A DNA stretch of 64,000 bases from an uncultured Solirubrobacteraceae bacterium (GTDB taxonomy: Bacteria > Actinomycetota > Thermoleophilia > Solirubrobacterales > Solirubrobacteraceae), in the NCBI GenBank assembly GCA_963782925.1, contig CAWALH010000002.1:14106-78105 (forward strand), read 5' to 3'. How positions within the stretch are numbered: position 1 is the stretch's first letter; every line of letters begins with the position of its first letter. Below, in pieces: positions 1-64,000 of the stretch. The notes under the pieces were generated by a model that made no database searches, had not been told where the DNA came from, and saw nothing but the letters and a program-made list of their open reading frames with translations. A program made the translations under genes and the position numbers.

Positions 1-753
1 TTCCGCGCCGGTGAGCTTTTTCTGGAACGTGCCTTCCGGCCCGTACTCGCTGACGGCGTTGTGCGCCGGTTCGGCGAGATACAGCTCACCCGTCATGCCG
101 TCGACCGTCAGCCCGGCCTCGGCGTTGATTTCGGACGTCAACGCGAATCCTCCCGGCGGCGGCGTCAGTTTCGGCGGCGACGCGATTTCTTCTTCTTCTT
201 CGCCTTCGCCCAGCTTCCCTTCGCCGTTCGGTTTCAAGACGTCGACTTTCGACGCGCCCTGGACCACATACAGATCGCCTTTGTTCGGGCCGTTCGAGTT
301 GTCGACCGTCACGTACAGGAAGAACGACAGCGTGACCTTCTGCACGAGCTTGTATTTGCCCGCGCCTTCCGGCTTGAACACGAAGATCTGTTCCGGTTCG
401 GCCGATTCGCCGACGTAAACAAAGCCCGTCGTGTTGTTCACCGCGACGCTGCGCGTGAATTCTTCGGTGAATTTGCCGGCGCCGATCTGGTTGGCGCACG
501 AGTTCGACGGCGAGTACATGTCGATCACCTCGCCCACCGGTTCGGCCGCAAACAGGTTTCCGCTCGAGTCGAACGTCAGGCCCCACGGCCCGGCGAGCGG
601 GTTGCCTTTGCATTCGGTGATGCTTCCAACCGACGGGTGCGTCACTTCGGCGGAAGCGGTCGCGCTCAGCGTCAGCGCCCCCGCCATCGCGCCAAGGACG
701 AGCGCCCCTGACAGCATGAACCTTCTAATACGAGTCAACCCCCACACCTCCAT
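1..753 (-). CDS. Secreted beta-propeller (NHL-like) protein, runs off the left edge of the window
   Basis: Not in the ORF track because it has no stop inside the window. Manual translation: signal peptide (RRFMLSGALVLGAMAGALTLSATASA) then blade-like repeats GPWGLTFDSSGNLFAAE, SVAVNNTTGFVYVGES, GLTVDGMTGELYLAE. Start could be TTG 738, which follows GGAGGTG. Confidence 0.75.
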   Translation of the reverse strand, partial: MEVWGLTRIRRFMLSGALVLGAMAGALTLSATASAEVTHPSVGSITECKGNPLAGPWGLTFDSSGNLFAAEPVGEVIDMYSPSNSCANQIGAGKFTEEFTRSVAVNNTTGFVYVGESAEPEQIFVFKPEGAGKYKLVQKVTLSFFLYVTVDNSNGPNKGDLYVVQGASKVDVLKPNGEGKLGEGEEEEEIASPPKLTPPPGGFALTSEINAEAGLTVDGMTGELYLAEPAHNAVSEYGPEGTFQKKLTGAE

Positions 754-1000
754 GAATCCCTCTAGGACATTGTCTCGAGGTCATTCCTGCCAGTCGGCTC
801 GGTACGGCGGTGCCGAATTCCGGCAAGCAGCACGGTTCCCCACAGGCGCGACCCCTAGGGAACACATCATTCCCACGGATCATTCGTCGAACAAGGCGTG
901 TCTCTAACTATCAGTAAGAGATACCGCCCTATTTCAATTCATGGAACTGCTGTGCCGCAATGTGCGCGCGTGGATCAGCGCCGCTCGATACCGGAAACGC

Positions 1001-1738
1001 TTATCCTCCGGCCGGATTCGGACCCTTGACCGGGCGCAGCGGGCGGACCTCGGCAACCGGCTCGGTCGCGTCGTCGGACAGCTCCGACACCGTTCGTTCG
1101 AGTGCGCCGATCCGGCTCGACAGGGCCTGGATCGCCTCGGCGATCGGGTCGGGCAGGTGGATCCAGTCGGCGTCCGGCCCCTCCGGCTTACGGCCTTCCA
1201 CACGCACCGGGTGTCCCGGGTTGCCGACGACCGTCGAGTTCGCCGGCACGTCGGTGATCACGACGCTGTTCGCCCCGATCTTCGCGCCGTGGCCGACCGT
1301 GATCGGCCCGAGCAGCTTCGCGCCCGAGCCGATCGTCACGTTGTCCTGCACCGTCGGATGGCGCTTGCCCGTCGCGAATCCCGTCCCGCCGAGCGTCACG
1401 CCCTGGTACAGCGTCACGTCGTTTCCGATCTCCGCCGTCTCGCCGATCACCACGCCCGTGCCATGGTCGATGAACAGGCCGCTGCCGATCGAAGCCTTCG
1501 GGTGGATCTCGATCCCCGTCAGCGTCCGCGTCACCATCGAGACCAGCCGCGGCAGCAGCGGCACGCCGGCCGCGTCCAGCGCGTGTGCGATCCGATGCGC
1601 CAGCAGCGCGTGGATCCCCGGCCACGTCGCCAGCAGCTCGACCTGCCCGACGTCGCGCGCCGCCGGGTCGCGCGTGCGCGCCGCCTGCAGGTCGCGACGC
1701 ACCTCCCTGACGACGCGAGCTAGCTCGAGGCCGGCCAT
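1001..1738 (-). CDS. cysE: Serine O-acetyltransferase
   Basis: DPAAR, TGIEIHP, FIDHGTGVVIGETA, GKRHPT and hexapeptide repeats; adjacent to cysK. Confidence 0.95.
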   Translation of the reverse strand: MAGLELARVVREVRRDLQAARTRDPAARDVGQVELLATWPGIHALLAHRIAHALDAAGVPLLPRLVSMVTRTLTGIEIHPKASIGSGLFIDHGTGVVIGETAEIGNDVTLYQGVTLGGTGFATGKRHPTVQDNVTIGSGAKLLGPITVGHGAKIGANSVVITDVPANSTVVGNPGHPVRVEGRKPEGPDADWIHLPDPIAEAIQALSSRIGALERTVSELSDDATEPVAEVRPLRPVKGPNPAGG

Positions 1739-1846
1739 GCGCTAAGCGTAGCGCCGGAACCAGAGATCGTTGTGCGCGCAGCGATCTTCCGTGCCGCCCG
1801 ACATCCATCCTCATCGCCCCGGCAGGGGCGTCCTCTCAATCGGCGC

Positions 1847-2788
1847 TCACGGAGCGAAGAACGCCTGAGACACGTAGCGCTCGCCGGAGTCCGGCATCAC
1901 GACGACGATTCGCTTGCCCTTCGACTCCGGCCGCTGTGCGACCCGCAGCGCCGCCCACAGCGCCGCGCCGCACGAGATCCCCGCGAGCAGGCCCACGCGC
2001 CGTGCGCACGCCCACGCCGTCTGGATCGCGTCGTCGTCGGACACCGGCACGATCTCGTCGAGCAGCTCGACGTTCAGCACCGGCGGCACGAACCCCGCGC
2101 CGATCCCCTGGATCCGGTGCGGCCCCGGCTGCCCGCCCGACAGCACCGCCGAGCTCGCCGGCTCGACCGCCACGACCTTCAGTTGCGGGTTGCGCTCGCG
2201 CAGGTACTCGCCGACGCCCGTGATCGTCCCCCCCGTTCCCACGCCCGCCACCAGCACGTCGACGCGGCCGTCGAGCGCGCGCTCGATCTCCGGCCCCGTC
2301 CGCCTGCGATGCGCCTGCGGGTTCGCCGCGTTCGTGAACTGGTCGGGCAGGAACACGTCCGCGTCGCGCGCCATCGCCTGCGCCGCCTGCACCGCCTCGC
2401 TCATCCCCCCGAGCGACTCCGTCACCTCGACGCGCGCCCCGTACAGCCGCAGCAGGCTCTCGCGCTCGCGGCTCATCCCCTGCGGCAGCGTCAGCACGAG
2501 CTCGTACCCCTTCGCCGCGCACACGAACGCCAGCGCGATCCCCGTGTTGCCGCTCGTCGCCTCGACGATCGTCGTGCGCCCCGGCTCGATCCGTCCCTCC
2601 GCCTCGGCCGCCTCGATCATCGCCACGCCGATCCGGTCCTTCACGCTGCCGCCCGGATTGAACGACTCGAGCTTCGCGTACAGCTCGACGCCGTTCTCCT
2701 GCGCCGCCGTGCCCTCGAGCATCAGCGGCAGCGCCAGCAGCGGCGTGTCTCCCACGAGCTCCGAAATGTTGATCGGGATTCGACCCAT
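1847..2788 (-). CDS. cysK: Cysteine synthase A
   Basis: PLP lysine motif SVKDR, EATSGNTG, GTGGT, HRIQGIGAGF, PDSGERY. Confidence 0.95.
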   Translation of the reverse strand: MGRIPINISELVGDTPLLALPLMLEGTAAQENGVELYAKLESFNPGGSVKDRIGVAMIEAAEAEGRIEPGRTTIVEATSGNTGIALAFVCAAKGYELVLTLPQGMSRERESLLRLYGARVEVTESLGGMSEAVQAAQAMARDADVFLPDQFTNAANPQAHRRRTGPEIERALDGRVDVLVAGVGTGGTITGVGEYLRERNPQLKVVAVEPASSAVLSGGQPGPHRIQGIGAGFVPPVLNVELLDEIVPVSDDDAIQTAWACARRVGLLAGISCGAALWAALRVAQRPESKGKRIVVVMPDSGERYVSQAFFAP

Positions 2789-2813
2789 CGTCTCCCGGAC
2801 GATAGTGAAGCCC

Positions 2814-5102
2814 CTAGCGCCTGCGCGTCCTCTTCACGCTCAGCCGCACGCTCGACGACTGCGCGAGCGTCGGCGCCGGCACGACGCGCGCGATCGCCAG
2901 GCTCGCGTTGCCCTTGCCCCTGTGCGCGCGAAGCCACTTCTGACCGGCCTTGCTCAGCTTCACCGCGATCACCCGACTCGTCGCTGCCGACGAGATCGAG
3001 AAGCTCGCCGCGCCGATCGTCCGCAGCGTGTATCCACGGCCCTGCGCCTTGATCCTGTAGCTCAGCGCGACGCTGCCGCGGCACGTCCCCGCGCCGGTGC
3101 GCACCAGCCGCAGCGCGACGCTGCGGTAGCGCGTCACCGCCAGGCGCTTCTTCGCCAGCGACACGCGGCACGCACCGGACGACGCGATGAACGCCTGCAC
3201 GCCGCCCAACGCCCCGCCCGCCGTCTTCGACGAGCCGCTCCGCGTTCTGCTGCCCGGCGTTTCGTGTTTGGCTTCTTCGTTCGACCCGCCTTTGCCTTCT
3301 TCTCCTCCGCCGGGTTCTTCGCCTTCGCCTTCGCCTTCGGGCGTTTCGTAGGCGAACGCGTCCTTGCGCGACACCGCGCTCGTCCCTTTCGGCGTCCTCA
3401 CAGTCACGTCCACCTTGCCCGCCGGCGCCGCCGGCGTCACCACCGAGATTTCCCCGCCCGTCGACGCCGTGATCTTCGCCGCCACCGTGCCGAACAGGAC
3501 TTCTTCCACTTCCTCGAAGTTCTTGCCTTCGATCGTCACTTCGGCGCCCCCAGCGGTCGAGCCGTGGTCTGGCACGACGTTCGTCACGACCGGCGCTTCG
3601 ATCGTCGCCACGGGCTGTTCAGCGAACACCCACGCCGCGCCCATGCTCGTCTGATCGCGCGGCGCGCCCACCGCCGCGACCGACGCATCGCCCGACAGCG
3701 CGACCGCCGTGCCGAGCCACCCCCTGCCCTTCGCGTCGTCGCCCCCGAGCCCCTGCGACAGGCGCGTCCACGTCGTGCCTTCGCGCGTCAGCACCGTCAC
3801 CGTCCCGATCCCCTGCCGCGCGCGCGGCGCGCCGATCAGCGCCGTGTCACCGTCGGCCGACAGCGCCATGCTCGTCCCGAAGCGTCCTTCCCAGTCAGGG
3901 CCCGTCCCCACGTTCGCACCGATCTCCGGCCCCTGCTCGGCAAACGCGCCGCCAGAGGAGACGAACGCCCACACCGCACCGCGCTCGCCTTCCGCGTCCT
4001 GCGCGCTGACCAGCGCCGTGCCGCCGTCGGCCGACAGCGCGACGGTCTTGCCGAAGTGGTTGTTCGGGAGCACGCCTTCGCCACGCAGCTTGCCCGGCTG
4101 CTGTTCCCATCCCGTCTTGCCCAGCTTGAACGTCCACGCCGCGCCCGTGAAGTTTTCATCGCCAGGGCCGCCCGCGATCGCCGTCGCGCCGTCGCTCGAC
4201 AGCGCGACGCTGCGTCCGACGTGCGCCGTTTCGCTTTCTTCCTCGTCCGTCAGCTCCTTCTGCGGCGTCCACGTCGTGCCTTCGCGAACGAACACCCACG
4301 CGCTCCCGCGCTGGCCCTTCGCCGACGGATCCCCGATCAGCGCCGTCGCACCGTCCGCCGACAGCGCCACGCTGCGGCCGAAGCGTCCTTCGTCGGCTTC
4401 TTCGCCGGCTTCGATCGGTTTGCCGACCAGCGTCGCCGTGTGCGTCCACGTCGTGCCTTCGCGCGTCAGCACCCACACCGCTCCCGGCGCCGACGTCGCC
4501 GACGGGTCGCCGACGAGCGCCGTGTCGCCGTCGGCCGACAGCGCCACGCTGCTGCCGAACGCGCATTCGCTCGCGCCTTCGCCCGCTTCCGCCGGTTCTT
4601 CCGTGCATTCGCTCGAGCATCCCGAGCTGCCCGTCGTGCATTCGCCTTCGCCCGCGACTTCGCCCGGCGTCAGCCTCGCGCCCTGCTGCGTCCACGTAGA
4701 CCCCGACCGCGTGTACACGTACACCGCGCCGCGGCCATCCTTCGGCGCGCCCACGATCAGCGTGCCGCCGTCCGCCGACAGCGCCGCGCTCGACCCCAGG
4801 CGTCCGCCCGGATTCTCGCCCACACTCGGCAGCTTGCCGCCCTGCTGCACCAGCACGTAGCCCGTCTTCGCGGCGTTCGTGCCGAGCGGCGCGATCGCGA
4901 GCGCGACGAGCGCCAGCACGAGCACGCCGAGCAGCAGCGGCCCGCGCCGGCGCATCTGCCGGCGCGTGCGCGTCTGCCGGCGCGTGCGCGTCTGCCCGAC
5001 CGGCCCGCGGCCGGTCGGCTGACGCCCCCCGCCGAGCCCGCTGCGGGCTCCGGTGATCGAGCGATCCATCGCTTGCGGCGGACTCACCGGTCCGTGATCC
5101 AT
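2814..5102 (-). CDS. Secreted FG-GAP-like beta-propeller protein with IPT/TIG domain and basic C-terminal domain
   Basis: Hydrophobic signal segment; repeated FGxSVALSADGxTALVG...GAVWVF blades; PVVTNVVPDHGSTAGGAEVTIEG is IPT/TIG-like. Start uncertain (ATG 5102 follows GGAGG). Confidence 0.8.
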   Translation of the reverse strand: MDHGPVSPPQAMDRSITGARSGLGGGRQPTGRGPVGQTRTRRQTRTRRQMRRRGPLLLGVLVLALVALAIAPLGTNAAKTGYVLVQQGGKLPSVGENPGGRLGSSAALSADGGTLIVGAPKDGRGAVYVYTRSGSTWTQQGARLTPGEVAGEGECTTGSSGCSSECTEEPAEAGEGASECAFGSSVALSADGDTALVGDPSATSAPGAVWVLTREGTTWTHTATLVGKPIEAGEEADEGRFGRSVALSADGATALIGDPSAKGQRGSAWVFVREGTTWTPQKELTDEEESETAHVGRSVALSSDGATAIAGGPGDENFTGAAWTFKLGKTGWEQQPGKLRGEGVLPNNHFGKTVALSADGGTALVSAQDAEGERGAVWAFVSSGGAFAEQGPEIGANVGTGPDWEGRFGTSMALSADGDTALIGAPRARQGIGTVTVLTREGTTWTRLSQGLGGDDAKGRGWLGTAVALSGDASVAAVGAPRDQTSMGAAWVFAEQPVATIEAPVVTNVVPDHGSTAGGAEVTIEGKNFEEVEEVLFGTVAAKITASTGGEISVVTPAAPAGKVDVTVRTPKGTSAVSRKDAFAYETPEGEGEGEEPGGGEEGKGGSNEEAKHETPGSRTRSGSSKTAGGALGGVQAFIASSGACRVSLAKKRLAVTRYRSVALRLVRTGAGTCRGSVALSYRIKAQGRGYTLRTIGAASFSISSAATSRVIAVKLSKAGQKWLRAHRGKGNASLAIARVVPAPTLAQSSSVRLSVKRTRRR

Positions 5103-5195
5103 GATCCTCCGTACCTTGTCTGCGTCGTCGCGCGTGCCGGCGTGCGCATCCCGCACCACCGACCCCCGCGCGCTCAGCGCGTGTCTCCGCCACGC

Positions 5196-5224
5196 AAAGT
5201 AAACGCAACATGACGCGAAGTCAA
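5196..5224 (-). promoter_or_regulatory. Sigma70-type promoter for the FG-GAP protein gene
   Basis: Minus strand TTGACT-17 bp-TACTTT. Confidence 0.65.
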
Positions 5225-5276
5225 TGGACGGTGCGTTTCTTGGGCACGCGTCGGAACGGCGGGGGCGCGAGCTGCG

Positions 5277-5669
5277 TCAGATGTGGTACATGCTCGCGCC
5301 CGCTTCGCGCAGCTCGCGCTCGATCACATCCGCGATCGTCGTCTCCGCGAGCACCTTGCGCGCCGCCGCCGCCGCGTCCGCGAACGGTCCCTCCGCGTCG
5401 CGCCCGAGCGGGCCGTCGAGCAGCTCGACGATCTCCAGCACCGTCACGCTCGACGGGTCGCGCGCGAAGCGGTAGCCGCCCTTGACCCCGCGCTGCGAGC
5501 TGATCACGCCCGCGCGCCGCAGCACCGCGAACAGCTGCTCGAGGAACTGCACCGGCACGTCGCGCTTGCGCGCCAGCTCGCCGATCGGCACCGGCTCGGT
5601 CCCCGAGCTGCGCGCCAGCTCGGCCAGCGCCAGCACCGCGTACGGGGACTTGCTCGTGATCGAGATCAC
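5277..5669 (-). CDS. Rrf2 family transcriptional regulator (CymR-like, no Fe-S cysteines)
   Basis: YAVLALAELA...FLEQLFAVLRRAGVISSQRGVKGGY; no Cys triad; near cysK/cysE. Confidence 0.9.
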   Translation of the reverse strand: MISITSKSPYAVLALAELARSSGTEPVPIGELARKRDVPVQFLEQLFAVLRRAGVISSQRGVKGGYRFARDPSSVTVLEIVELLDGPLGRDAEGPFADAAAAARKVLAETTIADVIERELREAGASMYHI

Positions 5670-5751
5670 GCGGACATCACAACAGCGATGCTACGCAACA
5701 CGCCACCGACAGGGCCACGCGGCACGCGTCGCGCCAGTGCGGCGGAAAGAG

Positions 5752-6927
5752 CTACAGCCAGCCGCGCTCGGTGGCGATCAGAACCGCCTGCGCGCGGTCG
5801 ACCGCGCCGAGCTTGCCGTAGATGTTGTGCAGGTGCGTGCGCACCGTGCTCGTCGACAGCGTCAGCTCGTGCGCGATCTGCTTGTACACCTTGCCCTCGG
5901 CCAGGCGCTGAAGCACGCTCAGCTCGCGGCCCGACAGCGGGCACGGGTCGACGTGGCGGCGGCGCTGGCTCGGCGCGCTCGGAAGTTCGTACATCACGCG
6001 CCGCAGCTCGGCCGGGCCTAGCCCGACGGCGCGCGCCGTGCGCAGCATTTCAGCCGGCGACACCGGCGCGCCCTGCTCGTAGTGCGCGAGCATGTCCGCG
6101 AGGCGCACGAACGCCGCCTCGCCCTCAGCGTCGGTGTTGTGGTGGCGCTCGATCGTCGACGCGATGCTCGCCGGCAGCCCCCAGCGTCGCGCGAGCACGC
6201 CGCCGACCAGCGCGTGGTCGACGCCCAGCTCGCGCCGCTCCTGGTGGATCCTTTCCTCCGGCGTCCGCGCGCCGCGGTGGACCTGAGACGGGTAGCCCGG
6301 ATACGCGTGCAGCAGCACGAGCTTGCCGATGTCGTGCAGCAGGCTCGTCGCCGTCAATCGGTCGCGGTGCTCGAAGCCGACCTCCGCCGCGATCCGGTCG
6401 GCCGCGTGCTGCGTCGCCAGCGCGTGCAGGCGAAAGCGCTCCGGCGCCGCCTCCCACACGCTCGAGCGCTCGAAGAAGTCGAACGTGCGCACGCGCGCGG
6501 CAAGCCCCTGCACCGTCTGCGGCGTCAGCAGCTCGACCGCCGCCACCGCCGTGTCGACGCGACCGCGGCCGCCCTGCGCCTGGTTGGCCAGGCGCAGCAC
6601 CGCGATGATCAGCGCCACGTCCGACTCGACCGCCGTCACGACGTCAGCCGTCGCGACGTGGTCTTTCGAGACGACCGAGATCAGCCGGTCGCGCGACTCC
6701 GCCAGCGCCGGGAACGCCTCGAGCGCTTCGAACGCCATCGTCAGGCGACGGCCGTGACCCTCGTTCTGGTGGCGCTCGCCGGCCGGAGCGCTCGCCGGGG
6801 CGGCGCCGTTGCTCGACGCGCCATCGGCAGGCGTCGCCGCCTGCTTGCGCACCCGTGGCTTCGGCGTTGCGCTCGTGCTCGGTTTCGTGGCTGTCTTGGG
6901 CTTTGTCTTGGCAGCGGTTGCGTTCAT
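5752..6927 (-). CDS. HDOD domain / LuxR-type HTH transcriptional regulator
   Basis: HDOD motifs VLRLAN, LLHDIGKLVL, DHALVGGVLARRWGLP, HH; C-terminal LSGRELSVLQRLAEG...TVRTHLHNIYGKLG. Confidence 0.85.
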   Translation of the reverse strand: MNATAAKTKPKTATKPSTSATPKPRVRKQAATPADGASSNGAAPASAPAGERHQNEGHGRRLTMAFEALEAFPALAESRDRLISVVSKDHVATADVVTAVESDVALIIAVLRLANQAQGGRGRVDTAVAAVELLTPQTVQGLAARVRTFDFFERSSVWEAAPERFRLHALATQHAADRIAAEVGFEHRDRLTATSLLHDIGKLVLLHAYPGYPSQVHRGARTPEERIHQERRELGVDHALVGGVLARRWGLPASIASTIERHHNTDAEGEAAFVRLADMLAHYEQGAPVSPAEMLRTARAVGLGPAELRRVMYELPSAPSQRRRHVDPCPLSGRELSVLQRLAEGKVYKQIAHELTLSTSTVRTHLHNIYGKLGAVDRAQAVLIATERGWL

Positions 6928-7063
6928 GCTTGGGCAGACTTGGATCTTCGACCGTCCGTGTCGGGCCGCTCCGTACCCCTATCGGCAGCTGTCCGCGAGA
7001 GATTGAGCCCTGCGGTCAGGAAAATGTCCAGTCGACGGAGGCCGTCTGGCCCGCGGAGGCCGT

Positions 7064-8467
7064 CTAGCTCGTGCAGGTCGCCTGGCCCGCGGAGGCGCCG
7101 GCGAGCGCGGAATCGATCCGCCGCAGCGTCTCCTCGCGGCCGAGCAGCGCGACGCTCTCGAAGATGCCCGGCGAGATCGTCGTGCCGCACAGCGCCACGC
7201 GCAGCGGCTGATAGACCTCGCGCGGCTTGCGCTCCCCGCGCGCGAGCACGCCTTCGAGCGCCGCCTCGACGTCAGCCTCGGAGAACGACTCCGCCCGCGC
7301 GAGCGCGTCACGCACCTCGACGAGCGTCGCACGACCGCGCTCGTCGAGCCAGCGCTCGCGCGCCTTCGCGTCCTCGACCGGCGCGTCGAGCAGCGGGCCC
7401 GTCAGCGGCCAGAAGTCGGCCAGCGTGTGGATCTTCTCCTGGCTGATCTCGACCGCGCGCGAAAACCGCGGGTCATCCCGGGATCCCGCATGGCCATTGG
7501 CATCAAGGTATGACCCGACGCGCTCGGCGAGCTGCTCGGGCGCCATCCGGCGGATCTGCACGCCGTTCAGCCAGCGCAGCTTGACCTCGTCGAAGCGCGC
7601 CGGGTTGCGGCTGACCGAGTCGAGCGTGAAGCGCTCGATCAGCTCGGGCGTCGACAGCACCGTCTGATCGTCGCCCGACCCCCACCCGAGCAGCGCGATG
7701 TAGTTGCGCACGGCCGCCGGCACGTACCCCGCGTCGCGCAGCTCGCCGACCGACGCCGCGCCGTGGCGCTTTGAGAGCTTCTTGCCGTCCGGGCCGTGCA
7801 GCAGCGGCAGGTGCGCGTATTCGGGCACCGGCGCGCCCTCGCCGAGGCCGACGCGCTCGGCCGCCTCGAGCACGAGCAGCTGCTTCGGCGTGTTCGACAG
7901 GTGGTCCTCGCCGCGCACGACGTGCGTGATCCGCGCGTCGAGGTCGTCGATCGCGACGGCGAAGTTGTAGAGCACCGTGCCGTCGGCGCGTGCGATCACC
8001 GGCTCGTCCATGTGCACGTGCTCGAAGCGCGTCTCGCCGCGGATCGCGTCGTGCACGACCGTCGCGCCGTCGGCCGGCACGCGCAGGCGCACCGCCCCGG
8101 TCTCCTCCGGCTCGCCGCGATAGCCGCGGTCGGCGCCGTACAGCTCCTTGAACGCCTTGACGTCATCCGCCGTCGCGCTCGAGCGGTACGCGAGGTCGGC
8201 GTCGAGCAGCGCCTGCAGCGCTTCGCGGTGGCGCGCGTCGCGGTCGGTCTGCATGATCGGCCCCTCGTCCCAGTCGAGCTCGAGCCAGCGCAGCGAGTCG
8301 AGGATCTGCTCGACGTTCTCCGGCGTCGAGCGCTCGCGGTCGGTGTTCTCGATCCGCAGCACCATCGCGCCGCCGAAGTGACGCGCGAGCAGCCAGTTGA
8401 ACAGCGCCGTGCGCGCGCCCCCGATGTGGAGCGCGCCGGTCGGCGACGGTGCGAAGCGAACCCTCAT
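7064..8467 (-). CDS. gltX: Glutamate--tRNA ligase
   Basis: RVRFAPSPTG, HIGG, RGEDH, KLSKR, anticodon-binding domain PLRVALCG. Confidence 0.93.
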   Translation of the reverse strand: MRVRFAPSPTGALHIGGARTALFNWLLARHFGGAMVLRIENTDRERSTPENVEQILDSLRWLELDWDEGPIMQTDRDARHREALQALLDADLAYRSSATADDVKAFKELYGADRGYRGEPEETGAVRLRVPADGATVVHDAIRGETRFEHVHMDEPVIARADGTVLYNFAVAIDDLDARITHVVRGEDHLSNTPKQLLVLEAAERVGLGEGAPVPEYAHLPLLHGPDGKKLSKRHGAASVGELRDAGYVPAAVRNYIALLGWGSGDDQTVLSTPELIERFTLDSVSRNPARFDEVKLRWLNGVQIRRMAPEQLAERVGSYLDANGHAGSRDDPRFSRAVEISQEKIHTLADFWPLTGPLLDAPVEDAKARERWLDERGRATLVEVRDALARAESFSEADVEAALEGVLARGERKPREVYQPLRVALCGTTISPGIFESVALLGREETLRRIDSALAGASAGQATCTS

Positions 8468-8478
8468 AATCCGCTCGC

Positions 8479-9357
8479 ATGCTAATCGGCGCACACGTCT
8501 CGCCCGCGGGCGGCCTGCCGAAGGCGATCGAACGCGGCGTCGAGCGCGGCTGCCGCGCGATCCAGATCTTCAACCAGTCGCCGCGCCAGTGGAAGCCGAC
8601 GGCCTACCGCGACGACGACGTCGCCGCGTTCCGCGACGCGATGGTCGACAGTCCGATCGACGCCGTCCTGATCCACGCCGTCTACCTGCTCAACTGCGCC
8701 TCAGACGACGCCGACATCCGCGCCAAATCGCTCACTTCGCTGACGCACTCGCTGCGCGTCGGCCGCGCGATCGGCGCGAGCGCCGTCGTGCTGCACCCCG
8801 GCTCGGCCAAGACCGGACACGTCGGCGACGCGATCGCCCGCGCCGGCGAGACGATCGCCGCCGCACTCGGCGACAGCGAGGGCTGCGAGCTGCACCTCGA
8901 GAACACCGCCGGCGCCGGCGGCACGCTCGGACGCTCGCTCGACGAGCTCGCCGCGCTGCTCGACGCCGCCGGCGGCGACGCGCGCCTCGGCGTCTGCCTC
9001 GACTCCTGTCACCTGCTCGCCTCCGGCTACGACATCCGCACGCCGCAGAAGCTCGGCGCCGTCCTGCGCGAGTCAACCCGCGCGCTCGGCCGCGGCACGG
9101 TCCGCTCGCTGCACCTCAACGACTCGCAGACGCCGCTCGGCTCGAACCGCGACCGGCACGCGAACATCGGCGACGGCGAGCTCGGACGCAAGGGCTGCGC
9201 CGCGTTTCTCTCTGCCCCCTCGCTGCAGAAGCTGCCGTGCATCCTCGAGACGCCCGGCGAGAACCGCGACGGGCCGAAACGCGAGGAAATCAAGCTCGCG
9301 AACCGGCTGCGCGAGCAAGGGATCGCCGCTCGGGCGAAGCTCCGCAAGTCGCCTTAG
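8479..9357 (+). CDS. nfo: Endonuclease IV (AP endonuclease)
   Basis: GAHVS, HAVYLLN, HPGS, LENTAG, CLDSCH, HLNDS, DRH, ILETP. Confidence 0.93.
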   Translation: MLIGAHVSPAGGLPKAIERGVERGCRAIQIFNQSPRQWKPTAYRDDDVAAFRDAMVDSPIDAVLIHAVYLLNCASDDADIRAKSLTSLTHSLRVGRAIGASAVVLHPGSAKTGHVGDAIARAGETIAAALGDSEGCELHLENTAGAGGTLGRSLDELAALLDAAGGDARLGVCLDSCHLLASGYDIRTPQKLGAVLRESTRALGRGTVRSLHLNDSQTPLGSNRDRHANIGDGELGRKGCAAFLSAPSLQKLPCILETPGENRDGPKREEIKLANRLREQGIAARAKLRKSP

Positions 9358-12300
9358 GCGGTCGCCGCCTCCGGCATCGGCAGTGCCGCGAGCACGTTGT
9401 CGAGCTCGGCACGCAGCGTCGGCGTGTGCTGCACGCGGAAGGCCTCGCCGAGGCGCAGCCGGCGCATGCCGGCGCTCGTGTCGATCTCGAGCAGCACCTC
9501 GGCCGGGCCCGGGAAGCTCTCGATCGCATGCTTGAGGTCCTCGATCAGCCCCGCGCACAGCGCGCTCGCGTGGACGTTCAGCCGCAACGGCTGCGCGAGC
9601 GCCGTCGCCGCCTCGCTGCTCGCGCGCGCCGCGTCGATCTCATCCTCGTTCGGCGCGAACGGCTCGACGCTCTGCACGATCAGGCACGTCTTGCCCGCTT
9701 CCTTGTGATCGACGCGGCCCTTCACGAGTACGACCTCGTCGACCGCGAGCGCCGACTCGCACTCGGCCAGCGCCTTGCCGAACACGAGCATCTCGACGCT
9801 GCCAGCGAGGTCGTCGAGCGTCGCGAACATCATGTGGTCGCCGTTGCGCGTGCGGATCTTCTTCGCCTCGACGATGATCCCGCCGACCGTCACCCAGTCC
9901 TTGTCGCGGCGGTCGGCGAGCGCCGCGAGCGGGCAGTCGACGCGCGCGCGCAGCGCCTCGCGCAGCGGCTTCAGCGGATGCGCCGAGATGAACAGCCCGA
10001 TCGCCTCCTTCTCGACGGCGAGCAGCTCGGCCTGGTCATACTCCTCGCCGGAGATCGGCGGGTGCACCGGCCTGATCAGCCCCGCGCCCGGCGCCGCCGA
10101 GTCGGCCGACGGCGCCGCGTCCTCGAGGTCGAAGATCGAGCCCTGGCCGATCTGCGCGTCCTGCTGGATCTGCTGGCCGGCCGCCTGCGCCTGCTCGAGT
10201 ACCGCCATCATCCCCTTGCGGCTCGCGCCGGTCGAGCCGAGCGCGCCGCACTTGATCAGCGCCTCGATCGCCTTCTTGTTGACCGCACGGTTGTCGACGC
10301 GCTCGCAGAAGTCCCACAGCGACGTGAACTCGCCGCCCTCCTCGCGCGCGCGCTTGATCGCCTCGACCGCCTGGTAGCCGACGCCCTTGACCGCGTCGAG
10401 GCCGAAGCGGATGTTGCCGACGCCGCCCTGCCCGTCGCCCGAGTCGACCGTGAACTCGTGGTCTGAGAGGTTGACGTCGGGCGGCAGGATCTCGATCCCC
10501 ATCTCCTCGCAGCGCGCGACGAAGAACGGCACCTTGTCCTTCGTCGACATCACCGACGAGATCAGCGCGGCCATGTACTCGGCCGGGTAGTTCGCCTTCA
10601 GCCACGCCGTGCGGTAGGAGATCAGCGCGTAGCACGCCGCGTGACTCTTGTTGAACGAGTAGTCGGCCGACTTTTCGTTCGTCTGCCAGAGGAACTCGAT
10701 CGTCTCCGTGCTCGTGCCCGAGGCACGGCAGCCGTCGACGAACTCCGGCTTCAGCGCGGCCATCGCGGCGCGGTTCTTCTTGCCGATCGCCTTGCGCAGA
10801 TCGTCCGCCTTGGCGCCCGAGAAGCCGGCGAGCTCCTTGGAGACCTGCATCGCCTGCTCCTGGTAGATGATCACGCCGTTGGAGGACTCGAGGATCGGGC
10901 GCAGGCGCTCGTCGGCATAGGAGATCGACTGCGGGTTGCGCTTGCCCCTGGCGTATGCCGGGATCTGGTCCATCGCCCCCGGCCGGTACAGCGCGCCGAG
11001 CGCGACGAGGTCGTTGAACTCGTCCGGGCAGACCTTCTTCAGCGCCTCGCGCATGCCCTCGGACTCGAACTGAAACACGCCGATCGAGTCGCCCCGCGCG
11101 AGCATCTCGTACGTGCGCGCGTCGCCGAGCGGCAGCGTCGTCATGTCCGGGCGCTCGCCGCTCGAGCGCTCGATGATGTCGAGCGCGTCCTCGATCACGT
11201 CGAGGTTGCGCAGCCCGAGGAAGTCCATCTTGAGCAGGCCGATCGTCTCGATCGGCTTCATCGAGAACTGCGTCACCGTGCGAAAGACCTTGTCGCCGTT
11301 CTCGTCGAGGCCCGCGTCGGCGAGCTGCAGCGGCACGATGTCGGTCAGCGGCCGGTCGGCGATCACGACCGCCGCAGCGTGGATCGACGAGTTGCGCACG
11401 ATCCCCTCGAGGCCCTGCGCGACGTCGACGATCTGCTTCGCCTGCGGGTCCTCGTCGACCGCCTTGCGCAGCGCTTCGCCGGGCTTCAGGCATTCCTCGA
11501 ACGACGGCGCGCGACCCATGATCGGGTCGGGGATCAGCTTCGCCAGGCGATCGCCGATGCCGTAGTCGAAGCCCAGCACGCGCGCGGCGTCGCGCGTGGC
11601 CGCGCGCGGGAACATCTTGCCGAACGTGACGATCTGCGCGACCGACTCGCGGCCGTACTTCTCGGTCACGTAGCGCATCACGCGCTCGCGCCCGCGCACC
11701 GAGAAGTCGATGTCGATGTCCGGCATCGACACGCGCTCGGGGTTCAGGAAGCGCTCGAACAGCAGGTCGTACTCGAGCGGGTCGACGTCGGTGATCGCCA
11801 GGCAGTACGCGACGATCGAGCCCGCCGCCGAGCCGCGTCCCGGGCCGACCGCGATGCCGTTCTCCTTCGCGTACTTGACGAAGTCCCAGACGATCAGGAA
11901 GTACGCGTTGAAGCCCATTCGATCGATCACGTCGAGCTCCATCTCCATCCGCTCGACGGCCTCCGCCGGCACCGGGTCGCCGTAGCGCAGGATCAGGCCG
12001 TCTTCGACGCGGGCGCGCAGGTAGGAGCGCTCGTCGGAGCCGTCCGGCGTCTGGAAGCTCGGGATCAGCTGCTTGCCGAGCTCGAGCTCGACGTTGCAGC
12101 GCTCGGCGATCTCCAGCGTGTTCGCGACCGCCTCCGGCCACTCGGCGAACGCGGCGATCATTTCGCCGCTGTCGCGCAGGTAGAACTCGTTCGTGTCGAA
12201 CGTCAGCTTCGGCTGCGCGATCGTGCTCTTCGTCTGCACGCACAGCAACGCCGTGTGGTGGTCGTAGTCCTCGCGGCGCAGGTAGTGCACGTCGCCGGTG

Positions 12301-12911
12301 CCGACGAGGCCGGCGCCGAGCTCGCGCGCGATCCGGACGATCCCCTCGTTGCACTTGTCCTGCTCGGCGAGCCCGTTCTTCTGCACCTCAAAGTAGACGT
12401 TCTCGGCGCCGAACACGTTGCGCAGCTCGTCGACGTGCGCGCGCGCCTCGCCGTCGCGGTCCTCGAGCAGCCGCTGGCAGAAGCGCGACGCCAGGCACCC
12501 GGTGAGCGCGATCACGCCCTCCGAGTAGCGCTCGATCAGGCCCATGTCGACCGACGGCTTGCCGCGCTGCAGGCCGTCGAGGAAGCCCGCCGAGGAGAGC
12601 TTGACGAGATTGCGGTAGCCGACGTCGTTCGACGCGAGCAGCGTCAAGTGGTTGCGCTCGGTGCGGCCCGGACCGCGCGCCGCGTGGTCGTCGACGAGGT
12701 AGATCTCACAGCCGAGGATCGGCTTGACGTCGTGCTTCCTGCACGCCTGATAGAGCTCGACGGCGCCGTTCATCACGCCGTGGTCGGTCAGCCCGAGCGC
12801 CGGCTGGCCGAACTCCGCAGCGCGCTTCGCGAGCGCCTCGATCTTGCATGCGCCGTCGAGCAGCGAGTACTCGGAGTGGACGTGGAGGTGGGCGCAGGCT
12901 TGGTCGCTCAA
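9354..12911 (-). CDS. dnaE: DNA polymerase III alpha subunit
   Basis: PHP domain HLHVHSEYSLLDG, GRGSAAGS, MPDIDIDF, FNKSH, C-terminal OB fold; no intein. Confidence 0.97.
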   Translation of the reverse strand: MSDQACAHLHVHSEYSLLDGACKIEALAKRAAEFGQPALGLTDHGVMNGAVELYQACRKHDVKPILGCEIYLVDDHAARGPGRTERNHLTLLASNDVGYRNLVKLSSAGFLDGLQRGKPSVDMGLIERYSEGVIALTGCLASRFCQRLLEDRDGEARAHVDELRNVFGAENVYFEVQKNGLAEQDKCNEGIVRIARELGAGLVGTGDVHYLRREDYDHHTALLCVQTKSTIAQPKLTFDTNEFYLRDSGEMIAAFAEWPEAVANTLEIAERCNVELELGKQLIPSFQTPDGSDERSYLRARVEDGLILRYGDPVPAEAVERMEMELDVIDRMGFNAYFLIVWDFVKYAKENGIAVGPGRGSAAGSIVAYCLAITDVDPLEYDLLFERFLNPERVSMPDIDIDFSVRGRERVMRYVTEKYGRESVAQIVTFGKMFPRAATRDAARVLGFDYGIGDRLAKLIPDPIMGRAPSFEECLKPGEALRKAVDEDPQAKQIVDVAQGLEGIVRNSSIHAAAVVIADRPLTDIVPLQLADAGLDENGDKVFRTVTQFSMKPIETIGLLKMDFLGLRNLDVIEDALDIIERSSGERPDMTTLPLGDARTYEMLARGDSIGVFQFESEGMREALKKVCPDEFNDLVALGALYRPGAMDQIPAYARGKRNPQSISYADERLRPILESSNGVIIYQEQAMQVSKELAGFSGAKADDLRKAIGKKNRAAMAALKPEFVDGCRASGTSTETIEFLWQTNEKSADYSFNKSHAACYALISYRTAWLKANYPAEYMAALISSVMSTKDKVPFFVARCEEMGIEILPPDVNLSDHEFTVDSGDGQGGVGNIRFGLDAVKGVGYQAVEAIKRAREEGGEFTSLWDFCERVDNRAVNKKAIEALIKCGALGSTGASRKGMMAVLEQAQAAGQQIQQDAQIGQGSIFDLEDAAPSADSAAPGAGLIRPVHPPISGEEYDQAELLAVEKEAIGLFISAHPLKPLREALRARVDCPLAALADRRDKDWVTVGGIIVEAKKIRTRNGDHMMFATLDDLAGSVEMLVFGKALAECESALAVDEVVLVKGRVDHKEAGKTCLIVQSVEPFAPNEDEIDAARASSEAATALAQPLRLNVHASALCAGLIEDLKHAIESFPGPAEVLLEIDTSAGMRRLRLGEAFRVQHTPTLRAELDNVLAALPMPEAATA

Positions 12912-12963
12912 CGTCCCTCGATGTTATGTGTCGCGGCGGCGGAGACGAGCGGGCCGGGCGGGC

Positions 12964-14082
12964 TCAGATCCGCTGTTTGCGTCGTTCGCGACGCAGCCGC
13001 ACGCGCAGGCGCGCGCGTCCGATCATCGACATCGCGTGCTTGTGCGACGGGAGCAGCGCGCGCTGCGGCGCAGGCGTCGTCGCGGCCGGCGGCGCCTGCT
13101 CCTCGACGCGCGCGCGCAGCCGCTCGACGGCGGCCGCCAGCGCCTCCGCCATCTCGCCGCCCTGCGCCGCGACGAGCCGCTCGCGTTCGCGCGGTGGACG
13201 CAGGTCGGGCGGCGGCGCCGGCGCGCGCGGCGTCTCCGCTGCGGCCGGCGGTGGTGCGGCCGGCAGTGGCGCCGTCGGCGACGGCGCGGTCGGTGGGGCG
13301 GGCGTCTCGCGCATCGCCGCCTCGCGCAGGCCGGCGACCGTCTCGGCCAGGCCGCCGAGCAGCGCCTGCGCCGTGCGCTGCGCGCTGCGCAGCTGCTCGA
13401 GCGCCCGCTCGGCGCGCCCGCGCGCGGAGCGCTCCTGCGCGAGCACGTCTTCGAGGTCCTCGGCGCGGCGCTCGAGCTCGTCGAGCCGCGCGCGCAGCGC
13501 GCGCTCGGCGCGTGCCGCCGCGGCGCGCTCGGCCGCCGCCGACTGCTCGGCCTCGGCGAGCTCGCGCTCGGCTGTCTCCAGCCGCGCGGCGAGCGCCTCG
13601 ACGTCGCGCTCGCCGGCGCTCACGCGACGACTCAGCCGATCGAGCTCCGCGCGCGCCTCGCGCTCGCGCTCGGCCGCGCGCTCTTCGGCCTCGATCCGCA
13701 GCCGCTGCTCGGCGTACTCGCGCTGCGTCGCGCGCTGCAGCTCGCGCTCGAGCGCCGCCGACGCGGCCGGCGTGCCCAAGCTTGGGTCACGATCCCCGGA
13801 GCGTTCGGCCGCGCGTGCGGCCTGCGCCGCGTCGAGCAGCTCCGCGAGCCGACGCGCCTCCTCCTCGGCGTCGCGCAACCGCTGCTGCAGGCTCGCGACG
13901 TGCGTCTCGAGCGTGCGCACCGTCGCCTCGGCGGCCTCCGCGCGCAGCGTCAATGCGTGCTCGCCCGATTCGGCCGCGCGGCGCGCGCGGCGTTCGGCCA
14001 GCAGGTCGCCCTCGCTGCGGCGTCCGCGGCCCTCGCCGCCGGCGGCGTCGCCGCCCGGCGTCTCGTTTCCCTCGGCGATCAC
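12964..14082 (-). CDS. Hypothetical coiled-coil protein (Ala/Glu/Arg-rich, Pro-rich linker)
   Basis: Long heptad-like composition; TAGGTT 8 nt before GTG 14082. Confidence 0.6.
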   Translation of the reverse strand: MIAEGNETPGGDAAGGEGRGRRSEGDLLAERRARRAAESGEHALTLRAEAAEATVRTLETHVASLQQRLRDAEEEARRLAELLDAAQAARAAERSGDRDPSLGTPAASAALERELQRATQREYAEQRLRIEAEERAAEREREARAELDRLSRRVSAGERDVEALAARLETAERELAEAEQSAAAERAAAARAERALRARLDELERRAEDLEDVLAQERSARGRAERALEQLRSAQRTAQALLGGLAETVAGLREAAMRETPAPPTAPSPTAPLPAAPPPAAAETPRAPAPPPDLRPPRERERLVAAQGGEMAEALAAAVERLRARVEEQAPPAATTPAPQRALLPSHKHAMSMIGRARLRVRLRRERRKQRI

Positions 14083-14121
14083 AGTCCGCAAACCTACGCC
14101 TGGAAGCGGACGTCGGGGCGC

Positions 14122-14283
14122 TCAGGCGGGGCGCTTGGCGATCGCGCCGGCGGCCGCGACCACGAGCAGCCCGCCGACGGCGACGAGCGCGACGGAGCGC
14201 CTGGACGGCAGGCGTTTGCGCGCGTACCACTTGGCGCCGCGCCAGACCACGAAGCCCAGCAGCTTGTAGCCGTTGCCGTTCAC
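14122..14283 (-). CDS. Small membrane protein
   Basis: NGNGYKLLGFVVWRGAKWYARKR plus a C-terminal hydrophobic helix; TACCAT 7 nt before GTG. Confidence 0.6.
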   Translation of the reverse strand: MNGNGYKLLGFVVWRGAKWYARKRLPSRRSVALVAVGGLLVVAAAGAIAKRPA

Positions 14284-14430
14284 ATGGCGCATGGTACCCA
14301 GCGAACCGTTAACGATTCGCTTTGCAGCCAGCCTCCCGATCCGCGCGAGAATTGCATCGCAAGCCGCGACTACAGTGCCTGTCGGGACTCTCGCTAGCAT
14401 CCGACGAGCGAGCAACCTGTGGGACCTCAG

Positions 14431-14643
14431 ATGATCGAGTACGCAGTCATATACGAGCGAGCAACGAACGGCGCCTGGGGCGCGTACATCCCGGACATCC
14501 CCGGGGTGGTTGCCCTCGGCCAGACGCGGGCGGACGTAGCGGAGCGCATCGAGGAGGCGCTCGCGGCGTACGTAGAGGACATGCGCGAGCGCGGGGAGGC
14601 GCTGCCCTCCCCGCACCATGCAGCCGGCACGGTCACGGCCTGA
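14431..14643 (+). CDS. HicB-family antitoxin-like protein (orphan)
   Basis: YAVIYE...WGAYIPDIPGVVALGQT...IEEALAAYVEDMRERGEALP is the HicB N-terminal pattern. Confidence 0.8.
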   Translation: MIEYAVIYERATNGAWGAYIPDIPGVVALGQTRADVAERIEEALAAYVEDMRERGEALPSPHHAAGTVTA

Positions 14644-14667
14644 GCAGCGCGCCAGCGCCCAGCAGAC

Positions 14668-15945
14668 CTACTCGTCGCCGTCATCCCCACCCTCGTTGCG
14701 CAGCCGCCAAGCCATCCGCGACTGCAGCGACCAAAGCTCGATGAACCCGGGCGAGGCGGTCTGCGAGAAGAGCCCGCCGGACTCCGAGAACGACGCGAGC
14801 GAGGCGTCGTAGACGGCGTTCGGCGAGGAGCGCGTGACGACGCGCGCGTGGCCCTTGTACAGCTTGACGCCGATCCTGCCGCTGACGCGCTCGTTGACGC
14901 GATCCATGTACGCGTCGAGGTCGCCGCGCAGCGGCTCCCACCAGAGGCCGGCGTACACGAGGTACGCCCACTGCTGGTCGAGCGCCGGCTTGAACTGGTT
15001 CTGGTGGATCGTGCCGACGAGGCGCTCGAGCTCGTGGTGGGCGGGCAGCAGGATCGCGGCGGCCGGCACCTCGTAGATGTCGCGCACCTTCAGCCCGACG
15101 ATGCGGTCCTCGATGTGGTCGACGATGCCGACGCCGTGGCGCGCGGCGACCTCGGCGACGGCTTCGAGCAGCGCGACGAGCTGGAGGCGCTCGCCGTTCA
15201 GCGCGACCGGCACGCCGCACTCGAACTCGATCTCGACCGTCTCGGCCTCGTCGGGCGCCAGCTCGGGGCGCGTGACGAGCTGGAACACGTCGTCCTCGGG
15301 CGCGTGCTCGAGGTCCTCGATCCAGCGCCCCTCCGAGGAGCGCCCCCAGAGGTTGTCGTCGATCGAGTACGGCGCCGCCTCGGTGCCGCCCTTGACCGGG
15401 ATGCCGTGCTCGCGCGCGTACGCGATCTCCTCCTCGCGGCCCATCTGCCAAGAGCGCACCGGAGCGATCACCTTCAGCTCGGGCGCGAGCGTCGCGATCG
15501 TTCCCTCGATCCGCACCTGGTCGTTGCCCTTGCCGGTGCAGCCGTGCGCGATCGTGTCGCAGCCGGAGGAGCGCGCGTAGTCGACGGCGAGCTTCGCGAT
15601 CAGCGGTCGGCCGAGCGCCGTGAACAGCGGGTAGCCGCCGCCGTACAGCGCGTTGGCCTTGATCGCCGGCGCGACGTACTCGCGCGCGAACTGCTCGCGC
15701 GCGTCGACGACGTGGCATTCGAGCGCGCCGAGGCGCAGCGCCTTGCCCTCGATCACCCCGTAGTCCTCGCCGGGCTGGCCGAGATTGACCGTCAGGCAGA
15801 CGACCTCGGCGTCGTACTCGTCCTGGATCCACTTGAGCATCACGCTCGTGTCGAGGCCGCCCGAGTAGAGCAACAGGACGCGCCGGACCGACGCGGGGTC
15901 GGCCTCGTAGGAGGCGGTCGGCGGGGTTGTCGTGCGGTCGCTCAT
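14668..15945 (-). CDS. argG: Argininosuccinate synthase
   Basis: YSGGLDTS, HGCTGKGNDQVR, SIDDNLWGRSSEG. Confidence 0.96.
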   Translation of the reverse strand: MSDRTTTPPTASYEADPASVRRVLLLYSGGLDTSVMLKWIQDEYDAEVVCLTVNLGQPGEDYGVIEGKALRLGALECHVVDAREQFAREYVAPAIKANALYGGGYPLFTALGRPLIAKLAVDYARSSGCDTIAHGCTGKGNDQVRIEGTIATLAPELKVIAPVRSWQMGREEEIAYAREHGIPVKGGTEAAPYSIDDNLWGRSSEGRWIEDLEHAPEDDVFQLVTRPELAPDEAETVEIEFECGVPVALNGERLQLVALLEAVAEVAARHGVGIVDHIEDRIVGLKVRDIYEVPAAAILLPAHHELERLVGTIHQNQFKPALDQQWAYLVYAGLWWEPLRGDLDAYMDRVNERVSGRIGVKLYKGHARVVTRSSPNAVYDASLASFSESGGLFSQTASPGFIELWSLQSRMAWRLRNEGGDDGDE

Positions 15946-15968
15946 CGGCGGAGGATCGGCCGGGAAGG

Positions 15969-16436
15969 CTAGCGACGCGGCGCCGCGGTCGAGGAGACGC
16001 GCTTGGCAGGCCGTTCCATCAGCGGGTACGGCGGCTTCTCGTCGCTGAAGCCGAGCTTCTCGTACAGCCGGTGCGCGTCGGCCGTGTGCAGCATCCAGCG
16101 GACCTCGCCGAACGAGCGCTCGACGATCTCGCGCACGAGCTCGAGGCCGAGCCCGCGGCCGCGATACGGAGCGAGCACGTACACGTCGGCGAGGTACGCG
16201 AGGCTGACGCCGTCGGAGATCGCGCGCGCGAAGCCGATCTGCGCGCCGGCGCCCGACTCGTCGACTCGATACAGGCCGACGACGCGCGTCGAGCCGGCGA
16301 TCGCGCGCTCGACCGTCTCGCGCGCGCGCCCGAGGCCCCAGTAGGACTCGGTGCTGATGAACGTGTGCACCGCGTCGACGTCGATCCGCGCGCGGTCGTC
16401 GTCGAGCTCGAAGCCGCCCGGCAGCTCGCGGCGCAC
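15969..16436 (-). CDS. GNAT family N-acetyltransferase
   Basis: QIGFARAISD, YLADVYV, YRGRGLG, LYEKLGF. Confidence 0.88.
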   Translation of the reverse strand: MRRELPGGFELDDDRARIDVDAVHTFISTESYWGLGRARETVERAIAGSTRVVGLYRVDESGAGAQIGFARAISDGVSLAYLADVYVLAPYRGRGLGLELVREIVERSFGEVRWMLHTADAHRLYEKLGFSDEKPPYPLMERPAKRVSSTAAPRR

Positions 16437-16440
16437 GGTC

Positions 16441-17601
16441 TCAGCTGCTCTCCAGCACCGCGGCGAGCCGCGCGAGCGCGTCATCGACGTCGGCCTCGCT
16501 GACGTTCAGCGGCGGCAGCAGCCGCAGCGTGCTCGGCCCGGTCGCGTTGGTGACCAGGCGATGGTCGAGCAGCGCGGCGAGCGTCACCTCGGGCGCGGGC
16601 ACGTCCAGTTCGCACGCGAGCATCAGCCCACGCCCGCGCACGGAGGTCACGTGCGGCAGGCGCTCGAGGCCGGCAGCGAGCTGCAGGCCGCGCTCGCCGA
16701 CGTTGGCGAGCAGCTGCTCGTCGTCGGTCAGCTCGAGCGCAGCGAGCGCGGCCGCCGAGACGACCGGACCGCCGGCGAACGTCGAGCCGTGGTCGCCGGG
16801 CGCGAGCACGTCGGCGAACCGCTGGCCGGTGACGAGCGCGCCGATCGGCAGGCCGCCGCCGAGCGCCTTCGCGCTCGTGATCGCGTCGGGCACGACGCCG
16901 GTCTGCTCGTACGCCCACAGCGTGCCCGTGCGGCCCATGCCGGCCTGCACTTCGTCGAACACGAGCGCCGCGCCGTGCTCGTCGCACGCGGTGCGCGCCG
17001 CGTGCAGGCACTCGGCGGAGAGCACGTTGACGCCGCTCTCGCCCTGGATCGGCTCGAGCATGAGCGCGGCCGTGCGCTCGTCGACGGCCGCCGCGATCGC
17101 CTCGGGCGTCGGGTCGACCGGACGGAAGCCCGGCACGAGCGGCGCAAACGGCGCCTGCTTGGACTCCTGCGGCGTCGCCGACAGCGAGCCGTACGTGCGG
17201 CCGTGGAACGCGCCGAGCACGACGACGACGTCGCCGCCCGGGCGCGCCTTGCGCACGAGCTTGATCGCCGCCTCGTTCGCCTCGGCGCCGGAGTTGCAGA
17301 AGAACACCTTGCCGCCGAGGCTCGACTGCGACAGGCGGAGCGCGAGTTGCATCCCAGGCTCGGTGTAGAACAGATTGCTGACATGCATCAGCCGCCCAAC
17401 CTGCTCACGCACCGCCGCCACCACCCGCGGGTGGCAGTGGCCGAGGCTCGTCACCGAGATGCCGCAGAGGAAGTCGAGGTACTCCTCGCCCTCGCTGTCC
17501 CACAATCGCGTCCCCTCGCCGCGGACGAACTCGACGGGGAAGCGCGCGTATGAAGCGATCACGCTCGCGCGCTCGAGCTCCTGCAGGTCGAGCAGGCTCA
17601 T
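16441..17601 (-). CDS. argD: Acetylornithine aminotransferase
   Basis: NSGAEANEAAIK, FHGRT, DEVQAGMGRTG, SAKALGGG; ATGA overlap with argB. Confidence 0.93.
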   Translation of the reverse strand: MSLLDLQELERASVIASYARFPVEFVRGEGTRLWDSEGEEYLDFLCGISVTSLGHCHPRVVAAVREQVGRLMHVSNLFYTEPGMQLALRLSQSSLGGKVFFCNSGAEANEAAIKLVRKARPGGDVVVVLGAFHGRTYGSLSATPQESKQAPFAPLVPGFRPVDPTPEAIAAAVDERTAALMLEPIQGESGVNVLSAECLHAARTACDEHGAALVFDEVQAGMGRTGTLWAYEQTGVVPDAITSAKALGGGLPIGALVTGQRFADVLAPGDHGSTFAGGPVVSAAALAALELTDDEQLLANVGERGLQLAAGLERLPHVTSVRGRGLMLACELDVPAPEVTLAALLDHRLVTNATGPSTLRLLPPLNVSEADVDDALARLAAVLESS

Positions 17602-18446
17602 GTCGTTGCCTCGATCATCGTTCCGATCCCTTCGTCGGTGAACAGCTCCAAGAGCAGCGAATGCGCGACGCGCCCGTCGAGGATGTGCGCGGCGCTGACG
17701 CCGGCGTCGATCGCCTCGACGCACGCGCCGAGCTTCGGCCGCATGCCGCCGGCGAGCGACGGCAGCGCCTCGCGCACGCGCTCGGTGCTCGCGCGCGCGA
17801 TCCGGCTGTCGCGATCGTCCGGGTCGGCAAGCCAGCCGGGCACGTCGGTCAGGAAGATCACCTTGTACGCGCCGAGCGCCGCGGCGACCGCGCCAGCGGC
17901 CTCGTCGGCGTTGACGTTGTACGACAGCCCCTCGCGATCGGCGCCGACCGACGCGATCACCGGGATGTAATCGCTCGCGACGTGCTCGATCACGCCGACG
18001 TTGACGCGCTCGATCCGCCCGACGAAGCCGATGTCCTCGCCGCCGGGCGCCGTCCGACGCGCGACGCGGAACAGCGAGCCGTCGTCGCCGCACAGCCCGA
18101 CGGCAGGTTGCCCGTGGCGGTTCAGGCGCAGCACGATCTCCTTGTTGATCTTCCCCATCAACACCATCTTCGCGACCTCGACCGTGTCCTCGTCGGAGAC
18201 GCGAAGGCCGCCGACGAACTCGATCGGGATGCCGAGTCGCTCCATGTAGGCGCTGATCTCCGGGCCGCCGCCGTGCACGACGATCGGGTTCAGGCCGACG
18301 TACTTGAGCAGCACGACGTCGCGCGCGAACTCCTCGCGCAGCGCCTTGTCCTCCATCGCGGCGCCGCCGTACTTGATCACGACCGTCTTGCCGTGGAACT
18401 CCCTGATGTAAGGCAGCGCCTCGAGCAGCGTCCCTACGTCACGCAT
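17598..18446 (-). CDS. argB: Acetylglutamate kinase
   Basis: VIKYGGAAM, VHGGGP, NVNAD, GGMRPK. Confidence 0.95.
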   Translation of the reverse strand: MRDVGTLLEALPYIREFHGKTVVIKYGGAAMEDKALREEFARDVVLLKYVGLNPIVVHGGGPEISAYMERLGIPIEFVGGLRVSDEDTVEVAKMVLMGKINKEIVLRLNRHGQPAVGLCGDDGSLFRVARRTAPGGEDIGFVGRIERVNVGVIEHVASDYIPVIASVGADREGLSYNVNADEAAGAVAAALGAYKVIFLTDVPGWLADPDDRDSRIARASTERVREALPSLAGGMRPKLGACVEAIDAGVSAAHILDGRVAHSLLLELFTDEGIGTMIEATT

Positions 18447-18461
18447 GGCATCTGCCGCCTC

Positions 18462-19769
18462 TCATGTCGTGTACTCGGCGTTGATTCGGATGTACTCGTG
18501 CCCGAGGTCGGAGAAGAACACCTCGGTCTCGGCCCCCTCCCCCGGCAGCCCGATCTCGTACTCGATCTCCATGCCCTTCACAGCCTGTGCGAGCGTCTGC
18601 TCGTCGTAGCCGATCGCGGCGCCGGCGATGCACACGGGGATACCCTCGATCGTCAGCTCGACCGGCAGCGGCGCCGTGCCGGGCAGCGCGCCGCCGACGG
18701 CCTGCACGATCCGTCCCCAGTTCGGGTCGGCGCCGTTCAGCGCCGTTTTCACGAGCGACGAGTTGGCGACCGCGCGCGCGGTCGCCTCGACGCTCGGCAG
18801 ATGCCCGCCGCGCACGATCACGCGGCAGATCCGCTCGGCGCCCTCGCCGTCGGCGACCATCATGATCGCGAGCTGGCGCAGCAGCGCATCGAGCGCCTCG
18901 CCGAGCAGCCGCTCGTCCTCGCTCTCGGGCGCGACGCGCACACCGCTCGCGCCCGAGCAGATCAGGATCGCGGTGTCGTTGGTCGAGAGCTGGCCGTCGA
19001 CCGAGACGCGGTCGAACGAGCGCTTGACGCACACGCCGAGCAGCAGGTCGGCCGTCTGCGGCTCGAGCGCCGCGTCCGTCTCGACGAAGCAGAGCATCGT
19101 GGCGAAGTTCGGCGAGATCATCCCGGCGCCCTTGCACTGAGCGCTGAGGCGAACCGTGCCCGAGGGCAGCTCGACCTGCAGGTTGGCGCGCTTCTCCGAG
19201 GCGTCGGTCGTCTGGATCGCCTGCTGGAAGCTCACATCGCCTCCTCGCTCGAGCGCCGGGCCGGCGGCGAGGATCCCGTGCAACATCTTCTCGACCGGCA
19301 GGTGATGGCTGATCCCACCGGTCGAGGCGAGCGCGATCTCGGCGGGCTCGCAGCCGAGCGCCATCGCGGTCGCGCCCTGCGTCTTGGCGGCGTCGTCGAG
19401 CCCACGCCCGCCGGTCGCCGCGTTGGCGCAGCCCGAGTTGGCGAGCACGGCGCGCAGCGAGTGCAGGCGGCAGCGCTCCTGACTGACCATCACCGGCGCC
19501 GCCGGGACGCCGGTCGCGGTGAAGCGCGCCGCGCTGACCGGCTGCTCGGCGTCGCACACGAGCAGGCCGAGGTCGTGGTTGCCGCTCGGCTTGATCCCGC
19601 AGACGACGCCGGCCGCGCGGAAGCCCCCCGGCAGTCCCGCATCCGGTCCAAGGTCGCGCACGTGGCCGGGCGCCCCCACCCAGCGCGAGTGGAAGAACGG
19701 CTGCGGCGGGCCCGTGGCAGCGCCGCCGAACACGTTCGCCCCAGAAGGCTTCGTGCCCTCGCGGCTCAT
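18462..19769 (-). CDS. argJ: Ornithine acetyltransferase
   Basis: NSGCANAATG, KGAGMISPNFATML, STNDT, DGEGA, DPNWGR, NAEYTT. Confidence 0.95.
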   Translation of the reverse strand: MSREGTKPSGANVFGGAATGPPQPFFHSRWVGAPGHVRDLGPDAGLPGGFRAAGVVCGIKPSGNHDLGLLVCDAEQPVSAARFTATGVPAAPVMVSQERCRLHSLRAVLANSGCANAATGGRGLDDAAKTQGATAMALGCEPAEIALASTGGISHHLPVEKMLHGILAAGPALERGGDVSFQQAIQTTDASEKRANLQVELPSGTVRLSAQCKGAGMISPNFATMLCFVETDAALEPQTADLLLGVCVKRSFDRVSVDGQLSTNDTAILICSGASGVRVAPESEDERLLGEALDALLRQLAIMMVADGEGAERICRVIVRGGHLPSVEATARAVANSSLVKTALNGADPNWGRIVQAVGGALPGTAPLPVELTIEGIPVCIAGAAIGYDEQTLAQAVKGMEIEYEIGLPGEGAETEVFFSDLGHEYIRINAEYTT

Positions 19770-20845
19770 GTCAACCCCTCGGTCTCGGGCAGGCCGAACA
19801 TCACGTTGAGGTTCTGCACGGCCTGCGAGCTCGTGCCCTTCCAGAGGTTGTCGATCGCCGACAGCACGATCACCTTGCCGCTGTGAGGATCGGCCTTCGC
19901 GAACACGCGGCAGTAGTTCGTCTCCTGCACGTCGCGCGTGCCCGGCGGCGCACCGACCACCTCGACGAACGGCTCGTCCGCATACGCCGCTGCGTACAGC
20001 TCGCCCAGCTCGGCGTCCTCGACCCGCCGTGTCGTCGTCACGTAGCAGTCGGCGAGCTCGCCCTGGTCGAGCGGCACGAGGTGCGCCTGGAACAGGACCG
20101 CGAGCTCGTCGCTCGCGCCGCCGGCCGCGCGCAGCGGCTGAAGCTGCTCCTCGATCTCCGGCGTGTGGCGGTGTTCGGCGACCTTGTACGGCACGATGTT
20201 CTCGCCCGCCATCGACTGATGCGTCGTCTCGTCGAACGTCCGCCCCGCGCCCGAGATGCCCTGCTTGGCGTCGATCACGACGTCGGCGATCAGCCCCGCG
20301 CGCGCGAGCGGCGCGAGGCCGAGCAGCGACGCCGTCGGGTAGCAGCCGGGATTTGCGACGATGCCCGCGCCGGCGATCGCCTCGCGGTGCAGCTCGGTCA
20401 GCCCGTACACGGCTTCGGAGAGCAGCTCCGGGCGCGGATGCTCGCCGTACCAGCGCTCGTACGTCTGAAGCGAGGAGAGGCGGAAGTCGGCGCTGAGGTC
20501 GACCACGCGTGCGCCGCGCTCGCGCAGCGCCGCGACCGTCGGCGCCGCCGCGGCGTGCGGGTAAGCGACGATCGCCGCGTCGAGCTCGCCGAGCGCGTCG
20601 ACATCGAGCTCGGCGAGCTCGAGCGGCACGCGGTAGCGCGGATACAGATCGTCGAGGCGTCGCCCGACCTCCGAGCGCCCGGTCACCGCCGTCAGCTCGA
20701 AGCGCGGATGGCGCCACAGCAGGTGCGCCGCGAGTGCGCCCGCGAAGCCCGTCGCGCCGGCGACGAGCACGCGCGGCGAGCCGGGCGCGAAGACCTGCGC
20801 CGGCGGCGCGCCGAGCGCGGAGCGCGTTGACGTGCGCTCAGCCAC
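19766..20845 (-). CDS. argC: N-acetyl-gamma-glutamyl-phosphate reductase
   Basis: GATGFAG, DLSADFRL, ANPGCYPT, HRHTPEI, IDNLWKG. Confidence 0.95.
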   Translation of the reverse strand: MAERTSTRSALGAPPAQVFAPGSPRVLVAGATGFAGALAAHLLWRHPRFELTAVTGRSEVGRRLDDLYPRYRVPLELAELDVDALGELDAAIVAYPHAAAAPTVAALRERGARVVDLSADFRLSSLQTYERWYGEHPRPELLSEAVYGLTELHREAIAGAGIVANPGCYPTASLLGLAPLARAGLIADVVIDAKQGISGAGRTFDETTHQSMAGENIVPYKVAEHRHTPEIEEQLQPLRAAGGASDELAVLFQAHLVPLDQGELADCYVTTTRRVEDAELGELYAAAYADEPFVEVVGAPPGTRDVQETNYCRVFAKADPHSGKVIVLSAIDNLWKGTSSQAVQNLNVMFGLPETEGLT

Positions 20846-23334
20846 GCAGCTCACCGCCCAGCTCGGCCAGCGCCGCGACGATCCGCTCGCGCACCGGCGC
20901 GACGTCCTCGTCGGTCAGCGTCCGATCCTCGGCGCGGAACGTCAGCGCGAGCGCGAGCGAACGCCGGCCCTCGCCGACCTGCGCGCCCGTGTACACGTCG
21001 AACACCCGCGCGTCCTCGAGCGTCTCGCCGCCGGCCTTGCGCAGCGCGTGCAGCACCTCGCGCGCGCTGACCGCCTCCGGCAGCACGACCGCGATGTCCT
21101 GGCGCAGCGACGGGACCGCACCGAACGCGCGAAACGCGACGACCTCCGGCGCGACCGTCGCGAGCTTGCCGACGTCGATCGCGAACGCCGCCGTGCGCTC
21201 CAAGTCCCACGCCGCGGCGACCGTCGGGTGGACCTCGCCGACGAAGCCCAGCCACAGCGGCTCGCCGCCGCGCTCGTGCCCGTCGCCGGCGGCGCGCGCG
21301 ATCACCGCCGCGCTGCGTCCCGGGTGCAGGAACGGCCACTGCGCCTCCTGCACCGACCAGTGCACGTGCAGCGCGTCGAGCAGCCCTCCGAGCAGCGCCT
21401 TCGCGGCGAACAAGTCAGCCTGCGGCTGCTCGCCGCGCCACGCGCGCGGCGCGAGCGCGCCGTGCAAGAGCGCGCCGAGCGCGTGATGCTCATCCGCGGC
21501 GAGACCGTCCTCAGCGACCGGCTCAGGCGACCGGTAGACCGTGCCCGACTCGAAGATCGCCACGTCCGGCCCGTTGCGCGCGACGTTGTACGACGCGACG
21601 TCGAGCAGCGACCCGAGCAGCGTCGGGCGCATGATCGACTGCGCGTCCGACAGCGGGTTCTGCACGCGCACGACGCGCCGCAGCGGGTCGTCGGCTCCCA
21701 GCAGCAGGCGGTCGAGCAGCGCCGGCTCGGTGAAGCTCCAGCCGACGACCTCGTACAGCCCGCGCCCGGCCATCGCGTCCTCGGCCGCGCGGCGCACGCG
21801 CTGCGCGTGCGTCAGCCGACCCGCGGCGCCGCGGCGCGCCGGCAGCGTCGCCGGCAGGCGCTCGACGCCGTCGATCCGCGCGACCTCCTCGATCAGGTCG
21901 ATCTCGCGCGTGACGTCGTCGCGGCGCAGCGCCGGCACCGTCACCTTCAACCCGTCGGCCACCGGCACGGCGTCGAAGTCGAGCGCTTCGAGGATCTCGC
22001 ACTGGCGCGCGAGCGCGATCGGCACGCCGAGGATCGCCTGCACGCGGCGCTCGCGCAAGCGCAGCTCGCGCGGCGGCGCCAGCGGCTGGGCGACGTCGAT
22101 CGTCCCCGGCGCCACGCGCGCGCCGCAGCACTCGATCATCAGTCGCGTCGCGAGCGCCTGCGCGTGCATGCACTGCTCCGGCTGCAGCCCCTTCTCGAAG
22201 CGCGACGACGCCTCGCTGCGCAGCCCGAGCGCCCACGACGCCCGGTGGATGCTCGGCCCGTCCCACGTCGCGACCTCGAGCAGCACGCGCGTCGTCTCCG
22301 GCGCGACCTCCGAGCGCGCGCCGCCCATCAGCCCGGCGATCGACGTCGGCCCGTCGGCGTCGTCGATCACGATCGTCCCCGCGTCGAGCTCGCGCGTCTG
22401 CCCGTCGAGCGTCTGCACGCGCTCGCCCTCGTGCGCGCGGCGCACCGTCAGCTTCGCGCCGGCGACGCGGTCGAGGTCGAACGCGTGAAGGGGCTGGCCG
22501 CTGAGCAGCATCGCGTAGTTCGTGACGTCGACGACGTTGTTGATCGGCCGCTGCCCCGCCGCGATCAGCCGCGCCTGCAGCCACAGCGGCGACGGGCCGA
22601 CCGTCACGTCCTCGAACACGCGCGCCGTGAACCGCGGGCACAGGTCCGGGCACTCGACGCTGACGTCCGCGCCAGCAACCGCGCCCTGCGAGCCGGCGTC
22701 GTCCACCCATGGCTCCGCCGACAGCGCCGCGCCCGTCGCCGCGTGCAGCTCGCGCGCGACGCCGTACACGCCGAGGCAGTCCGGCCGGTTCGGCGTGATC
22801 TTCGAGCTCGAGCACCTCCGTCGCGATCGGCAGCACTTCGGCCAGCGGCGTCCCCGGCGCGAGCTCCGCGTCGAGCGACAGACCGTCGAGCACCATGATC
22901 CCCTCGCCGCCCGCCCCGAGCTCGAGCTCGTTCTCGGCGAGGATCATCCCTTCGGAGACGACGCCGCGCAGCTTCGCCCGCTTCAGCTTCGTCCCGTCGG
23001 GCATCGTCGCGCCCGGCGTCGCCACCGCGACCGTCTGCCCCGCCGCGACGTTCGGCGCGCCGCACACGATCGTCGCCGGACCCGCGTCCGCGCCGGCTTC
23101 GTTCTCGGGGCTTGCTCCATCACCGAGCGCCACCGTGCACACGCGCAGGCGGTCGGCGTCCGGGTGCGGCTGCACGTCGAGCACGTGCCCGACGACGAAC
23201 CCCTCCGCGTCGGGCACGCCGTGGTGGTGGATCGCCTCGACCTTCGTGCCCGTCATCGTCAGGCGCTCCTCGATCGCCTGCACGTCGAGGCGCGGGTCGC
23301 AGTACTCGCGCAGCCAGTTCAGCGGGACGCGCAT
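20838..23334 (-). CDS. pheT: Phenylalanine--tRNA ligase beta subunit (apparent 1-nt frameshift at ~22801)
   Basis: MRVPLNWLRE, HPDADRL, IVCGAPN in one frame. ITPNRPDC, RFEKG, DLIEEVARI and FDVYTG are in the next frame. Confidence 0.92.
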
Positions 23335-24461
23335 CAGAACTGCTCCAGGAACCGCATGTCGTTGTCGTAGTACAGGCGCAGGTCGGGCACGCCGTGCTTG
23401 AGCATCGCGATCCGCTCGACGCCCATCCCCCACGCGAAACCCTGCACCTTCTCGGGGTCGTACCCGGGGGCGTTGGCGTCGGTCGTCGGCACGTACGCGT
23501 ACACGTTCGGATCGACCTCGCCCGCGCCCAGCACCTCGAGCCAGCCCTCGCCCTTGCACAGGTGACAGCGCGATCCGTCGCGCAAGAACCCCCTGCCGTC
23601 GCAGTTGAAGCACGACACGTCGACCTCGACGCTCGGCTCCGTGAACGGGAAGAAATGCGGGCGCAGGCGCACGTCGCGCTCGTCGCCGAACACCGCGCGC
23701 GCGAACGTCAGCAGCGTCCCCTTCAGGTCCGCGAGCGTGATGTCCTCGTCGACCGCCAACCCCTCGATCTGGTGGAACTGCGGCGTGTGCGTCGCGTCCG
23801 AGTCCGGCCGGTACACGCGCCCCGGGATCACCACGTACAGCGGCGGCGGATGCGCCTCCATCGCGCGCACCTGCATCGGCGACGTGTGCGTGCGCAGCAC
23901 GAGCTCCTCCGCCGCCAGCGCCGACGGCGGCTGGCCCGGCGGCGGCGAGGACGGCTCAAGCAGCTCGTGGCGCTCGACGTAGAACGTGTCCGTCCGCGCC
24001 CGCGCCGGGTGCGTCGGGCTGTGGTTGAGCGCGTCGAAGTTGTAGTGAACCGTCTCCACCTCCGGCCCCTCCATCACCGTGAACCCGAGCCCGACGAAGA
24101 TGTCTTCGAGCTCGCGCCGCACCCGCGTCAGCAGGTGCAGCCGCCCGATCGGCTGCGGCGGCGCGCCCGGCAGCGTCACGTCGACGCGGTCCGCCTGCAG
24201 CCGGCGCTCGAGCTCCGCGCCGCCGAGCTGCTCGCCGCGCGCCTCGATCAGCGCCTCGAGCGCCTGGCGCGCCTCGTTCGCCGCCTTGCCGACCGCGCCG
24301 CGCTGCTCCGGCGGCAGCTGCGCGACGCCGCGCAGCATCTGCGGCAGCTCGGCCTTGCGCCCGAGGTAGCGCACGCGCAGCTCGTTCAGCGCCTCGCCGT
24401 CGCTCGCCGCCGCGATCTCCGCCTCCGCCTGGCCCCGCAGCTCCTCGATCCGCTCGATCAT
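23334..24461 (-). CDS. pheS: Phenylalanine--tRNA ligase alpha subunit
   Basis: NFDALN, LRTHTSP, FHQIEG, FPFTEPS, GFAWGMGVERIAM; carries the CxxC...CxxC insert. Confidence 0.97.
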   Translation of the reverse strand: MIERIEELRGQAEAEIAAASDGEALNELRVRYLGRKAELPQMLRGVAQLPPEQRGAVGKAANEARQALEALIEARGEQLGGAELERRLQADRVDVTLPGAPPQPIGRLHLLTRVRRELEDIFVGLGFTVMEGPEVETVHYNFDALNHSPTHPARARTDTFYVERHELLEPSSPPPGQPPSALAAEELVLRTHTSPMQVRAMEAHPPPLYVVIPGRVYRPDSDATHTPQFHQIEGLAVDEDITLADLKGTLLTFARAVFGDERDVRLRPHFFPFTEPSVEVDVSCFNCDGRGFLRDGSRCHLCKGEGWLEVLGAGEVDPNVYAYVPTTDANAPGYDPEKVQGFAWGMGVERIAMLKHGVPDLRLYYDNDMRFLEQF

Positions 24462-25258
24462 CGTCCGCGGACCCTAGATGAGGCGGGCGCGGCGTCGCCG
24501 TCCCGCGTGAGCTTTGCCGGCATCGTGCCGCGCGTGACCTCGTACAGCGCCACCGTCGCCGCCATCGCCGCGTTGAGCGACTCCGAGCGGATCGCGATCC
24601 GCGCCCTGCGCTCGCACGCCGCGAGCACCTGCTCCGGCAGTCCATCGCGCTCGGCGCCGATCAGCAGCGTCAATCCGCCTGCCGGGCCGTCGCCGTCGCC
24701 GTCGGGCCCAGCCCCCGACCCGCGCAGGACCTCAGCCGCGCCCGCGTCGAGCGCGACGCGCTCGCCCGGCAGCTCACCTACGTCGCGCACGCGCGCGAGC
24801 GACACCGCGAAGATCGACCCCATGCTCGCGCGCATCGCCTTCGGCGCGTGCGGATCGGCGCAGCCCGGTCCGAGCGCGACGCACGACGCGCCGAACGCCT
24901 GCGCCGAGCGCAGGATCGTGCCGACGTTGCCCGGGTCCGCGACGCCGTGCAGGTACACGCACAGCGGCCCGACCGGCTCGCCCCAGCGCTGCTCGTACAC
25001 GCCGATCACGCGCGTCCCCGACCCGAGCGTCGACACCGACCGCAGCACGTCCGCCTCGACCTCGTGAAAGCCCTCCTCGCCGGCGCCCGACCCCGCGAGC
25101 CGAAAGCCCTCGACAGCCGGCCGGCCGGCCTCGCGCGCCGCCGCCACGAGGTCCTCGCCCTCGGCCGCGAACCGTCCGCTGCGCGCGCGCTCGCGCCGCG
25201 TCGCCAGGCGCTTGAGCGCCTTCACCCTCGGGTTCTGCGAAGAGCTGATGTGGGTCAT
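24458..25258 (-). CDS. TrmH/SpoU family RNA methyltransferase
   Basis: ISSSQNPRVK, DPGNVGTILRSA, RASMGS, GAERDGL, ESLNAAMA. Confidence 0.92.
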   Translation of the reverse strand: MTHISSSQNPRVKALKRLATRRERARSGRFAAEGEDLVAAAREAGRPAVEGFRLAGSGAGEEGFHEVEADVLRSVSTLGSGTRVIGVYEQRWGEPVGPLCVYLHGVADPGNVGTILRSAQAFGASCVALGPGCADPHAPKAMRASMGSIFAVSLARVRDVGELPGERVALDAGAAEVLRGSGAGPDGDGDGPAGGLTLLIGAERDGLPEQVLAACERRARIAIRSESLNAAMAATVALYEVTRGTMPAKLTRDGDAAPASSRVRGR

Positions 25259-25351
25259 CTCGCGGTCTCGGTGGTCATGCTGTGTCGTGGTGAGCAGGCG
25301 GTGTCGGTCGGTTCGTGTGTCGATCGGTTCGTGTCGGATCGTGTCGTGGCA

Positions 25352-25385
25352 CAAAAAAAGGCGCCGTCCTGGTGAGAACGACGCC
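25352..25385 (-). terminator. Intrinsic terminator after rplT
   Basis: Minus-strand stem GGCGTCGTTC/GGACGGCGCC followed by a run of 7 T. Confidence 0.8.
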
Positions 25386-25414
25386 CGAGAGGCTTGCCGA
25401 TGTCGATTGCCGGG

Positions 25415-25774
25415 TCAGGCAGCCGACGCCTCGCGGGCGGTCTCGGCAAAACGTCGGAACGTGTCGGCGTCGCGCACGGCGATGTCCGCGAGCACCTTGC
25501 GGTCGAGCTCGACGCCGGCCAGCGACAGCCCGTGCATGAACTGCGAGTAGCTCATCCCGTTCTGCCGCGCCGCGGCGTTGATCCTCGTGATCCACAGGCG
25601 ACGGAAGTCGCGCTTGCGGTTGCGCCGATCGCGGTACGCGTACGCGTCCGCCTTCATCAGCGCCTCCTTGGCGCGCTTGTAGTTCGAGTGCGCCTCGCCG
25701 CGGAAGCCCTTCGTCAGCTCGAGCGTCGCGCGCCGCTTCTTGCGCGCGTGGACTGACCGCTTGACGCGCGTCAC
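25415..25774 (-). CDS. rplT: 50S ribosomal protein L20
   Basis: [30 protein letters not shown]. Confidence 0.97.
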
Positions 25775-25974
25775 TTGCTACCGACCCCCAGCATCCGCTT
25801 GATCCGCGGTTCGTCGTGCTCGTTGATCATCTTCGGCGCGCCCAGCGCACGCTTCTTTTTCGGCGACTTCTTCTCGAGGATGTGGCTCGTGAACGGGTGC
25901 CGACCGCGCACCTTGCCGGAGCCGGTGATCTTGAAGCGCTTCTTCGCGCCGGAGTGGGTCTTCATCTTGGGCAT
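25771..25974 (-). CDS. rpmI: 50S ribosomal protein L35
   Basis: [21 protein letters not shown]; lies between infC and rplT. Confidence 0.96.
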
Positions 25975-25988
25975 GACGGAGCCGACGA

Positions 25989-26765
25989 TTATGACACGGC
26001 CGGGTCCGCGGGCGCGGTATCGCCCGCGTCGGGCGCATCGGCCGCGTCTGCCACGTCCGTTGCGGGCGCCGGCTGCTTGCCGTCGACGGCCGCCTGCGCG
26101 TCGGCGACGGCCTCCTCGCCGAGCGGCGACTCGAGCGCCTTCTCGGCGACGTCGCCGGTCTCGCCTTCGGTGAAGACCTCCTCGGCGGCCTCCCCGACGC
26201 CGGCCTTGCCCGACAGGACGGCCTTCGACGGTCCCATCATCATCGTCATGTTGCGCCCTTCCTGCATCGGGCGCTGCTCGACGACGCCGAGCTCGGAGAG
26301 CTCCTCGGCGAGCCGGTCGAGGATCGCCGTGCCGCGCTCGGGGTGCGTCACCTCGCGCCCGCGGAACATGATCGTCACCTTGACCTTGTCCTTGTGGCGC
26401 AGGAAGCGCTCGACGTGGTGCTTCTTCGTGTCGTAGTCGTGCTCGGCGATCTTCGGTCGGAACTTGATCTCGCGCACCGTGATCTGCTGCTGGTGCTTGC
26501 GCGCCTGCTTGACCTTCTGCGCCTGCTCGTACTTGTACTTCGAGTAGTCGAGCACGCGGCACACCGGCGGGCGCGCCTCCGGCGCGACCTCGACGAGATC
26601 GAGCTCGCGTTCCTGCGCGAACGCGAGCGCGTCGGGCGTCTTCAGCACGCCGACCTGGTTGCCCTCGTCGTCGATCAGGCGGACCTCGGGAACGCGGATG
26701 CGCTCGTTGATCCTCGTCGTGTCCCGCTCGGGCGGGCGCCGGTCGAACCTACGCGGAACCGGCAC
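25989..26765 (-). CDS. infC: Translation initiation factor IF-3 with acidic C-terminal tail
   Basis: [35 protein letters not shown]. Confidence 0.95.
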
Positions 26766-26792
26766 TAGCTGTCTTGAACGCGCTTCAAGCGG

Positions 26793-28793
26793 CTAAGCGT
26801 CGCGCTCTGGAGATTTGCGTGGCTGCAAGGCCGGTGAGTATAGCTCCCCACGTAGGCCGTCTGTGAACTTTTCGACCGTGCTCGCGCCGCTGTCACCGCC
26901 GCGATGCTCGCGCACCGAGACCGTCCCATCCGCCTGCTCGCGCTCGCCGACGATCAGCATGTACGGGACCTTGCGCAGCTCCGCCTCGCGGATCTTGCGG
27001 CCGACCGACTCGTTGCGATCGTCGAGCTCGACCCGCACGCCGCGCCCGCGCAGCTCGCGTCGCACGTCCTCCCCGTATTCGTTGAACCGATCGGACACCG
27101 GCAGGACGATCGCCTGCACCGGCGCGAGCCACAGCGGCAGCTCGCCGGCGTAGTGCTCGAGCATGATCCCGATGAAGCGCTCGTACGAGCCGAACGCCGC
27201 GCGGTGGATCATCACCGGCGTGTGCTCGTGGTTGTCGGCGCCGGTGTACGCAAGCCCGAAGCGCGCCGGCATCGAGTAGTCGAGCTGAACTGTTCCCAAC
27301 TGCCACGAACGCCCGAGCGAGTCGGTCATGTGCATGTCGATCTTCGGCCCGTAGAACGCGCCGTCGCCGGGGTTCAGCTCGTACTCGAGCCCCATCTCGG
27401 CGAGCGCCGCCGCGAGCTTCGCCTCGGCGCGGTCCCACAGCTCGTCCTCGCCGATCCGCTCGTCAGGGCGCGTCGAGAGCTCCAGGCGCACGTCGAGGTC
27501 GAACAGCGCATACGTCGCGAACGCCAGCTCGAGGCAGCCGCGCACCTCCTCCTGGACCTGCTCCTCGGTGCAGAAGATGTGCCCGTCGTCCTGCGCGAAG
27601 TGGCGCACGCGCAACAGGCCGTGCAGCACGCCTGAGGCCTCGTTGCGGTGCAGCAGCCCCGGCTCGTAGTAGCGCACCGGCAGGTCGCGATAGGAGTGAC
27701 GCGACGTGCCGAACAGGTGCGCGTGGCCGGGGCAGTTCATCGGCTTGACGCCCATCTCGCGGTCCTCGGCGTCGAGCGTGAACATGTTCTCGCGGTACTT
27801 GCCCCAGTGCCCTGAGGTCTTCCACAGCTCGGCGTCGAAGATCTGCGGCGTCTTCACCTCGCTGTACCCGCGCACGCCGACCATCTCGCGCGAGACGCCG
27901 ACGAGCGCGTTGAACACGCTCGTGCCCGCCGGCAGCCAGAACGCCGCGCCGGGCGAGACCTCCGAGAACGTGAACAACCCGAGCTCGCGCCCGAGCTTGC
28001 GGTGGTCGCGTTCCTTGGCCTGCTCGATCCGCTCGAGGTGCTCGGCCAGTTCCTCCTTCGTGAAGAACGCCGTGCCGTAGATCCGCGTCAGCATCGTCCG
28101 CTCGGAGTCCCCGCGCCAGTACGCGCCGGCGACCGACTGCAGCTTGAACGCGCCGACCGACTTCGTGCTCGGCGCGTGCGGCCCGCGGCAGAGGTCCGTG
28201 AACGGCCCGTTCGTGTACAGCGACACGCTGTCGAGCGCGCGCGGCGGGTGCCCGTGCTCGGCCGCCGCGACGAGGTCGTCGATCAGCTCGACCTTGTAGT
28301 CCTGCCCTTCGGCCGCGAAGCGCTCGCGCGCCTCGCCCGGGCTCACCTCGCGCCGCTCGAAGCGCTCGCCGGCCTTGACGTGCTCGCGCATCCGCGCTTC
28401 GATCGCCGGGAAGTCGTCCTGCGAGATCGCGACGCCGTCGGCGAACTCGAAGTCGTAGTAGAAGCCGTCGGCGATCGGCGGCCCGATCGAGATCTTGACG
28501 CCGTCGTACAGCTCGAGCACCGCCTCGGCGAGCACGTGCGCCGTGTCGTGGCGGATCAGCTCGAGCGCGCTCGCGCCGCTGCGGTTCGTCACGATCGACA
28601 CGCTCGCGCCGTCCGGCAGCGCGCGCGAGAGGTCGCGCAGCTGCGGGCCCTCGCCGGCCTCCGGATGACTCACCTCGATCGCCAGCGCCGCGCGCGCGAG
28701 GCCCGGCCCGATCGCCGCCGCCGCGTCGGCGCCCGTCGCGCCGTCGGGCAGCTCGAGCGGCTTGCCGTCGGGCAGTGTCACCGTCACCGTCAT
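26793..28793 (-). CDS. thrS: Threonine--tRNA ligase
   Basis: TGS domain, RHDTAH, DLCRGPH, KPMNCPGH, GAFYGPK, MIHRA. Confidence 0.97.
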   Translation of the reverse strand: MTVTVTLPDGKPLELPDGATGADAAAAIGPGLARAALAIEVSHPEAGEGPQLRDLSRALPDGASVSIVTNRSGASALELIRHDTAHVLAEAVLELYDGVKISIGPPIADGFYYDFEFADGVAISQDDFPAIEARMREHVKAGERFERREVSPGEARERFAAEGQDYKVELIDDLVAAAEHGHPPRALDSVSLYTNGPFTDLCRGPHAPSTKSVGAFKLQSVAGAYWRGDSERTMLTRIYGTAFFTKEELAEHLERIEQAKERDHRKLGRELGLFTFSEVSPGAAFWLPAGTSVFNALVGVSREMVGVRGYSEVKTPQIFDAELWKTSGHWGKYRENMFTLDAEDREMGVKPMNCPGHAHLFGTSRHSYRDLPVRYYEPGLLHRNEASGVLHGLLRVRHFAQDDGHIFCTEEQVQEEVRGCLELAFATYALFDLDVRLELSTRPDERIGEDELWDRAEAKLAAALAEMGLEYELNPGDGAFYGPKIDMHMTDSLGRSWQLGTVQLDYSMPARFGLAYTGADNHEHTPVMIHRAAFGSYERFIGIMLEHYAGELPLWLAPVQAIVLPVSDRFNEYGEDVRRELRGRGVRVELDDRNESVGRKIREAELRKVPYMLIVGEREQADGTVSVREHRGGDSGASTVEKFTDGLRGELYSPALQPRKSPERDA

Positions 28794-28935
28794 CAGCGCG
28801 CAGGCTATCCGGCGGGGGCGGCGGGACGTAATGGCGGCGTATCGAACACTTTGGGCGGTTGTGCGGTTGACGCCAAACTAAATGCACCGAACATCTTGTC
28901 CGGGAGGGTTGTGCTCCCGGCAGGCATGCATGGCG

Positions 28936-29001
28936 GCGCAGACGGTCGTCTGCGCACACCACGCACGAACTCAGAAACACCCCTGTAGACGATCGTCTGC
29001 A
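28936..29001. promoter_or_regulatory. Two copies of the palindrome GyAGACGnnCGTCTGC, putative operators
   Basis: GCGCAGACGGTCGTCTGCGC (28936-28955) and TGTAGACGATCGTCTGCA (28984-29001), upstream of the IclR-HTH gene. Confidence 0.6.
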
Positions 29002-29018
29002 TATGCGAACATCGCCGC

Positions 29019-29507
29019 ATGTCCAAGCAGCGACTGCACGAGCGCGAATCGATCTCGATCACGCTGTCGCCGGCGCAGATCGATTCGGTCGTGCGCGCCG
29101 CCTCGCGCGGGCGCGCGCCGAGCATCTCGGCGCTCGTCGCCGACTCGCTCGCGACGCCGCGCCAGCGGCCGAACGGGGCGAGCGCGAAGGGCGGCGCGCG
29201 GACGAACGGGGCCGGCGCGAAGGCAGGCGGCGAAGACGACACGCCGGCGGCGCGTGCGCGTGCGCTCGCCCGCGGATATCTGCCGAACGACACCGAGGAC
29301 CCGCGCCTGTCGCGCTCGCTGCTGCGCGGCCTGTCGCTGCTCGCGGGGTTCGGGCCCGACGGCGGCGAGCGCGGGATCGTCGAGCTCGCGCAGGAGCTCA
29401 AGATGAGCCCGAGCACGGCGCACCGCTACGCGCTGACGCTCGTCGAGCTCGGGCTGCTCGAGCGCTGCCCGCGCACGCGCAAGTACCGGCTGCCCGAGCT
29501 GCACTGA
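29019..29507 (+). CDS. IclR-type HTH protein without effector domain
   Basis: SRSLLRGLSLL...ELAQELKMSPSTAHRYALTLVELGLL...KYRL, then stop. Confidence 0.8.
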   Translation: MSKQRLHERESISITLSPAQIDSVVRAASRGRAPSISALVADSLATPRQRPNGASAKGGARTNGAGAKAGGEDDTPAARARALARGYLPNDTEDPRLSRSLLRGLSLLAGFGPDGGERGIVELAQELKMSPSTAHRYALTLVELGLLERCPRTRKYRLPELH

Positions 29508-29519
29508 CCGTGCGGCGGT

Positions 29520-30212
29520 TCAGCTCGGGGCGCGCAGCAGCTCCGGACCCTCGTCGGCCGCGCCGGGCTTGTTCAGCGCCGGGTTGGCGGGCGTCGCGGT
29601 CAGGCGCGACGGCGCGAGCGGCTCGTACAGCGCGAGCGCTTCGTCGGCGTCGAGCTCCGGATCGAGCCACGCCCGCTGGCGATCTTCGTCGGCGAGGATC
29701 ACCGGCATGCGGTCGTGAATCGTCGCAGCGACCGGGTTAGGCGCGGCGTCGGTCGTCAGCAGCACGACGCTCTCGATCCACTCGCCGCCGATCTTCGCCG
29801 GCGTCCACAGCGCGGCGAACGCGAACGGCGCGCCGCCGTCGACGCGGAACAGGAACGGCTGACGGGGCTCGCCGCGGCGCTCCGGTTTGAGCCACTCGTA
29901 GTAGCCGTCGGCGATCTGCAGCGCGCGGCGCGAGCCGCGGCCGATCAGGTTGCGGAAGGCCGGGCGCTCGGTGACGGTCTCGATCTTCGCGTTGATCATC
30001 CGGTTGCCGATCTTCACGTCCTCAGCCCACGTCGGCACGAGCCCCCAGCGTAGGAGCCGCGCCTGTCGCTCGCCCTTCGGCGCGACGATCGCGAGCACCT
30101 CTTCGGTCGGCGCGATGTTGTATCGGTGCGTGCCCGCCTCGCCGGGAAACGGCACCTTGAAGCGTTCGTTCAGTTCCTGGACGCCGGCCGTGTTCGTGTA
30201 GCGCCCGCACAT
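29520..30212 (-). CDS. SOS response-associated peptidase (SRAP; YedK/HMCES family)
   Basis: MCGRY, YNIAPT, RWGLVP, GYYEW, IHDRMPVIL. Confidence 0.93.
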   Translation of the reverse strand: MCGRYTNTAGVQELNERFKVPFPGEAGTHRYNIAPTEEVLAIVAPKGERQARLLRWGLVPTWAEDVKIGNRMINAKIETVTERPAFRNLIGRGSRRALQIADGYYEWLKPERRGEPRQPFLFRVDGGAPFAFAALWTPAKIGGEWIESVVLLTTDAAPNPVAATIHDRMPVILADEDRQRAWLDPELDADEALALYEPLAPSRLTATPANPALNKPGAADEGPELLRAPS

Positions 30213-30278
30213 GCCGCCGAGGATACGGCGCGGCGGTGGACGCCCGTACGCGCACGACGGCAAGTCGTTCAGAAAGCA

Positions 30279-30310
30279 CGACGGCCCCCGCGAAACCGCG
30301 GAGGCCGTCG
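30279..30310. terminator. GC-rich hairpin downstream of the secreted protein gene
   Basis: CGACGGCCCCCGCG-AAAC-CGCGGAGGCCGTCG. Confidence 0.5.
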
Positions 30311-30344
30311 ACGATCCGAAACGGCGCTCGTCGCGCCGGACTGC

Positions 30345-31175
30345 TCAGCCGGTCGCGATCGCGATCCCGGGCTGCAGGCCTTCGTTGTCGAAGTTGTCGC
30401 TCGGCCCGACACAGCTCGGCAACGCCGGGTCGAACCGGAACGAGCCCGTGCCCGCGACGCCGTTGTCGCAGTACGCGCCCGCCCACAGCGAGTCGATGTA
30501 GTCGCTCGCCGGCTGCGGGTCGCTCCCGACCGACGGCGCGCCTTCGAAGCCGCCGAGGTTCAGCGAGTCGTACGGCCCCAGGACGTGCGTCGGTTCGGCG
30601 CCGTAGTCAGTCGTGTTGAACGACACGCTGACGATCGCCTTGCTCGGGATCGATACGCCTTTCAGCGCGAACGTGACCTTGAACAGCTTGCCGTGGAAGC
30701 AGCTTCCCTGCTTGAACCAGCCGCCGTTGCCGGCGCACTTCGTCGCGTTGGCCGACGGGCGGTAGGGAATCTTGAACGTCTTCGTCAGGCTGGCGATCTG
30801 CGTGCCGACCGCGTCGCCGGCGCCGGGCGTGTAGATGTGAAGCGTCAACGGCCATTCGAACTTCGCGCCGCTCGCGCTCACGCACGACCCGTCTTCGGCG
30901 CCGCCGCTCTGACAGGCCCAGCTGCTCATCGCGACCGTAACCTTCGTGACGTTGAGCGTCGGCCCGGCGAGTTGCACCTCGCCGCCGAACTGCGACGTCG
31001 ACGTCGCCTCGAAGGCCTCCGACACCACGTTCCCGGGCAGCGTCGCCGGGAAGTTGCTGTAGACCGTCGTGAGGCTCGCTGCGCCGGCCGAGGCGCTCGC
31101 GCACGCGAGAACGGCTGCGGTTGCGAGCACGACCGTGACCGACCTGGCGACGCGCACTGGAATCTTTCCAATCAT
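30345..31175 (-). CDS. Secreted protein of unknown function (paralog of 33772-34551)
   Basis: Signal peptide; LPGN, ATSTSxFGGEVxLAG and MSSWACQSG shared with the paralog. Confidence 0.8.
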   Translation of the reverse strand: MIGKIPVRVARSVTVVLATAAVLACASASAGAASLTTVYSNFPATLPGNVVSEAFEATSTSQFGGEVQLAGPTLNVTKVTVAMSSWACQSGGAEDGSCVSASGAKFEWPLTLHIYTPGAGDAVGTQIASLTKTFKIPYRPSANATKCAGNGGWFKQGSCFHGKLFKVTFALKGVSIPSKAIVSVSFNTTDYGAEPTHVLGPYDSLNLGGFEGAPSVGSDPQPASDYIDSLWAGAYCDNGVAGTGSFRFDPALPSCVGPSDNFDNEGLQPGIAIATG

Positions 31176-31355
31176 TTCTGCCTCCATTCGTCTTCACACG
31201 CCCAGGCCGGCTGGCCTGGGCAGCTGACCCTCCACGGGTCCTCTGAGCCGCTCCCCTCCAGGAGAGGCGGGCGAAGGCCGCGCGGCGCGGCACGTCGTGG
31301 TCGCAGTCTCGCGACGTGCGACAAACCCCCCCGACTGCGTACTTGCCCGAAGCGC

Positions 31356-31384
31356 AAGCTATCCGGCCGCTCGGCGCTTGTCAA
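31356..31384 (-). promoter_or_regulatory. Sigma70-type promoter
   Basis: Minus strand TTGACA-17 bp-TAGCTT, giving a ~170 nt leader. Confidence 0.75.
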
Positions 31385-31420
31385 AGAATGTGCCAGCTGT
31401 TCACAATCGGACGCGACGCG

Positions 31421-32071
31421 TCATTGCGCGCCGCCGGCGCGCGGCTCGCGCCACATGCGCCACTGCGGCGGCGCGCCGCGGCCGAGCGTGAACTGCTCGA
31501 TCGGCTCGAACCCGTGGCGTTCGTACATCGCGCGGTTGCGCGGCGAGGAGGCCTCGAGGAAGGCAGGCACGCGCTCGCGATCGCAGCGCGCGAGCACGGG
31601 CGCGATCAGCGCGCTGCCGAGCCCGCGGCCCTGCCAGACGGGATCGACGCCGAGGAACGCGAGGTAGTAGTGCGGCGGGAACCTCGGCTCGGCCGGATGC
31701 CCGCGCTCGAGGATCGTCAGCGAGCGCAGCACGCGCGGGAGATGGCGCCGGAACACGCCGGCGATCGCCGGCAAGAGGCGCAGCTGCTCGCCGACGCCGT
31801 GCCGCCACGCGCCGGGCGGCTCCCAGACGGCGGCGCCTGCGGCGTCGGCGGTCGTGTACGTCTCCTCGCTGTCGAGCCAGACGCGGCGCAGGAACAGCTC
31901 GAAGCCGCCGCGCAGCGCGCGCATCCGCCGCATGTCGCCGCGCAGCACCCAGCTGAACGCCGGGTCGTCGAAGAACGCGCGCGCGAGCGCGCTCGCGATG
32001 CCGTCGAGATCGTCGCCGGTCGCCTTGCGGACCGTCGCCGCCTGCTCGTTGGCCGCGGCGACGTCGATCAT
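31421..32071 (-). CDS. GNAT family N-acetyltransferase
   Basis: LARAFFDDP, YYLAFLGVDPVWQGRGLG, FLEASSPRN, YERHGF. Confidence 0.9.
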   Translation of the reverse strand: MIDVAAANEQAATVRKATGDDLDGIASALARAFFDDPAFSWVLRGDMRRMRALRGGFELFLRRVWLDSEETYTTADAAGAAVWEPPGAWRHGVGEQLRLLPAIAGVFRRHLPRVLRSLTILERGHPAEPRFPPHYYLAFLGVDPVWQGRGLGSALIAPVLARCDRERVPAFLEASSPRNRAMYERHGFEPIEQFTLGRGAPPQWRMWREPRAGGAQ

Positions 32072-32078
32072 CGGCGCG

Positions 32079-32507
32079 TCAGGCGTTGCTCTCGACCGAC
32101 GGCAGCGCGCGGTTGATCGAGCGCGTCAGCGACGCGTGCACGATCGGCGCGATGCCGGGGATCGGCGAGGCGATGCGGATGTCGTAGACGAAGCGCGTGC
32201 CGCCGGACGGCGTCGGCGCGAACGTCATCGTGCCGACGTGGCCGCGCAGCGGGCTGCCCTTCGTGATCCGGTAGACGATCCGCTCGGACGGGACGAACTC
32301 GGTGACGGTCTCCTCGAACGGCGGCAGCGGGCCGATCCGCAGCTGGCGCACCGAGCCGACGCCGTTGCGCTCGGGCTCGCCGTCGCGCAGGCGCGTGATC
32401 TTCGCGCCGAACACCTCGGCGAGGTTCTCGTGCTCGGCCAGGCGCGCGAAGATCCGCTCGGGCGGCTTGGCGAAGTCGTGCTCGACGTGGACGTGGTGCG
32501 CTCGCAC
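32079..32507 (-). CDS. SRPBCC (START-fold) protein
   Basis: ERIFARLAEHE, GVGSVRQL, EETVTEFVP, IVYRI; TACGCT 6 nt before GTG. Confidence 0.82.
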   Translation of the reverse strand: MRAHHVHVEHDFAKPPERIFARLAEHENLAEVFGAKITRLRDGEPERNGVGSVRQLRIGPLPPFEETVTEFVPSERIVYRITKGSPLRGHVGTMTFAPTPSGGTRFVYDIRIASPIPGIAPIVHASLTRSINRALPSVESNA

Positions 32508-32582
32508 CAGCGCAGCGTATCTGGCGGGCGCGTCGCGCGCGGGCGGCTCGACTACGCGAGACCGTAGCGGTACATTGCGGTC

Positions 32583-33644
32583 ATGCTCAGCACGGGGGAG
32601 CGCGCGCCGGGGCCGACGCGCCGACGGGAGCGCCGACGGGAGCGCGTCGCGGACGCGCGGAGGTCGCATCGCGGACGTGCGACGGCCGCGCTCGCCGTCG
32701 CGCTCGCGAGCGCGCTGCTCGGCCTCGGCGCGCTGGCGCCGGCGGGAGCGCAGGCGACGCTGAACGCGCAGAACGCGCTGATCTACATGCCGTACGGGCT
32801 GATCCACTCGCTGCGCAGCAATGCGGAAGTCGACGGCTACCTCACCGAAGTCGACTCGTACGGGATCGATCAATTCGTGTTCGCGATGCCGGCGTTCAAG
32901 AAGCTCGGTGCGCTGAAGGCGCCGAAGCACAACCGCCAGATGCTCGAACTGTGGTCGCAGCGCGCGTCGGTGTACGACGCGGCGCACGCGACGGGGCTGT
33001 CGCTGACGATCGTGTTCAACGGCAAGATCAAGACGAAGCGCAACGGGCTCGACCTCGACGAAGCGACGACGCGCGCGAACATCGTGTCGGCCGTCGAATC
33101 GTCGCTCGCGCTCGGCGCGTCGGGCGTGCAGCTCGACCTCGAGCCGTACCCGACGAGCGCCGGCTTCATCACGCTGCTCGAAGAAATCGATGCGATGTTC
33201 GCGCGCGTCGGCTTCGGCGGGCGCCTGTCGGTGACGGCGCCGGCGAGCGTCGGGCGCTGGTCGCCGTCGTACCTCGAGCGCGTGACGCAGCTCGTCACGC
33301 AGGTCGACCCGCTGTACTACGACAGCGAATCGACGAGCACGGCCGCGTACCAGGCGTGGATGCGCGGAAGCCTCGCGTACTACTCGGCGAACGCGTCCTC
33401 GACGTGCCTGATCGTGCCGGTGCTGCCGTCGTACTCGGCCAACCCCTGGCACGTGCCGAGCGTCGAGGACATCGAACACGCGAGCGTCGCGCTCGGCGAA
33501 GCGCTCGGCGCCGGCAGCCGCGTCGACGGCGCCGGGATCTGGTCGGGCTGGGGCTTCCTGCTCGACGAGGAAGGCGCCTACGACGGCAGCGGCGACCGCG
33601 CCGCGTGGCGCTCGCTGACCGCCGGCCTGCCGTTCTCGTCCTGA
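32583..33644 (+). CDS. Secreted GH18-like TIM-barrel glycoside hydrolase
   Basis: Arg-rich signal peptide; SGVQLDLEPYP resembles the GH18 DxDxE motif; GAGIW on the last strand. Confidence 0.6.
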   Translation: MLSTGERAPGPTRRRERRRERVADARRSHRGRATAALAVALASALLGLGALAPAGAQATLNAQNALIYMPYGLIHSLRSNAEVDGYLTEVDSYGIDQFVFAMPAFKKLGALKAPKHNRQMLELWSQRASVYDAAHATGLSLTIVFNGKIKTKRNGLDLDEATTRANIVSAVESSLALGASGVQLDLEPYPTSAGFITLLEEIDAMFARVGFGGRLSVTAPASVGRWSPSYLERVTQLVTQVDPLYYDSESTSTAAYQAWMRGSLAYYSANASSTCLIVPVLPSYSANPWHVPSVEDIEHASVALGEALGAGSRVDGAGIWSGWGFLLDEEGAYDGSGDRAAWRSLTAGLPFSS

Positions 33645-33710
33645 GCTCGGTCTCCGGGCCCGAGCTCGGTCGCGCGCTGAGCTCGGTCTCGCGGCGAGCC
33701 CCGGACACGA

Positions 33711-33740
33711 CGAAGGCCCCGCCGGACGGCGAGGCCTTCG
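33711..33740. terminator. Hairpin between convergent genes
   Basis: CGAAGGCCCCGCC-GGAC-GGCGAGGCCTTCG. Confidence 0.6.
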
Positions 33741-33771
33741 CGCACTTCGGACTTTGGTCGGCCGATCGGCG

Positions 33772-34551
33772 CTACGGCAGCGCGGTGACCTCGAAGACCG
33801 GCTGGTAGTCGATCCCTTCCTGGCAGCCGGCGCCTTCCTCGCCGCCAAGCGTTCCAATGTCTTTGGCGCCCGGGCAGTACATTTCGCTCCAGGTCGAGTT
33901 GGCGAACCATTCTTCGACCGGCTGCGCGCCGATCGACAGCGTTTTTTCGGACGGTTCGCTGACGGCGACGTTGAGCGACTGCGCCGGACCGGAGGAGTGC
34001 GGGTAGGACACGGTGATGACCGTGCGCTTCGGCATTTTCTTCAGCTTCGGCAGCTTGACTTCGATCGGGAAGGCGAAGCCGTGCGAGCATTCGGTCGTCG
34101 CTTCGTCGTACCACTCGTGCGCCGGGCATTTGCCGGGGCTGTCGGACGGCCGGTAGAGCATCTTGACGTTCTTCGTGCGTTCGGCGATCGGCGCCTCGGT
34201 GAGTTCGCCGGCGCCGTACACGCGGATCGTGACCGGCACGCGGAAGCCCTTCGCCGGCTTGCTCGTGGTGCAGCTGGCTTCGGTCCACGCGCCGCTCTGA
34301 CACGCCCAGCTGCTCATCACGACCTTGACGGTCGGTTTTTCGCGCGAGGCGCCGGCGAGTTCGACCTCGCCGCCGAACTCGCTCGTCGACGTGGCCGCGA
34401 GGCCGATTGACGCGAAGTTGCCCGGCAGCGACGCCGGGACGTTGTCGTAGACGACTTCGGCGCTGGCCGCGCCAGCGGCGAGCGCAGCGAACGCCGCCGC
34501 GGCGAGGATCGCGACGGCGAGCCTCGCTGCCCTTCCAATTCCCCCAGCCAT
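33772..34551 (-). CDS. Secreted protein of unknown function (paralog of 30345-31175)
   Basis: Signal peptide ending ASA; shared motifs including MSSWACQSG and YRPS. Confidence 0.8.
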   Translation of the reverse strand: MAGGIGRAARLAVAILAAAAFAALAAGAASAEVVYDNVPASLPGNFASIGLAATSTSEFGGEVELAGASREKPTVKVVMSSWACQSGAWTEASCTTSKPAKGFRVPVTIRVYGAGELTEAPIAERTKNVKMLYRPSDSPGKCPAHEWYDEATTECSHGFAFPIEVKLPKLKKMPKRTVITVSYPHSSGPAQSLNVAVSEPSEKTLSIGAQPVEEWFANSTWSEMYCPGAKDIGTLGGEEGAGCQEGIDYQPVFEVTALP

Positions 34552-34628
34552 GTTCTGCTCCATTCCTTGATGAGCCCTCGAGCCGTACCGGCCGCAGGGC
34601 GTCTGATCCCCCCTCCAGGGGCTGGCGC

Positions 34629-34658
34629 ACCGTACCCAACGACGCGCTCTATTGTCAA
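34629..34658 (-). promoter_or_regulatory. Sigma70-type promoter
   Basis: Minus strand TTGACA-18 bp-TACGGT. Confidence 0.65.
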
Positions 34659-34674
34659 CCGGCGGCGACCGACG

Positions 34675-35082
34675 CTAGCCGACCGCGCCGAGCTGGCGCA
34701 GCAGCCCGAGCGTGTCGCAGACGAGCCACTCCTCGGCGATCTTGCCGTCGCTGACGCGGAAGATCGAGACGGCCTCGAGCGCGACGGGCCGACCGGTCGG
34801 CGCGATGCCCATCAGCGAGTCGCGGTGCGTGCCGGTGCCGATCCAGCGCGCGACGACGCGGTCGCCGGCGGAGATCAGCTCCTCGACGTGACAGCGCCCG
34901 TCGAGCGCCCGCTGGTAGGCGCGGATGCGCAACTTGACGCCGTCCGGACCTTCGACGGGCGGCGCTTGCGGGCCGTGCGAGACGTACTTCGTCGCGATGA
35001 TCTCATCGGCGATGTCGGCGTTACGGCCGTTGCACAGCTCTTCGAAATAGCGCCGCACGACGGCCTCGTTCTGCTGCGACAT
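34675..35082 (-). CDS. SnoaL-like ester cyclase family protein
   Basis: NEAVVRRYFEE, GDRVVARW, GTH, GIAPTGR, DGKIAEEW, LLRQLG. Confidence 0.88.
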   Translation of the reverse strand: MSQQNEAVVRRYFEELCNGRNADIADEIIATKYVSHGPQAPPVEGPDGVKLRIRAYQRALDGRCHVEELISAGDRVVARWIGTGTHRDSLMGIAPTGRPVALEAVSIFRVSDGKIAEEWLVCDTLGLLRQLGAVG

Positions 35083-35245
35083 GAGCAGGGCCTCCCTCTT
35101 CGCGTTCCCCCGGCAGGCGCAAGCGTAGCCGACTGTCCCGCCGATTCGATTCGGTCGGATTTCACGCCTGGGCGTGGAGTCGCCAGCGGGTGCGCGGAGC
35201 GCTTCGGGCGGGAGCCGTGCGGTGTTGATTTGCATTAATCAGACG

Positions 35246-36034
35246 ATGACAGCCGTGAGTGAGGCGACGAGCGCGCAGCGGCCGCTCGGGTACTCGCTCC
35301 GCACGCGCCTGCATAGCCGCCGCGAACAGGCGTGGCTCGCCGTCGACGTGCTGATCGTCGCGTGGCTGTGCTGGCTGTTCGACGCGATCAACAACCTCGC
35401 GCCGGTGCAACAGGAGCTCGCCGTGATCGACGGGCGGCGCGTGATCGACGTCGAGCGCACGCTGCATCTCGATCCAGAGCTGTCGCTCGACCGCTGGCTG
35501 GCGCAGCGGCACGCGCTCAGCACGATCGTCGTGTTCTGGTACGAAAACGTGCACATCGTCGTCACGCTCGGCGTGTTCGCGTGGCTGTGGTGGCGCCGGC
35601 CGGACGTGCTCGGCGTGATGCGCGCGACGCTCGTGATCGTCAACGTGCTCGCGCTGGCGATCTTCTGGAGCTTCCCGACGGCGCCGCCGCGGATGCTGTC
35701 GGGCAGCTACGTCGACCTCGTCGCGTCGGTCGACCACCTGCCGGTGTGGCAGATCGGCGCGACGGCGCTCGACTCGAACCAGCTGTGCTCGATGCCGTCG
35801 CTGCACATCGCGTGGGCGGCGTGGTGCTCGATCGCCGTCTGGCGGATCACGGCGAAACGATGGCTGCGCGCGCTCGCGCTCGTCTACCCGCTGCTGACGA
35901 CGTTCGCGGTGATGGCGACCGGCAACCACTATCTCGCCGACGCCGTGCTCGGCGCCGGCCTGACCGGGCTCGCGCTGCTCGTCGCTCAGCGCCTGCCGCG
36001 GCGCCTGGTCGGCCTGCGCGCGGGCGGCGAGTAG
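35246..36034 (+). CDS. PAP2 / inositol-phosphorylceramide-synthase-like membrane protein
   Basis: PTAPPRM, MPSLHIAW, ATGNHYLAD and multiple TM helices. Confidence 0.87.
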   Translation: MTAVSEATSAQRPLGYSLRTRLHSRREQAWLAVDVLIVAWLCWLFDAINNLAPVQQELAVIDGRRVIDVERTLHLDPELSLDRWLAQRHALSTIVVFWYENVHIVVTLGVFAWLWWRRPDVLGVMRATLVIVNVLALAIFWSFPTAPPRMLSGSYVDLVASVDHLPVWQIGATALDSNQLCSMPSLHIAWAAWCSIAVWRITAKRWLRALALVYPLLTTFAVMATGNHYLADAVLGAGLTGLALLVAQRLPRRLVGLRAGGE

Positions 36035-37680
36035 GCGATCAGCGTCAGCGCGCGGCGCGCGTTCGGCGTCGGCTTCGCGCGCGGGCCGAGCGTCGCGCTC
36101 GCCTGCACGCGCAGGCGATGTCCCCTGGCGGCCTTCAGCAGCCGTATGCCGGCGGGCGTGACCGGCACCCAGATCCGCGCGCTCGCGCCCTCGGCGATCG
36201 TGAACTCGGCGCGGCCGATCGCGACCACTCGCGGCTTCGGCTTCGGCTTCGCCCTGCCCTTGCGATTGAGCGCCGTGCGCGCGCGCCTGCGCGCCTGCGG
36301 CGGCGCCGGCAGCGTGTAGGCGAGCGCGAGTTGCCCCTTGCACGGATCGCCGCCGCAGCGCAGCGCGATCAGCGCACGCCCGCGCTTGTCGAGCTTCGCG
36401 CTCGCGCTGAGGATCGCGACCGACGCAGGCCCGGACGGTCCCACGACGGGCGCGCCGCTCGGCGGCGGCAGCGACGGCGTCAGCGGGCCGGCGAGCGGCG
36501 TCGAGCTGCCGAGGCAGCCCGGCGTGTTCGGTCCCTGGTCGGGATCGATCGTCAGTCGCAGCGTCGCGATCGATTCGTTGAGCGGGATCGCGACCGGCGT
36601 CGGGCCGACGTCGTTGAACGAGTACGCGTACGCGTTCGAGTATTCGCCGATGATCGCCGCGTATTCGCTGTACGTCGCATACGGCGCGGCGCTCGCGCGC
36701 GCCGCCGCGAAGTCGGGCTTGCCGAGCCAGTCGGCGCTGCTGTTGCCGTAGCGCCCGCCCCAGTAGCCGAGCGCGAAGCCGGCGACGAGATCGCGGTAGA
36801 TCACCGAGTACTTGTTGTTTTCGCCGACTTCCGCCTTTTTGCCGCCGACTTCGAACGGCGTGTTGCCGGTGTAGATCGCCGTCGGCAGCGAAACGCCTGA
36901 GATCCGCACCGGTTCGCCTTCGACCGGCGCCGCGCCGGGCGGCGTTTCGAACGTGCCGCTCAACGTGATCGAGCCGTCCGCTTCGAATTTTCCGTGGTAG
37001 TGGATTCCCACTTTCGGTTCGCTCTCGAACGTGTCGACGATCTGGATTTCCTGCCCGACCATCGACTGCACGTACGGCGCCATCGACGCGTAGCTCGACG
37101 GCGAGAGCTGCGGCGAGAGCAGGCGCACGAACTGGCCGGCGCTGCTCACTTCGGCCGACGGCGCGAGCGCGCGCAGGCGCGAGAGCACCGTCGAGGTGTT
37201 GCAGCGGAAGCCGAGCGATTCGCCGATCTGCGCGCCCGAGCCGTCGAGCGCCTGCAGCTCGAACGGGATCGCGAAGAAGTCGACCGACGTCAGGTTGGCG
37301 ACGCCGGGGTTCGTGAACTCGATCTTGTCGTAGCGCGTCGGCGCCTGCGGCGGTTCGGCCGGGCCGACGGGCGAGCCGTAGGAGACGAACAGCCGGCCGG
37401 CTTCGATCGACGCGATCGAGAAGCGCGATTCGCGCACTTCGCTGAGCGCCTTCGGCACGTCGTTGACGAGCTGCCCGTCGCTGCTCGAGCCGTCGTGCAG
37501 CGTCAGGTAGACGCTCTGCGGCGAGCGGCCCGAGCCGTTGACGATTTCGACCTCGACCGCGTCGCCCGCCGGCGCGGCCAACGCGAGCGCGGCGCAGCCG
37601 CCCGCCGCAACGAGCAGCGCGCGTCGGGCCGCGCGCCCGGCGCGCGCCTGCCAGCGTCGATTCTCAGAGCCCCCGGCGAT
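35986..37680 (-). CDS. Secreted GH64-like beta-1,3-glucanase with basic C-terminal domain
   Basis: GRLFVSYG, YDKIEFT, NLTSVDFFAIP, AYAYSFND. The signal peptide lies upstream of the track's TTG 37581, and the open frame extends to ATC 37680. Confidence 0.65.
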   Translation of the reverse strand: MAGGSENRRWQARAGRAARRALLVAAGGCAALALAAPAGDAVEVEIVNGSGRSPQSVYLTLHDGSSSDGQLVNDVPKALSEVRESRFSIASIEAGRLFVSYGSPVGPAEPPQAPTRYDKIEFTNPGVANLTSVDFFAIPFELQALDGSGAQIGESLGFRCNTSTVLSRLRALAPSAEVSSAGQFVRLLSPQLSPSSYASMAPYVQSMVGQEIQIVDTFESEPKVGIHYHGKFEADGSITLSGTFETPPGAAPVEGEPVRISGVSLPTAIYTGNTPFEVGGKKAEVGENNKYSVIYRDLVAGFALGYWGGRYGNSSADWLGKPDFAAARASAAPYATYSEYAAIIGEYSNAYAYSFNDVGPTPVAIPLNESIATLRLTIDPDQGPNTPGCLGSSTPLAGPLTPSLPPPSGAPVVGPSGPASVAILSASAKLDKRGRALIALRCGGDPCKGQLALAYTLPAPPQARRRARTALNRKGRAKPKPKPRVVAIGRAEFTIAEGASARIWVPVTPAGIRLLKAARGHRLRVQASATLGPRAKPTPNARRALTLIAYSPPARRPTRRRGRR

Positions 37681-37720
37681 CGCGTGAAGCTAATCCGCGC
37701 GCCGGACGGCTCGCGGGCGG

Positions 37721-38026
37721 CTACACCGCGCAGGGGCGCGAGCGCAGGTCGGCGCCGACCTCGGTGATGCCGGCTGACGTGATCTTGATCCGCGTCGGCA
37801 CGTTGCCGCGCGCGAGCAGCTTGACGAGCACCGACTCGCCCTTCGTCTCGATCCCCGAGCGCAGCGGCTCGTCGAACGCGTCGGGGCGCAGCGCGTCGGC
37901 GATCTGAACGTACACGTGCTTTTCGGCGCGCCCGTCCATCACCTTCCAGCGGTACGTGTCGCCGGGGCGCGGCGCCTTGATCGGCGTCGGGCCCCCGATG
38001 ATCGTCGGATCTGCGGCCATGGACAT
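37721..38026 (-). CDS. Hypothetical protein
   Basis: Protein-like composition filling the gap between two genes; start uncertain. Confidence 0.5.
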   Translation of the reverse strand: MSMAADPTIIGGPTPIKAPRPGDTYRWKVMDGRAEKHVYVQIADALRPDAFDEPLRSGIETKGESVLVKLLARGNVPTRIKITSAGITEVGADLRSRPCAV

Positions 38027-38121
38027 GAGCATCGCGCGCGCGTGCGCGCGCGGACAGGGCCAGTTGGCCAGCATCGGCGCGGCGGCGTTGGACACGCGTC
38101 AAGCCGCCGAACCGCGGCGGC

Positions 38122-39297
38122 TCAGGCGCCGCGCGCGACGCGGTCGATCAGCGTCTCGGCAACGGCGCTCGCCTGCGCGATCGTCCCCCAGCAGAGGTTC
38201 TCGGGAACGTCGCTCGGCCAGTGGTAGTTGGCCGGCACCTTCAGCTCGGTGCACGCCGCCAGGCAGGCCGCGCGGTAGCCGGCGCGCAGGGCAGGCAGCG
38301 CATCGGTGCCGCCGGCGCCGAGCCGCAGTCCGCGCCACACGTCGATCCCGGCCTCGTCGGCGGCCGCCTGCAGCTCCTCGCGCAGCGACGCGTCGTGATC
38401 GCGCATCCGCAGCATCCCCTCGCCCTCCATCACGAGCAGATGCGGCGAGCCGACGCACTCGAGCGCGACGACGCGCGTGCACGCCGGGTCGAGCGCGCCG
38501 CGGTGGCGCGCGACGAAGCCGCGCATGCCCTCCATGAACGACTCCTCGCTGCCGGTCGACAGCAGCAGCACGCGCACGCCGCGCGGCGGATGCTCGCGCA
38601 TGCGCTCGGCGAGCGTCAGCAGCACTGCGACCGCGCTGAGGTTGTCGTTTGCGCCGGCGACGACCGGCGAGCGCGCGACGTCGGCGAGCAGCGCCGCCGA
38701 CACCGCGCTCCACAGCGTCCCGAGGCGGCGCAGGCGGCGAGCGCCGAGCGCGCTGCCGAGCGCGACGAGCGCCGGCCCGGCGACGAGCAGCTGGCCGGTC
38801 TGCGTCGAGGTCGTCTGCTTCGCGTACCAGCCGGGCGCGAGCCGGTTGACGAGCGGGACGAGCCCCGGGTGGAACAGGAGGCCGGTGTGCGCGGCGTCGT
38901 GGTGCGCGACGAGCACGACCGTCTCGCGCGCGCGCTCGTCGCCGGCCCACGCGAGCACGTTCGTCGTCTCGCGCCGCGGCAGCGCGCGGCGCAGCACGTG
39001 CGCGCCGTTGTCGACGTCGTCGGCGAGCAGGGCGGCGGCGAGCGTCGCCATCGCGGCGCCGGCCCGGCGCGAGCGACCGCCGATCGCGCCGGCGAGCGCG
39101 CCGAGGCCGGCGGCGAGCCCGACCGACGGCCAGAAGCCGCTCGCCGCTCGCTCGCGCTCGAGCACCGGGCTCAGCCCGCGCTCGCGCAGCATCTGCGCGA
39201 GCAGCTCGGCCGCGCGCGCCTCGCCCGCGCTCGCCGAGCCGCGCTCGATCGCCGCGAGTCGCTGCACGTCATCGCGCGTGGCGGCGCCGATCGTCAC
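38122..39297 (-). CDS. M28 family metallopeptidase, membrane-associated
   Basis: VAHHDA, GANDNLSAV, GSEE, GGTD, NYHWPSD and TM segments. Confidence 0.87.
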   Translation of the reverse strand: MTIGAATRDDVQRLAAIERGSASAGEARAAELLAQMLRERGLSPVLERERAASGFWPSVGLAAGLGALAGAIGGRSRRAGAAMATLAAALLADDVDNGAHVLRRALPRRETTNVLAWAGDERARETVVLVAHHDAAHTGLLFHPGLVPLVNRLAPGWYAKQTTSTQTGQLLVAGPALVALGSALGARRLRRLGTLWSAVSAALLADVARSPVVAGANDNLSAVAVLLTLAERMREHPPRGVRVLLLSTGSEESFMEGMRGFVARHRGALDPACTRVVALECVGSPHLLVMEGEGMLRMRDHDASLREELQAAADEAGIDVWRGLRLGAGGTDALPALRAGYRAACLAACTELKVPANYHWPSDVPENLCWGTIAQASAVAETLIDRVARGA

Positions 39298-39485
39298 CGC
39301 CCGGAGGATGACCGATCGCCGGCTCTCGCGCACGGCGCGCCGCCGGATCTGGGCGCCGAAACGGCGGGAGATGCCCGTCGGAAACACGGCAACCGGCGCG
39401 GCCGGGGGTCGCGATACTGCGGGCATACCCGACTTGACTCGCTGAGCGATCCCCGTTCACGTATGGCCAGACGAAGGGAGGCCCG

Positions 39486-42400
39486 ATGTTCGTGGAGTCG
39501 GCATACAGGCGGAGGATCCGGTGGGCGACGGCGGCGGCCGTGCTGCTGGGAGCGATCGCGCTCCTGCTGCATTCGGCCGCACGGGCGCAGGCGATCCCTC
39601 CTTCGATCGTGATCGGCCTCAACGACGGCGCGGGCTGGGGCCCGCCCGACTCGACGAAGTTCCACGAACGCGGCTTCACCTCCGAGCGGCTCGAAGCCGG
39701 CGGCCCGAATACAAAAATCAAAGAATCGACCGAACTCGGCTGGGCCAACGACACCGTGATCGTCGGCAACACGCCCGACGAAACGCCGCTCAGCTCGATC
39801 AACGTCGCGACGTGGACGGGCGAAACGCTGGCGCAGATCAAAGAAGAGACCCCCTACGGCGTGACTCTGTTCGAGGTCGGCAACGAGATGTTCCTGAAGG
39901 GCCCGCGCTGCGGGGGCTGCTACCAGCAGAAGGAACCCGCGAAGTACGCCGAAATGTACGTCTCGCTCTCGAAAGCCGTCGAAAAAGAAGGCATCAGCGG
40001 GATCAAGCTGCTGTTCAACAGCTACGGCGACTACCAGCTCTCCGAAGGCGGCGGCTGGTCGCAGGTCTGCTGCGGCGGCGGCTGGCTGGCGACGGCCGAG
40101 AAAGCACAGCCGGAACTGCTCAAACGCGTCCAGGGCTTCACGATGCACCCGTACGGCGCGGCCGGTGAAAACAAAGAAAACGACTGGGGCCCGGGCGCGC
40201 TGAAAGTCGAGCACGAACAGGCCGTCTCGCTCGGCTTCGAACACACCAACTACTACGCGACCGAGTTCGGCATCAAGCTCGAAGAAGGCGGCGGCGACGG
40301 CTCGACGTCGAAGGCCAACCAGGCCGAAAAGATCGGCGCCGTCTACAGCGAACTCGCCGGCTTCGGCTATGTGAAGGGCATCTGGTACTACCAGTCGCAC
40401 GACGACGGCTCCGGCAAATGGGGCCTGATCGAACACCAGACCAGCGGCGAAAGCCCGTTCGAACCACGCCCGTCGCTCGAAACGGTCGCCAACTACGCGC
40501 TCACGTACGAGGGCCCGAACACGGAAGCCGCGACGGGCGTGAGCAACAGCGCCGCGACGCTGCACGGCAGCATCAACCCCGAAGGCAAGGAAACGCACTA
40601 CAAATTCGAATACGGCACGACGACGTCATACGGCTCGGTCGTGCCCGCGAGCGAACCGAGCATCGGGTCGGGGCTCAGCGGAGTCGAAGTGAGCCAGGCG
40701 ATCTCGGGCCTGTCCTCGTCGACGACCTATCACTACCGGCTCGTCGCCAACCGCGGCTCCTACTCGGTCAAGGGCCTCGACCACACGTTGACGACGACGT
40801 CGACATCGCCGCCGGCGAACACGGCGCCGCCGACGATCGCCTCGACCGTGCCGATCGTCGGCTACGGCGAGACTGCAAGCACCGGCACGTGGACGAACAG
40901 CCCGACGTCCTACGGCTACCAGTGGCAGCGCTGCAACGCCGCCGGCGGCGAATGCGCGAACATCTCCGGCGCGACGTCGGCGGCGTACACGCCGGTCGAA
41001 GCCGACGCGGAACACACGCTCGTCGTCGTCGTCACGGCGACGAACGCCGGCGGCTCGACTCCGGCGTCATCGGCCGCGACGAGCGTCGTCCGTCCGCACG
41101 TCTGGGGCACGATGCCGCCGCTGTACTCGAGCTCGTTCGGCAGCTTCGGCAGCGGCAGCGGACAGTTCAGCCACCCCGGCGACGTCGTCGTCGACGCGAA
41201 GGGGAACCTGTGGACGCTCGACGCCGAAAACAACCGCGTCGAGGAGTTCAACGAAAAAGGCGAATACGTCAAAGCGTTCGGCGCGGCGGGGTCGGGTAGC
41301 GGGCAGCTGAGCGGCGCGTCCGCGCTCGCGCTCGACGCGAGCGGCAACGTGTGGGTCGCCGACTCGGGCAACAACCGGATCGAGGAGTTCAACGAAAAAG
41401 GCGAATACGTGCGTGCGTTCGGCACGGTCGGCAGCGGCGCCGGGCAGGTCAAAAAACCCGAAGGCGTCGCCGTCGACGCGAAAGGCGAGGTGTGGGTCGC
41501 CGACACGTACAACAGCCGTATCGAGGTCTTCGGCGAAACCGGCGAATACCTCAAAACGGTCGGCTCGGAAGGCTCCGGCGAAGGTCAGATCGGCGAACCG
41601 CAGGACCTCGCGATCGACGTGAAAGGCAACGTCTGGGTGGCCGACTGGCCGAACAACCGCGTCGAGGAGTTCAACGAAAAAGGCGAATTCGTGAGGCAGT
41701 TCGGCTCGGCCGGCGCGGGCCTCGGACAGATCTCCCATCCGTACGGGATCGCGGTCGACGCGGCCGGCAGGGTGTGGGTCGCCGACAACGGCAACAACCG
41801 CGTCGACGTGTTCGGCGAAGCCGGCACGTTCCTCTACGCGTTCGGCTCCGCCGGGACCGGCGCGGGACAGCTGAAATTCAGCTGGCCGATCGGCGTGGCG
41901 GTCGACGGCAAGGGCAACGCATGGGTGACCGATCCGGGATCCAACCGGATCGAGAAGTGGGTCGCGCCGAGCTATCCGCCGTCGTATCTGAGCTCGTTCG
42001 GCAGCGCCGGCTCGGGCTCGGGTCAGTTCAACCACCCCGGCGCGGTCGCCGTCGACGCGAAGGGCAACTTGTGGGCGCTCGACGCGGGCAACAACCGCGT
42101 CCAGGAGTTCAACGAAAAAGGCGAATTCGTGAAAACGTTCGGCTCGGAAGGGACGGGCAACGGGCAGCTGAAAGCCGCGCGCGCGCTCGCCGTCGACGCC
42201 AAAGGCAACGTGTGGGTCGCCGACGCCGGCAACAACCGCGTCCAGGAGTTCAACGAAAAAGGCGAATTCGTGCGCGCCTTCGGGACGCTCGGCAGCGAAC
42301 CGGGCCAGATGGAAAAACCGGAAGGGATCGCGGTGGACGCCAAAGGCAACGCGTGGGTCGCCGACACCTACCACGGCCGCGTCGAGGTCTTCAACGAAAA

Positions 42401-42830
42401 AGGCGAATACGTCAAAACGGTCGGCTCGAAAGGGACCGGCGAAGGCCAGATCGGCGAACCGCAGAATCTCGCGATCGACGCGAGCGGCAACGTGTGGGTC
42501 GCCGACTGGCCGAACAACCGCGTCGAGGAGTTCAACGAAAAAGGCGAATTCGCGAGGCAGTTCGGCTCGGCCGGGAGCGGCAACGGGCAGCTGTCGCACC
42601 CCTACGGGATCGCCGTCGACGGCGGCCAGAACGTGTGGGTGCTCGACACGAGCAACGATCGCGTCGAGGTGTTCAACGCCAAAGGCGAATACCTCGCCAA
42701 GTTCGGCGCCGCCGGGTCCGGCGCGGGGCAGTTCAACTTCGCGTGGCCGATCGGCATCGCGATCAACAGCGCCGGCGACGCGTGGATCACCGACTCCGGC
42801 AACAACCGCATCGAGGAGTGGCAGCGATAG
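39486..42830 (+). CDS. Large secreted protein: clan GH-A-like TIM barrel, Ig/FN3-like domains and two NHL beta-propellers
   Basis: Signal peptide; FEVGNE, MHPYG, ATEFG; ATLHGSINP...YKFEYG; twelve PxGxAVDxxGNVWVADxxNNRV repeats. Confidence 0.85.
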   Translation: MFVESAYRRRIRWATAAAVLLGAIALLLHSAARAQAIPPSIVIGLNDGAGWGPPDSTKFHERGFTSERLEAGGPNTKIKESTELGWANDTVIVGNTPDETPLSSINVATWTGETLAQIKEETPYGVTLFEVGNEMFLKGPRCGGCYQQKEPAKYAEMYVSLSKAVEKEGISGIKLLFNSYGDYQLSEGGGWSQVCCGGGWLATAEKAQPELLKRVQGFTMHPYGAAGENKENDWGPGALKVEHEQAVSLGFEHTNYYATEFGIKLEEGGGDGSTSKANQAEKIGAVYSELAGFGYVKGIWYYQSHDDGSGKWGLIEHQTSGESPFEPRPSLETVANYALTYEGPNTEAATGVSNSAATLHGSINPEGKETHYKFEYGTTTSYGSVVPASEPSIGSGLSGVEVSQAISGLSSSTTYHYRLVANRGSYSVKGLDHTLTTTSTSPPANTAPPTIASTVPIVGYGETASTGTWTNSPTSYGYQWQRCNAAGGECANISGATSAAYTPVEADAEHTLVVVVTATNAGGSTPASSAATSVVRPHVWGTMPPLYSSSFGSFGSGSGQFSHPGDVVVDAKGNLWTLDAENNRVEEFNEKGEYVKAFGAAGSGSGQLSGASALALDASGNVWVADSGNNRIEEFNEKGEYVRAFGTVGSGAGQVKKPEGVAVDAKGEVWVADTYNSRIEVFGETGEYLKTVGSEGSGEGQIGEPQDLAIDVKGNVWVADWPNNRVEEFNEKGEFVRQFGSAGAGLGQISHPYGIAVDAAGRVWVADNGNNRVDVFGEAGTFLYAFGSAGTGAGQLKFSWPIGVAVDGKGNAWVTDPGSNRIEKWVAPSYPPSYLSSFGSAGSGSGQFNHPGAVAVDAKGNLWALDAGNNRVQEFNEKGEFVKTFGSEGTGNGQLKAARALAVDAKGNVWVADAGNNRVQEFNEKGEFVRAFGTLGSEPGQMEKPEGIAVDAKGNAWVADTYHGRVEVFNEKGEYVKTVGSKGTGEGQIGEPQNLAIDASGNVWVADWPNNRVEEFNEKGEFARQFGSAGSGNGQLSHPYGIAVDGGQNVWVLDTSNDRVEVFNAKGEYLAKFGAAGSGAGQFNFAWPIGIAINSAGDAWITDSGNNRIEEWQR

Positions 42831-42861
42831 CGCCATCCCGGCCGGCGGCTACGCTGGCCGG

Positions 42862-43611
42862 GTGCCGCTCCACCCGCTCGCCGAGCGCTTCCCGTCGGTC
42901 GTCGACGAGTACGAGCGCGGCCGTCCCGACTACCCGCCGGCGGTAGTCGGCGCGCTCGCCGCCGAGCTCGGACTGGCGCCGGGCGCGCGCGTGCTCGACC
43001 TCGCCGCCGGCACCGGCAAGCTGACGCGCGCGCTGCTCGCCGGCGGGCTCGACGTGCTCGCCGTCGAGCCGCAGGCGCCGCTGCGCGACGTGCTCGCCGC
43101 GAGCGTCGGCGCCGAGCGCGTGCGCGACGGCCTCGCCGAGGCGATCCCGCTGCAGGACGGCGCGGTCGACGCCGTGACCGTCTCGGACGCCTTCCACTGG
43201 TTCGACCACGCGCCCGCGCTCGCCGAGATCGCGCGCGTGCTGCGCCCCGGCGGCGGGCTGTGCGTCGTCTGGTCGATCCCCGACTGGGGCGCCGCCTCGT
43301 GGGCGCACGAGCTCGGCACGCTGCTCGCCGAGCTGCGCCCCGAGCATCCCGGCTTCGACGGGCCGCCGTGGCAGGACGCCGCCCGCGCGAGCGGCGCGTG
43401 GAGCGAGCCGCGCGAGATCCGCGTCACGGCCGCGCGTCCGGCGAGCCCCGAGCGGATCGTCGACCACATCGCGTCGATGAGCTGGGTCGCGGCGATGCCC
43501 GACGGCGAGCGCGCCGAGCGCCTCGCGCAGATGCGCGCGCTGATCGACGCCGGCGAGACGCCCGCCGAGCTGCCGGTCCACTTCCTGCTCGTCCTCAGCT
43601 CGCTGCTGTAG
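42862..43611 (+). CDS. Class I SAM-dependent methyltransferase
   Basis: YERGRPDYP, VLDLAAGTGKLT, AFHWFD, RVLRPGG. Confidence 0.92.
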   Translation: MPLHPLAERFPSVVDEYERGRPDYPPAVVGALAAELGLAPGARVLDLAAGTGKLTRALLAGGLDVLAVEPQAPLRDVLAASVGAERVRDGLAEAIPLQDGAVDAVTVSDAFHWFDHAPALAEIARVLRPGGGLCVVWSIPDWGAASWAHELGTLLAELRPEHPGFDGPPWQDAARASGAWSEPREIRVTAARPASPERIVDHIASMSWVAAMPDGERAERLAQMRALIDAGETPAELPVHFLLVLSSLL

Positions 43612-43718
43612 GCGCGACGCTCGGCCGCTCGGCGCCGCGCGCGACGCACGGCGATCTACGCCGACGGCTGCGGCGTTACCCGGAACGAGTCCCGCCGATC
43701 GGAACGTACGTTTCGTCG

Positions 43719-45050
43719 ATGAGACCGCTGACCGCGACGACCGCGCTGCTCGCGACGCTGCTCGCGCTGAGCGGCACGGCGCGCGCGGGCTGGTCGGCGC
43801 CGCGCCTGCTGTCGCGCGCGCACGCCTCGCCGTACGCGCTGACAACCGACGCCGTCGACGCCCGCGGCGACGCCGCCGTCGCGTGGGAGACGGTCGGGCG
43901 CTGGCCGCGCAGCTCGCACGGGCGGCGCTGCGCGCCCTCGCCTGCGCGCGAAGGCTGCTTCCCCGTCTCGACCGTGCATCTCGCCGTGCGCGGCGCCGAC
44001 GGGCGCGTGATCGAGCGCACGCCGTGGTCGAGCCGGATCGAGCCGACGATGCAGCTCTCGCTCGTGCTCGGCGCCGGGCGCGCGACGCTCGCATGGGGCT
44101 ACTGGAGCACGGCCGGCTCGGCGATCGTCACGGCGCGCCTCGCCTCGGGGCCGCTCTTCGGCCGCTGGCGGTCCTCGCGCGTGCTGGCGCGCTTTCGCCC
44201 GGCGCTCCCGTTCGGCGGATATCCGCAACTCGCGATCGCGCCGAGCGGCGAACTGCTCGCGACGTGGGAAGCGTGCCTCACCGAAGCGGGCTGCCCGACC
44301 GGCCGCACGGCCCTGTTCGTCGCGCGACGCCGCAGCGGTGGCGGCCAGTTCGACGCGCCCCAACTCGTCGCCGGCGCGCCGCGCGGCGCGCTCGCGCAGT
44401 TCGACGCGCGCGGCACGGCCTACCTCTCGAGCTCCTGCAGCGGACGCGTGCTGATCGCGCCGCCCGGCAGCCGCCGCTTCGGCCGCGCCGTCACGCTCAC
44501 GCGCGGCCCCGTCTCGCAGCTGACGCTGTCGCTCGCCGGCGCCGGACGTGGCCTCGCCGCGTGGGTCGCCGGCGAATGCTCCTACGACGAGGCCGTCCCC
44601 GATACGCCCGGCCCGGTCCTCTACAGCGCCCTGCGCGCCGGCGCGTTCAGCCCGCCGCGGACGCTCACGTCACCGACTGCGCAGGCCTTCTACAGCAGCG
44701 CCGTCGGCGTCGACGGCGGCGGCGTCGTCAGCTGGGCGGCCTACGAAGCGGCGGCGGCGTTCGCCGTGTTCAGCGCGCCGATCGGCGCCGACGGCCTCGC
44801 CGAAGCCACGCAGCACGGCGCGAGCGCGATCATCGCCGTCTGCGCCGACGCCGGCGGCGACCTCGTCTACTCGCGCCCGCCCGGCTCGGGTCCCACCCCG
44901 AGCGAAGTCTTCGTCAGGCGCGCGGGCGGCGCCGACGAACCGGCGCCCGCCGCATCCGGCGCCGTCGCCGCCGCGCCGTTCGGGCGCGCGATCGCGCTCG
45001 CGTACTACCCGAACGCGGCGACGCTCGAGCTGTCGCTCTGGCGGCCGTAG
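43719..45050 (+). CDS. Secreted hypothetical protein (probable beta-propeller)
   Basis: Signal peptide ending ARA-GW; repeated AVAW/ATW strands; TACGTT 6 nt before ATG. Confidence 0.65.
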   Translation: MRPLTATTALLATLLALSGTARAGWSAPRLLSRAHASPYALTTDAVDARGDAAVAWETVGRWPRSSHGRRCAPSPAREGCFPVSTVHLAVRGADGRVIERTPWSSRIEPTMQLSLVLGAGRATLAWGYWSTAGSAIVTARLASGPLFGRWRSSRVLARFRPALPFGGYPQLAIAPSGELLATWEACLTEAGCPTGRTALFVARRRSGGGQFDAPQLVAGAPRGALAQFDARGTAYLSSSCSGRVLIAPPGSRRFGRAVTLTRGPVSQLTLSLAGAGRGLAAWVAGECSYDEAVPDTPGPVLYSALRAGAFSPPRTLTSPTAQAFYSSAVGVDGGGVVSWAAYEAAAAFAVFSAPIGADGLAEATQHGASAIIAVCADAGGDLVYSRPPGSGPTPSEVFVRRAGGADEPAPAASGAVAAAPFGRAIALAYYPNAATLELSLWRP

Positions 45051-45178
45051 CCGCGGTCACGAATACGCAACAGCATCGTCACGCGACGGCAACGAGACGT
45101 CGCCACGGGCGGGGAAGGCTACGCGCGAGGCGCCGCGCCGCGGCGGGATCAGCGACATCGATCAAGGAGGAAGCACGC

Positions 45179-47146
45179 ATGCGACACAAGCGCATCGCGG
45201 GAGCGCTGCTGGCTGCGCTCGCCGTCTCGGGCGGAGGCGCACTCGCCGCCGAGTCGGCCTCGGCCGGCGCGGCACCGCCGACCAAGCAGCTCGCCAAAGC
45301 GACTGAACCGGCCACCACGACGCCGATCAAGCACGTCGTCATCATCTTCCAAGAGAACGTCTCGTTCGACCACTACTTCGGCACGTACCCGAACGCGGCG
45401 AACACCGACGGCCAGAAATTCAAGGCCGCCAAGGGCACGCCGGCGATCGACGGGCTGACCCCGGCGACCGACCCGTCGCTGCCGCCGAGCCTGCAGCACT
45501 CGACGAACCTGCTCTACAGCAACCCGAACGCCGCCAACCCGTATCGGCTCGACAGCAGCGCGACCGGACTGCCCGGCGACGCCGGCGGACAGCTGACGTG
45601 CGACCAGGACCACAACTACTCCGACGAGCAGCAGTCGTTCGACGGCGGCGCGATGGACCGCTTCGTGCAGAGCGTCGGCACCGGCGGCGGCAACACGCCG
45701 TTCGGCACGCCGTGCAACGCCAACAGCGTGATGGACTACTACGACGGCAACACGCTGCCGGCGCTGTGGAACTACGCGCAGCACTACTCGATGAGCGACA
45801 ACTCGTTCGGCACGACGTTCGGACCGTCGGCGCCGGGCGCGATCAACCTCGTCGCAGGCGACACCGGCGAAGTCGACACCGAACACCTCGCCAACAAACC
45901 GTCGATCGCGACCTCGACGGCGCCGAACGCCGACCTGACGGCAGACGGCCTCGGCGGCTACTCGCTGACCAGCGATGCGCAGCCGTATTGGGACGACTGC
46001 TCGACGCGCGACGCCGTCGCGCTGAAGGGCACGAACATCGGCGACGTGCTCAACTCCGCCGGCCTCTCGTGGGGCTGGTTCGAGGGCGGCCTGCGTCCGA
46101 GCACGACCTACCAGGAAGCGCTCACCGCGACCGGCAAAGCCGGCCAGCCGACGCGCACGTTCGAACCCGACGAGTTCTCGACGTACTTCGCCAACGCCGA
46201 ACACCGTCCGGCGCACTCGAGCAACCAGAACCTCTGCTCGGCCGTGCACCCGATCGGCGCCGCGCTCGGCGGCACCGGCCAGTGGGGCTACAAGGACGAC
46301 TACATCCCCCACCACGAGCCGTTCCAGTACTACGCCTCGACCGCCAACCCGCACCACCTGACGGTCCAGAGCAGCAGCGGCCAGGACACGCTCGCCGGGC
46401 TCGAATCGATCGGCAAGGACACGCAGTCCTACTCCGGCGGCGTGCCGCAGTTCAACACGCCCAACCACAACTACGACACGAGCGACTTCAGCCAGCTCGT
46501 CGAAGCGATCAGCCGGCGCGAACTGCCGGCCAGCGCGCTTCCGGCGGTCAGCTTCCTGAAGGCGCCCGGCTACCAGGACGGCCACGCCGCGTACTCCGAG
46601 CCGGCCGACGAGCAGCAGTTCATCACCACGCAGATCAACGCGCTGATGCGCTCGCCCGACTGGAAGAACACGGTCGTGATGGTCAACTACGACGACTCCG
46701 ACGGCTGGTACGACCACGTCTACAGCGGCGTCACCAACCCGTCGCTGTCGGTCGCCGACAACCTCACGAACACGTCGCTGACCGTGCCGAGCACCGGCAC
46801 GTCGGGGAAGTGCGGCGGCAGCCCGCAGGGCACGGCCGAAACGCCGACGCCGCTCGCCGGCGAGCAGGGTCGCTGCGGCTTCGGTCCGCGACTGCCGATG
46901 ATGGTGATCTCGCCGTACGCGAAGAAGAACGCCGTCGACCACAACCTGTCGGACCAGTCCTCGATGATCAACTTCGTCGAGCACAACTGGAGCCTGCCGG
47001 GCATTCCCGGCTCGTTCGATCAGGCGCTGGCCGACAAGGACGCCAGCGAGGGCGTTCCGTTCGACCTCGCCGGGCTGTTCGAATTCGAAGGCGCGAAAGA
47101 CGGCAAGCTGTTCCTCAACCCGACCACGGGTCAGAAGCAGGGCTAG
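45179..47146 (+). CDS. Secreted phosphoesterase (phospholipase C / AcpA acid phosphatase family)
   Basis: AAGGAGG RBS; PIKHVVIIFQENVSFDHYFG, GPSAPG, YDDSDGWYDHV, GFGPRLP. Confidence 0.92.
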   Translation: MRHKRIAGALLAALAVSGGGALAAESASAGAAPPTKQLAKATEPATTTPIKHVVIIFQENVSFDHYFGTYPNAANTDGQKFKAAKGTPAIDGLTPATDPSLPPSLQHSTNLLYSNPNAANPYRLDSSATGLPGDAGGQLTCDQDHNYSDEQQSFDGGAMDRFVQSVGTGGGNTPFGTPCNANSVMDYYDGNTLPALWNYAQHYSMSDNSFGTTFGPSAPGAINLVAGDTGEVDTEHLANKPSIATSTAPNADLTADGLGGYSLTSDAQPYWDDCSTRDAVALKGTNIGDVLNSAGLSWGWFEGGLRPSTTYQEALTATGKAGQPTRTFEPDEFSTYFANAEHRPAHSSNQNLCSAVHPIGAALGGTGQWGYKDDYIPHHEPFQYYASTANPHHLTVQSSSGQDTLAGLESIGKDTQSYSGGVPQFNTPNHNYDTSDFSQLVEAISRRELPASALPAVSFLKAPGYQDGHAAYSEPADEQQFITTQINALMRSPDWKNTVVMVNYDDSDGWYDHVYSGVTNPSLSVADNLTNTSLTVPSTGTSGKCGGSPQGTAETPTPLAGEQGRCGFGPRLPMMVISPYAKKNAVDHNLSDQSSMINFVEHNWSLPGIPGSFDQALADKDASEGVPFDLAGLFEFEGAKDGKLFLNPTTGQKQG

Positions 47147-47168
47147 ACCGCGGAAGAACCCGACGCGC

Positions 47169-47199
47169 AGGCCCGCGGCTCCCGGCGAGCCGCGGGCCT
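47169..47199 (+). terminator. 13-bp perfect hairpin after the phosphoesterase gene
   Basis: AGGCCCGCGGCTC-CCGGC-GAGCCGCGGGCCT. Confidence 0.65.
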
Positions 47200-47353
47200 C
47201 TCGCGCGTGTGGCGAGCGAGAGGCCCGGTCCGTGCTTTGCCACGCGCGAGCACGGGCTTGCACCGAAGGCGGCCGCGACGCCTCGACCTAACGTGTCCAG
47301 ACAGCCCGCCGACTGACACGCAGTCGGCCTTCCCTCGACGAACGGAGAGAGCA

Positions 47354-48451
47354 ATGAAGGCGCTCGTCTACCACGGTCCCGAACAGCGCGGCTGGGACAC
47401 CGTCGATGACCCGGCGATCGTCGACGCGACCGACGCGATCGTCCGCATCGACAGCTCGACGATCTGCGGCACCGACCTGCACATCCTCAAAGGCGACGTC
47501 CCCGAGACGACGCCCGGCACCGTCCTCGGCCACGAGGCCGTCGGCACCGTGCAGGAGGTCGGCGCGAGCGTCACGACCGTCGCGCCCGGCGATCGCGTGC
47601 TCGTCTCGTGCATCAGCTCGTGCGGGCGCTGCCGCTACTGCAAGGAACGCCGCTACGGCCAGTGCCTCGGCGGCGGGGGCTGGATCTTCGGCCACCTGAT
47701 CGACGGGCTGCAGGCCGAGTACGCGCGCGTGCCGTTCGCCGACAACTCCGTCTACAAGGTGCCCGCGCAGCTCAGCGACGAGCAGGTGCTGTTCCTCGCC
47801 GACATCCTCCCCACCTCATACGAGGTCGGCGTGCTCAACGGCGCGATCGCCCCCGGCGACACCGTCGCGATCGTCGGCGCCGGCCCGATCGGCCTCGCCG
47901 CGATCCTCACCGCCAAGCTCTACACGCCCGGGCACATCGTCGCGATCGACCTCGCCGACAGCCGTCTGCAGAGCGCGCGGCGCTTCGGCGCCGACGTGAC
48001 GATCGACAACGGCTCCGAAGACGCCGTCGCGAAGGTCATGGAGCTGACCGACGGCCTCGGCGCCGACGTCGCGATGGAGGCCGTCGGCGTGCCCGACACG
48101 TTCGAGCTCGCCGCCGAGCTGATCCGCCCCGGCGGGCGCGTCGCCAACATCGGCGTCCACGGCAAGGCCGCCTCGCTTCACCTCGAGAAGCTCTGGATTC
48201 GCGACGTCACCGTCACGACCGGCCTCGTCGACACGTTCAGCATCCCCCAGCTGATGCGCCTGATCGAGAGCGGACGGCTCGACCCGACGCTGTTCGCCAC
48301 CCACCGCTTCGCGCTCGGCGACACGATGGACGCGTACGACACGTTCGCCGACGCCGCCACGACCAACGCGTTGAAGGTCGTGCTGCAGGGGTCCGACGGC
48401 GCGAGGAGCGAGCGCTCGGCCGAGCGCGTCGGGGCGCTGGCCGGGGCGTGA
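47354..48451 (+). CDS. Zinc-dependent alcohol dehydrogenase family protein
   Basis: ICGTDLH, GHE, CGRCRYC...C, GAGPIG. Confidence 0.93.
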   Translation: MKALVYHGPEQRGWDTVDDPAIVDATDAIVRIDSSTICGTDLHILKGDVPETTPGTVLGHEAVGTVQEVGASVTTVAPGDRVLVSCISSCGRCRYCKERRYGQCLGGGGWIFGHLIDGLQAEYARVPFADNSVYKVPAQLSDEQVLFLADILPTSYEVGVLNGAIAPGDTVAIVGAGPIGLAAILTAKLYTPGHIVAIDLADSRLQSARRFGADVTIDNGSEDAVAKVMELTDGLGADVAMEAVGVPDTFELAAELIRPGGRVANIGVHGKAASLHLEKLWIRDVTVTTGLVDTFSIPQLMRLIESGRLDPTLFATHRFALGDTMDAYDTFADAATTNALKVVLQGSDGARSERSAERVGALAGA

Positions 48452-48455
48452 GCGG

Positions 48456-49184
48456 CTATTTCTTCGCGCTCTTGCCGGACGCGAGCGGCGCCAGGCAGCT
48501 TTTCGCCGGATGCCCCTTCGTGCCGCTCGAGCACGGCAGCGCGCCGCCGCCCTTGCCCTCGACCTCGGTCAGCAGGAACGTGCTCGGCGTGTGCGGGAAG
48601 CTGTCGACCGGGCCGTAGCCGATCACGACGCTGTCGTTGTTCTGCAGCACGTACGCCGCCGGGTCGTGCAGCGGGCGGCCGTTGACGTAGAAGTGCAGCT
48701 TGTCGCCGCCGTGTCCCGTCAGGCCGCCGAGCTGCGCCGGGCCGAACTTGACGCCCCACACGTCGAAGAAGTCGCCGAGCGTGTACTTGAACGGATGCGG
48801 CGCCTCCATGTGGATCACGCCGGTCGTGTCGTGCGTGTGCATGCTCGACTCGACGCCGTGCGCCGGATCGAGCCCGATCTGCGCGGCGACCGGCACGAGC
48901 AGGCCGTTGACGTAGATGTGCAGCAGCGCGTGGTGGTGGAACGTCTCCTTGCCGCCCGGCGGCAGGCCGAGCAGCTTCAGCCGCTGCGCGAGATGCGCGT
49001 ATTCCGGCCGCCACGCCTGCTGCGCCACCTGCGCGGCGCTGCCCGCCGGCACGCCTTCCTGCAGACCCGGCCCGGAGATCGACAGGCCGGGCGGCGTGCT
49101 GCTCGCGCTCGAGCCGCACGCGGCGAGGCCGAGCGTCGACGCCGCGGCGAGAAGCAGGACGATCGGCTTTCCTCGGCGCGCCAC
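48456..49184 (-). CDS. Lipoprotein with a His-rich putative metal-binding domain
   Basis: Lipobox LAAC; HHHALLHIYVNG, MHTHDTTGVIHME, YTLGDFF. Confidence 0.8.
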   Translation of the reverse strand: MARRGKPIVLLLAAASTLGLAACGSSASSTPPGLSISGPGLQEGVPAGSAAQVAQQAWRPEYAHLAQRLKLLGLPPGGKETFHHHALLHIYVNGLLVPVAAQIGLDPAHGVESSMHTHDTTGVIHMEAPHPFKYTLGDFFDVWGVKFGPAQLGGLTGHGGDKLHFYVNGRPLHDPAAYVLQNNDSVVIGYGPVDSFPHTPSTFLLTEVEGKGGGALPCSSGTKGHPAKSCLAPLASGKSAKK

Positions 49185-49196
49185 GGTGCCGTCAGC

Positions 49197-50456
49197 CTAA
49201 CGGGCGGCGGCGCCGAGCTCGCCGCTTTGCCCCGGCGTGTCTCCCTCGCGAAGCTCGTATGCGTGCGCGCAGCGCTCGCTGCAGAAGTAGAAAGTCTCGC
49301 CGCCGAAGTCCCTGCGCACGGCCTTGCCGCGATCGACCTTCATCCCGCACACCGGGTCGCGCTCGCCGCGGCGCTGCGTCAGCCAGAACAGCGACGCGAA
49401 CACGGCGGCGCCGAGGATGTTGAGGAACAGCTTGTAGTTGACCGCGAGCGTCCCGAACACGTCGCCGCGCGACGGGCGCGGCCCGCTCGGGATCAGCCCC
49501 GCGGCGCCGAACAGCGCGTCGACGGCGAGCGCCGCGAGCACCATCGTCACGAACATCAGCGCGACGATCCGCAGCGCGTAGGCCGTCCCGTAGTACTTGC
49601 GGTAGGCGAGCACGATCGGCAGCACGATCAGGTCGGCGAACAGGAACGCGAGCACGCCGGCGAAGCTGATCCCGCCCGACCACAGCACCGCCGCGAGCGG
49701 CACGTTGCCGACCGAGCAGACGAACGACAGCACGGCGATCACCGGTCCGATCAGCACGTTCTCGACGGTCGACAGCGCGCCGCCGGTGTGCCTGAGGAAC
49801 AGGTCGTTGAAGAACCCGTCGCCGAGCTGCGCGATGAAGCCGGCGAGCACGAAGCCGATCGCGATCTCCCGGTAGAGCATCTGCCAGTCGCCGCGGAAGT
49901 TGTGCGCGACGTCAGACCACGCCGAGGCCGACGTCAGGCGCCGGCGCAGCGGCATCGAGTCGGCCGCCGCGTGGTGCTGATGGCCTGCGTCGGCCGCCTG
50001 CGCGTGCTCGCGCGCCGCTCGCTCCAGGCGCGGCGAGACGAACGCCCGCAACAGCACGGCCATCAGCACGATCATCACGAGCCCGCCGACGTACTCGGCG
50101 AGCGTGAACTGCCAGCCGATCAGCACCCACAGCACGAGGCCGAGCTCCCACACGAGGTTCGTCGACGCGAACTGGAACGCGAGCGCCGTCGTCGCCGACG
50201 CGCCCTTCTGGAACAGGCTCTTGGCGATCGCGATCGCCGCGTACGAGCACGACGAGGAGGCCGCGCCGAGGCCGGTCGCCAGCGCCACCGGCCTCGCGCC
50301 CGACCCCGACAGCGCCGAGGAGATCCGCTCGCGCGGCACCCACGCCTGCACGATCCCGGAGATCGCGAAGCCGAACACGAGCGCCCACCAGACCTCCCAC
50401 GCCATCAGGAACGAGTCGCGCACGCCGTGCCACAGCACTTCGAGAACCGCTGTCAC
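49197..50456 (-). CDS. DUF318/ArsP-type permease with C-terminal YHS domain
   Basis: SSCSY, FVCSVGNVP, many TM helices; DPVCGMKV...FYFCSERC. Confidence 0.88.
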   Translation of the reverse strand: MTAVLEVLWHGVRDSFLMAWEVWWALVFGFAISGIVQAWVPRERISSALSGSGARPVALATGLGAASSSCSYAAIAIAKSLFQKGASATTALAFQFASTNLVWELGLVLWVLIGWQFTLAEYVGGLVMIVLMAVLLRAFVSPRLERAAREHAQAADAGHQHHAAADSMPLRRRLTSASAWSDVAHNFRGDWQMLYREIAIGFVLAGFIAQLGDGFFNDLFLRHTGGALSTVENVLIGPVIAVLSFVCSVGNVPLAAVLWSGGISFAGVLAFLFADLIVLPIVLAYRKYYGTAYALRIVALMFVTMVLAALAVDALFGAAGLIPSGPRPSRGDVFGTLAVNYKLFLNILGAAVFASLFWLTQRRGERDPVCGMKVDRGKAVRRDFGGETFYFCSERCAHAYELREGDTPGQSGELGAAAR

Positions 50457-50595
50457 ACATCGACCGTAGCGCCGCGATCAGGCGCGCACGGCGCGTGATT
50501 TCTACGGAGCGCCGGTGAGGCCCGCTCCCGATGCCCACGCGCCCGCCCGCAAATAGCGTCGCTTGCACGCTGGACAACCCGATACGGAGGCTCAC

Positions 50596-51000
50596 ATGTC
50601 TTACTCGACCTTGCGTCCACTTGCCGGGGCCGTGATCGCGGCTTCGACGCTGGCGGCGCTGAGCCCGACCACGGCGAGCGCGGCGACCGTGACGCGCTCG
50701 TCCGCCGGCGTGACGGCGTCGATGCACGTCGGCACGCATCATCCGCGCGTCAACCGCCCGTGGTACCTGAAGTTCACCGTCACGCGTGCCGGCCGGTCGG
50801 TGAGGGCGAGCGTCAGCTACCAGTACCTGTTCGGCGGTCACGTCGTCGCGAGACGGTCGCACTACAACTTCACCGGCAGCTTCTCCGACACGTTCAGGTT
50901 TCCCGCGACGGCCGTCGGCTACCCGCTGACGTTCCGCGCCGTGATCGTCTCCGGCAGGACGACGATCAACCTCGACTACGCGGTGCAGGTCAGCAGATGA
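50596..51000 (+). CDS. Small secreted protein
   Basis: GGAGG RBS; signal peptide ending ASA; beta-rich; ATGA-coupled to the ABC ATPase. Confidence 0.75.
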   Translation: MSYSTLRPLAGAVIAASTLAALSPTTASAATVTRSSAGVTASMHVGTHHPRVNRPWYLKFTVTRAGRSVRASVSYQYLFGGHVVARRSHYNFTGSFSDTFRFPATAVGYPLTFRAVIVSGRTTINLDYAVQVSR

Positions 51001-51713
51001 CGAGCGCCGCCGGCGCAGCCGTCGACGTCGAGCGCGTCAGCAAGAGCTTCGGCCGGATCGACGCCGTCAGCGACATCTCGCTGCACGTCGATCCCGGCGA
51101 AGCCGTCGCGATCACCGGTCACTCCGGCTCGGGCAAGAGCACGCTGCTGACGTTGATCGGCGGCCTCGAGCCGCCCGACGCCGGCGAGGTCCTGATCGAC
51201 GGACACGCGATCTGGCGCCGGCCGCGGCCCGCCCGCGCCCGCCGCGAGATCGTCGGCTTCGTCTTCCAGCAGCACCTGCTGCTCGAGTCGCTGTCGGCGC
51301 GCGCGAACGTCGAAGTCCCGCTGATCGGCGCCGGCGTCCACGGCGGCGCGCGGCGGCGGCGCGCGCTCGAGCTGCTCGACAGCGTCGGCCTCGCCGAGCG
51401 CGCCGAGCACCTCCCGTCGCAGCTCTCCGGCGGCGAGCGCCAGCGCGTCGCCGTCGCCCGCGCGCTGGCCAACGAGCCGCGCCTGCTGCTCGCCGACGAG
51501 CCGACCGGCGCCGTCGACTCGGTCACCTCCGAGCGCGTGCTCGACCTGCTGTTCGGCCTGCGCGACCGGCTCGGCATGACGATGATCATCGTCAGCTACG
51601 ACAGCGTCATCGCGGCGCGCGCCGACCGTACGATCACCCTCCGCGACGGGCGGATCCAGCCCGCCGGCGAGGCTCCGAAGCCGACCCCCGAGCCCGCCTG
51701 CTCGTCCGCCTAG
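50997..51713 (+). CDS. ABC transporter ATP-binding protein (LolD/MacB type)
   Basis: GHSGSGKST, LSGGERQR, LLLADEPTG. Confidence 0.92.
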   Translation: MTSAAGAAVDVERVSKSFGRIDAVSDISLHVDPGEAVAITGHSGSGKSTLLTLIGGLEPPDAGEVLIDGHAIWRRPRPARARREIVGFVFQQHLLLESLSARANVEVPLIGAGVHGGARRRRALELLDSVGLAERAEHLPSQLSGGERQRVAVARALANEPRLLLADEPTGAVDSVTSERVLDLLFGLRDRLGMTMIIVSYDSVIAARADRTITLRDGRIQPAGEAPKPTPEPACSSA

Positions 51714-51725
51714 GCCGGTCTGCGC

Positions 51726-52832
51726 ATGGCGTCGATCATCCTCGCGAACCTCCGGCGGCGCGCCTCGCGCACGCTGCTCACCGCCGCCGGCATCGCCGTC
51801 GGCGTCGCGACGATCGTCGCGCTGCTCGCCTTCACGCAGGGGCTCAAGCAGACGGCCGCCGGCTTCGTGCACCTCGGCGGCTCCGACCTCGGCGTGTTCC
51901 AGGCGAACGTGTCGGACCCGACCGCCTCGATCCTGCCGGAGTCGATGGTCGGCCGGCTCGCCGCGCGCCCCTACGTCGCGCACGCGACGCCGCTGATGCT
52001 GATCGTCGAAGCGATCCCCGGCGAACCCGCGGCCGTGACGTTCGGCGCCGATCCGAGTGGCTTCTTCGCGAACGGACTCGTGCTCGTCGCCGGGCACGAG
52101 CCGGCGTCGTGGTCGGGCGAAGTCCTGATCGGCGACCGTCTGGCCGCCCAGCTGCACCTGGCTCCCGGCGCCACCCTGTACGTGAAGGGACGGCGCTTTC
52201 GGATCGCCGGCGCCTACCACTCCGGCATCCTGTTCGAGGACGCCGGCGCCGTCGTCTCGCTCGCGCAGGCGCGGCTGCTGACGGGGCGGCCGGCGGAGCA
52301 GACGAACGTCACGATCGACGTCGCGCCCGGCCGGCGCACGAGCGCCGTCGCCCGCCAGATCGAACGCGACTTCCCCGGCACGCAGGTGATCGACACGCCG
52401 CAGCAGGCGCTGCGAGCCGGCGCCAACGGCACGCTGATCTCGAAGGCGATCCTCGTGATCGTCGTCATCGCGCTGCTCGTCGGAGCGATCGGCGTCACCA
52501 ACACGATGGCGATGGCGATCGTCGAACGCCAGCGCGAGCTCGGCCTGCTCAGCACCGTCGGCTGGTCGCCCGCGCGCGTCGCCTCGCTGATCCTCGGCGA
52601 GGGAATCGTCGTCAGCGTGCTCGGCGCCGCCGCCGGGCTGCTCGTCGGCGTGCTCGGCGGCGGGCTGCTCGTGCGGCTGCTCGGCGTCAGCTCCTACGTC
52701 TCCCCGTCGGTCACCGCCTGGGGACTCGGTCGCGGGCTGCTCGTCGGCGTCGCGATCGGCGTGCTCGGCGGCATCTACCCGGCCTGGCGCGTCGCGCGGA
52801 TGCGGCCGCTGAAGGCGCTCGCGGGGACGTGA
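51726..52832 (+). CDS. ABC transporter permease (MacB/FtsX type)
   Basis: RTLLTAAGIAVGV, NTMAMAIVERQRELG, GIYPAWR. Confidence 0.92.
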   Translation: MASIILANLRRRASRTLLTAAGIAVGVATIVALLAFTQGLKQTAAGFVHLGGSDLGVFQANVSDPTASILPESMVGRLAARPYVAHATPLMLIVEAIPGEPAAVTFGADPSGFFANGLVLVAGHEPASWSGEVLIGDRLAAQLHLAPGATLYVKGRRFRIAGAYHSGILFEDAGAVVSLAQARLLTGRPAEQTNVTIDVAPGRRTSAVARQIERDFPGTQVIDTPQQALRAGANGTLISKAILVIVVIALLVGAIGVTNTMAMAIVERQRELGLLSTVGWSPARVASLILGEGIVVSVLGAAAGLLVGVLGGGLLVRLLGVSSYVSPSVTAWGLGRGLLVGVAIGVLGGIYPAWRVARMRPLKALAGT

Positions 52833-53623
52833 GACGCGGCGCGCGGGCGAGCGGTCTGTCGCCGAGGCTGTACGCGACGGTGCGGTTCGTCGTGCGCCCG
52901 CTCCTGCGCGTCTGGTTCCGTATGCGCGTCGAGGGCGCGGAGCACGTCCCGGCCTCCGGCGCGGCGATCGTCGCGCCGAACCACAAGAGCTTCCTCGACG
53001 CGTTCTTCGTCGGGATCGCGACGCGCCGCCACGTGCACTACATGGCGAAGTCGGAGCTGTTCCGCGGTCCGCTCGGATGGCTGTTCACGCGGCTCGGCGC
53101 GTTTCCCGTGCGGCGCGGCGAGTCCGACGCCGACGCAATCGCGACGGCGAGAAAGCTGCTGGACGAAGGCCACGTGCTCGTGATCTTCCCCGAGGGCACG
53201 AGGGTCGAGGAACGCGACGTGCTCGGGTCTCCTCACCACGGCGCGGGCCGGCTCGCGCTCGAGACCGGCGCTCCGATCGTCCCGGCCGCGGTCGTCGGGA
53301 CCCAGCGGCTTTGGCTCGGCCCGATCCCCAAGCCGCGGCGCGTGCAGGTCGCGTTCTCGGCGCCGATCGATCCGACACGGTTCTCGGATCGGCCAACCGG
53401 ACTCGACGAGCTCGTCGACGAGGAGCTGTGGCCGGCCGTCGTGAGCGAGTACAGCCGCGCGCTCACGCGGCCCGGACTGATCCTCGCCGGGCTCGCGGCG
53501 CTCGGCGTCGGCGGTGGGCTGCTGCGACGGTGGCTGGCGCACCGGCAGACGCGCGTGACCGGCGTCGTGCAGCCGCGCAACGTGCGCCGGCGTCAGGCGC
53601 GAGCAGGCCGCCGGGCGCGATAG
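52829..53623 (+). CDS. Lysophospholipid acyltransferase (PlsC family)
   Basis: NHKSFLD, MAKSEL, GAFPVRRG, FPEGTR. Confidence 0.9.
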   Translation: MRRGARASGLSPRLYATVRFVVRPLLRVWFRMRVEGAEHVPASGAAIVAPNHKSFLDAFFVGIATRRHVHYMAKSELFRGPLGWLFTRLGAFPVRRGESDADAIATARKLLDEGHVLVIFPEGTRVEERDVLGSPHHGAGRLALETGAPIVPAAVVGTQRLWLGPIPKPRRVQVAFSAPIDPTRFSDRPTGLDELVDEELWPAVVSEYSRALTRPGLILAGLAALGVGGGLLRRWLAHRQTRVTGVVQPRNVRRRQARAGRRAR

Positions 53624-53742
53624 CCGCCGACGTACGCCGTTCGGTTCTCCGCCAGCCAACTCGCCGGGCTTCCCCCATGGTCGGCGATCGCCGGGCGCAG
53701 GAGAGTGTCGTCGTTCACCGATTCCGAATGGGGAGATCGCAG

Positions 53743-54258
53743 ATGAAGGCACTGACGACAATGCTCGCCGAGCGCGCCGCTCGCCCGGCGCCCGAGGACG
53801 GGCTGAAGGTGTGGCGCGATGCGGCGCAGGCTCAGATCGAAGAACCCGTGATCGACGCCTGCATGTTCTCGCGGCCGAGCAGCTACGTGGCGAACGCAGT
53901 CGCGAGCCACTCCGGTCCGCTCGTGGGACTGCTCCTGCGAAAGACCAACGAGATCCGCGCGGGCGGCCTGCCCGAGCACTTCCTGCTCGCGGTCACCGCC
54001 GGCGAGGCGATCGCCCTGCGGCGCACGATGAAGGCGCGCCGCGGAGCAGCGCTCGGCGTGCCCGGCGAGGAGGTCGCGCGCTGGAAGCGCACCGACCTGA
54101 CCGTCACGTGGAAGGACGGCGGCTACCTGTACAACGTCACGATCGAGTCGCCGGCCGAGGCGGAGAAGGTCCGGTGCTGCGTCGGCAAGAGCCCGCTCAG
54201 CGAGTCGTTCCTGGGGCTGCTCGCCGACAGCTCCCGCGACTGGGCGGCCACCGCATGA
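53743..54258 (+). CDS. Hypothetical protein
   Basis: GGGAG RBS; globular composition (LPEHFLLAVT...EEVARW). Confidence 0.65.
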   Translation: MKALTTMLAERAARPAPEDGLKVWRDAAQAQIEEPVIDACMFSRPSSYVANAVASHSGPLVGLLLRKTNEIRAGGLPEHFLLAVTAGEAIALRRTMKARRGAALGVPGEEVARWKRTDLTVTWKDGGYLYNVTIESPAEAEKVRCCVGKSPLSESFLGLLADSSRDWAATA

Positions 54259-54365
54259 CGATCCACGTCAGGCGCACTGGCTCGCAGCGCTCGTGGCTGG
54301 CGATCGCGCTGCTGATCGCGCTGACGGTCGCCGCGCTCGCCACCGGCTGCTTCGGCCTGCGCTGA
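54255..54365 (+). CDS. 36-aa lipoprotein-signal-like small protein
   Basis: ATGA overlap with the upstream gene; MTIHVRRTGSQRSWLAIALLIALTVAALATG-CFGLR. Confidence 0.5.
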   Translation: MTIHVRRTGSQRSWLAIALLIALTVAALATGCFGLR

Positions 54366-54455
54366 CGCCGGCCCCGAGAGACGGGCGCCCGCATCACGCC
54401 GTACCCGAGGGCGCACCAGCGCTCCAAATGAATAGTACGAGTGAAAGGAACGAAC

Positions 54456-55154
54456 ATGAGCCTGATCACACAGCTCGAAGAGGTGAAGACACGGACGCTG
54501 ACCGTCGTTTCGGTCGGCGTGGCACTGCTCGCATTCACGATCGCCGCGTCCGGCAATGCCCAGGCGGCGACCACGACTTCCTCGGGAACGATCGTGGCGT
54601 GCGTGAACCACAGGAGCGGCGCGCTGTATCTCGCGCACAGGTGCGCACGACGCGACAAGCGCCTGACCTGGGACAAGCACGGACCCGCCGGCGCGAGTGG
54701 ACCCGCCGGCGCGAGTGGATCGGCGGGGGCCGCGGGACCGCGAGGGGCGACGGGCCCACAGGGCACGGCCTCCGTTCCAGACGTGCTGCCGAGTCATCAG
54801 TCGCTCGTCGGCGCGTACGGCGCGATCGGCAACGCGACGGCGGCCTTCGACCGTTTGGGCACGGCGGTCTCGTTCGAGATCCCGCTGGCGAGCGCGCCGA
54901 CGCCTCACTTCGTCTACCACGGCGAAGCCGCGACGGCCGAATGCCCCGGAACCGTGACCGCTCCCGCCGCCAGCCCCGGGAACCTCTGCATCTACGAGGC
55001 GCAGAACTTCAACGTCGTCGCCGCCGGATTCGAGGACCCGATCACGGGCGCCACCGGTTCGACCGTCGAGCCGTTCGGGTTCGAGGTCGTCGCCGTCGCC
55101 GTCAAAGAAGGCAGCTACGACGAGTCGGGCTCCTGGGCGGTGACGGCGCCGTAA
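54456..55154 (+). CDS. Secreted protein with a short collagen-like (GXY) segment
   Basis: Signal peptide ending AQA; ACVNHRSG...C, then GPAGASGPAGASGSAGAAGPRGATGPQG; CPGT...PGNLCIY. Confidence 0.8.
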   Translation: MSLITQLEEVKTRTLTVVSVGVALLAFTIAASGNAQAATTTSSGTIVACVNHRSGALYLAHRCARRDKRLTWDKHGPAGASGPAGASGSAGAAGPRGATGPQGTASVPDVLPSHQSLVGAYGAIGNATAAFDRLGTAVSFEIPLASAPTPHFVYHGEAATAECPGTVTAPAASPGNLCIYEAQNFNVVAAGFEDPITGATGSTVEPFGFEVVAVAVKEGSYDESGSWAVTAP

Positions 55155-55195
55155 GCGCGTGTCGCGAGGCGGTCGGCGAGCGCTACCCTCGACGG

Positions 55196-55348
55196 ATGGG
55201 CAAGGCGCATTTCGCGAGCGAGGAAGCTCGCGCGGCCGGCGAGCGGATCGGCATCGACTGGTCGACGTCGCGGTTCGACGTCGACCAGTTCCGGATCGGA
55301 ATGGACGTCGAGCTCGAGCACGGCACGCAGGCCACCTGGGGCGAGTAG
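55196..55348 (+). pseudogene. Truncated DUF5661-like gene
   Basis: GERIGIDW...FDVDQFRIGMDVELEHGT, then a stop after 6 unrelated residues; the family's second half is missing (family recalled from memory). Confidence 0.55.
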
Positions 55349-55363
55349 CGCAGGGCGCTCACC

Positions 55364-56896
55364 ATGCTCGACGGTCTTGGCTCCCGTGCCGCGGCGGCCG
55401 CGCTCGCAGGCGTCGTCGGTTACGACCTGCTGCAGCGCCGTCACGCGATCCTGCGCAACTTCCCGATCATCGGGCACTTTCGCTACGCGCTCGAGGCGTT
55501 CGGGCCCGAGCTGCGCCAGTACATCGTCACGTCGAACAACGAGGAGCGCCCGTTCTCGCGCGATCAGCGGCGCTGGGTGTACGCGTCGTCAGAGGGCAAA
55601 CCGAACGTCTTCGGGTTCGGCACCGACGACGAGATGGAGGCCGTCGAGAGCCTGCTGATCATCAAGCACTCGCCGTTCCCCGCGCCCGCGCCGGCCGCCG
55701 GCGAGCCGGGCGGGCCGCCGAGCTTCGAGATCGCCGCCGCCAAGGTCCTCGGCGCGAGCCACCGGCGGCGGCACGCGTTCCGCCCGGCCTCGGTCGTCAA
55801 CCTCTCGGCGATGAGCTACGGCTCGCTCTCGCCCGTCGCCGTCGAGGCGCTGAACCGCGGCGCGGATCTCGCGGGCTGCCTGCAGAACACCGGCGAGGGC
55901 GGCCTCGCGCCGGCGCACTGCCGCGGCGGCGAGCTGATCTTCCAGATCGGCACCGGCTACTTCGGCTGCCGCGACTCCGACGGGCGCTTCAGCCTCGAGC
56001 GCCTGCGCGAGCGCGTCGCGCAGGCGCCGGTGCGCGCGATCGAGATCAAGCTCTCCCAAGGCGCGAAGCCGGGCCTCGGCGGACTGCTGCCCGCGGTCAA
56101 GGTCACGCCCGAGATCGCCGCGATCCGCTGCGTCGCCGCCGGCGAGGACTGCGTCAGCCCGCCGGCGCACTCGGCGTTCTCGGACGTCGACGGGCTGATC
56201 GAGTTCGTCGAGCTGATCGCGGCCGACACCGGTCTGCCGGTCGGCGTCAAGTCGGCCGTCGGCGAGAGCGGCTTCTGGCAGACGCTCGCCGAGCGCATGG
56301 CGGCGACGGGCGCCGGACCGGACTTCATCACCGTCGACGGCGGCGAGGGCGGCACCGGCGCCGCGCCGCTGTCGTTCGCCGACCACGTCGCGCTGCCGTT
56401 CAAGCTCGGCTTCGCGCACGTCTACCGCACGTTCGCCCACGCCGGCCTGGCCGAGGACGTCGTGTTCATCGGCGCCGGGCGGCTCGGGTTCCCCGACTCC
56501 GCGCTGTTCGCGTTCGCGCTCGGCTGCGACATGATCAACGTCGGCCGTGAGGCGATGCTCGCGATCGGCTGCATCCAGGCCCAGCGCTGTCACACCGGCC
56601 GCTGCCCGACCGGCATCGCGACGCAGTCGCGCTGGCTGATGCACGGCCTCGATCCGCGGCTGAAGTCGACGCGCGCCGCGAACTACCTCGTCGCGTTGCG
56701 CGCCGAGCTGCTCGCGCTCGCGCGCTCGTGCGGCGTCGAGCACCCCGCGCTCGTGACGCCCGAGCACATCGAGATCGTGACCGAGCGCTTCGGCTCGGCG
56801 CCGCTGACGGACGTGTTCGGGTACGAGCCCGGCTGGCCGGTGCTCTCGGCCGCGCGGCGCGCGGAGGTCGAGCGCCTCGGGGATTCGGTCCTCTAG
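55364..56896 (+). CDS. FMN-binding glutamate synthase family protein
   Basis: SAMSYGSLS, NTGEGG, EIKLSQGAKPG, DGGEGGTGAAP, CIQAQRCHTGRCPTG. Confidence 0.92.
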   Translation: MLDGLGSRAAAAALAGVVGYDLLQRRHAILRNFPIIGHFRYALEAFGPELRQYIVTSNNEERPFSRDQRRWVYASSEGKPNVFGFGTDDEMEAVESLLIIKHSPFPAPAPAAGEPGGPPSFEIAAAKVLGASHRRRHAFRPASVVNLSAMSYGSLSPVAVEALNRGADLAGCLQNTGEGGLAPAHCRGGELIFQIGTGYFGCRDSDGRFSLERLRERVAQAPVRAIEIKLSQGAKPGLGGLLPAVKVTPEIAAIRCVAAGEDCVSPPAHSAFSDVDGLIEFVELIAADTGLPVGVKSAVGESGFWQTLAERMAATGAGPDFITVDGGEGGTGAAPLSFADHVALPFKLGFAHVYRTFAHAGLAEDVVFIGAGRLGFPDSALFAFALGCDMINVGREAMLAIGCIQAQRCHTGRCPTGIATQSRWLMHGLDPRLKSTRAANYLVALRAELLALARSCGVEHPALVTPEHIEIVTERFGSAPLTDVFGYEPGWPVLSAARRAEVERLGDSVL

Positions 56897-56901
56897 CCGG
56901 C

Positions 56902-56920
56902 GATCCGTCCGTCGCGTCGC
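56902..56920 (+). repeat. Direct repeat, left copy, bounding the five-gene cassette
   Basis: GATCCGTCCGTCGCGTCGC, identical to 61858-61876. Confidence 0.85.
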
Positions 56921-56952
56921 ACGGACGCGGGGCGCGCCGGGGCGGCGTTCGG

Positions 56953-57249
56953 TCAGGCGCCGCCGCCCGCCAGGCCGGGGATCAGCGCGAGCTCGTCGTC
57001 CGGCCCGAGCTCGACCGGCGTCACGCCGCGCCGAACGACCTCGCCGTTGACCACGAGGATGAAGCCGGGGGCCACCGTTCCACCGCTCGCGAGCACGCGA
57101 TCGGCGAGCTCGGGAAAGCGCGTGCGCAGCTCCTCGACGGTGTGCGACCACGAGCAGGCCGCGAGCTCAATCGTGTTGCGGCTCACGCGTGTCGCGCCGT
57201 CGTCGTGCGGCAGCAGGGCGAGCAGCGGCGTGGCGAGCTTCAGCTTCAT
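56953..57249 (-). CDS. ThiS/MoaD family ubiquitin-like carrier with C-terminal GG-GA
   Basis: LRTRFPELADRV, ILVVNGE, LGPDDELALIPGLAGGGA. Confidence 0.85.
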   Translation of the reverse strand: MKLKLATPLLALLPHDDGATRVSRNTIELAACSWSHTVEELRTRFPELADRVLASGGTVAPGFILVVNGEVVRRGVTPVELGPDDELALIPGLAGGGA

Positions 57250-58163
57250 CCGAGCTCACCCCGCTCGCGCGCGTCGCGCGCCAGCCGGAAGCCGAGGTCG
57301 CCGGCCCAGAACGCGGGCGGCTCGTGCAGGCGGTAGTGCGTCCGGCACATCTCGGCCAGCGAATGGACGCTGCCGCCGCGTGTGACCCGGTCCGCCGGGC
57401 GCGACTGCTCGTCATCGACGTTGACCGGATCGACGACGGGCGAGCGCGCGTAGTAGTCCTGGTCGTAGCAGTCGCCGCACCACTCCCAGACGTTCCCGTG
57501 CATGTCGAACAGCCCGAACGCGTTCGGCTCTCGTGCGCCGGCCTCGTGGATCTCGCCCCCCGCGTTCTCGCTGAACCACGCGTACGCGGGCAGATCGGCC
57601 TCGTCGCCACAGCACCACTCGCCTGCCGATCCGGCTCCACAGGCGAGCTCCCACTCGGCCTCGGTCGGCAGGCGACAACCCATCCACATCGCAAACAGCG
57701 TCGCCTCGTACCACGAGACGTCGACGACCGGCTTCGATGCGTCGGGCGAAGACGGCTCGAGGACGTCGCCGCGAAACAGCTCGAACAGCCCGTTCACGAC
57801 GGCGCGCTCGGACAGGAGGAACGGCGAGACCTCGACCGCGTGCCGCGGCGCCTCTCCGCAGAAGTGGCGCCGGCGACTCCAATCGCTGCCCATCTCGAAG
57901 CGGCCGCCGGGGATCTGGCGCATCAGCGGTTGGACGTAGCGCTCGTAGCGCTCCTCGCTGCCGTGCAGGAGGCCCGCGTGCAGAAGCCCGTCGGTCGCCT
58001 CGGCGTGCCCGCTTCGGCGCAGCTGCTCGATCGCGCGCACCAGACGCGCAGCGTCACCGCGCGACGGTCGGCCGCGACGACCGGGCGCGAGCATCTCGCG
58101 GGGATCGACGAGCGCCGTCTCGGGCGGCGCGGCGAACGTGAGCTGCGAGCGCTCGACGCTCAC
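57246..58163 (-). CDS. FGE-sulfatase (SUMF1/EgtB/PvdO) fold protein
   Basis: FEMGS, PVVDVSW, RLPTEAEWE, NAFGLFDMHGNVWEW, RGGS, GFR; GTGA/ATGA coupling to neighbours. Confidence 0.9.
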   Translation of the reverse strand: MSVERSQLTFAAPPETALVDPREMLAPGRRGRPSRGDAARLVRAIEQLRRSGHAEATDGLLHAGLLHGSEERYERYVQPLMRQIPGGRFEMGSDWSRRRHFCGEAPRHAVEVSPFLLSERAVVNGLFELFRGDVLEPSSPDASKPVVDVSWYEATLFAMWMGCRLPTEAEWELACGAGSAGEWCCGDEADLPAYAWFSENAGGEIHEAGAREPNAFGLFDMHGNVWEWCGDCYDQDYYARSPVVDPVNVDDEQSRPADRVTRGGSVHSLAEMCRTHYRLHEPPAFWAGDLGFRLARDARERGELG

Positions 58164-58663
58164 CGCGCGGCCCCCGCGATCACGTCGAGGCGCAGCTCCC
58201 GCGTGCCTTGCGTCGAGACGTCGAACGCTCGCACCTGCGGCAGCTCCGGGTTGCGCATCGAGACGATCATGTGCCACAACGAGGTGAAGCGGCTGACGTG
58301 CATCTCGTAGTCGATCTGCGAGAAGTTCGCCGGATGTCGCTGATGGCTGTGGAAGACGCCGACCTCGAACCGGCCCGCCGCCCAGATCTCCTGCTGCAGG
58401 CGCCACGCCTCCTCGGGCGCCGCGACGAACCCGGCGTCGTCGTGGTCGACGAAGTACTGGCCGTACGCGTGGAACTCCCCCTGCCAGTCCGGCGTGTTGC
58501 GAACGTTCTGACCGAACGTCACGAGATCGGTCGGCGTGCGCGCGTCGACGTCCGAGACGAGATAGCCGAACGTCTTCTCGGGGAAGCGGCTGCGCACGGT
58601 CTCGACGAGGCGATCGAGCAGACCGTCGGAGATCACGATCGGCGCGTCGGCGGGCGAGCTCAC
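58160..58663 (-). CDS. JAB/MPN (Mov34) metalloprotease
   Basis: JAMM motif FHSHQRHPANFSQID (HxH-x7-S-x2-D); IVS...PQVRAF. Confidence 0.85.
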   Translation of the reverse strand: MSSPADAPIVISDGLLDRLVETVRSRFPEKTFGYLVSDVDARTPTDLVTFGQNVRNTPDWQGEFHAYGQYFVDHDDAGFVAAPEEAWRLQQEIWAAGRFEVGVFHSHQRHPANFSQIDYEMHVSRFTSLWHMIVSMRNPELPQVRAFDVSTQGTRELRLDVIAGAAR

Positions 58664-60330
58664 ACGTCGCCCCCTCCGGCGAGATGTGAGCCGGCTGGTC
58701 CGAAGCGCGCCGAGAAGCGCGAGGGATGCGAGGCGACGGCGATACCCCGACGGCCGTCGCGCGCGAGCCTGTCGAGCAGCTTGAACACGGTCTCGACCTC
58801 CTCGGGACGGCCGATGCCCTCGGCGATCGCGTCGGCCGTCTGGGGCTCGTCGAGTTGCGCGACGAACGCCGTGATCGCGCGCTGGAGCTCGACGACCGGC
58901 CGCGCCGCGTCCTTCGCGACGCTCGGCTGGTGATAGGCGTTGACGTCGATCAACTCGGCGTAGATCCCGACGGCTCGCTCGAACAGGGCGATCAGCGCTC
59001 CGAGCGACCTCTCACGTACGCTGCGAAGCCCGATCGTGACCGACGCCCGGCCGGCCGCGTGGAGCGCGTTGCGCGTTCCCTCGGCGTAGCCGAACAGGAA
59101 GTCGCCCAACGTCAGGCCGGGCTCGACCTCGATCCCCGCCGCGCGGCGATCCTCCTCGACGCGCACGAACGTGACGAACGAGTCCGGCGCGCCCTCGAAC
59201 AGCTGCTGGAAGTACGCATGCTGATCGCAGGACCCGCGGCCGCCGTAGACCGTGAGCCCCTGCTGCACGACCGCCCCGCCGCGGTCGACCCGCTTGCCGA
59301 GCGACTCCATCACGAGCTGCTGGACGTAGCGGACCAGTCCGGCGAGCCTGTCCTTGTAGGGGACGAGCACCATGTCCCGCTCCCCGCGCCCGCGTCCGAG
59401 CGCGTGCCACGCCAGCGCAAGCAGCAATGCGGGGTTGCCGCACGGGTCGCGCTCGCGCGTGGCGCAGTCCATCGCTCGCGCGCCGGCGAGCAGCTCACCG
59501 ACGTCGGCTCCCTGCAGGGCGGCCGGCAGCAGGCCGACCGCGCTGGTCGCCGACGTGCGCCCGCCGACCCACTCCCACATCGGGAAGCGCTTCAGCCACC
59601 CCCGCTCGCGCGCAAGCGCATCGAGCTGCGAGTCGGCGATCGTCGTCGCGACCGCATGTCGATCGAAGTCGAGCCCGGCGCGTCGATAGGCCGACTCGAG
59701 CTCGCGCATGCCGTGAAGCGGAGTCGGCGTCCAACCCGACTTCGACACGACCGACGTCAGCGTCCGCCCGAGCGCCCCGTCGAGCCGCGCGAGCGTCCGG
59801 TCGATCCCGTCGGGGTCGGCGTTGTCGACGAAGTGGACGGCGATCGGATCGTCCGCGTGCGCCAGCGCCTCGCAGATCAGCTGCGCTCCGGTCGCCGACC
59901 CGCCGACGCCGACGTGCAGGACGTGCTCGAAGCGCCCGTCCGCTCCACACACCTCGCCCGCGTGGACCCTCGCGGCGAACGCGGCGACGCCGTCGCGTGC
60001 GGCGTTCAGTTCGTCGCGAATCGGCGCGCTCGGCGCGAGCTCCGGCGCGCGCAGCCAGTAGTGCCCCACCATCCGCCGCTCGTCGAGATTCGCGATCGCG
60101 CCCGCCTCGAGCGCCGCCATCGCGTCGATCGCGCGCGCGGCGTCCGGCGCGAGCTCCTCCAGCGAGCGCCGATCGAAGCCGACGCGGCTGCAATCGAGCG
60201 ACAGTCCGACCTCCGGGACGTCGATGCACAGCTCGCGGTAGCGCCGCCAGAGCAAGCCGGTCGTCGAGACAGGCGAACGGGTCGCGCCGTCGGGGTTCTC
60301 GACGATGTTCTCCGGCGCCGTCGCGCTCAT
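58660..60330 (-). CDS. pgi: Glucose-6-phosphate isomerase-family protein (cyanobacterial/plastid-like subtype, divergent)
   Basis: DERRMVGHYWLR, GGRTS, QQLVMESLGK, DQHAY, NAYHQP; several motif substitutions. Confidence 0.8.
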   Translation of the reverse strand: MSATAPENIVENPDGATRSPVSTTGLLWRRYRELCIDVPEVGLSLDCSRVGFDRRSLEELAPDAARAIDAMAALEAGAIANLDERRMVGHYWLRAPELAPSAPIRDELNAARDGVAAFAARVHAGEVCGADGRFEHVLHVGVGGSATGAQLICEALAHADDPIAVHFVDNADPDGIDRTLARLDGALGRTLTSVVSKSGWTPTPLHGMRELESAYRRAGLDFDRHAVATTIADSQLDALARERGWLKRFPMWEWVGGRTSATSAVGLLPAALQGADVGELLAGARAMDCATRERDPCGNPALLLALAWHALGRGRGERDMVLVPYKDRLAGLVRYVQQLVMESLGKRVDRGGAVVQQGLTVYGGRGSCDQHAYFQQLFEGAPDSFVTFVRVEEDRRAAGIEVEPGLTLGDFLFGYAEGTRNALHAAGRASVTIGLRSVRERSLGALIALFERAVGIYAELIDVNAYHQPSVAKDAARPVVELQRAITAFVAQLDEPQTADAIAEGIGRPEEVETVFKLLDRLARDGRRGIAVASHPSRFSARFGPAGSHLAGGGDV

Positions 60331-60418
60331 CCGAGCCGTGGAATATATCTAAAGGATGGATTTTGCGTCTTTCGCGACGACCCGGCGCCCGGCGCGCGAC
60401 GAAACGCGCCGGTAGACG

Positions 60419-61852
60419 ATGAACGGCCTGCTCGTCTGCTCGCACCGCGGCCCGGTCTCGCTCGCGCGGGCTCGCACGGGGCTCGAGGCGACCAGCGCCG
60501 GCCCCGGCGGGCTCGTTGCCGTCGTCGCGCCGGCGATCGAACGACTGGGCGGCACATGGGTGTTCGCGCCCGGCTCGGCCGAGGAGCACGCGATCGCCGC
60601 GCAGGGCATCGAGCTCGAGCGGGGCGGCGTGCGCTACGTCGTGCTCGACCTTCCCGAGGGCCCGCACGAGACCGCCTACCGGACGATCTACACCGAACTG
60701 CTCGTTCCGCTGTTCCACTACCTCCTGTCGCTGGAGTACGAGCCGACGTTCTCGGACCGCCTGCATGATGCCTGGGAGGACTACCGGCTGGTCAACGGCG
60801 TCTACGGCGCCGCGATTCGCGAGCGCGCCACCGGCGCGGGCGTGCTCGTCGAGGACGCACATCTGATGCTCGCCGCCGCGGCCGCGCGACGGGAGCCCGG
60901 CGGCGCGGACGTCCCGCTGGCCTACTTCCACCACATGCCCTGGTGCGAGCCCGAGTACTTCGCGGTGCTGCCCGACGAGCTGCGTACGGAGATCCTCGCC
61001 GGGATGCTCGCGTTCGACTCGGTCGGGTTCCACACCGCTCGCTGGGCGGACGCGTTCGCCTCGTGCTGCGAGCGCTTCCTCGGAGCCGATCGCGAGTCCC
61101 GGGATCGGCTTCGGTGGCGGGGCCGCTCCGTCGGGCTGCTCGCCTCCCCCGCGGCGCTCGACGCCGAGCGCCTCGCCGCTCGCGCCGCCGACCCGCCGAC
61201 CGCCGCCTGGCGCGAGCGTCTGCGCGGAGCCTGCGAGCAGCGGCGGGCGATCGTGCGCGTGGAGCGTCTCGATCCGGCCAAGAACCTGATCCGCAGCCTT
61301 CAGGCGTACGAGCAGCTTCTCTCGCGGCGGCCCGACCTGCTGGAGAGCGCCTGCCTGCTCTGCGTGCTCACGCCGGTCCGCGAGTGGGCGCCGGCGTACC
61401 GGCGCTATCGCGAGCTCGCCGAAGCCGAGGCGGCCCGGATCAATGAGCGCTTTGCGGCAGCGCGGGCGGACCGCGCGCCCGTGCGCCTGCACCTGTCGCC
61501 CGATCCGCACGTGTTCGACCACCATCGCGCGCTCGCCGGCATGTCGATCGCAGACGTCGTGCTTGCGACGCCGGTCTTCGACGGCCTGAACATCGTGCCG
61601 CTGGAGGCGGCGATCGTCGGCGAGCCTTCGGTCGTGCTGTCGCGCAACGCCGGCGCATACGCCTACTTCGCCGAGCACGTGAGATCGGTCAACCCGTTCG
61701 ACGCGCTGGAGACCGCCGACGCGATCGAGCAGGCGATCGATGAGCCGGCGGTCGAACGGCGCCGGCGGGCGGGCGCATTGCGCGCCGCCGTCGCTGCGCG
61801 CACGCCAGAGGACTGGGTGCGCGAGCGGATCGCGGCCGCCGGCCGTGCCTGA
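60419..61852 (+). CDS. GT20 glycosyltransferase (trehalose-6-phosphate synthase-like, divergent)
   Basis: SHRGP, GGLV, PLFHY, WEDYRLVN, FHHMPW, ERLDPAKN, FDGLNIV, VNPFD. Confidence 0.85.
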   Translation: MNGLLVCSHRGPVSLARARTGLEATSAGPGGLVAVVAPAIERLGGTWVFAPGSAEEHAIAAQGIELERGGVRYVVLDLPEGPHETAYRTIYTELLVPLFHYLLSLEYEPTFSDRLHDAWEDYRLVNGVYGAAIRERATGAGVLVEDAHLMLAAAAARREPGGADVPLAYFHHMPWCEPEYFAVLPDELRTEILAGMLAFDSVGFHTARWADAFASCCERFLGADRESRDRLRWRGRSVGLLASPAALDAERLAARAADPPTAAWRERLRGACEQRRAIVRVERLDPAKNLIRSLQAYEQLLSRRPDLLESACLLCVLTPVREWAPAYRRYRELAEAEAARINERFAAARADRAPVRLHLSPDPHVFDHHRALAGMSIADVVLATPVFDGLNIVPLEAAIVGEPSVVLSRNAGAYAYFAEHVRSVNPFDALETADAIEQAIDEPAVERRRRAGALRAAVAARTPEDWVRERIAAAGRA

Positions 61853-61857
61853 CGGAG

Positions 61858-61876
61858 GATCCGTCCGTCGCGTCGC
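61858..61876 (+). repeat. Direct repeat, right copy
   Basis: GATCCGTCCGTCGCGTCGC, identical to 56902-56920. Confidence 0.85.
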
Positions 61877-61881
61877 GCAGG

Positions 61882-63513
61882 ATGCCGGGCTCTTTGACGC
61901 GTCCGACCTCGACCTCGACCTCATTGCGCGCCTGGCAGCGCCACGCCCTCGACCGGCTGGCCGACTGGCACGACGGCCCGTTCCTGATCTCGGCCGCGCC
62001 CGGCGCCGGCAAGACGCGCCCGGCGCTCGAGCTCGCCGGGGACCTGCTGGCGAGGCGGGTCGCCAAGCGCGTCGTCGTGCTCTGCCCGACGACGCCGCTC
62101 ACGCGCCAGTGGGCCGCGGCGGCCGCGTCGCTCGGCGTGCAGCTGCAGCCCGACGCCCAGCGCGCCGACCCGCCGCGGGACTTCGACGGCGTCGCCGTCA
62201 CGTACGCCCGGGTGGCGAGCGACCCCGGGGCCTGGGCGAGAAGCGTCGGCGCCGACACGCTCGTCGTCGTCGACGAGGCGCATCACCTCGGCGAAGACCT
62301 CGCGTGGGGCGTCGGCTTCCGCACGGCGTTCGCTCCGGCACGGCGCTGGCTGCTCTTGTCGGGCACGCCGTTTCGCTCCGACGCGACACCGATCCCCGGC
62401 GTGAGCTACGACTCCGAAGGGGTCGTCGTGCCCGACGTGTCCTACACGTACGCCGACGCGGTGGCCGAGGGAATCTGCCGTCCGGTGGCGTTCGTCACGT
62501 TCGACGGCAGCCTCTCGTGGCGCAGCGGCGACGACGTGATCGAATCGTCGTTCGAGACCGTCCTGACCGGCCGCGAGGCCAGCCGCCGCTATCGCACTGC
62601 GATCTCGACCGAGCTGCCCGACGGGCTGCCGCGGATCCTGAAGGAGGCCGACGCCAAGCTGCGCACGCTGCGCGCCGGCGGCCACCGCGACGCCGGCGCG
62701 CTCGCCGTCGCCGCCGACGCCGCCCATGCGCGACAGATCGCAAAGCTCCTGGCCGACGTCACCGGGCGAGCCCCGGTCGTCGTCCTGCACACGGAGGCGA
62801 AGGCCGCGCGCAAGCTCGCCGACTTCCGCGCCTCGCGCGAGCCGTGGATCGTCGCCGTCAACATGGTCTCCGAGGGCGTCGACATCCCGCGCCTGCGGGT
62901 CGGCGTGTACGCGACCGCCGCGAAGACGCCGCTGATCTTCCGCCAGATCGTCGGTCGCTTCGTCCGCACGACGCCCGGCGCGAGCGCCGAGGCGAGCTGG
63001 CTCTACCTACCGGCCGACCAGACCCTGCGCCGCCATGCCGCCGAGGTCGAAAGCGAGCTGCGTCACGTCCTGCGACGCGAGGAGCTCGACGAGGGCTTGG
63101 ACGAGCCGGCCGAGCGGCGCGCCAGCGAGCCCTTGCCGGCGGCCGACTTCGTGCCGCTGAGCGCCGAGTTCGAGGCGCAGATGACGCTGTTCGGCGCCCC
63201 GCGGACGGCGCCCGCGCCCGCGGGCGCCCCCGGTGGGCCTGCGCGATCCGCCGGACGGTCGGCCGCCGAGCCCGAGCCGGCTCCGGTCGCGGCGTTCGAG
63301 CGACGCGCCGAGCTTCGCCGAGAGCGCAGCCGCCTCGTCGGCGAACTGCATCGTCGCGACGGTCTCAGCCATCGCGAGATCAACGCCTGGCTGAACCGCA
63401 CAGTCGGGTCGACACGCGTCGACGACGCGACGATCCCGCAGCTCGAGCGCTCTGTTCGCGCGCTCGTCAAGGAGCTGACTCGCGGCGGGCGTGCACGCGC
63501 GAGGGCTGGCTGA
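61882..63513 (+). CDS. Superfamily II DEAD/DEAH-box helicase (actinobacterial ResIII-like)
   Basis: LRAWQ, APGAGKT, DEAHH, LSGTPFRSD, MVSEGVDIP, FRQIVGRFVR. Confidence 0.9.
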   Translation: MPGSLTRPTSTSTSLRAWQRHALDRLADWHDGPFLISAAPGAGKTRPALELAGDLLARRVAKRVVVLCPTTPLTRQWAAAAASLGVQLQPDAQRADPPRDFDGVAVTYARVASDPGAWARSVGADTLVVVDEAHHLGEDLAWGVGFRTAFAPARRWLLLSGTPFRSDATPIPGVSYDSEGVVVPDVSYTYADAVAEGICRPVAFVTFDGSLSWRSGDDVIESSFETVLTGREASRRYRTAISTELPDGLPRILKEADAKLRTLRAGGHRDAGALAVAADAAHARQIAKLLADVTGRAPVVVLHTEAKAARKLADFRASREPWIVAVNMVSEGVDIPRLRVGVYATAAKTPLIFRQIVGRFVRTTPGASAEASWLYLPADQTLRRHAAEVESELRHVLRREELDEGLDEPAERRASEPLPAADFVPLSAEFEAQMTLFGAPRTAPAPAGAPGGPARSAGRSAAEPEPAPVAAFERRAELRRERSRLVGELHRRDGLSHREINAWLNRTVGSTRVDDATIPQLERSVRALVKELTRGGRARARAG

Positions 63514-63597
63514 CGCTTGGCGAAGGTCGGCCGTCGCACATGACGGTGCCGTACGGATTCGTACGGTTCCGGACGCTTTTGCTAGAATGCGTCGTCA

Positions 63598-63882
63598 ATG
63601 GCGACCGTCAAAGCAGATGAAGTACGCATCCCCCGGCGGGCGCGCGAGGCGGTCGCTCATCACGAGAACGTCATCGTGATGAACCGAGAGCGACCGGCGT
63701 TCGTGATCGTGCATCCCGACGATCACGAGCAGGGGTCGCCTCCGCGCCGCGGACGCCCGCTGCGCGACGCATTGGCCCGTCTCGCTCGCGCAGCCCCGCC
63801 GGACGACGACTTCGGAGCCGACATGGAAGCCGTGCTCAGAGCCGTGGGGCCAGCGCCGACGGACCCGTGGGAACCGTCCTAG
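63598..63882 (+). CDS. Putative antitoxin (Phd/VapB-like)
   Basis: ENVIVMNRERPAFVIV resembles the Phd N-terminus; C-terminal DDDF...DPW; overlaps a PIN gene. Confidence 0.7.
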   Translation: MATVKADEVRIPRRAREAVAHHENVIVMNRERPAFVIVHPDDHEQGSPPRRGRPLRDALARLARAAPPDDDFGADMEAVLRAVGPAPTDPWEPS

Positions 63883-64000
63883 ACACCACCGTATTCATCG
63901 AGTTCGAGCGCGCCACCAGAGGAGCGCCGGCCGAGCACGCGATGCAAACCGCGAGTCGGCGCTTGGAGGAGCATCTGGGCGCCGAGGACGAGGTGGCGAT
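63867..64000 (+). CDS. PIN-domain (VapC) toxin, 5' part, runs off the window
   Basis: GTG 63867 gives MGTVLDTTVFIEFER...EDEVA; LDT is the PIN N-terminal motif. Confidence 0.75.
   Translation, partial: MGTVLDTTVFIEFERATRGAPAEHAMQTASRRLEEHLGAEDEVA

Follow-up and report, generated by a model that had tools for sequence, protein, structure and literature searches.

A candidate thiosugar cassette in an uncultured Solirubrobacteraceae bacterium with a conserved core of a lysine-type JAB-fold protein, an FGE-fold protein and a ubiquitin-like carrier

The biosynthetic cluster of BE-7585A includes an OtsA-like glycosyltransferase, and to our knowledge 5-thiosugars have so far been mainly synthetic glycomimetics, plus 5-thio-D-mannose from a sponge. 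As given in the accessible sections of a 2025 review, natural ring-sulfur sugars, for which 5-thio-D-mannose, glucosinolate-type thioglycosides and the salacinol type are listed, are very rare (PMC12073459). The trehalose analogue 5-ThioTre (5-deoxy-5-thio-trehalose) is described in the available parts of two reports as a chemoenzymatically made inhibitor of trehalase and of trehalose use by bacteria (PMC12077775, PMC9964334), and no natural source of it turned up in the literature searched. Sulfur insertion by JAB-type proteins has been described for two pathways; according to the accessible text of these accounts, CxnF together with CxnE converts an alpha-keto acid to a thione (PMC12087186), ThnF has been reconstituted with a carrier and MoeZ (bioRxiv 2025.12.11.692455), and CxnF retains the Glu motif of JAMM proteins (PMC5925218).

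Here we describe a rare five-gene cassette found in a 64,000-nucleotide stretch of DNA (the window) from an uncultured, soil-type Solirubrobacteraceae bacterium (assembly GCA_963782925.1, contig CAWALH010000002.1, positions 14,106 to 78,105), with the following features.

56902-56920, plus strand: left-hand copy of the exact 19-bp direct repeat that flanks the cassette
56953-57249, minus strand: ubiquitin-like (ThiS/MoaD/SAMP-type) sulfur carrier (Ubl), 98 aa, C-terminus GGGA
57246-58163, minus strand: FGE-sulfatase-fold ORF, 305 aa
58160-58663, minus strand: JAB/JAMM-fold ORF, 167 aa, predicted sulfurtransferase
58660-60330, minus strand: PGI-like ORF, 556 aa, variant phosphoglucose isomerase of the plastid/cyanobacterial type
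60331-60418, no strand: divergent intergenic gap, 88 bp, AT-rich in one stretch, presumably the promoter region
60419-61852, plus strand: OtsA-like GT20 glycosyltransferase, 477 aa, paralog of the host OtsA
61858-61876, plus strand: right copy of the exact 19-bp direct repeat, matching the native DNA that lies upstream of the congeners' helicase gene

Pfam assigned the five proteins to PGI, Prok-JAB, FGE-sulfatase, ThiS and Glyco_transf_20. An earlier reading made from the DNA letters alone (the sequence-only reading) had placed the same five ORFs with GTGA, GTGA and ATGA overlaps and an 88-bp divergent gap, and this layout was borne out, as was its statement that no E1, phosphatase, regulator or transporter is present, none being detected by Pfam and gene calls between the flanking glutamate-synthase-domain and helicase genes. 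The genome contains only two exact copies of the 19-bp repeat, those on either side of the cassette, with 0.09 matches expected per shuffled window. The cassette was not found in the 18 congeners examined, and no relatives of it were detected in the viral contigs or plasmids searched. Both the repeat pair and a Glu-to-Lys change in the JAB-fold protein had been overlooked by the sequence-only reading.

The arrangement is not a product of chance, because it recurs across phyla. We counted core genes in 33 de-duplicated loci from several phyla, each with at least 4 kb of flank on each side; neighbouring genes came from a codon-model gene caller, and core-gene counts were instead taken from tblastn and HMM searches because the caller missed core genes in several frameshifted loci. 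FGE was present in all 33 well-flanked loci and PGI in 16, followed by aldolase in 13 (11 whole or frameshifted, 2 fragments), ThiF/MoeZ in 7, GT20 and GalT in 4 each, and TreT and FkbH in 3 each. In the larger set the Ubl was detected by profile in 83 of 109 loci and JAB and FGE share one frame as a fusion in 53 of 107, and the best 120 matches listed for a profile of the fusion were all of fusion length. The conserved core consists of JAB, FGE and Ubl, and PGI is not part of it. The families grouped by the sequence-only reading do co-occur widely and across phyla in other genomes, and its five genes do not form a conserved unit, with GT20 in just 8 of 109 loci. Complete clusters occur in culturable strains, namely Lentzea jiangxiensis CGMCC 4.6609, Saccharothrix sp. 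NRRL B-16348, Salinispora pacifica CNR114 and Anaerocolumna xylanovorans DSM 12503. No description of a JAB, FGE and Ubl cluster or of a 5-thiosugar pathway was found in the literature searched, which lay mostly outside subscription journals, and the words "isomerase", "aldolase" and "sugar" do not occur in the accessible text of Iyer 2006 (PMC1779556).

The JAB-fold protein was modelled with a pLDDT of 93.6, and its top structural matches were 2kks and JAMM1 5ld9 (Z 16.6, rmsd 1.9, 128 aligned residues). The zinc ligands H105, H107 and D118 are retained and invariant among homologs. Measured against the JAMM motif (E-xn-H-S/T-H-x7-S-x2-D), the protein lacks the catalytic Glu: K30 aligns with the catalytic Glu of 2kks (LPNEACG), and Lys occupies this position in 231 of 240 JAB homologs. 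The carriers mostly end in a free GG (73 of 84 rows), with short tails in 5; that of the window ends in LAGGGA (ThiS Pfam score 20.4 bits, slightly below the 22.5 cut-off), and the GGGA tail, which is also found in one close relative, is lineage-specific. This tail, together with the Lys that the variant PGI retains near the sugar, fits the earlier proposal that the JAB protein trims a blocked carrier and that the PGI-fold protein is the sulfur-inserting enzyme, in the manner of ThiG or BexX. We regard that version as very improbable: a protease paired with a blocked carrier fails because the catalytic Glu is a Lys and most carriers already end in GG, and PGI is unlikely to be the sulfur inserter because 17 of the 33 well-flanked loci lack it and retain JAB and FGE. 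By analogy, the JAB protein is more likely a CxnF-like sulfurtransferase than a protease. A dedicated Ubl and an available MoeZ/ThiF, the features looked for in a DUB-like sulfurtransferase, were both found; the host genome has MoeZ, OtsB and a canonical Mec-like JAB that adjoins a CysM-like gene. K30, R55, R109, H110 and R137 are invariant whether the context is PGI (25), other-sugar (6) or non-sugar (13), a constancy suggestive of a single phosphorylated substrate.

We modelled the JAB-FGE fusion of one related locus (L074) with zinc and its own Ubl, and the complex scored 0.79 against 0.01 for the best of 3 controls, a pass that may echo the solved JAMM1-SAMP2 complex; of 157 solved complexes 116 reach the mark used, as do 2 of 215 mismatched pairs. 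Contact agreement between runs is at least 88%, the partner pLDDT is at least 70, and Ubl residues 87-93 touch JAB residues adjoining the zinc ligands. FGE lies outside the confident Ubl contacts, and part of the fusion model is of low confidence. A sister group of Lys-type JAB proteins of 224-265 aa without FGE was also found, for which a context search in 401 genomes of one actinomycete genus returned only two already-known loci. The JAB and FGE combination was absent from the solved structures searched.

The FGE-fold protein has one conserved Cys (EMCR) and lacks the first copper Cys of FGE; aligned as GGSVHSLAEMC against GGSYLCHDSYC, only the second Cys of the two-Cys copper site is found. 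Assignment as a copper FGE was rejected on the missing first active-site Cys. The protein scores 99.6 bits against a cut-off of 360 for EgtB and 73.5 against 420 for SenA, and Pfam finds FGE-sulfatase alone, the DinB metal domain of EgtB, SenA and OvoA being absent.

The two sugar enzymes of the window are dedicated paralogs with conserved active-site changes. The cassette PGI keeps the catalytic Glu (QQLxMES), His (DQH) and Arg (GGR) in an alignment to 7e76, and among locus-linked PGIs Glu and His are found in 28 of 28 and Arg in 27 of 28. Two changes are present in all 28: TPE becomes TPT in SKSGGTPET, and two residues are deleted before the C-terminal Lys (QPGVEAGK to QPxVxK). Both border the His/Lys ring-opening site (for the roles of these residues see the available part of PMC9436075), and the Glu base and the residues acting at C1/C2 are unaltered. 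The protein scores 651.5 bits against a cut-off of 671 for the canonical PRK14096 model, and 92 of the best 120 matches listed fall in its clade (support 0.97), which contains no canonical members. Similarly, the cassette GT20 has the SxRGP, RxDxxKN and DGxN..E motifs, with donor-side residues kept, and altered acceptor-side LW..HY and DYH motifs, Trp and Tyr being lost in 8 of 8 GT20 loci. The host OtsA retains both acceptor-side motifs. Against the TIGR02400 equivalog the cassette protein scores 221 bits (cut-off 565), and its closest solved structure is OtsA 5lqd.

Partner genes at related loci comprise three unrelated aldolase families (FbaB-type, class II and class I glycolytic), transketolase with AraD 4-epimerase (L030), RpiA with PRPP synthetase (L068), FkbH (L034, L035 and L037), TreT and HAD. 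They indicate that sulfur enters at the stage of the triose phosphates, leading to ring-sulfur sugars. An in-frame APRT start is likewise directly linked at L014. Aldolase-bearing loci are spread over the two main clades of the JAB-FGE tree, and each of the 4 genomes whose cassette carries an FbaB also encodes a class II FBA at another site. A binomial estimate of the aldolase linkage (about 1e-15) takes no account of relatedness among the loci or of the tendency of glycolytic genes to cluster, and serves only as a rough guide; aldolase and PGI may sit together for no other reason than their shared place in glycolysis. The pentose-type contexts are single loci each. Aldolase is absent from the four well-flanked OtsA-type loci (L007, L010, L011 and L046) and from the window, and no FBA was found in the host genome searched (assembly 81.8% complete); the extension to 5-thio-fructose-6-phosphate would therefore rest on the host transaldolase, which is present, or on an unassembled gene. 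The trehalose side of the pathway proposed earlier gains support from the unrelated trehalose synthase TreT, which replaces OtsA in other loci, and a sulfur-carrier sugar or trehalose pathway served by the host E1 is supported by the wide co-occurrence of the families and by the host MoeZ, OtsB and Mec-like JAB.

We consider that the cassette product is probably a thiosugar of some kind, and we tentatively favor 5-thio-glucose-6-phosphate and then 5-thio-trehalose, with the Lys-type JAB and FGE acting as the sulfurtransferase. We infer every chemical step from gene context and residues. First, the host Mec-like JAB would trim the GGGA tail and host MoeZ would convert the Ubl to its thiocarboxylate, the genes for both being present. 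The Ubl tail would then enter the JAB zinc site, as modelled, where the thiocarboxylate would exchange the C2 carbonyl oxygen of a triose phosphate for sulfur in a CxnF-like manner, the substrate being DHAP, or G3P through a K30 imine. The thione could tautomerise in a redox-neutral step to 2-thio-glyceraldehyde-3-phosphate; FGE would form the other half of the sulfurtransferase. Extension to 5-thio-fructose-6-phosphate would fall to an aldolase and a phosphatase, or else to host transaldolase; many related cassettes have their own aldolase, and that of the window would have to borrow from the host. The variant PGI would yield 5-thio-glucose-6-phosphate, to which the variant OtsA would add glucose from NDP-glucose before host OtsB or a HAD freed 5-thio-trehalose. 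Elsewhere the same core may feed 4-thio-pentoses and nucleotides, amino-thiosugars and thio-C3 acyl units. It is conceivable, and we put this with some reserve, that JAB(Lys)-FGE-Ubl is a portable module whose 2-thio-glyceraldehyde-3-phosphate is run through duplicated gluconeogenesis and pentose-phosphate enzymes to natural ring-sulfur sugars, its products then including 5-thioglucose, 5-thio-trehalose, amino-thiosugars, NDP-thiosugars for glycans and 4'-thionucleotides.

The same core could instead attack the C2 ketone of fructose-6-phosphate (or ribulose-5-phosphate), with the variant PGI or RpiA tautomerising the thione to 2-thio-glucose-6-phosphate and OtsA giving 2-thio-trehalose, so that the product of BexX would be arrived at in a different way. 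This would need no aldolase, so that the five window genes suffice; it agrees with PGI being the commonest partner and with OtsA-type loci lacking aldolases, the RpiA and PRPP synthetase pair also fits, with RpiA in the part of PGI, and BexX is reported, in the accessible part of its description, to form a 2-thiosugar from G6P (PMC4784017). However, it leaves three independently recruited aldolases, transketolase with AraD, and FkbH without a role; PGI is missing from about half of the well-flanked loci (17 of 33), the JAB site does not vary over hexose, pentose and non-sugar contexts, and PGI is altered on its ring-opening side rather than at C1/C2. We rank this product, suggested by analogy with BexX, as second choice, and consider it rather unlikely.

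Returning to the 5-thio proposal, its choice of substrate is challenged by a reading that we judge unlikely, in which a sulfur- or selenium-transfer core uses another substrate or chemistry (3-phosphohydroxypyruvate, an aminated or oxidised intermediate, or FGE-mediated C-S coupling) and the sugar enzymes supply a precursor or glycosylate. CxnF and ThnF use alpha-keto acids according to the available parts of their descriptions, some loci have PALP, ATP-grasp, ACP and adenylation enzymes without sugar enzymes, and FGE domains are found in EgtB, SenA and OvoA. Against this, our neighbor-family scan, which covered 177 of 324 neighbor representatives, detected no SelD, conserved reductase or conserved aminotransferase, there is no DinB metal domain like that of EgtB/SenA, and a PGI that supplied precursor would need no conserved active-site changes. 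A selenium pathway, raised in the sequence-only reading, was rejected as SelD was not seen among the scanned neighbors. The same scan and the five cassette proteins contained no ThiG, only a weak cross-match on a NanE.

FGE domains are present in conflict systems, and JAB with Ubl (and E1) belongs to the defence toolkit; a patchy, horizontally moved cassette with direct-repeat borders could thus be a Ubl protein-conjugation or anti-phage module (Bil/Bub/CBASS-like) that neighbors sugar genes by chance. This alternative, offered in the sequence-only reading, found no support and is highly improbable: PADLOC returned 0 matches for the five proteins, no E2 was among the 177 scanned neighbors, the partners are operonic metabolic enzymes, and the E1 partner at one locus (L008) is a ThiS-ThiF-rhodanese sulfur-relay fusion.

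If the 5-thio proposal is correct, it would provide a general biosynthetic route to 5-thiosugars. Enzymes would then connect central metabolism with 5-thio-hexoses and 4-thio-pentoses, both of value as mimics that resist glycosidases, and 5-thio-trehalose, a trehalase inhibitor obtained by synthesis, would have a natural source. The JAB fold would gain a new catalytic class (Glu to Lys), and a free-standing FGE-fold family would acquire a function.

Compared with known systems, the cassette resembles Mec/CysO/CysM and QbsD/QbsE in pairing a zinc-liganding JAB fold with a Ubl of the ThiS/MoaD type, but its JAB lacks the catalytic Glu and its family of carriers is mostly unblocked. The fused loci resemble the C-S/C-Se enzymes EgtB, SenA and OvoA in having a metal-binding domain N-terminal to the FGE fold, whereas that domain is JAB rather than DinB and the scores fall far under the EgtB and SenA cut-offs. 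The glycosyltransferase has the GT20 fold and donor-side residues of OtsA/VldE, and differs in its acceptor-side motifs. Judged from the accessible parts of published descriptions, CxnF (Cxm3) and ThnF, of chuangxinmycin and thienodolin, likewise combine JAB/MPN, Ubl and host MoeZ, and their carbonyl-to-thione sulfur insertion is the chemistry proposed here (PMC12087186, bioRxiv 2025.12.11.692455). The cassette differs from these systems in that its JAB has Lys for the JAMM Glu and a near-obligatory, often fused FGE partner, no conserved reductase is present, and sugar enzymes of central carbon metabolism take the place of the tryptophan enzymes. Finally, as in BE-7585A biosynthesis (BexX), described in the available parts of PMC4784017 and PMC5925218, a thiocarboxylated carrier and host MoeZ would bring sulfur to a sugar phosphate, yet the cassette has a dedicated in-cluster carrier and neither a ThiG homolog nor polyketide genes, and the sulfur position predicted for it is C5, in the ring, as opposed to C2 for BexX.

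The sequence-only reading was borne out on all five genes, on its three stop/start overlaps of 4 bases and on the divergent gap of 88 bp. The proteins match PGI, Prok-JAB, FGE-sulfatase, ThiS (just under the cut-off) and GT20 in Pfam, and none reaches an NCBIfam equivalog cut-off. The cassette is bounded by an exact 19-bp direct repeat:

56902-56920, left copy of the repeat
56953-57249, minus strand, ubiquitin-like sulfur carrier (Ubl)
57246-58163, minus strand, FGE-fold protein
58160-58663, minus strand, JAB protein
58660-60330, minus strand, PGI-like protein
60419-61852, plus strand, OtsA-like GT20
61858-61876, right copy of the repeat

No further exact copy occurs anywhere in the 3.5-Mb assembly, and comparison with congeners identifies the right copy as native sequence ahead of a helicase gene. 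No integrase or transposase was found near the repeats, which suggest that the cassette inserted with duplication of its target and might be able to excise. Given these bounds, the flanking genes (present but unlinked in congeners) and the rarity of the cassette (no long match in 18 same-genus genomes; the JAB in 1 of 300 genomes of the family), it is an accessory insertion. Among named relatives, a Solirubrobacterales MAG is the closest (JAB identity 87%). A stand-alone FMN-type glutamate synthase domain gene at 55364-56896 is found at other places in some congeners.

The host has a second PGI with a canonical loop and an OtsA with canonical motifs, so the cassette PGI and GT20 are extra paralogs; OtsB and transaldolase are also encoded, and no fructose-bisphosphate aldolase was found in the assembly (81.8% complete). 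The host MoeZ adjoins a CysO-like carrier gene, and a Glu-type Mec-like JAB adjoins a CysM-like gene; some 9 kb, which includes an apparent transposase-like ORF, separates these pairs (host C2:576533-588463; loci L116 and L001).

The cassette JAB is a member of a tight family (of 199 candidates, 134 are homologs), whose alignment retrieved 39 genome and 70 metagenome loci, many on short contigs, from Actinomycetota, Acidobacteriota, Bacillota, Planctomycetota, Proteobacteria and Ktedonobacterales. These 109 loci include FGE in 97, Ubl in 83 (profile search), PGI in 45 and GT20 in 8. Once near-duplicates were removed (107 to 83), 33 loci had 4 kb or more of flank in both directions. The conserved co-occurrence of five families sought in the sequence-only reading held there for FGE (33/33) and failed for PGI (16/33) and GT20 (4/33), while ThiF/MoeZ, which it had named as a possible extra partner, is present in 7. 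Other partners were aldolase (13, the matches being fragments in 2), GalT (4), TreT (3) and FkbH (3). In 53 of 107 loci a single reading frame encodes both JAB and FGE, and the best 120 matches listed for the fusion profile are all of fusion length. What is conserved is a JAB-FGE-Ubl core, with PGI and GT20 as downstream genes that can be exchanged. A full scan with the profile found 410 representatives, 92 of them at 1e-10. Among them are Lys-type FGE fusions that are more distantly related, and a sister group of Lys-type JABs that lack FGE (P0391, P0394, P0395 and P0396; 224-265 aa, with the motif HxHRRQPANF) and are about as long as CxnF.

A structure model and structure matches show a JAMM fold in the cassette JAB, with the zinc ligands kept. 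Its Lys30 aligns with the catalytic Glu of the solved JAB structure 2kks, and 231 of 240 homologs have Lys at this position (of the others, 1 has Asn and 8 are unmatched). Carriers end in a free GG in 73 of 84 rows, with short tails in 5, the window lineage among them. Both observations argue against the earlier proposal that the JAB trims a blocked carrier, and its sequence predicts that it is not a standard protease. K30, R55, D76, E85, R109, H110, H122, H131 and R137 are invariant across PGI-linked (25), other-sugar (6) and non-sugar (13) loci alike, as would suit a pocket that binds a single small phosphorylated molecule. The JAB-FGE fusion of locus L074, modelled with zinc and its own carrier (proteins from L074, not the window), scored 0.79 against 0.01 for the best control, passing a mark that 116 of 157 solved pairs reached, as did 2 of 215 mismatched ones, with run-to-run contact agreement of at least 88% and partner pLDDT of at least 70. 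The carrier touches the JAB site with its last seven residues, and the confident contacts include none from FGE; this pass may be an echo of the solved JAMM1-SAMP2 complex. The cassette FGE protein lacks the first copper Cys of true FGE, keeps an EMCR motif and has no DinB domain in Pfam; it may be a tautomerase half, a thiol holder or a substrate-binding lid.

In alignment with plastid PGI 7e76, the cassette enzyme retains Glu, His and Arg, has TPTP for TPET, and has a helix two residues shorter before the C-terminal Lys. The loop Glu lost here is one that we take to partner the His normally. In the part of PMC9436075 that treats the isomerase mechanism, His and Lys serve sugar ring opening and Glu isomerisation. 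The TPTP and short-helix changes both occur in 28/28 locus-linked sequences and in 90 of the best 120 database matches (neither in 28; 2 intermediate or unreadable), and the 92 non-canonical sequences among these 120 form a single clade (support 0.97). The GT20 keeps its donor-side motifs and, in 8/8 loci, has lost a Trp and a Tyr, presumably of the acceptor-binding side. These substitutions mark both sugar enzymes as probably specialised. Loci L026-L028 and L071 combine PGI, JAB-FGE, Ubl, aldolase and TreT, most with HAD, which is also added in two OtsA-type loci; the trehalose link thus recurs independently, in TreT as well as OtsA loci.

Enzymes that add carbon units onto glyceraldehyde-3-phosphate (G3P) are recurrent partners. 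Cassette aldolases are FbaB-type in 8 loci, class II FBA in 2 and glycolytic class I in 1; they lie on both main branches of the JAB-FGE tree and are extra copies in the genomes checked. Locus L030 has an AraD 4-epimerase and transketolase, and L034, L035 and L037 have FkbH. In L068:160-3478, JAB, FGE and Ubl precede a PRPP synthetase and an RpiA with DGAGE for DGADE, a candidate 4-thio-PRPP/4'-thionucleotide pathway; in L014:2260-2657, the Ubl frame stays open beyond GG and takes in the first part of an adenine phosphoribosyltransferase (APRT), where the contig ends. When G3P is built into a sugar, its C2 ends up as C5 if the sugar is a hexose and as C4 if it is a pentose; both positions bear the ring heteroatom. 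A core yielding a single product, 2-thio-G3P, would explain all these contexts, the altered PGI ring-opening site and the missing conserved reductase, since tautomerisation can turn an alpha-hydroxy thioketone into a mercapto-aldehyde. That some thiosugar or thio-trehalose is made we consider probable; the triose route to 5-thio-trehalose we favour tentatively, as OtsA-type cassettes, the window's included, lack an aldolase, and glycolytic genes cluster anyway. It also counts against the triose route that PGI and RpiA would fit equally well with sulfur attack at C2 of a ketose phosphate, giving 2-thiosugars, although this second route we hold doubtful. Other sulfur chemistry, overlapping in part with the thiosugar outcome, is unlikely, and a PGI that itself inserts sulfur as BexX does is very improbable. 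A defence module, for which PADLOC was negative, is equally hard to credit.

The Micromonospora locus L030:1309-13640 has two JAB-FGE pairs, the first with Ubl, an ACP-fused hypothetical protein, an amino acid-ACP ligase, ATP-grasp and MFS, the second with the AraD and a split transketolase. A conserved ~345-aa protein with no Pfam or PADLOC match (L031:11823-12875; also L030, L032, L038, L042, L043 and L108) mostly sits beside an ACP next to the core. Salinispora pacifica CNR114 (L025:10001-17122) joins the core to an FbaB aldolase, GMC oxidoreductase, DegT aminotransferase and HAD, with PGI absent; its candidate product is an amino-thiosugar. An acidobacterial and gammaproteobacterial variant (L021, L023, L029, L089, L093) contains Ubl, JAB-FGE, a CBS-like PALP enzyme, one or two ATP-grasp ligases and a histidine phosphatase. 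In L044, L065, L077, L055/L056 and L040 the core lies inside polysaccharide clusters with a bacterial sugar transferase, UDP-glucose dehydrogenase, GT4 and a ThiF-GT2 fusion, and thiosugars in surface glycans are possible.

The cassette is real, rare, mobile and predicted to be biosynthetic, and rests on an undescribed JAB(Lys)-FGE-Ubl module; no prior description of such a cluster was found in the searched literature, where chemistry journals are sparse. Synthetic 5-thio-trehalose is a trehalase inhibitor, as stated in sections of PMC12077775 and PMC9964334, which suggests, speculatively, that the compound, if made, could act as a degradation-resistant solute or an antagonist.

Precedents for a non-proteolytic JAB are CxnF/Cxm3, which, with CxnE as its carrier, makes a thione from an alpha-keto acid (as outlined in PMC12087186), and ThnF (as outlined in bioRxiv 2025.12.11.692455). 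CxnF is ascribed a full JAMM motif in the relevant passage of PMC5925218, whereas the cassette JAB has Lys30 for Glu. Likened by description rather than by sequence, the cassette core may work like these CxnF-type sulfurtransferases.
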